Shown here: one piece after another, positions 1 through 64,000 of the stretch | Numbering within the stretch: the first letter of the stretch is position 1 | Layout: the number at the start of each line of letters is the position of its first letter | Source: Euprymna scolopes | Taxonomy: Eukaryota | Strand: one strand, 5' to 3' | NCBI GenBank assembly: GCA_053919585.1 | Contig: CM132809.1 | Length of the DNA: 64,000 nucleotides | Notes under the pieces: model-generated | What the model was told of the DNA's origin: nothing | Seen by the model: only the letters and a program-made list of their open reading frames with translations | Database searches by the model: none | Translations under genes and position numbers: made by a program

Positions 1-99
1 ACACGGGATGATGATCTTTCGTCACCTATTACGTGTAATTATATTCGTTCATAGTGAAGTGTCGGTTACGCATTGCATAAAAGCATGGGGCGCTGCTCC

Positions 100-1135
100 A
101 TAAGTAGATGAGGAAAATATTGAAAACTTATGATCTTCCAGAAAATCTACTCCAACCAATTAGTAGGACCCATGAGAACATAAGGGCAAGAGTAATAACA
201 CCAGACGGAGAAACAGAATATTTCGATATCATTGCTGAAGTCCTTCAAGGAGACCCATTAGCACCTTACATCTTTGCCATAATACTTTACTATGTTCTAA
301 GAAAGACACTCAATGGAAAATAAGAGGAGATTGGTTTTCGTCTGCACAGACGAAAGAGCAAGCGTGTTCAACCAATTATTATTACTGATCTAGATTTACT
401 GATGACCTAACATTACAAACTGAGGAAATTACGTCTTTAGGAAACTTAAAGAGGAAGCGCAATTGGCTGGCTTGTACTGCAATGACAAAAGATCAGAGAT
501 ACATGCCTTCAATCACGTTGAACCAATTGCATTGAAAGCACTTGATGAACTCTGCTCAAGGTTGTGAAAAACTTCAAGTACCTTAGAGCATGGTTGGAGA
601 GCATTGAAAAATATTTTGAAGTAAGAAAAGTACTGGCATGGAGTGCATGGCAGAAGTTGAGGAAGATATGGATATCCACTCTCTCAGAAAAAATTGAAAG
701 TAAGACTCTTGTTGACACAGTAGAAACAGTCCTTCTCTATGGTGCTGAGGCATCGACTCTTAAAATACGCTGAAGAGACTGGATGGCTGTTACACACAGA
801 TGTTCAGGATGGCCCTAGATCCATCATGGAGGAGCCAGCCAACAAACCAACGGCTTTATGGTGACCTGTCTATAGTATCACTAACAATACAGCAGATATA
901 GATGAGAGTAGCCGATCACTGCATGAGACACAGCGAAGAGGAAGCCAGCAAGCTAGTTCGCTGGCTACCAACAGATGGGCACTCAAACCGCGGTAGAAGA
1001 AGAATGACCTACATTAACAACCTGCAACAGGACACAGGACTGGAAAATGTACAGCAGTACAGCACTTGCAAGCTGGAGAAGTCGTGTAGATTTAGTGGTA
1101 AACGGACTGAAAGACGACGGAGATGAGAGATGATA
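100..1135 (+). mobile_element. Decayed RTE-type LINE (RT and C-terminal region), 5' truncated
   Basis: Broken ORFs 108-323, 564-773 and 902-1126 give ARVITPDGETEYFDI..VLQGDPLAPYIF, a DLDF(A)DD-like motif near 387-405, NFKYL, VETVLLYGAE, and HCMRHSEEEASKLVRW..G..NRGR. The element ends in a short gagatgagagatgat tail. Confidence 0.85.
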
Positions 1136-1136
1136 T

Positions 1137-1725
1137 ACTAATGCAGATATTGTACATGATTTATACTTGCGTAATATTTTCGTAAAAAAGTGTATAGAAA
1201 ATACAAAAATATTTCTATATATATTTATGTATATGTATATTTATTTGTTTTTAAAAATTTGTTCACAAACTGCTCCTAGAGTTTTTGTTCTACAGACATG
1301 AAGCTTCACATATAAGGTATTTGAACTCATGTGAAACTTTTTATTTGGGTTTTAGCCCTGAGGAAATCAGTACAAAAGGGTGAAAGTTAAAAACAAATTA
1401 ATTTTGCCAGGTGAAGGTCGAATGCCGGCATTACGAATTTGCATGCATAGGGTAGTAGCTATTTGTTCATGTTTTCATTTTTAGCCTTGCATTAAACAAG
1501 TCTTGATAGCTAAGTCATTAACATCAGAGCAAAAAATAAATCGTAAGCTAAACGTTTTGATTTCGATTCTTAGTGGTGGCGCATTAGTCCTTTTTTAAAA
1601 ACTTTTTAAATCATTATCATATATTAGGTCCAATACAGTATAATAATAAATACAAAATCCGCGTCAATCAACATATCACATTTAAGCTTTTTTTACGATC
1701 GGGAAATGCCTGGGGCGCTGCTCGT
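1137..1725 (+). mobile_element. Non-autonomous Helitron-like element, family H1 (degenerate)
   Basis: The 5' part (atgcagatattgtacatgat...; ttttgttctacagacatgaagctt) matches the reverse complement of 54395-54555. It ends in a GC-rich weak hairpin followed by ctcgt, a degenerate CTAGT. Confidence 0.5.
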
Positions 1726-2811
1726 AATATATGAACAGCGAGTTTTTTATTAACGAGCTATTTGATAATTATTATTCGCCGCCCTTTAAAGCTGAGGAAG
1801 ATTTTATGAAAATCGCTAGCCTTAACATTTGGATCATGCCTTCTATGTGGAAACGACTTTTTTACGCATGGTTAGTGTTTGAATAGAACTGCATTATTGA
1901 TCTAATGGTAGCTGTGGTACATTTATTAGCGTTTTGGTATTTGGTCTGCGCTAATAATATTTATGTATTTATTTATTTATAGTGTTTAATATGCCATATG
2001 TAATAAGAAGAAATAACACATCCAGTATACAGAATTGTTCCTCGAAATTTAATAATAAAGACAGCCGAGCCAGATGTGTTCTGGACTCGATAGCGTTTGT
2101 ATCTGTTTGGTATAATATGTCCTGGCTTGCGATAAAACCATACTCAGTTATAGTTTTTGTGTGCTTCATACAAAGTGATAACGTTTATCAATCTTCTATG
2201 AAGAAATATCATTACACTATTATGTACCATGACTAAGAAACCAAATGTGTTCTTAGTAATGCTGATGGCGACTTTCTGCGAGCTTGGTGCACATAAACTT
2301 CATATTGTAACCTCAACTTCTAAAACATTCTCTATAGCTGTTACACGCATTGTCAACCTTGGCGCGGAAGGATAAAAGTAGATTGTTCGAAATACACCAT
2401 TGTTCATTAAGAAAAATAATTTTCAAAAAAAAAAATTACCCTGTTATTATTCCGCGCTTCACCATTAATAAGAGAAAATTTCGATCCGAGTGAAAGGGAG
2501 GGGGTGGCATTACGGTGAGTCGTCTCAATCAGCGCACTCGCTGAAGGAAAGAAAAGTGAAAATAAAAAACGAAATTTCTTGTAACAATGTGAACATTTTT
2601 TTTCTTTTGTGTGCGTGTTTATTATGTTCGGCTAAATAAGGTTGGCCTCTAGATAGCCAATGAGATTCTGAAAGAAAACCTTACCGAGAACGGAAACTGA
2701 TTGGATATTGTGGACCCCAAAAAAAGAAATCCAATACCGGATTTATCGCAGCGGATTTTTTTAGCTAGTTTATAAAACACTCCAGTCTTTTACAGATATG
2801 AATATTTCAAG

Positions 2812-3125
2812 CATACACAGACACTAAAATACACACTAGCACAGGAACACACTAACACGCACACTTACATTAAGACGCACACATTTAACACACACACATA
2901 AGAACACACACTACGTACACAGGCACTAAGACACACGAACTAACACACTAACACACACAAACTAACAAACACACTAACACACACACGTGCACACAAACAC
3001 ACACTAACACACATACACACTAGTGCACAAATACACATACACTCATGGACAAGCACTGACACACACTTGCACACACGCACTAACACACCACACACACTTA
3101 CAAGCACACACTAGCACACAAACAG
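2812..3125. repeat. Degenerate CA-rich minisatellite (acacacta-type units)
   Basis: Repeated acacacta/acacacac variants over about 310 bp. Confidence 0.8.
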
Positions 3126-3281
3126 GGCTGTTGGGTCGTAAACATGGTCCATCATCAGAAACACATGTAACCAAACCGATAAAACGACAATAAAAAATAA
3201 AACACATATTTGCTCTGCATTAGTATTGAGCACTCTCTTCAGGTTTTTACTAATTACCAGTTTTACTACATATATATATAT

Positions 3282-3335
<54 letters not shown>

Positions 3336-3446
3336 AGTTATAAAATATATATGGCGATTAAGCTACCCTGAATATTTATCCACTCTAGTACTCTTCAGGC
3401 TAATGCGTGTATTTTGTTGTTGTCTGTCATTTTTATATACGCAAAC

Positions 3447-3504
<58 letters not shown>

Positions 3505-4507
3505 GCACCTTCTATTGAGATTTTAGTTAGCCAATCAGCTTTCTAGTATCCACCGCACCNNNNNNNNNNNNNNNNNNNNNNNNNNNNNNNNNNNNNNNNN
3601 NNNNNNNNNNNNNNNNNNNNNNNNNNNNNNNNNNNNNNNNNNNNNNNNNNNNNNNNNNNNNNNNNNNNNNNNNNNNNNNNNNNNNNNNNNNNNNCTATAA
3701 TCTGCTTACCTTCATTCTGTCTTTGTGTTTCTCCTCCTCAACACTCACACTGCAGATCGGAGAATATTACTTTGTATGATGATATTGAGCCGTTGTGTTA
3801 TTTATATGAAAAATTTCATAGGTGTTATCTATTTATTTTATTATTAGTGTGACTGTTTATAAACAGATTAACATATAGAAACGGAGAAAATTTGAGCAAA
3901 AGAAATGCACAAGTAAGATTAACATGACGTGTAGATTATGAGATAAAGGTCGACAATATCTCTTTAGGAAGGATCAATGTGATATCTGTATAGTTAGTAA
4001 GCAATGGTTATTTTTATAGTGCGTTTTATTTGTATATGCCAATCATTATGTAATATTAAATTAGAAAACATGCACGCATTTCGCGTGGTAAATTATTGAG
4101 ATAAACGGCTCACAGAAAGAAATATTAATTCACTTAGATTTTCTATTATAACAGATACATAAATAAATACTATTATTCAAGTTATCACTAGTGCTAGGAC
4201 AACAACTTTTTTCACTGTTTTGACTCTCGAGTGTGTATCCGTTGATAGCTTATATTCTTTTATATAGAGTGAAGTGGTTCTCGGTTGATACACTCTGATT
4301 AACTTTGACGGATATATTCTAAAATGTAATAACAATGATAAGATTATACTGCTGTCATCACTTTCAAGCGGAAGTGGAACGCCCAGCTTTTTCCCGGTCG
4401 TAAAATACGCTTACATATGATATTTTAATTTGTCTTGATATCGTATATATTATCATTGAATCATTATGTTGAAAGTAAAAAAAAAAGTATTTGTTAGCCA
4501 CCAGCTA

Positions 4508-5729
4508 CGAGGGCCGTGCAATAAGTAATGGCCCACTTCCCATAGGAGTAGAGCAACGAAACTTGGCACAGTTATTAGTCTTTTTTCTATATAGGAACCA
4601 CCCAGAGTTATTCATTTTTCCCATCGTTTGATGCAGCTCTGGAGACCGTTTTTGTAGAACACCCACGGTTGGTCCCCCAACCACGACGTGACTTCAGAAA
4701 TCAAGGCTGCATCATCTGAGAAACGCTTTCCTTTCAAAAACAACTTCATGGCTGGGTAGAGGTGAAAGTCAGAGGGGGCAAGGTTAGGAGAGTAGGGAGG
4801 ATGGGGTAGGATTTCATAACCACACGCCCGTGCTGATCTTGCCCCGCCTCTTGATTTTGATAGCTTCCCTTAATTTCGTAAAAAAGTGAAGCACAATAGG
4901 CTCAAGTAATTGTGGTACTCTTTGCAACGAAATCTATCATCACTACTCCGTCCTGGTCCCAGAAGACTGTGAGCATGACCTTACAAGCGGAGGACTTCAC
5001 CCTTGCCTTCTTTGGAGGTGGTGAGTCCAAGTGCTTCCACTGCATTCACTGAGCTTTGGTCTCTGGATCATAGGAATAGGCACAGCTTTCATCCTGCGTA
5101 ATAAGTCTTTTGAAAAAATTGACTCATCTTCTTGGCACATCTCCAAATTCATCCTCGAGCACTCGACGCGTTCTCGCTTCTGGAATGGTGTGAGCAACCT
5201 AGGAATTCATCTGGCAGACACCTTATGCATATGCAAATGGTCATAAATGATAGTTTCCACAGACCCTGAACTAATCTTGACATCTTGGGCTATTTGACGA
5301 ATAGTAATGCGCCGATCTTCCAAAATGGTAGCCTTAACTTGACGGACAGATACCTCGTCAATGGCAGAAGGGAAGAGTGACCAGGTCTTGAAGCTGTTTC
5401 CACAAACTTCCGGCCATGTTTTTATTCAAGATGCCAGCGGTTTACAAGGTCATATGATGGGATATTATCACCATAAGTTTCTTTAATTTCATCAAAAATC
5501 TCCTGTGGTGTGCGTTCTTTCAAATACAAAAACCGGATCCCTACTCGACATTCAACAGGCACATTACACCTGACTCAGTTCAAACAGCTGTACAACAGAA
5601 ACCACAATTAGTTCAGAGCTGTAATTTGCCACATAACCCGTAGAGATATAAACCATTGCACATACAAAATTTCAACTAGATCAGACAACTTGAAATGGGG
5701 CAGGGGCATTACTTATAGCAGGCCCCTCG
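4508..5729 (-). mobile_element. Mariner (Tc1/mariner superfamily) DNA transposon with both TIRs, non-functional
   Basis: Left end ta|cgagggccgtgcaataagtaatggccc and right end gggcattacttatagcaggcccctcg|ta are imperfect inverted repeats with TA target duplications at 4506-07 and 5730-31. Confidence 0.93.
4576..5565 (-). pseudogene. Mariner transposase pseudogene
   Basis: The minus strand gives PVECRVGIRFLYLKERTPQEIFDEIKETYG, WIPRLLTPFQKRERV (WVPHEL-type motif), EILPHPPYSPNLAPSDFH and RWEK*ITLGGSYIEK. It contains frameshifts, and I could not find the HDNA segment. Confidence 0.9.
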
Positions 5730-8700
5730 TAGAATCGAAACAGAAGCGTTTATAGCTGGAAACGTAACCACTGTACCAACTTGACACGTATATAAACAGA
5801 TTACAAATTATAAATTAAGAATAAACTAAGATTAATATACCAAATGTTCAAGGCCTTTTTTTTTAATGTAGACCCATTTTTCACCCCTTAAAACATTTTA
5901 AACCAGTTAATAACCTAAGGAAGAACGGGCCGTAAAAAATCTAATTATAGACATCCCTATCGCCGCTCTGCGACTGCGGAGAAAATGATTTTGAACATAG
6001 GGAAACAGACAGACACACAGGCACACAGAGACATATAGCTGTTTATACATTAGATTAATACAGAATAGTATTTTGAAATCATTAAACGTTTCTTAAAATA
6101 TTTTTAAAGAAACTCATGAAAAATAGGTACAGGGAGCATAAGCAAGAGTTTAGAAATGCAGTAGGGTCTCTGTCTAGTAGACTTTTATCTTTCTCCCTCT
6201 CCCTCTTTATCTCTCTCTTTTTCTCTCTCCCTCTCTCTCTCTCTCTCTATCTATCTATCCATTGCTTTAACTTCTTCTCTTTCTCTCTTATATTGTTGTT
6301 CCCGGTAGTCAAACGAAGATATAACCCCGAACGATACTCTGCTCCCTGTGATATAAGATACGGATGTTTATGTTGAGTTGTAGATACCTTCCGTAGTCAA
6401 CGTTTTGAGACAGGTGAATCGGCGTATGGTTGTCGTTATCGATTGTTTGCAAAGCAAATTCCCAGGGTGAATTCAGATCAAACTTTATGATGTAACATGT
6501 CGAAATAAGCTAAATAGAACGAAATATTATTCATGCAATACATATTGGGATTAGCCGTGAAATACAAGATTATAAGCAGGAGGAAACAGTTAGCAGTAAG
6601 GTATTTCTAGAAAACTGCAGTTCTTAGAAGAAGCTACTGGGATAGGTATATTTGCTATAACATAATAGTGGAACAATAAACTGATGAAGAGCGCTATAAA
6701 TAAAGCCGGGAGTATTTCAGTCATTTATAAAATAAAAAAAACACATACCGTATCAGTACTTATAAAGGAGTCTGGCTTTAACATCATCTGGTCTGCGAGA
6801 GAAAGACAATGAAAAGAAGAGGAAAAGGTGGGAGAACCAAATTACAGATACGCTTCTGAACTTTACCAAGTTGCCTTAAATTGCATAGATATTTTCCACT
6901 CGAAGGGAGGGATCAGGTATTGGAGCTCAGCCCAACACATTATAACAAAATAACAAAAGTGTGAAGAATATGTCATTTCTTGTATTGATTTCGAGTTAAT
7001 AAATCTGAAATCCAGGAAACGCTGGGTACTTCCTCCAGTAGATAATAACCGAACGGAAACGATGGAATAAAAATGGCCTAAAATACACAAGGGAAATGAA
7101 AGCGCCTTCAACAAAAAACGAAAGACGTAAATAAAGAATTGAACGAAACGCAAGAACCTATATTATGAATAGTTTATCGAATCTATATTTCTAGCCAAGC
7201 GAATAACACTGATTTGTGTGAGTATTGTTAAACTATAAGATATATTTAAACTATGAAAGCAGACATCAAGCAATCAATAATGCTAGGTGCTCTATCAACG
7301 GGATTCATTGTATCGTTCGTTTCAAACGAGACTGTCTACAATTGATGGCATTAAGAGAATGCCGCGGTGGAAGGCAAAAATAGTTTGTGAAAGCGAAAAG
7401 ATCTGTTGAAATGCTTAAAAGATGCGCCAGAAAAAAAACGTGTATTAAAAGCGGTTTACATGACGACAATAATGTAAATGATCTACAAACATTATGTTAA
7501 CAGATGTGAAAAATACATCAGCCTCAGTTTGAGACATATTTTTGATGAAGCACCAATAGAGACGATTACATCATATCGTATGACTCAGATGATTCTATTG
7601 TCGACATGATATTTTCCTAGTTAGAATTCTAGAAAGCGAGCAGGTATTTATGAAAGGACCTCATGAAAGTTGCCAACATCCAAAGTGAAAATGATTTTGT
7701 TGAACAAACTGGATTCGAACTTGAAACACCCACGTCATCAGTCCGTGTCGTTAACCACATGACTGCTAGTACCTTCCCCAAAGATGATTAAGATGCGTAC
7801 CTTTTGTCTACGCGTTTAGCACTAACAGTGTTCATTTAATTCTTCCGGCTACTTTTCGTATCTTGTGTTGTTTTTATACCATTTTCACAACGTTTCGGCC
7901 GATGTAATCTCTGACTTTCTTTAGATTTATTTTGTCGAATTCGAGAATTTTTTTATGTCTGCACAGCGTTTCTAACGGAACAATTTATTTTATCCATGGG
8001 TTGTTGAATGTTCTCGTTCCGTCATAAGCCTGCTCAGAAATTTTATGCGATTCGCCATTAGATTTTTATTAATAGCCACACTGCAAGTGCTCGTGGCAAG
8101 TGCTTTGCCAAATTTCCCGTAATGGATTGAGCTCTTCGGTTTTAGCAATGGCAGTCCATGTAATTATGTGAACATATTATGTAAACCAGCACTCACAATT
8201 TTTACTGGTTATCATACACCACTTAGATAAAATACTTGATAAACGAAAAAAAAAAAACAAGTTTTATAATTTTGTAAAGTTATTCAATTCCTTGTTATAC
8301 TTGAATTGAACGTCATGTTTAATTACAGAAGAGTTTTCATTTTATAGCGATTCTCTACAAGTCGAGAACATGAAGAGTGTTCGATGGGTAGTTTTACTGT
8401 ATAAGTCCTTGAAATAAAGAGTTTTCGGTGGCTAGCTATTCTGTAGGAGATTCGGAATTTAAAGATTTGCAACAGATCTTTCTCATGTGGACACGGAAAA
8501 ATAAGAAAAAAAGTAAGAATGCTGAAAGATTCACTATTTTATAAAGCAATTTCGGTTAAGATTATTTTCTAGCAATTTGATTGGTCAGTTTCTATCTGCA
8601 GTGTCTACAAGTAGAACGTTTTAAGATTCTGTAATCATAGTCCCATTACAGTAAAAATAGTGCAACATGTATCCTGTTCGGGATCACTTTAAACTAACTA

Positions 8701-9361
8701 AAAAAAGTTTTAAAAAAGAACTAAGAACATTTTTTATATAGAGTTTGTCTAATAAGCCAATAGAAAGCATTAACTTTCTGAGTTCTTTCTTCTCTACTCA
8801 TTACGAACGCGCCGCAATGGAATTGAATATAAAAAGCAAAGCACGACATTAAATGGTTGATTAGTTTGCTTATAAAATCAATTGAAACCAATCACTCTAA
8901 TCTGCTTTTGTTTTGTTTTCATCGATGTGTTACTAAGTAGGTGACAAAAGAAAGATAAACGTTTATTGGGAAAACAGTTGATCTTCCCGTTTTTTTAGGT
9001 CTTTTTTTATGAAATCGATGTTGAATCTGGTTGCAGTATATCGAGATTGTACGGAAAACGTAAACAGATTTCGAATCATATACTTTATCTGGAAATGTTA
9101 TCAATTAATGATAAAGTATATCTCGCAAATCCGGACATGCTAGATCATAATATAAAAGTAGAGAGCTATATAAACATACTAGCTTAAAGTTTTCTGGTCT
9201 TAAAATACCTATAAATATGATATTTTAATTCAAAAAGAAACTGAGACATTTGCATGCGAGTATTATGTATTTTTTGTCTAAAGAGTTACCTTTTTCTATC
9301 TAACAAAATACGCGAGTTGATATCGAAATCAAAGCTAAAACATAGTGAGTAAAGTACGATA

Positions 9362-9722
9362 ACTATTAGGCCAGCTTGGCACCTGTTTAAACAGTTTTTT
9401 AAAAACTACTTATTCTTTATATAAGTAATCTGTAATAATAAGGTTTCACGCATGCGCATTCGTGAAACATTTAGAAAACATATACAAATCAAACAACCCC
9501 CACGTATCCATTTTTAAATTTTTACCCCTTAGCAGCCATTTTTTCGAATAAAAATCGAATATAAAGTTTTCCATATGCCTGAAAATCCGAATAATAAATT
9601 TCAAAATAAGTCAAAAATTCGTTAAGAATATAGGTTGAGAAGTACAGTCACACACATGCACAAACTCACACACAATCTCTCTCTTTCTCTCTCTTTCTCT
9701 ATTACTTTTACAGATATATAGA
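9362..9722 (-). mobile_element. Non-autonomous Helitron-like element (degenerate)
   Basis: The minus strand begins a|TCtatatatctgtaaaag followed by GA/GT microsatellite, and ends in a GC-rich weak hairpin plus atagt. Confidence 0.4.
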
Positions 9723-9886
9723 TGAGAAAAGAGTGAATTGATTAAGTCTGATATTAAAACAGTAAAAATGAAAATGTTTATACAATAACTGTTGCTTTTA
9801 CACCAGCATTGCTTCCAATAAAGCCTTCATCAAGCGATGACTCTGGGTTTTAGGCATGGTTTCGTGGTCGAAGCATTCTTACCACA

Positions 9887-11390
9887 TTTTTTTTAATTAC
9901 ATTATTCACTCCAAACAAGGCACATTGCAACTTTGGTGCAGGGGGCTACTATCAGGGGCAGCAACTACTGGGGTACTATGTTGGGATTTGGGCAGCAAGA
10001 TGTCGGTTCACGTTGCACTTGAACTTCTGCATGTCATTGCAGTGAGGGAAGCAGGCACCTGGAATGGAATTCCAGAGTCTAGCGGTTCTGGGGAAGAAAC
10101 TACTGGAGTAGAAAGATCTTTTACATCTAGGGATCTCTACTGTGTGGGGTGGGATTTAGCTGCCTGTCGGGTTTGTAGAGCGTGTCTACGTCGCGGGGAG
10201 ACAATTGCCTGCAGTTCGTCAGAGCATTCACCATTAAAATACTTGTAGAACAGGCAGAGCGATACAACGTTTCGTCGATGGGACAGAGGCTGAAGCTTAG
10301 ATGCCAGTTCAGGGCCTATCAGATTGACGACTCTCTTTTGAACCTTGTCTAGGAGCGAGAGACTAGTAGCAGATGCACCGGCCTAAATGTGACAATACTC
10401 CATACATGGGCGAATGGTGGCCTTATAGAGGTACAGGATACTTTCAGGTGTCAGCAGTTTTCTAGCACGGTAGAGAGCCTACCTTTTTCGCAGCGGCCCT
10501 GGCAATGTTTTCAATATAATTGTTCCAACTCATGTTTCCTGTGAACGTAAGGCCAAGCAGTTTGAAAGATATACTCTCAGTCAGGGAGTCACTGGCCATT
10601 GCTATTGGTGGCAGAGAAGGTTTCTTGTAATGATTGAAGGAAAATAGTTTAGTCTTGGCAGCATTGAATGTGACCATCGACATATGTCCCCATTCCACTA
10701 CAGATTGGAGGTCATCCTCTAGTGTTTTTGCCATTTCTTAGATATGTGTTCGTTTGTTTTCCTGTCATGCCTGTTATAGAGTGTAGTGTTATCAGCATAT
10801 AAACCCATCTCAGAGGCAGTTTTGTCGGGGAAGTCAGTAATAAATATTAGGTACAACAGAGGTCCAGCACTCCCGCATTTATATCACACTGTTTAGATGT
10901 TCGACCGTCGAGGACAACCTGGATTTTTCTCTTATCTAAGAAGGATTTAATTATGCTAAGAATTCTACCACTGATACCGTATGATTTAATTTTCCTGAGG
11001 AGACCCTTGTGCCATACCCTGTCAAAAGCCTTAGATATATCAAGAGCTAGCGCTCTGCCCTCCCCCGCTTTGTCCAGTGAATGGTATATACGTTCAGAGA
11101 TTACAGTGAGGATGTCAGCTGTGGAACGGGCTTGTCTAAATCCATATTGTTTGTCAGTCAGAAGTTTAGCATCTGTAAGGTGCCGGACTAGAGCATGGTT
11201 AATTATGGTCTCAAATATTTTGGCGAAAAGTGGGAGGAGGCTAATGGGGCGATAATTTGATGGGTCAGTTCTTTCGCCAGAATTCTTGAATATTGGTACC
11301 ACAGAAGCAGTTTTCCAACAGCCCGGAAAGCATGATTCATTAAGGCATTTGTTGTAGAGTTTGGAGAGAACTGGAGCTACTTCGGCTGAG
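9887..11390 (-). mobile_element. CR1/Jockey-group LINE, family A, 5' truncated
   Basis: ORF 10847-11302 has VPIFKNSGERTDPSNYRPISLLP..QYGFR..LDISKAFDRVWHKGL. A YAD motif lies near 10790-10800, followed by FNAAKTK, LLGLTF, IRPCMEYCHI and LQPLSHRRNV. A poly(T) (tail on the minus strand) sits at 9887-9894, and caca flanks both ends. Confidence 0.92.
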
Positions 11391-12187
11391 CACAGATTTT
11401 AATATCTTTCCAACTTACGCTGATGTGCCGAGTCAATTTTTCCCCAAAATGGAACCGATAATTCAGCAAAAAAATTTCAAATTAAATGGTGGTATCCGGA
11501 CACTGATCCGTTAACATGAAATACGAGCCGGTGTTGTAAGTCGATGACACTGTGCCAGTCCGTGCAACTATCAAACAATGGCGATCTTTGTCTATTTCTA
11601 CATAAGGATTTGCGATTATTTCCTTCTTTAACGAAGTGAATGGCTCTACTATCTTTAACTGTATTAGTGGTCACACAACACATTTTCGCAGCTTCCGCAA
11701 CAATCTTCAATACTTCATTATGTCTTCAGGTGTAGCTTCTTAGAGAATGCTCGCATTCAGTGAGAATCTTTTTGAGATTGTCAGTTTTCCCACATGGTTA
11801 GCAGTTTTCCCACATCGATCGAATGTAGTTCACCCGTAGGCATGAAAGTTTATCTGCTGTGGGTAAGACATGTTTGGCTGCTGTTATAAAAAAGCGTTAT
11901 TGTTTAGGCCCCATATATTTGAGGTCGCGCCATGTAATTTCACCGCGCTCTCCCGCGTAGTCCACGCGCCTTGTTTACTTTGAACTTCAGCTGTAGCAAT
12001 ACGCTTGACTTCTTCAAGATCATGGATTTTTCCAAAACCATTTTCCTCTGTTTATAGCGCGTTCTTTTGACCCCCATTGTTTAAGCCCTATACACGCTTT
12101 CCCGCACACAAAGGAACCGACTATTTCTTGCATTTTTAGGACCGATTCTGTATCTTCTTCTGCTGGTTTTGCTTTCTATTTTCGGCC

Positions 12188-15100
12188 AGATATTTACTGT
12201 TGGTCAGACATTCTTTAATACGAGATATTTACTGCTGGTTAGACATTCTTTAATACGAGATATTTACTGCTGGTTGGACATTCTTTAATACGAGATATTT
12301 ACTGCTGGTTAGAAATTCTTTAATACGAGATATTTACTGCTGGTAAGACATTCTTTAATACGAGATATTTACTGCTGGTTCGACATTCTTTAATACGAGA
12401 AATTTACTGCTGGTTGGACATTCTTTAATACGAGATATTTACTGCTGGTTAGACATTCTTTAATACGAGATATTTACTGCTGGTTAGACATTCTTTAATA
12501 CGAGATATTTACTGCTGGTTGGACATTCTTTAATACGAGATATTTACTGCTGGTATGACATTATTTAATACGAGATATTTACTGCTGGTTGGACATTCTT
12601 TAATACGAGATATTTACTGCTGGTTGGGCATTCTTTAATACGAGATATTTACTGCTGGTTAGACATTCTTTAATACGAGATATTTACTGCTGGTTGTAAA
12701 TTCTTTAATACAAGATATTTACTGCTAGTTAGACATTCTTTAATACGAGATATTTACTGCTGGTTAGACATTCTTTAATACGAGATATTTACTGCTGGTT
12801 GTAAATTCTTTAATACGAGATATTTACTGCTGGTTGGACATTCTTTAATACGAGATATTTACTGCTGGTTAGACATTCTTTAATACGAGATATTTACTGC
12901 TGGTTAGACATTCTTTAATACGAGATATTTACTGCTGGTTAGACATTCTTTAATACGAGATATTTACTGCTGGTTAGACTTTCTTTAATACTCGATATTT
13001 ACTGCTGGTTAGACATTCTTTAATACGAGATATTTACTGCTGGTTGGGCATTCTTTAATACGAGATATTTACTGCTGGTTAGACATTCTTTAATACGAGA
13101 TATTTACTGCTGGTTAGACATTCTTTAATACGAGATATTTACTGCTGGTTAGACATTCTTTAATACGAGATATTTACTGCTGGTTGGACATTCTTTAATA
13201 CGAGATATTTACTGCTGGTTAGACATTCTTTAATACGAGATATTTACTGCTGGTTAGACATTCTTTAATACGAGATATTTACTGCTGGTTAGACATTCTT
13301 AAATACGAGATATTTACTGCTGGTTGGACATTCTTTAATACGAGATATTTACTGCTGGTTAGACATTCTTTAATACGAGATATTTACTGCTGGTTGGACA
13401 TTCTTTAATACGAGATATTTACTGCTGGTTAGACATTCTTTAATACGAGATATTTACTGCTGGTTGGACATTCTTTAATACGAGATATTTACTGCTGGTT
13501 AGACATTCTTTAATACGAGATATTTACTGCTGGTTGGACATTCTTTAATACGAGATATTTACTGCTGGTTAGACATTCTTTAATACGAGATATTTACTGC
13601 TGGTTGTAAATTCTTCATTACGAGATATTTACTGCTGGTTACACATTCTTTAATACGAGAAATTTACTGCTGGTTGTAAATTCTTTAATACTAGATATTT
13701 ACTGCTGGTTAGACATTCTTTAATACGAGATATTTACTGCTGGTTAGACATTCTTTAATACGAGATATTTACTGCTGGTATGACATTATTTAATACGAGA
13801 TATTTACTGCTGGTTAGACATTCTTTAATACGAGTTATTTACTGCTGGTTGGACATTCTTTAATACGAGATATTTACTGCTGGTTAGACATTCTTTAATA
13901 CGAGATATTTACTGCTGGTTGTAAATTCTTTAATACAAGATATTTACTGCTAGTAAGACATTCTTTAATACGAGATATTTACTGCTGGTTAGACATGCTT
14001 TAATACGAGATATTTACTGCTGGTTGTAAATTCTTTAATACAAGATATTTACTGCTGGTTAGACATTCTTTAATACGAGATATTTACTGCGGGTTGTAAA
14101 TTCTTAAATACGAGATATTTACTGCTGGTTAGACATTCTTTAATACGAGATATTTACTGCTGGTTGGACATTCTTTAATACGAGATATTTACTGCTGGTT
14201 GGACATTCTTTAATACGAGATATTTACTGCTGGTTAGACATTCTTTAATACGAGATATTTACTGCTGGTTAGACATTCTTTAAGACGAGATATTTACTGC
14301 TGGTTGGACATTCTTTAATACGAGATATTTACTGCTGGTGGGACATTCTGTAATACGAGATATTTACTGCTGGTTGGACATTCTTTAATACGAGATATTT
14401 ACTGCTGGTTAGACATTCTTTAATACGAAATATTTACTGCTGGTTAGACATTCTTTAATACGAGATATTTACTGCTGGTAAGACATTCTTTAATACGAGA
14501 TATTTACTGCTGGTTAGAGATTCTTTAATACGAGATATTTACTGCTGGTTGTAAATTCTTTAATACTAGATATTTACTGCTGCTTGGACATTCTTTTATA
14601 CGAGATATTTACTGCTGGTTAGACATTCTTTAATACGAGATATTTACTGCTGGTAAGACATTCTTTAATACGAGATATTTACTGCTGGTTAGACATTCTT
14701 TAATACGAGATATTTACTGCTGGTTGGACATTCTCTATAATACGAGATATTTACTGCTGGTTAGACATTCTTTAATACGAGATATTTACTGATGGGGTGA
14801 CATTCTTTAATACAAGATATTTACTGCTGGTTAGACATTCTTTAATACGAGATATTTACTGCTGGTTAGACATTCTTTAATACGAGATATTTACTGCTGG
14901 TTGTAAATTCTTTAATACAAGATATTTACTGCTGGTTAGACATTCTTTAATACGAGATATTTACTGCTGGTTAGACATTCTTTAATACGAGGTATTTACT
15001 GCTGGTTAGACATTCTTTAATACGAGATATTTACTGCTGGTTGGACATTCTTTAATACGAGATATTTACTGCTGGTTGTAAATTCTTTAATACGAGATAT

Positions 15101-18100
15101 TTACTGCCGGTTAGACATTCTTTAATACGAGATATTTACTGCTGGTTGGACATTCTTTAATACGAGATATTTACTGCTGGTTGGACATTCTTTAATACGA
15201 GATATTTACTGCTGGTTTGACATTCTTTAATACGAGATATTTACTGCTGGTTGGACATTCTTTAAGACGAGATATTTACTGCTGGTTGGACATTCTTTAA
15301 TACGAGATATTTACTGCTGGTGGGACATTCTTTAATACGAGATATTTACTGCTGGTTGGACATTCTTTAATACGAGATATTTACTGCTGGTTAGACATTC
15401 TTTAATACGAGATATTTACTGCTGGTTAGACATTCTTTAAGACGAGTTATTTACTGCTGGTTGGACATTCTTTAATACGAGATATTTACTGCTGGTGGGA
15501 CATTCTTTAATACGAGATATTTACTGCTGGTTAGACATTCTTTAATACGAGATATTTACTGCTGGTTAGAGATTCTTTAATACGAGATATTTACTGCTGG
15601 TTGTAAATTCTTTAATACGAGATATTTACTGCTGGTTAGACATTCTTTAATACGAGATATTTACTGCTGGTTGGACATTCTTTAATACGAGATATTTACT
15701 GCTGGTTAGAGATTCTTTAATACGAGATATTTACTGCTGGTTGTAAATTCTTTAATACTAGATATTTACTGCTGCTTGGACATTCTTTTATACGAGATAT
15801 TTACTGCTGGTTAGACATTCTTTAATACGAGATATTTACTGCTGGTAAGACATTCTTTAATACGAGATATTTACTGCTGGTTAGACATTCTTTAATACGA
15901 TGAAATTTACTGCTGGTTGGACATTCTTTAATACGAGATATTTACTGCTGGTTAGACATTCTTTAATACGAGATATTTACTGCTGGTTGTAAATTCTTTA
16001 ATACAAGATATTTACTGCTGGTTAGACATTCTTTAATACTCGATATTTACTGCTGGTTAGACATTCTTCAATACGAGATATTTACTGCTGGTTGTAAATT
16101 CTTTAATACAAGATATTTACTGCTGGTTAGACATTCTTTAATACGAGATATTTACTGCTGGTTAGACATTCTTTAATACGAGATATTTACTGCTGGTTAG
16201 ACATTCTTTAATACGAGATATTTACTGCTGGTTAGACATTCTTTAATACGAGATATTTACTGCTGGTAAGACATTCTTTAATACGAGATATTTACTGCTG
16301 GTTAGACATTCTTTAATACGAGATATTTACTGCTGGTTGGACATTCTTTAATACGAGATATTTACTGCTGGTTAGACATTCTTTAATACGAGATATTTAC
16401 TGCTGGTTGTAAATTCTTTAATACAAGATATTTACTGCTGGTTAGACATTCTTTAATACGAGATATTTACTGCTGGTTAGACATTCTTTAATACGAGATA
16501 TTTACTGCTGGTTGTAAATTCTTTAATACGAGATATTTACTGCTGGTTAGACATTCTTTAATACGAGATATTTACTGCTGGTTGTAAATTCTTTAATACG
16601 AGATATTTACTGCTGGTTAGACATTCTTTAATACGAGATATTTACTGCTGGTTAGACATTCTTTAATACGAGATATTTACTGCTGGTTGGACATTCTTTA
16701 ATACGAGATATTTACTGCTGGTATGACATTATTTAATACGAGATATTTACTGCTGGTTGGACATTCTTTAATACGAGATATTTACTGCTGGTTGTAAATT
16801 CTTTAATACGAGATATTTACTGCCGGTTAGACATTCTTTAATACGAGATATTTACTGCTGGTTTGACATTCTTTAATACGAGATATTTACTGCTGGTTGG
16901 ACATTCTTTAATACGAGATATTTACTGCTGGTTAGACATTCTTTTATACGAGATATTTACTGCTGGTTAGACATTCTTTAAGACGAGATATTTACTGCTG
17001 GTTGGACATTCTTTAATACGAGATATTTACTGCTGGTGGGACATTCTTTAATACGAGATATTTACTGCTGGTTGGACATTCTTTAATACGAGATATTTAC
17101 TGCTGGTTAGACATTCTTTAATACGAGATATTTACTGCTGGTTAGACATTCTTTAAGACGAGTTATTTACTGCTGGTTGGACATTCTTTAATACGAGATA
17201 TTTACTGCTGGTTGGACAGTCTTTAATACGAGATATTTACTGCTGGTTGGACATTCTTTAATACGAGATATTTACTGCTGGTTATACATTCTTTAATACG
17301 AAATATTTACTGCTGGTTAGACATTCTTTAATACGAGATATTTACTGCTGGTTGTAAATTCTTTAATACGAGATATTTACTGCTGGTTAGACATTCTTTA
17401 ATACGAGATATTTACTGCTGGTTGGACATTCTTTAATACTAGATATTTACTGCTGGTTGGACATTCTTTTATACGAGATGTTTACTGCTGGTTAGACATT
17501 CTTTAATACGAGATATTTACTGCTGGTAAGACATTCTTTAATACGAGATATTTACTGCTGGTTGGACATTCTTTAATACGAGATATTTACTGCTGGTTGG
17601 ACATTCTTTAATACGAGATATTTACTGCTGGTTAGACATTCTTTAATACGAGATATTTACTGCTGGTTAGACATTCATTAATACGAGATATTTACTGCTG
17701 GTTGGACATTCTTTAATACGAGATGCTTACTGCTGGTGGGACATTTTTTAATACGAGATATTTACTGCTTGTTGGACATTCTTTAATACGAGAAATTTAC
17801 TGCTGGTTGTAAATTCTTTAATACGAGATATTTACTGCTGGTTGGACATTCTTTAATACTAGATATTTACTGCTGGTTGGACATTCTTTAATACGAGATA
17901 TTTACTGCTTGTTGGACATTCATTAATACGAGATATTTACTGCTGGTTAGACATTCTTTAATACGAGATATTTACTGCTGGTTGGACATTCATTAATACG
18001 AGATATTTACTGCTGGTTGGACATTCTTTAATACTAGATATTTACTGCTGGTTAGACATGCTTTAATACGAGATATTTACTGCTGGTTGGACATTCTTTA

Positions 18101-21100
18101 ATACGAGATATTTACTGCTGGTTAGACATTCATAATTACGAGATATTTACTGCTGGTTGGACATTCTTTAATACGAGATATTTACTGCTGGGGTGACATT
18201 CTTTAATACGAGATATTTACTGCTGGTTAGACATTCATTAATACGAGATATTTACTGCTGGTTGGACATTCTTTAATACGAGATATTTACTGCTGGTTGG
18301 ACATTCTTTAATACGAGATATTTACTGCTGGTTGGACATTCTTTAATACGAGATATTTACTGCTGGTTGGACATTCATTAATACGAGATATTTACTGCTG
18401 GTTGGACATTCTTTAATAGGAGATATTTACTGCTGGTTGGACATTCTTTAATACGAGATATTTACTGCTGGTTAGAGATTCTTTAATACGAGATATTTAC
18501 TGCTGGTTGTAAATTCTTTAATACTAGATATTTACTGCTGGTTGGACATTCTTTAATACGAGATATTTACTGCTGGTTGGACATTCTTTAATACGAGATA
18601 TTTACTGCTGGTTGGACATTCATTAATACGAGATATTTACTGCTGGTTGGACATTCTTTAATACGAGATATTTACTGCTGGTTGGACATTCATTAATACG
18701 AGATATTTACTGCTGGTTGGACATTCTTTAATACGAGATATTTACTGCTGGTTGGACATTCTTTAATACGAGATATTTACTGCTGGTTGGACATTCATTA
18801 ATACGAGATATTTACTGCTGGTTGGACATTCTTTAATACGAGATATTTACTGCTGGTTGGACATTCATTAATACGAGATATTTACTGCTGGTTAGACATT
18901 CTTTAATACGAGATATTTACTGCTGGTTAGACATTCTTTAATACGAGATATTTACTGCTGGTTAGACATTCTTTAATACGAGATATTTACTGCTGGTTGG
19001 ACATTCTTTAATACTAGATATTTACTGCTGGTTAGACATTCTTTTATACGAGATATTTACTGCTGGTTAGACATTCTTTTATACGAGATATTTACTGCTG
19101 GTTAGACATTCTTTAATACGAGATATTTACTGCTGGTTGGACATTCATTAATACGAGATATTTACTGCTGGTTGGACATTCTTTAATACGAGATACTTAC
19201 TGCTGGTTGGACATTCTTTAATACGACATATTTACTGCTTGTTTGACATTCTTTAATACGAGAAATTTACTGCCGGTTGTAAATTCTTTAATACGAGATA
19301 TTTACTGCTGGTTGGACATTCTTTAATACGAGATATTTACTGCCGGTGAGACATTCATAAATACGAGATATTTACTGCTGGTTGGACATTCATTAATACG
19401 AGATATTTACTGCTGGTTGGACATTCTTTAATAGGAGATATTTACTGCTGGTTAGACATTCTTTAATACGAGATATTTACTGCTGGTTAGAGATTCTTTA
19501 ATACGAGATATTTACTGCTGGTTAGACATTCTTTAATACTAGATATTTACTGCTGGTTGGACATTCTTTAATACGAGATATTTACTGCTGGTTAGACATT
19601 CTTTAATACGAGATATTTACTGCTGGTTAGACATTCTTAAATACGAGATATTTACTGCTGGTTAGACATTCTTTAATACGAGATATTTACTGCTGGTTAG
19701 ACATTCTTTAATACGAGATATTTACTGCTGGTTGGACATTCTTTAATACGAGATATTTACTGCTGATTCGACATTCTTTAATACGAGATATTTACTGCTG
19801 GTTAGACATGCTTTAATACGAGATATTTACTGCTGGTTGGACATTCTTTAATACGAGATATTTACTTCTGGTTAGAGATTCTTTAATACGAGATATTTAC
19901 TGCTGGTTGGACATTCTTTAATACGAGATATTTACTGCTGGTTGGACATTCTTTCATACGAGATATTTACTGCTGGTTAGACATTCTTTAATACGAGATA
20001 TTTACTGCTGGTAAGACATTCTTTAATACGAGATATGTACTGGTGGTTGGACATTCTTTAATACGAGATATTTACTGCTCGTTGGACATTCTTTAATACG
20101 AGATATTTACTGCTGGTTAGACATTCTTTAATACGAGATATTTACTGCTGGTAAGACATTCATACATACGAGATATTTACTGCTGGTTGGACATTCTTTA
20201 ATACGAGATACTTACTGCTGGTTGGACATTCTTTAATACGAGATATTTACTGCTGGTTGGACATTCTTTAATACGAGAAATTTACTGCTGGTTGTAAATT
20301 CTTTAATACGAGATATTTACTGCTGGTTAGACATTCTTTAATACGAGATATTTACTGCAGGTTGGACATTCATTAATACGAGATATTTACTGCTGGTTGG
20401 ACATTCTTTAATACGAGATATTTACTGCTGGTTAGACATTCTTTAATACGAGATATTTACTGCTGGTTGGACATTAATTAATACGAGAAATTTACTGCTG
20501 GTTGGACATTCTTTAATACGAGATATTTACTGCTGGTTAGACATTCTTTAATACGAGATATTTACTGCTGGTTGGACATTCTTTAATACGAGATATTTAC
20601 TGCTGGGGTGACATTCTTTAATACGAGATATTTACTGCTGGTTAGACATTCTTTAATACGAGATATTTACTGCTGGTTGGACATTCTTTAATACGAGATA
20701 TTTACTGCTGGTTGGACATTCTTTTATACGAGATATTTACTGCTGATTCGACATTCTTTAATACGAGATATTTACTGCTGGTTAGACATTCTTTAATACG
20801 AGATATTTACTGCTGGTTGGACATTCTTTAATACGAGATATTTACTGCTGGTTGTAAATTCTTTAATACGAGATATTTACTGCTGGTTAGACATTCTTTA
20901 ATACGAGATATTTACTGCTGGTTGGACATTCTTTAATACGAGATATTTACTGCTGGTTGGACATTCTTTAATACGAGATATTTACTGCTGGTTAGACATT
21001 CTTAAATACGAGATATTTACTGCTGGTTAGACATTCTTTAATACGAGATATTTACTGCTGGTTGGACATTCTTTAATACGAGATATTTACTGCTGGTTAG

Positions 21101-23249
21101 ACATTCTTTAATACGAGATATTTACTGCTGGTTGGACATTCTGTAATACGAGATATTTACTGCTGGTTAGACATTCTTTAATACGAGATATTTACTGCTG
21201 GTTGGACATTCTTTAATACGATATATTTACTGCTGGTTGGACATTCTTTAATACGAGATATTTACTGCGTGTTAGACATTCTTTAATACGAGATATTTAC
21301 TGCTGGTTGCACATTCTTTAATACGAGGTATTTACTGCTGGTTGGACATTCTTTAATACGAGATATTTACTGCTGGTTGGACATTCTTTAATACGAGATA
21401 TTTACTGCTGGTTGGACATTCTTTAATACGAGATATTTACTGCTGGTTGTAAATTCTTTAATACGAGATATTTACTGCTGGTTAGACATTCTTTAATACG
21501 AGATATTTACTGCTGGTTGGACATTCTTTAATACGAGATATTTACTGCTGGTTGTAACTTCTTTAATACGAGATATTTACTGCTGGTTAGACATTCTTTA
21601 ATACGAGATATTTACTGCTCGTTGGACATTCTTTAATACGAGATATTTACTGCTGGTTAGACATTCTTTAATACGAGATATTTACTGCTGGTAAGACATT
21701 CATACATACGAGATATTTACTGCTGGTTGGACATTCTTTAATACGAGATACTTACTGCTGGTTGGACATTCTTTAATACGAGATATTTACTGCTGGTTGG
21801 ACATTCTTTAATACGAGAAATTTACTGCTGGTTGTAAATTCTTTAATACGAGATATTTACTGCTGGTTAGACATTCTTTAATACGAGATATTTACTGCAG
21901 GTTGGACATTCATTAATACGAGATATTTACTGCTGGTTGGACATTCTTTAATACGAGATATTTACTGCTGGTTAGACATTCTTTAATACGAGATATTTAC
22001 TGCTGGTTGGACATTCATTAATACGAGAAATTTACTGCTGGTTGGACATTCTTTAATACGAGATATTTACTGCTGGTTAGACATTCTTTAATACGAGATA
22101 TTTACTGCTGGTTGGACATTCTTTAATACGAGATATTTACTGCTGGGGTGACATTCTTTAATACGAGATATTTACTGCTGGTTAGACATTCTTTAATACG
22201 AGATATTTACTGCTGGTTGGACATTCTTTAATACGAGATATTTACTGCTGGTTGGACATTCTTTTATACGAGATATTTACTGCTGATTCGACATTCTTTA
22301 ATACGAGATATTTACTGCTGGTTAGACATTCTTTAATACGAGATATTTACTGCTGGTTGGACATTCTTTAATACGAGATATTTACTGCTGGTTGTAAATT
22401 CTTTAATACGAGATATTTACTGCTGGTTAGACATTCTTTAATACGAGATATTTACTGCTGGTTGGACATTCTTTAATACGAGATATTTACTGCTGGTTGG
22501 ACATTCTTTAATACGAGATATTTACTGCTGGTTAGACATTCTTTAATACGAGATATTTACTGCTGGTTAGACATTCCTTAATACGAGATATTTACTGCTG
22601 GTTGGACATTCTTTAATACGAGATATTTACTGCTGGTTAGACATTCTTTAATACGAGATATTTACTGCTGGTTGGACATTCTGTAATACGAGATATTTAC
22701 TGCTGGTTAGACATTCTTTAATACGAGATATTTACTGCTGGTTGGACATTCTTTAATACGATATATTTACTGCTGGTTGGACATTCTTTAATACGAGATA
22801 TTTACTGCGTGTTTGACATTCTTTAATACGAGATATTTACTGCTGGTTGCACATTCTTTAATACGAGGTATTTACTGCTGGTTGGACATTCTTTAATACG
22901 AGATATTTACTGCTGGTTGGACATTCTTTAATACGAGATATTTACTGCTGGTTGGACATTCTTTAATACGAGATATTTACTGCTGGTTGTAAATTCTTTA
23001 ATACGAGATATTTACTGCTGGTTAGACATTCTTTAATACGAGATATTTACTGCTGGTTGGACATTCTTTAATACGAGATATTTACTGCTGGTTGTAACTT
23101 CTTTAATACGAGATATTTACTGCTGGTTAGACATTCTTTAATACGAGATATTTACTGCTGGTTGGACATTCTTTAATACGAGATATTTACTGTTGGTTGT
23201 AAATTCTTTAATACCAGATCTTAACTGCTAGTTGGACATTCTTTAATAC
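12188..23249. repeat. 35-bp tandem satellite, about 315 copies; consensus gagatatttactgctggtt(a/g)gacattctttaatac
   Basis: Directly visible head-to-tail array with no spacers. I saw only two register shifts, +2 nt near 14735 and +1 nt near 15901. Confidence 0.99.
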
Positions 23250-23491
23250 TGGGTCGGGAGAGTCACGCAGTATCTGGAAAAGTCGCGTATTACTCAATTT
23301 CTATTCCTCTACAAGTGATGGCGTTGAGAGTTTAAACTTCGTTTATGAACTATATAGTGCCACGTTTGTCAGAGAATTAGACCCCCCCCCAACCATTTCT
23401 TCATAAACTTGTTGATCAGGCAAACTGTTATAAGTGATATTCCATAAATCTGAATTGGCCATGAAAACTTTGGAATTAATCGAAAGTAATT

Positions 23492-23770
23492 ACGGTCCTG
23501 GATATGACCTTAAACTATATCCAATGGTGAGCCCCCAGCTTTCGGGCTTTGGGGAGTGTAGAGCTATCCTTCAATTGCCATTGCTCGAAGGTCCACTCTG
23601 ACCCGGAGTGGTAGTACCTGTTAGGGTCCCAACTATGGGTTAAATAGAAACCGACTTGAAAACAACAAATATATTCTATTAAAAAATCCTTCTTCAAAAT
23701 CTTTGGATTCGGCGTTAAATAACCTGAAAAGGGTTGATATGCCGTAAAACAAAAACAGCCAATAAACAAA
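23492..23770 (+). mobile_element. 5'-truncated SINE-like insertion inside the HERO-like ORF
   Basis: It interrupts the ORF between KMWCNYF and LIPKFSW, is flanked by an imperfect 13-bp duplication (atcgaaagtaatt 23479-91; attcaaagtaatt 23771-83) and ends in an A/C-rich tail. The core gtcctggatatgaccttaaact...ggtccactctgacccggagtggtagtacctg resembles widespread invertebrate SINE bodies from memory; family not verified. Confidence 0.65.
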
Positions 23771-24357
23771 ATTCAAAGTAATTGCACCACATCTTGTCTT
23801 TGTTAGGAGGCACACTTATCAATTGAGCGTAATCCATCTTTTAGCATTCGTAGTAGGTCCTGCAATCAGTGTTGATCAGTCAGAAGTCGAGAATGACAGT
23901 GACCAAGGGTTTTGAAGCACTTTTCGCAGGTTATGGGGCCTGTTTCCGTCCACAAAGAATGTTGTTTCTCTGCCGATTCCTTTAAAAATTGATGAACTTC
24001 GACATTTAAATGACTTTATTTTTATCGCGCCCCATTTAAACAGTCTAAATAATAATATAATAATATAAATAATTTGATTTATTTACAAAAGCTTAGGTTT
24101 TTATATGCTTATGTAATAAATTGTACATAATTTTCTGCTAAAATAATTACACGGGCATTAAGAATTTTTTAAAGCCTCTGCGTAAGCTGTAATAATATGA
24201 GGCGTATGCAGTTTAATTCAGTTAAAGACCAATGTGGTAAAGAGGAAACTGGAGCTTTTCATGGAGCTTGTTTTGGATGAAGATGAAGAACTAGAAGTAC
24301 TAAATACACAATATACCGAGTGAAACGAGAAAAATACTTTTAATCAGACTTGACATG

Positions 24358-24425
<68 letters not shown>

Positions 24426-24501
24426 TTGTACTCTTTTGTAGAAAAAGAAATCCCATACAGTGCTCTATTATTAGGGAAAAACCTTTCTCGAAATAAGAGC
24501 A

Positions 24502-24756
24502 ATATATTTTTTTGTATAATATATACAGGAATTTACATCGGTAGTCGGTACCGACGGTTTCAAGCCCAGTATGTGAGGACTGCTCTTAATGTCCGTCTCA
24601 GGCTCTCTTCAGCCGACACTCATCTGATGATGAGATGAGAGTCGGCTGAAGAGAGCCTGAGGCAGACATTAAGAGCAGTCCTCACATACTGGGCTTGAAA
24701 CCGTCGGTACCGACTACCGATGTAAATTCCTGTATATATTATACCAAAAAAATATA
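24502..24756. repeat. Near-perfect long inverted repeat (about 124-bp arms, 7-nt spacer), Penelope pLTR-like
   Basis: 24502-24625 is the reverse complement of 24633-24756 with only a few mismatches; the spacer is gatgatg. Confidence 0.97.
24640..24715 (+). ncRNA. Type I hammerhead ribozyme (mirror copy on the minus strand at about 24543-24617)
   Basis: Stem I AGUCGG (24640-45)/CCGACU (24710-15); core CUGAAGA (24646-52); stem II GAGCCU/GGGCUU; GAA; stem III ACC-guc-GGU; predicted cleavage after GUA at 24709. Confidence 0.8.
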
Positions 24757-25067
24757 TATATAGGTACAGAGAGTGAGAAAAAGAGAGAAAGGAAGAACGA
24801 TGTAGTAGTTTTGGTTTGTAAATGTGTTTACTATTATTAGTATATTGTCTGTGTTCCACTTTGCACACCAGCGCATACCTCCATGGATCCACTTTAGGAA
24901 ATGCGAGTATGCACTGGGAAAATTTCTGATCCAATGGAGCAAATGACGTAAGGGAATCAGATGGCTATCGAATAAAACAACACCTTCAACTTCCTGGTTA
25001 AAATGATTTGATAATGCCGGCAAAATAGGAAGGATATAGAAATCGAATTGTTGACTTAAGATAAAAA

Positions 25068-25117
<50 letters not shown>

Positions 25118-25219
25118 ATATATATATATATATATAGATATATATATATAAGAATGTTTAGTACCTACTCACACTAGTGCTTTATCTTTTCGGAGCAATC
25201 AGTGCAGGAAGATATGAGA

Positions 25220-25296
25220 TGCCGCAGGTCGTGGGATTCGAAGCTCATTAGGAATCCAAGTCTGCATCCATTACCAAGGAACAAACCACAGGGCCC
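25220..25296 (-). mobile_element. Degenerate tRNA-derived SINE head
   Basis: The minus strand has a B-box-like cttcgaatccc and a tRNA-like layout, but no intact cloverleaf. Confidence 0.35.
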
Positions 25297-26254
25297 CTGT
25301 TAACCAAAACTATATTTAATTGAAATTAAACATTTATAAAGTTATACTTGAATTGTCTACAGTGATTAAGCGACTAGGCTGCCACAATCTCGCACACTGG
25401 CTAAATGACTGACTTTCAGTAGAAAGTGTTCAATTTGTAAGAAACTTGTTCCCGTAGTTTGTATGAAATCATATATATTTTAATATATATGTCATTTATG
25501 TTTTTGTCAAAATCCTGTTAGCCGATTATTCTTCAAAGCAAATAAATTCCTTAGTTTATTAAGTAAATGAGTAAAATGAACCCACAACTATATATTTTTT
25601 TTTTGTTTTATATTTCGACGATTGCTTCAACTTAGGTCTGTGCCGTCTTAGACGCGTTTCGAAACACATAACTAAAAACATTTTTTGGTGTATATGCGTG
25701 TACTTTCGTCACTATTAACTAGTAATAATAAGTGAAAAAAGGTAGTATAGATTTAAGAACGATAATGGAACGTGCTCTTATGAACCCCTTGCACTAAATA
25801 TACATATTCTTTACAAACCCAGTTAGCAACAAAATCACACCCCTTCACTGTTGACGTCCAATAATGACAGAAAGCTTTTTTTTCTCTGATAGTTTCTTTC
25901 CTCGAAGACCTAGACTTTGAAATTCCCTTCTTGTTATCTGCTTCTCTGACTGTACTGATATGCAGCATTGAACATAAGGCTAATACTCGGCACATAAATA
26001 TACAAATATTATTATTATCTTTTAATGATGATTTCCGTTTTCAGCTTCGAACGAGTGTACTATCCTTCCGTGCTCAGTTCAAAATAATAATTACATATTT
26101 GTTGCATAGTCTTCAAAGCATTCTCCCAGGCATTATTTCATCTTTTCGATGTCAGTGTGGTATATGTTATTTTTTTTAACATATATTACGAAAATATGCG
26201 ACCCTTTCTGTTTTTGGCAGGTATATTATAAATATACCTAACTATGCAAATAAA

Positions 26255-26420
26255 GACCCGTGGCTCAGTGGTTAGAGTACTGGGAAAATCAATTGTGAAA
26301 TTGATATTCTACTGAAGGTTGAAGGTTCAATCCTCAGTGTGGGCGACCGAAATAAACATTTGCGAATTACTTAGGATCTCTATCCAGTCATGGCTTACGC
26401 TACCCCCGTGAAGTAAATAA
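26255..26420 (+). mobile_element. tRNA-derived SINE
   Basis: A box tggctcagtgg (26261) and B box ggttcaatcc (26324), followed by a non-tRNA body. Confidence 0.55.
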
Positions 26421-26722
26421 AGGGGTCCACTCGAAATTTCGTCCAAATTCTCGAGTTCGACAGAAACATTCCCGAGTTCGACAAGATACATCTGAAGAAG
26501 GTAGGAGGTTATATCCGCCGAAACGTTGTAAAAATCACACTCAACAGTAGTCCGATGAATAATAATACATATAACCAATCCTTATCTAAAAAATTCAGAA
26601 ACGTAATATTTTTTGTCGTTGTTTTTAGTTAAATAATAATGTTTGTTAAATTATTATCTATCAACATATTGAAAAAATTATGCTTTTCTTTTTTTCTAGG
26701 TAAGTTCCCGTCTATATATATA

Positions 26723-26782
<60 letters not shown>

Positions 26783-27554
26783 TACAGAAATTACTACCGA
26801 GATTCATGGTAATTATGATTTCTTTCAATTTTTAAGTCTCTTGCAATGGTTATTGTATTCTTTTTTTCGAACATAAAACCTGTATTATATTTCTATTCAA
26901 ATATTGTTTTGTTTTTCTTTAAAATACTTTGTTTCTAGATAAGTTCTTACTTACAGAATAACCCACACACATACACACACATTTATTTATTAGTATATAT
27001 ATATATATATACACACACACACATATATATATATATATTTTAGACACATGTGAACTTTCTTACATCATAGAAAAATACCGTCTATAAAAGCAATACAGTT
27101 AATCAGTTTATAAATTACATAACAAAAATACACTTAATTCAATTTCAGTTAAATATCCACATTTGAATTATTACAGCCAAAATAACTCGAAACGAATATT
27201 AACTCCATCATATATATTTTAAATATATTAACAGCTATATGACATTTAAAAGATTACACTTTTTTCACAACGTCATAGGATTTTATTTATGCCTAATTAT
27301 TTTTCGTTCTGAGTTCGACTAATGTCATCCTTTTAACAAATATAATTTCAAATATTTCAACAACTTTTTTCGTTCTGAAGTAGTATACTGTTCTAATTTT
27401 AACAACATATATTTTCAAATGTTTAGTAGAATTATATTTTCCTCAATTAATTTATCCAGAAAAAAGTCTTACAATAAAGACGAAAGATCTGTTGTGGCAT
27501 ATAGCTTGGTTTGTTTCTGATTCATCTCTTTATTAGGTCGGAATACATAATTAT

Positions 27555-27619
<65 letters not shown>

Positions 27620-29184
27620 TACAACGATGAAACATGATGGTTTGTACGAGTCTACTGTATAAATATATTAGTATTTATTACTTTCTGGCTGTATCACTTA
27701 GACAAAAGTCAGTTGAATTTGAGACTAAATTATTTCCCTAGGGAAATAAATTGAAAAAGATAAAGCAGTCTGATAATTATATTTTCTGTTTACTTTTTCG
27801 AAATGTCAATTATTTCCCACACAAACCTTTTACTGATACGAGAAAAGCTGGTCTGAGTTTTTATCTTGGTATTTTATATGACTGATAAATTCATTTAATA
27901 AATGCTTCTACCGATAAAACCAGCGAAGCTAAGTGTCGCATAGTGTTCGTTAGTCAGTGCCGTTATTGGCGATCGATATCTCAGCCGGAAACGATACTTT
28001 CATTGTGGTTAAAACAACCGTGATAAGAAACGTTAATAAAACAGAGAGATGACGCCTCATATAAATAAACCATAGGCATGGAAAATCCATCGTAGATTGG
28101 CTTTAACTTATCAATGCAAATAGCAATGGGAATTGATAGCCTGGCGTTTCATTTATTTTGTTTGAGATTGTAAGAGACACGCGATATTACTCACGATAAA
28201 CCAAGTCCATTAAATTCCAATACTGTTTGCAACTGTAGAAATAGAGTTGTGCTATGTCTAGATGTTCTATATATCAATTGCGGTTAACAATGCACACAGC
28301 TTCCTTGGGAAATGTAATAATCAGCATAAAATGAAGCACTTCCGCATAAAGAAAGAGAACTTTGATATTAATCAATTTGATGTAATCCGCATCATCTTGT
28401 AGTCGTTATGAATCTCTACACATATTATGGTTCATTCCAGTTTGAATTAACTACAAGACATTGTCCTCTAGGCTCTTATGTATCTCTATACAAGGGCATT
28501 TTGAAAACAACACCGTATGTAACTTCGCCTTACAAATAAAAAAACCTGATCTCTAATTCACACATCCGTCCATCTGAGAAAGACATTTTTTTTTATATTC
28601 GAGTGTCAGTTAAGTTTTGTTAAAAAATAAAACACGCGTAACCTCCCCTCCCAAAAAAACAGTAAAGATTTTTCAATCATGTTAAATATTTATAGCTTTT
28701 ACTGTTTATAAAATTGTTATGTAAAAGTAGAGAATAATCAATAAATACCTTTCGCCTCACATGTTAAGAATGGCTTTCCAAATAAGAAATTCTCAACGTT
28801 TATTTTTATTATTATATTTTTTATAATAATACAAATACACGTTGAGAATAATAATAATTTCCCCCACTCTTTATTAGTAGCAGTCTTTTTCATCGTAAAA
28901 GAACCATTACATTTAGATGCATTAAAACGAATCTAAAATCGATGATAGGTGATTAAACATTTAATGGGTTTTAATTAAAAACACTTTCAGTGGAATGACT
29001 GTGTTGCTATTACAAAACACCTGTTTGTGCGTTTCCTTCTTATTAAGTTTTTTTAATCATACACTGTTCTCAGAATAACAGGAACTTGCTTTCGGTGATA
29101 GTCTTTTCGGCGAAATAAATGCTTTGAGTTTTACAAACGGGATCGTTATGCTTATGAGTTACTATATTGGTTTATGATATGTAT

Positions 29185-30400
29185 GCTATCTTTGAAACTG
29201 AAAATTTTACGTAAATATCTTAAAAGTATAATTAAAGATTTCCAGCTACGGTATTACTGGAAATATTTTCTCAATCATTAAATCATTTCTCTCCGATAGG
29301 TTCATAAGAGTAGTGGTTGATGGGCAGAAATCAGAGGCTCACAGTATTAATGCTGGAGTCCCTCAGGGGTCCAACTTTCTTCCTGATCTACATCAATGAT
29401 CTTTAAAAACACATACTTAAATCATTCGTTGACATCTATGCTGATGACACAACCATCTATGGCAACACATCAAAGGCGTTAAATCACAAAGTTATCTCTA
29501 ATTCTCTCTCCTCTGATCTTGAGAACGTGGTACAATAGGGGAAGAGGTAGCTGGTCACTTTTAATGCATCCAAAACCAAGCTTCTATCTTTACATCATCA
29601 ACACTCTGATCCCCATCTGGCATCAATTGAAATGGATGGCTCTCGTCTTAGAGAAGCTCCATGTTTTGACAAGCTTCAGGGTTTGACCTTTACTCCTGAT
29701 CTAAAATGGAACACGTACATCAAATCTGTTGCCAGGGACGCTGGGAAAATGGTGGGATCCTTCTACCGCTCCAGAAGATATCTCACTACTGATGCAATTT
29801 TCTATCTTTATAAAAGCCAAGTACGTTCAAGGATGGAGTACTGCAGCCACATCTGGGCACGAGCTGCTAAAAACGCCTATCCTGCCTTGACAGAGTACAA
29901 AATAGACTTCGTGGTTTAGTGGGGGATGCCCTTTTCTCTTCCCTGCAACCTCTCTCCCACAGAAGAGACGTTGCAAGCCTGTCTTTGTTTTATCGCTATT
30001 TCCATGGCAGGTGCTCGTCTGAGCTCCAATCCCTCGTCCCCCCTCGCCAATCTTTCACGAGAAACACCCGTCTGGCTGAAACTACTGTCAATAATTTTCC
30101 CCACTCTTTATCTGTGTCTAAATCCAAACGTAGATTCCATGAGTAAAGCTTATTTCTTGGAACTACACGCCAGTGGAACTCTCTGCCGCTTGCTTGTTTC
30201 CCACCTGACTACAACTTGGACGTCTTCAAGTCAACATAAACAAACTCCTGACAAACCGCCCGCTTAGGTAAGACACTCTATCAAAACCCCCAATATTAAT
30301 GATTACTACATTACTACCTCATTGATTACTGTACACGCATAAACCCTTATCCCTCAGTGGTCTTCGGGCCTTGATAAGTGGTGACCCCCATGTAAAAAAA
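29185..30400 (+). mobile_element. CR1/Jockey-group LINE, family B, 5' truncated, frameshifted
   Basis: YGITGNIFSIIKSFLSDR..VVVDGQKS..INAGVPQGS..IYINDL..IYADDTT..FNASKTK..MEYCSHIW..LQPLSHRRDVASLSLFYRYFHGRCS. The 3' UTR cttatccctcagtggtcttcgggccttgataagtggtga is followed by poly(A). Confidence 0.92.
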
Positions 30401-30641
30401 CAAAAGAAAAATGTAACATAAAAATATAAATATATATATGGATATATTAATATATATATATATACACATATATATTCATATATATGTATGTGTATATATG
30501 TATATGTATATAGAGATAAAATAAAAAAGAATACACGCTAACACCTTTCATTATGACTGAGATTTTGCTATTTAGATTTAATCCCATTTATATCCTAATA
30601 AACGGTAATTAGAAATTAACTTGACAAATCACCTACCTTTA

Positions 30642-30692
<51 letters not shown>

Positions 30693-30847
30693 TTTTGTTA
30701 TAATGTACGTCTTGCGAATGTTATCTATTCTTTATTTCTAGCAATCTATTTATAAATTGAAACTCTGAGTTTATTCAGATTGTTAAGGTACAGCAGAACA
30801 CATAAATTATTTTTATGTATCTATATGTCTATATTTCTCTTACTATG

Positions 30848-30883
<36 letters not shown>

Positions 30884-31549
30884 CTGCGTTTGTGTCTGTT
30901 TTACTCCTTTTTGCACTTCCTACGGAGTCTAGTAGTCTCTAAGCTTTTATTATCCTCAAAGTTGTCGTATTCTATAGATTCTTTCTTAACTGCTTTATAT
31001 TGCTGTCAAATTGTCGAAGTGTATCTTTTAAATAATACTTCATCGAATTTCCCATAAACCAAACAAGAATAAATAGTCGTCCATGCTCTAATAAACTTGT
31101 AACAATGCCTCTAGTGTTGTTAATATAAATTTAAAAAAAACAACGCCAATAAAAAATGCTAATTCTCTTATAAGTTAATAAACTAAGAATTGGCTGTAAA
31201 TAGAGATAACATGTAATTCTACTAAGCTTGAACTTCTTTCTTTAAACATTGCAAGAAACTCTGTCAACTACTGATAGCCGTGATTAAAACATTCTAATTG
31301 AGAGATCATCGTTCTAAATCCTCGCCTGAACATTCACGTGCAACATGAATATGAGCAAATACATTTAAGACATAATCAAGACTGCTGGAAAGAGCGTGTT
31401 TTACCTCTAGCGTGCTGGGAAATTCGATCAGAGAGCATGTTATACGTTTACAAATCTAAAATTTTATGATATAATGCATCCATCACTTGTTTAATTATAG
31501 AAAGGTTTCAAAAAATCTCAAATCTAGTAGGTTTCTCATTGTTGTTTAG

Positions 31550-31830
31550 GCTTCAACTTGTGTCTGATAGCTGTCATGTGTAATCTCCATGGTTGTCTTA
31601 AAAGTACTAGAATAGAACGTGCTCTTAAGACCTCGTTGACAATGTACCTTCCGTCGTACATAGATGCGAAAAACTCGTCAAGAAACCAAATCCACCTTAT
31701 CGCCGTAAAGGTGCTTAGATGCGTGAAAGTCCTCCACTCTGAAAGCTTCTTTTCTGGGACTGCTAGACTTTTTGATTAGCTTCTTGCTTGTTTCTTCCTT
31801 GATTATTAATATTAAGAAGTTTAAATATTA
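31550..31830 (+). mobile_element. Highly degenerate CR1-type LINE 3' fragment
   Basis: HSESFFSGTARL resembles the SFF.RTARLWN C-terminal motif seen in the family B copies. Confidence 0.4.
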
Positions 31831-34800
31831 ACAAACACCACTCTCATTTTATCACATCTAGTGAGCATGCTCCAAATGTAGCTCCAACGTTCAGGCGATA
31901 ATATGTCTTTATTCTTGGTTGAACAAGAGTAAAATGGAGCATGCGAAGAAGAAGTATGAACTAATGCTAAAAATGAAAAAGAAAATCATGATAAAAACGA
32001 AGAAAAAAAAAAAGAAACAACCCGTAAATTTATTTTTTGTCTCTACTCTATATTTTTAATTGAGAAGTTTAACGTAATTTTGGTTCTTTGAAAAGAGGCT
32101 TGCCTTTTTTTTCTGTTGTTCTTGGCCTTCGGGCAGGGATCAAAGCGTAGTATTTGTTCGGGCATATACTGCAAACAAAGACCATATGTGGGGGCAGCCC
32201 CACATATAAGACCTTGATCAATGTAGGTGCAATCCTTCATACCATTTGTCACTATCCAGCTCCCCTACTCCCCGGGGAGTTGGTCCCCATTTCCATTCAC
32301 TCCTCACATTAAAAATCGGCCCTGAGCCTAATTTGCTCAGTGAGGCAGCAAATAAATACCAAGCCTATTGTGATATTACCCAGCTAGCTGCCGTGTGCCG
32401 ACTTGGATAACGGCGTCTTGTATAAGGGAGATAACTCACAGGTGAACAACTCTGATAACAAGCCTCAATTCACAAGATCCGATCTGGACGCGTCTTGCCA
32501 CAGTGGTAAAGGAAAAGGCGAACGGACGCGTTATCGCCTGACTTCGGAGATGTGTAAGTCTCGTTAACAAATCCCGCTGGGAAATTAGTAGGCGTGGTTT
32601 TAAATAGCTCTCTTAACGTTCAGGGGCCAGCAATGAAAATTAAAAGGTAAGAAGTTTAATCTTTTATAGTAATTATGACTGAATTCTGCTCAAAGATGCT
32701 TGTTTAGAAGGATGAAGTTAGCAGGGATCGATAGTCGTGCAAACAAGGATGATACAATAAACAAAAACGAGGAATTAACTGTAAGATCAAAGTGAAAATA
32801 TTCAACAGATTTCATTGATTATAAAAGAGGAAAGACATGCGTCGACAAAAAAAGAGTTTTCTTATAAATTAAAGGATACGCTTTTTTTCTAAGAGTTGTA
32901 TTATCATTTTTTATGGCGCTCACATGAAAGAAATGATATAATGTGTTTGTTATTTCTTTTTTATCAAATAAACCATAACTTTTACGGTAGTAATATACGA
33001 CGATGTGCACTCCTCTGTACGATGATGTTTTGATGTGATGGAGTCGAGTTTGGTTAACAATGATTCTGTTTGAATTTGAAAGAAATTGGCACTCTCGTTT
33101 AAACAGGTCATATAAAATTCTGGATCATCATTTACCTACGATCGAACACACACGGCGAATATAAATTGGTTTACATAATGTGTTTAATGACCAATAAAAT
33201 ATGAATAAAATTTAAATAATTAAAAAAATGACTAAATTATTGTGGTAACCCCTGAGCCAGGTATTTACTTCAACCGTTATAAAAACATTATCAAATCATC
33301 TTTAACGGGTCTAACCTATGTTAAAATTATTCTGTGTACCTTACCGCCAAAGCATGTCAACTATGGAAAGCTGGTTTACACTAAACTTACTTGTGACTAT
33401 TAACCCAAGATCCTCCATTTTTCAACGCAAAGTGGCATTATTCAATATAAATCGGTATCTGTTTATTTCAGACAATTTTGGCGTTGAAAGAGCCATAGTT
33501 TTCTTTCGTCTCCAAATCTATCAAGCCAAAGCTATTGCTGAGATATCTCGTCCCATGCTGACTAAGGTATAGTCCTATGCAGTTCTAGGACGTCAAATCG
33601 CCCATGCATTAAAATTTTTCTCTGAGCATGGATTAATTTTGTGCTAATCGCCGTAGGCGCCCCGAACAGAGAATAATAAAGGAACTGCCACATTAATTTT
33701 ATTAATTTATTTTTATTTCGGACTATTTGTCTCATCTTTATTAGTTGTTGTTTTTTTTTTGTTTCTTTTATCTTTTATTGGTTTGTTTATTCACAACGTT
33801 TCGGTCAACTATTCCTCTGGTCTTCCTCAGGTGGTAACCGCGACGGATAGGAGCTGCCACATATTTTTTCGCTAATAACAGGCGCTGGTTCGTCAATGTC
33901 TACATTTCAACCCTTGTGTCCCATCATTCTGTCCTAGAGAGAAGTAAATAGTAGAAATTCTGATTAAATAATTAATGTAAAAGGGCAGATGTTACTCATA
34001 AAATAGACCAAATTTTAACATCAATGCAATAGTTACTATAAAAATCATAGCGTCGATACGCATGGTTAAAGTGTCCTCAAAATCAAAAGTATAAGAAAAC
34101 ATTACATCATTTCACAAGTGTCTTCGTGTTTTGGTAATGAAATGATATTGTGATTGCTGAGGCGGTTAATTAAAACACTTAATCGTACGAAAGAGTTCTC
34201 AAAGAAAAAAAGTAGAACTAATCATGAAAGAACATCAACCGCTCATTACATTATGTGTATGCATGCATTTGTAGGCTTTTATTAATACTATCAAGTCAAT
34301 TAAAAAATTTGCCGATTTAAAATGTCATTTTGGAAATTACAAACTTTGTCTTTTTGAAAACTTTAATATCAATAAGGACTTTTGTACTTAATTTAATCCA
34401 TCAACAAGCTTATAAATGTCTTTCTCATCAAATTCCTTAAGTTTTGATGTGAAATGTGAATCTAACTCATATTCAATACCCTCTCTTATTGTTAATCTAA
34501 GACTATTTATATGATTAAATAATTACTGAATTAATCCATAATTCGAGATGGCTATGTCAGTAGAATTGCAGGATAGGACAAAGTTTTCACATAAAACGTC
34601 TCTTAGATCGTTTGTCAGTAGTTTTCTCCATAAACGGGAACCATCATGATGGAATATGACTCCCTTTCTGTTCAATTTAAAAAGTCGTTTTCGGGTTAAC
34701 ATGGGTGATTATATTACAGAAAATAAAAATGATGCTTTTATAATATATTAATTAATCCCAATGATGCATGTAAGTGATATCAATATGAATTTACTGAATT

Positions 34801-37800
34801 ATAATAGTTTGGAATAACTTTTCTACAAATAAAAATCATTCGCGCCGACCTTATATACCTTACTTTCATATCTGATACTTTACTTAATCCAAGGTTTCAA
34901 CAAACAATCATTAGACGGACACTATTTAACAAACTGTGATCACACATGTTTTACAGCAAACGCCAACTACTTGCACTTATGAGGTGTTGCCAGTGAGCAA
35001 CCAAGAACAAAATTAATTAATATATTTCATACATACGTACGCGGTCGTTGCTTTTCTATATGCGCCGTTCTCGGTATAGTTGCTTTTGTCTATAAGCTAT
35101 TGATCGGTAATTTAATTTAGGCAATAACTCGTGCATAGAAACGATGACAACTTGTTGTTTAAAAGGTTTTATTTGAGGAAAAAATGTCGTTCAGGAGAAG
35201 AGAGATTTAAAACGTTATTTCATTCTAAAAAAAGAGGCGTAAATTAAATCCTTCTAATGTTCCTTCATAGTCTTGATAGATTCGACCAACGGACTATTTC
35301 CATGGAATATGAACTTAGATTGCTACATGACCGTTCACATCTTGTCTTTTCGCTTTCGTGAACTGATTAGGAACTCCGTCGCCTCCCTTGAACAAGTTAA
35401 GTAATTTCTCAGTAAGATTATTTTGTAATGTTGTGATCCTTTCGCTGTGATCATAGCGTAGTATCTGTGTTAACTGTGTCAGGCAGGAAAACTGATTCAC
35501 AACTGAAATAATAAACAACTACAAAAAGAATGTGATTTTAGAAAATACAGGAAAACATACTTTTTTTAATTTGGATAAACTAATCATCAGATTTACGTTA
35601 CGGCAGCGGTTGGGGTCATAAACACGTGATGAGATATAAATTTGTGGAGATTCTTGTCAGTCGTTAGTTGAATATTAGAGAGAACAGACGACTCAAGGGG
35701 AGTATCTCTATGACACAGGGGGGCGGCGTTTTCTCAGGCAGCCAAGATTTGAAGATGTTGTAATTTCTGAAGATGTTGACCGGAATCATGAAAATATATG
35801 TTCGTATATAATCCAGGTATGTGCTGTCTTATTTACGGCTGTTAAAATGAGCTGTTCTCTACAACTGTTTCGATACGCCCTCGTCAATCATTTCTTGTAA
35901 AAACTGTTGTATAAATGTTAAAATATACACACTAGACGATCCACTAAATGATACGACGTATATACATACACGCATTTACACGTACATGAATATTAAGATA
36001 AAATATAAAACCCTACTATTCAACATGTACGTTGTTATGGAACATATTCATATACTCACACAACGTAAGAGTTTGACTCCTCACTTCTATCGGGTTTTAT
36101 CTAAATAACTTCATCTTTAACTTACGCGAGATACACTGAATCTGTTTCTGTTTGCCGCCAGGTTGTCAAGAAATGTACTTCATTTAAGCAATCCCCAAAT
36201 CATGCTAATAAATATTACCTTTACTTATTGGCGTAGGTTTATAATATATAAAACTAACATTTTTGTCCGTGTTTAAAAGTTGACTAAGCCGCTAGACTTC
36301 AGGCGGAAAGCATTATTTACAAGAGAATTCTTTGACGTGAAGAACCGTGTTTGATTCTTCGGGAACCACAAAGTTAAAACAGATCGATCATCCTGAATAC
36401 TTTGATCCCGACATTTAATTTGTTTGGAAAAAAAATATTTAAAAACAAATCAGTTATTTTTTGTTTGTTTTTCTACTGTAATTTAAACTGCTTAATCTAT
36501 TTTCTAATTAGACATTTTTGTGTTTTGTTGTTTTTTTTTTCATTTAACGAAAAGTAAATATTGATCAGTTCGATAAAAAGTTTCTTCTGTTTATTGGCTC
36601 GGTTCATGCTGATCCAATTGACTTCCTCCTGTTTTTAGTTTATCGATAACAAACTTCATCCTTCTTTTATTTTGTTTTATTTAATTTGTTTTCATTTTAA
36701 AAGTCCTAACGGATTGATAACTGCTACACAATTTAACATTTACCAAAACGAGAAACGAGATTACGAATAAACATTTACTAGCAGATATGCTTGATATTCT
36801 GTGGGTCTTATATTTAATGCAGATTATAATACATATTAAAACGAACATTTAAATAATTTCGGATTGTTTATGAGTTAAATATCATTAAAATCACTTTCTC
36901 TCAACCCCACTCAAAAAGAAAAAAAACATGGCTGTAATTTTACGGTTTTAAATTGGCTATTTTATTTTATAATTCAAAAAAGTCATGTTAAGAGGAGTCT
37001 GTAAGTTTTTTAATATAGTTTCTTTTGAAAATTTTAAAACGATGTTCAAGTGAGTTGAAATCTGTTTCTTTATAACTTATTTAAAAAATTATTCAGAGTA
37101 AAAAAACAAAACAAATTATGTGTTGTGTGTTGAGTTTTTATTAAAAAATATAAAGTGTTTAAATCAATCTTTTTTAGTTTTAAAAGGTTAAACATTATTT
37201 GCTAACTATTGTTTTAACTTCATCGTTATTTTATTATATTTTTTATTTATTTTATTTTTCATGTGTTAAAAAAGTTTTTTTCAACAATCGTGGAATTTCC
37301 AAGGGTTCTGCTTTTTCTCATTAATTCCTGTGATTCATTTGTAGGGTATCGCTTGGCGTCTTCTCATTCAGACAAATCAAAAACGATCTGTTAGCTGGCA
37401 AAGATATAGAGACGTTCACGCTGTTTTCGTTCATTGATGTGTATGCGATTATTATGACGTCATTTAACTTCCGGTCGGATATACAACCTTCATCTTGTAA
37501 AATTATAGTGGGAGGAAGGAGATGAAAAAAATCCGATTGTGTAAATAATGTGTTTTTTTGTAAGTGATGTAATTTACTTTGAGGTTCAAATTGAAATTGA
37601 ACACGCGTCATTATAGTTAATGTGCGCTGAATCACATAAACGAGGATGAGAAACAGAAGAAAAAGGCGCCTTAAATAACTGCGTTAGATTGTTCAATGAT
37701 CTACAATATCAAATACGGGATGGAGTCGGGATTGGCGGAAGTAAATAAAGAAATGTTAATGAAATCTAAAAATAAAATAACTCATAATACAATATATACA

Positions 37801-38019
37801 TTGTATAAAGTAAATGATAACTTCCGGTTGGAGATACTTAAGATGCAACAAGAAAATATTTCTTTTTTTTTATTATTTTAAGATGAACAAGAACATTTTT
37901 TTGTTTGTATTTGTATTTAGGTTGTTTACAAGGTAATAGCACTCCTTAAAAAATCGCATGTTTTCTCAATCTTCACGGACCATTTCCCGATTGAAATAAT
38001 GATGCATTTTAACTCCTCA

Positions 38020-39300
38020 TTTTCTCCTTCTCTTTTCCTTCCATAACACCTTTTCATCCATTCTCTCGTTTGTTTTTCGTTCTTTTCAATATAACACGTT
38101 TTCCAAAGTTTTCTCTTTACATTTTCATCTTTTTCCTCTCTGTCTTATTCGCTTTTTTAAAAGATTAGTCCCCCTCTCTTCTTCCCCCTTCTTCGTAAGA
38201 TCGCTTTTCCTTTTTTCTCGCACCCTCCCTCTCTCTCTCTTTCTCTCTCTCTCTCCCTCCCTTAAAATAAACCAAGTCTTTCTATCTCAATCTTCCTTCA
38301 CCCTCTTTCATAATTTCACGCCGCTTAGCATTCTTTTGTCTTTAATATATTCTTTTCGGTACATATAATTCCTTCACTCCCATTATGTTCTCTTCTGCCC
38401 CTTTCTTTCTCTCCTTGCTTCTATCTATGTTCTCTCTCTCTCTCCCTCTTTCACTCTCACTCAGTTTAGTTATCTGTCTCTTATTATATGTTTTACTATA
38501 TTATCATAAAACCACCGTTCCTCCTCTTTTTCTTTATATATATTCTCGTCGTCAGCTATCTGTCTGTGTGTATTCGTCCCTCTCGACCCCTTTCACGATC
38601 ATAATATCGTTTATCCTCTCTAAATAATCTCCCTTTTCCATCCCCTTCTCTTATAATAGACCACTTGCCGCTTCCTTATTTCATAATAACACCCTTCTTT
38701 TTTCATCTATAATAGCCTACTTTCTTGCCACTCGCTCCCTTTTCTCTCTTAATAACACGCTTTCTTTATATTCCACATCGTTATTTCTCATTCTTGATTT
38801 TTTTAACTAATCATTACAGTCGTTTAACTTCATTAATTCGTCTTTCTCTTTGGTCTCTCATTCCATCTCCCTTTCTTTCTCTCTCTAACACACACTCTCT
38901 CTCACTCTCTCTTTCTCTCTATCGATACAAAATCTATCTTCAGCGATCTTTGTTCCCCACACCCCATCTCTCATAATAAAAACATCATTTTCCTATTCTT
39001 GATTTCTTTTCGTAAATCTAATCATATCCGACGTTTACCTTCATTAATTCCTCCTTATTTCAAGCCCTTCTTCCGTTTTTACATCATTTTTCTTCCCCGA
39101 GAGACATACGGGGGGGATGAATAAAACATTGACACACCTACACTCACATAATGACGTAAGAAGAATGATAATGCAGTTTCTCGTTCTTTTCCTTCCATTC
39201 TTTCCCCCGTCAGTTTTCTTTTCCTTCCCTACGAACCATTCCATTAACCCTAAATTCTTCCTATTTTCGCGATTATTTTCTTTGCTGTTCTCGTCAGTTT
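38020..39300 (+). repeat. Long pyrimidine-rich (CT) low-complexity tract
   Basis: Strong C/T strand skew with embedded (CT)n runs. Confidence 0.75.
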
Positions 39301-39344
39301 CTGCTAGTTGTTCAAAAATAATTTTTCTCTCATAAGAAAATTTG

Positions 39345-39415
39345 AACCGGCGGAAGTATGGCTGCGCATGACAAGGAAATGAGAACAGTGGGCCGTGATG
39401 CGCATGTGCGTAAAA
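39345..39415. promoter_or_regulatory. Candidate promoter-like motif cluster (ETS- and NRF1-like sites)
   Basis: CGGAAGT at 39351, TGCGCATG at 39363 and TGCGCATGTGCG at 39399, in a locally CpG-rich patch. No linked gene identified. Confidence 0.3.
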
Positions 39416-40214
39416 TGTCGGTGAATTGCGAAGGTGGAAGCATCTTCTGTTCGCGTAGGTAGAAGAGATGAAGAGTTCTGCATCGATATCAATCCAATAA
39501 ATATAGCAGAAAAAAAAATTACCAAAAAGAGTCATCAGTAAAGAAAGCATTTTTCATTTAAAAAAAAATTCTATGTTTATTTAATAAAAGTCAGTTTTTC
39601 CAATTCTTTTCTTGTGGTCGCATAATGTTTCATGTAGACGCAAGGTCAGGTATTTAATGTTAGGAAGGTCACACAGAAGAATTCTGATTCAAGAACTACA
39701 GAATAATTATGTTGTTTTTATTCTGTCTTTTTGTGATAAGGATTGAAAATTTAACAGTAAGATTGCACTTGACAAAACATGAATGAGTTTAAGGATCCAT
39801 TTTTTTTACTCCAGTGTAACTTATCTGAAATGAAATGGCTCCCTTCCTGGGTCTAACACTGGTTATTTGTATTAGATACATAAATAATCACATATTCCAT
39901 TTCTTTTTCAAACATTAAATTTTACATAAGTAAAGAAGTTAACAACTATTTTATTCTCCTGTTCTGAAATGACAATTTAAATATGTTTTGGTGTATCTTT
40001 CTTGCGTTCTTTGTTCTTACTGATCTTCATCATGATCGATTTCGAGAAGTTGAGATATGGAATAGGCAATAAAGAAACAATGCCCCAAAATAACGGCCAT
40101 CATTGAAAGCAAACCAAGATGCGTTTAAAATCACAGTGTTATAATGTTTTAGTTTTGTAAATGTGGTTTTATGTTGTGGAATTTGACTAGTTAATTACTT
40201 TGAATTTAGGTACC

Positions 40215-40272
<58 letters not shown>

Positions 40273-64000: not shown

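What the first reader, a model, noticed from the sequence alone, without database searches (positions are those of the whole stretch)
12188..23249. An 11-kb satellite born in place from 35 bp of a retrotransposon's own ORF
Seen: collapsing the array to one monomer joins the flanks into a continuous minus-strand sequence ...gactctcccgaccca-gtattaaagaatgtccaaccagcagtaaatatc-tggccgaaaatag..., which reads LRDSPDP-VLKNVQPAV(I)-SGRK*KAK. Established (from recall): RDS.DP.V.....V.TGRKW.A is a conserved post-RT stretch of HERO/R2-like RLE elements. So the monomer is host-element coding sequence amplified about 315-fold at its original position, with both junctions preserved, and not an inserted foreign satellite. 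TE-derived satellites are known, but an intact birth site inside a coding region is uncommon.
Basis: partly seen in the sequence, partly recalled or inferred. Interest (0 to 1): 0.85.

Follow-up and report, generated by a model that had tools for sequence, protein, structure and literature searches.

The report
Minisatellite grown inside a dead retrotransposon
A 35-base piece of the former protein-coding sequence of a dead jumping gene has been copied about 316 times in place, giving an 11-kb repeat found only at this one locus; it is a clean example of a process already known to be common.

Summary
Window 12188-23249 is a 35-bp x 316 tandem array. It lies inside a dead, 5'-truncated non-LTR retrotransposon on the minus strand. 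Collapsing the array to one unit restores colinearity with other genomic copies of that element, 72-77% identical by BLAST. Of 14 copies spanning the site, 11 carry exactly one monomer equivalent, 3 carry partial deletions, and none carries more than one. The unit encodes VLKNVQPAV.., the variable stretch between the conserved anchors RDSxD and GRKW. These anchors lie between the RT and the CCHC knuckle plus C-terminal nuclease of an R2-superfamily element. "HERO" is plausible but could not be tested. A junction-specific 31-mer occurs 309 times in the 5.9-Gb assembly, and all 309 are in this array. It is therefore a single-locus giant minisatellite, not a dispersed satellite. A short-read contig from a public run bridges one junction, and read depth fits a multi-kb array. 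A 44-unit block duplicated at 99.7% identity points to growth by unequal exchange. TE-derived tandem repeats are well documented (PMC3389668, PMC7004042). This is a neat new member of a known kind, of moderate to low interest. The scan had not noted it on other DNA.

The parts
12188..23249 (-). 35-bp x 316 tandem array. The minus-strand unit is GTATTAAAGAATGTCCAACCAGCAGTAAATATCTC. There are two major variants (position 16 C or T) and a third TTTAC variant.
   Evidence: TRF; unit statistics; no ORF of 50 aa or more on either strand.
20050..23160 (-). Two tandem copies of a 44-unit (1,540-bp) block inside the array. They differ at 4 positions in about 1,570 nt (99.7%), against about 94% identity between units in general.
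   Evidence: Self-comparison at lag 1540; the unit-variant string repeats.
23250..23493 (-). Host element sequence just upstream of the array on the minus strand. It encodes ...PNSLTNVALYSS*TKFKLSTPSLVEE*KLSNTRLFQILRDSPDP, the post-RT linker ending in the RDSxD anchor.
   Evidence: Translation; homology to other copies.
23493..23774 (.). Nested insertion of an abundant repeat of about 270-280 bp, SINE-like. It has over 3,600 first-look candidates genome-wide at 92-95% identity and is absent at this point in other copies of the host element.
23770..24052 (-). 5'-most surviving part of the host element, the end of the RT/thumb region (..KIKSFKCRSSSIFKG..GRETTFFVDGN..). DNA homology stops near 24052 and protein-level resemblance near 24110. 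The copy is 5'-truncated and has no RT core.
11391..12187 (-). Host element downstream of the array. It holds the GRK(W)KA anchor, the linker, the CCHC knuckle region (..FFITAAKHVLPTADKL.. C*PCGKTDNLKKILTECEHSLRSYT*RHNEVLKIV..) and the start of the nuclease domain, with several stops.
   Evidence: Pfam zf-RVT on the equivalent ORF of copy L004.
9885..11391 (-). Nested, 5'-truncated, unrelated LINE with a CR1/jockey-like RT (..[23 protein letters not shown]..). It interrupts the host element's nuclease region.
   Evidence: Pfam RVT_1 E=4e-18 on 10847-11302; absent from other host-family copies.
9766..9885 (-). Last detectable 3' piece of the host element.
   Evidence: 80-89% matches to the 3' parts of six other copies.

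Best explanation
An old copy of an R2-superfamily (RLE-type, HERO-like) non-LTR retrotransposon inserted here 5'-truncated and decayed. Later, a 35-nt segment of its former ORF was duplicated in place. That segment encodes the variable stretch between the conserved RDSxD and GRKW anchors of the linker downstream of the RT. The duplication then grew to about 316 units by repeated local duplication. Growth first went unit by unit (replication slippage or unequal sister-chromatid exchange), then in multi-unit blocks, the latest being a 44-unit, 1.54-kb block. The array has no coding capacity and no predicted structure, and it occurs at no other locus. It is a neutral, single-locus giant minisatellite, not a dispersed satellite.

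Shown: homology, single-copy state elsewhere, uniqueness of the locus, the block duplication, and a junction in independent reads. Inferred: the order of events, the slippage and unequal-exchange mechanism, and neutrality.
For: The array is defined.

In-place origin:
- Collapsed flanks plus one unit align colinearly to other copies, as shown base by base.
- 11 of 14 spanning copies have one equivalent and none has more.
- In copy L004 the ORF reads straight through: LFQMLHDPVLKNAQPAVISGRKWKAMQAVEDAV.
- The motif is conserved across 13 relatives.

Element type:
- RVT_1, a zf-RVT-like CCHC and no APE domain in an intact 1102-aa relative.
- Best PDB hits are R2 proteins, at E=1e-17.
- Relatives occur in bivalves, amphioxus and fish.

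Single locus:
- The junction 31-mer (up to 3 mismatches) occurs 309 times genome-wide and 309 times in the window.
- The ancestral-type duplication junction occurs 0 times genome-wide.

Timing and edges:
- Substitutions that set the unit apart from other copies (T4, A6, T14, the extra A) are present in essentially all units, including the terminal ones. The host copy had therefore already diverged before amplification.
- The edge units are the most divergent. The first unit keeps the ancestral terminal G where most units have C.

Growth: a 44-unit block is duplicated at 99.7% identity.

Independent data:
- A 182-nt contig of run X1 bridges the flank/array junction (12059-12240).
- Summed array depth over flank depth corresponds to roughly 7.5-9.4 kb in X1 and X2.
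- Array words occur in 15 runs from 7 studies of the same mollusc.
Against: - No long read spanning the 11 kb could be examined, so the exact length, and even the 44-unit duplication, could be partly an assembly product.
- The tool warns that depth from contigs is not a copy number.
- Two runs guessed to be RNA (X3, X4) cover the flank at low depth but show no array contigs at the junction. The cause could be low coverage, absence from RNA, or an allele without the array.
- The slippage and unequal-exchange mechanism is inferred. Rolling-circle amplification with homologous re-integration would leave the same junctions.
- The 2-nt GT microhomology at the unit borders is within chance.
Confidence: 0.88

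Rival explanations
1. Assembly artefact. The true locus holds only a few units, and the long-read assembler inflated the array or duplicated the 1.54-kb block.
For: No spanning read was inspected. The 99.7%-identical 44-unit block is the sort of thing assemblers can duplicate. X3 and X4 show no array contigs at the junction.
Against: There are 77 distinct unit variants in a non-periodic order, which is not what a collapsed or expanded repeat looks like. In short-read runs X1 and X2, array contigs are about 100-fold deeper than the flank, equivalent to about 7.5-9.4 kb. Array words occur in 7 studies.
Confidence: 0.05
2. A pre-existing satellite from elsewhere invaded this locus, or the element captured a satellite unit, so the resemblance to the ORF is secondary.
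For: None found. It was considered because TE and satellite similarity can in principle run in either direction.
Against: The unit is homologous to a single-copy, protein-coding stretch. That stretch is present in dispersed copies on many chromosomes and in relatives from other phyla. The unit-to-unit junction occurs nowhere else in 5.9 Gb.
Confidence: 0.02
3. In-place amplification as in the best explanation, but the array has acquired a role, for example as a small-RNA source, a chromatin boundary or a protein-binding platform, and is maintained by selection.
For: One oligo-dT RNA-seq run holds 11% of the sampled array words. The array is large and fairly homogeneous.
Against: It is a single locus with no ORF, no Rfam match and no DNA or RNA structure (z-scores +1.8 and +1.9). 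It lies in a TE-rich stretch. The RNA share is small and may be genomic DNA carry-over.
Confidence: 0.05

Closest known systems
TE-derived minisatellites and satellites formed by local tandem duplication inside a transposable element (Ahmed & Liang 2012, PMC3389668; review PMC6947457)
   Same: The repeat unit is a piece of a TE. The array sits inside that TE copy and expanded by local duplication of units after the TE inserted.
   Different: This array is unusually long (316 units, 11 kb) for a single TE-internal locus. Its source is a former coding segment of an RLE-type LINE in a mollusc, with both junctions and many single-copy relatives available for comparison.
Retrotransposon-derived satellites of Lathyrus sativus, from Ogre LTR elements (Vondrak et al. 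2020, PMC7004042)
   Same: Short TE-internal sequence occasionally expands into long arrays at particular loci while the parent TE stays dispersed.
   Different: In Lathyrus the precursor is already a short tandem array in a non-coding part of an LTR element, present in many copies, and expansions cluster at centromeres. Here the precursor is single-copy ORF sequence of a non-LTR element, only one copy expanded, and the site is interstitial (31.6 Mb of a 115-Mb chromosome).
R2-superfamily (RLE-encoding) non-LTR retrotransposons: the CRE, R2, R4, NeSL and HERO clades (Kojima & Jurka 2015, PMC4640811)
   Same: The host element's family has a single ORF with an N-terminal zinc finger, RT, a CCHC knuckle and a C-terminal PD-(D/E)XK-like nuclease. 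R2 proteins are its best solved relatives. Its copies are dispersed, as described for HERO.
   Different: The copy in the window is a decayed 3' fragment without an RT core.

Membership tests
TE-derived tandem repeat expanded in place | The monomer is homologous to an internal segment of a transposable element | tested here: met
   The unit aligns to the single segment GTAGTGAAGAATGCCCAACCAGCAGTAATATCTG in other copies.
TE-derived tandem repeat expanded in place | The array is flanked on both sides, in register, by the TE sequence that adjoins that segment | tested here: met
   The collapsed locus aligns in one HSP across both junctions; base-level view.
TE-derived tandem repeat expanded in place | Other copies of the TE carry the segment once | tested here: met
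   11 of 14 copies have one, 3 have partial deletions, 0 have more than one. No ancestral-type duplication junction occurs genome-wide.
TE-derived tandem repeat expanded in place | The array is physically real at about this length | tested here: inconclusive
   One junction is bridged by a short-read contig, and depth corresponds to about 7.5-9.4 kb. No spanning long read was available.
Satellite DNA in the strict sense (abundant, multi-locus arrays) | The same repeat forms arrays at several loci or makes up a notable share of the genome | tested here: not met
   All 309 genome-wide matches of the unit junction lie in this one array. 11 kb of 5.9 Gb is 0.0002%.
RLE-encoding (R2-superfamily) non-LTR retrotransposon (host element) | Reverse transcriptase of the non-LTR type, closest to R2 | tested here: met
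   RVT_1 E=2e-21 in an intact relative. The best PDB hits are R2 proteins at 1e-17. A weak RVT_1 match (2e-6, below cut-off) occurs in old-family copy L006.
RLE-encoding (R2-superfamily) non-LTR retrotransposon (host element) | CCHC zinc knuckle between the RT and the endonuclease | tested here: met
   Invariant C882, C885, H894 and C899 in the 13-protein alignment. zf-RVT matches fall just below the Pfam cut-off.
RLE-encoding (R2-superfamily) non-LTR retrotransposon (host element) | C-terminal PD-(D/E)XK restriction-like endonuclease and no APE domain | tested here: inconclusive
   Invariant R991-P992-D993, E1008, E1014, E1022 and K1024 fit the signature, and Pfam finds no APE domain. No profile or structure test of the nuclease fold was run.
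HERO clade | Placement within HERO in an RT phylogeny with Repbase references (HERO-1_SP, HERO-1_BF, HEROTn and others) | not testable with these tools
   No reference sequences were held. The taxon range of the relatives (amphioxus, fish, molluscs) and their dispersed, non-site-specific copies are consistent with HERO but are not a test.

The most novel reading that the evidence does not exclude
The array is a very young, still-growing repeat caught at its birthplace. Under this reading it is restricted to this species, varies in length or presence between individuals, and is expanding by kilobase-sized block duplications. With its single-copy precursors preserved in dozens of paralogous TE copies, it would offer a natural system for measuring how a unique 35-bp sequence becomes a long tandem array.
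Probability: 0.4. Interest if true: 0.45.

Novelty: new member of a known kind. Interest (0 to 1): 0.3.

Why it matters
The first steps of tandem-repeat birth are rarely visible, because the donor context is usually lost. Ahmed & Liang found that known mechanisms explain the start of only about 6% of TE-derived repeats (PMC3389668). Here the precursor, both junctions, the pre-amplification mutations, the edge units and a recent 44-unit block duplication can all be read. The locus is therefore a good teaching and test case for slippage and unequal-exchange models, and a likely hypervariable marker in this mollusc. It reveals no new kind of element or mechanism.

Tried and rejected
- Foreign or pre-existing satellite: rejected, because the unit junction is unique to this locus and the unit is single-copy ORF sequence in its relatives.
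- Independent expansion of the same segment in other copies: none found. The ancestral-type junction pattern has 0 hits, and 0 of 14 copies have more than one unit.
- Hairpin-driven slippage: rejected. Three-unit stretches fold no better than shuffles on either strand (z +1.94 and +1.82).
- Regular higher-order repeat: none. Unit identity is flat across lags 1-15. Only irregular block duplications were seen.
- Coding or RNA-family function of the array: no ORF of 50 aa or more and no Rfam match at gathering score in 9000-27000.
- The right flank searched as a whole was swamped by a nested SINE-like repeat. This was resolved by aligning the trimmed flank.
- My in-phase background identity figure was distorted by the two indel-bearing units and is not used.
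- Pfam on short ORF pieces of old copies gave mostly nothing. Classification therefore rests on an intact related family, 39% identical over the linker.
Full report
**Observation**

Tandem Repeats Finder reports a single array at exactly 12188-23249, with period 35, 316.0 copies, 93% matches and no indels. It is the only high-scoring tandem repeat in the window, and no N run lies inside it.

Cutting the array into units on the minus strand gives 313 units of 35 nt plus one of 36 and one of 37. There are 77 distinct unit sequences, differing from the consensus GTATTAAAGAATGTCCAACCAGCAGTAAATATCTC at 1.27 positions on average. Two variants dominate, with position 16 as T in 81 identical units and as C in 76. 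A third variant (TTTAC) accounts for 21 units.

**Flanks**

The genome is 5.9 Gb, with at least 46 chromosome-sized contigs (C1-C46). Runs that hold the sequence are labelled with a single coded organism name or as 'mollusc metagenome'.

The downstream flank has many dispersed relatives at 70-77% identity. I joined 244 bp of upstream flank, one unit and 738 bp of downstream flank and compared this with those loci. The alignment runs straight across both junctions in single HSPs, for example L007 at query 1-1015, L004 at 5-914 and L006 at 5-983.

The base-level alignment shows ...ACCCA|GTAGTGAAGAATGCCCAACCAGCAGTAATATCTG|GTCGAAAATGG... in the relatives. Among 14 copies that span the site, 11 have one equivalent of the unit, 3 have partial deletions and none has two or more.

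In copy L004 an open frame reads through the segment: LFQMLHDPVLKNAQPAVISGRKWKAMQAVEDAV.

**Anatomy of the host copy (minus strand)**

- about 24052-23770: end of the RT/thumb region. The copy is 5'-truncated and has no RT core.
- 23774-23493: a nested SINE-like repeat of about 280 bp that is very abundant in the genome at 92-95% identity.
- 23493-23250: element.
- 23249-12188: the array.
- 12187-11391: element, comprising the linker, the CCHC region and the start of the nuclease domain, with stops.
- 11391-9885: a nested, unrelated CR1/jockey-like LINE fragment (RVT_1, 4e-18).
- 9885-9766: the last piece of the element.

**What the element is**

All copies of the old family are broken. A related family, 39% identical over the linker, has many intact 1102/1103-aa ORFs.

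One of these (L045:2577-5882:-) has:
- an N-terminal C2H2-like finger;
- RVT_1 at 2e-21;
- a zf-RVT-like CCHC knuckle;
- a C-terminal ...KRPDILLW...ELTVPWEEN...ERKKDRY... module;
- no APE domain.

Its best solved relatives are R2 retrotransposon proteins, at E=1e-17 over the RT. Full-length homologues occur in bivalves, amphioxus and teleosts.

In a 13-protein alignment the majority line reads ...SSLVEEFKVAKxRxxMxxRDSxDxxVxxAGxxxRTGRKWxAxEAVxxAESxLRH..., with invariant S738, D740 and K755 and near-invariant G753 and W756. The CCHC residues and the R-P-D...E...E...K residues are also invariant.

The unit encodes the variable stretch between its two anchors.

Kojima & Jurka (PMC4640811) divide RLE elements into the CRE, R2, R4, NeSL and HERO clades, HERO being the mostly non-site-specific one. 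The dispersed copies and the taxon range fit HERO. Clade membership is defined by RT phylogeny with reference sequences that I did not have, so it remains untested.

**Is it a satellite?**

A 31-mer spanning the unit-to-unit junction, allowing up to 3 mismatches, occurs 309 times in the whole assembly and 309 times in the window. The junction expected from a duplication in an unmodified relative occurs nowhere.

The repeat is therefore confined to this one locus, at 31.6 Mb of a 115-Mb chromosome. It is better called a giant minisatellite than a satellite.

**Is it real?**

Only short-read contig sets could be laid on the locus. In run X1 a 182-nt contig covers 12059-12240 and so bridges the flank/array junction. 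It differs from the assembly at three positions of the first unit, which makes that unit canonical. This suggests a different haplotype or individual, and variation at the array edge.

In X1 and X2 the summed depth over the three array bins, divided by flank depth, corresponds to roughly 7.5 and 9.4 kb of repeat. The tool warns that such depth is not a copy number, so I take this only as rough consistency with 11 kb.

Words from the array interior are held by 15 runs from 7 studies. No spanning long read could be examined.

**How it grew**

The substitutions that distinguish the unit from other copies (T4, A6, T14, the extra A) are shared by essentially all units, including the terminal ones. 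The host copy had therefore already diverged when amplification began. Over the roughly 1 kb compared, it is now about 79% identical to its relatives, which are about 85% identical to each other.

The first unit next to the upstream flank is the most divergent. It keeps the ancestral terminal G where nearly all other units have C. This is the usual pattern of poorly homogenised array edges.

There is no regular higher-order period. However, a 44-unit block (1,540 bp) is present twice in tandem with 4 differences in about 1,570 nt, against about 94% identity between units generally.

The unit forms no DNA hairpin, the array has no ORF and there is no Rfam match.

The simplest account is an initial slippage duplication followed by unequal exchange in register, still recent at the block level. 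Rolling-circle amplification with homologous re-integration cannot be excluded. The mechanism is inferred, not shown.

**Comparison with what is known**

Ahmed & Liang (PMC3389668) found that at least 23% of human minisatellites and satellites derive from TEs and expand by local duplication of units. Vondrak et al. (PMC7004042) showed that nine of eleven major Lathyrus satellites derive from short arrays inside LTR retrotransposons that occasionally expand. A review lists many further cases (PMC6947457).

The present case differs in four details: a single-copy former coding segment of an RLE LINE, one locus only, a mollusc host, and very clean junctions. It does not differ in kind.

**Verdict**

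It is a new member of a known kind, with interest about 0.3.

Noticed in passing
L045:2574-9679 (G000:C5:41136573-41143678); also C11:7.198-7.207 Mb, C21:21.50-21.51 Mb, C22, C23, C28, C29, C39: Intact 1102/1103-aa relatives of the host element lie head to tail in tandem with a 3,797-bp period: a 3.3-kb ORF plus a 488-bp spacer containing A/G-rich and poly-T tracts. Several such pairs or triplets occur on different chromosomes. They may be self-targeting or microsatellite-targeting insertions, or tandem duplications.
   Followed up: partly
window 23493-23774: A SINE-like repeat of about 280 bp is nested in the host element. It has more than 3,600 first-look candidates genome-wide at 92-95% identity, so it is much younger than the host family.
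   Followed up: partly
window 9885-11391: A 5'-truncated CR1/jockey-like LINE (RVT_1, 4e-18) is nested in the same orientation in the nuclease region of the host element. About 245 bp of host sequence present in other copies is missing at that point.
   Followed up: partly
L010:1-1330 (minus strand of G000:C41:71559676-71563377): Another copy of the host family carries a different long tandem expansion, just after its ORF end, reading KKTETKYKKKKQKQNTRKK... in all three frames. This family has therefore spawned arrays from other segments too.
   Followed up: no
window 24502-24756: Another first-stage note (s1-263320) calls this a palindrome with a hammerhead ribozyme on each strand. My Rfam scan of 9000-27000 at gathering thresholds found no family there. 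That does not exclude a minimal hammerhead.
   Followed up: partly
window 12200-12206: In public run X1 the first array unit next to the flank reads as a canonical unit (T>C, C>T, A>G against the assembly) at full flank depth. This suggests allelic variation at the array edge.
   Followed up: no
window 24358-24424, 25070-25150 and many ORF-list hits: (AT)n/(TA)n microsatellites are frequent around the locus. Six N runs of 131-169 bases lie elsewhere in the window and were left as they are.
   Followed up: no
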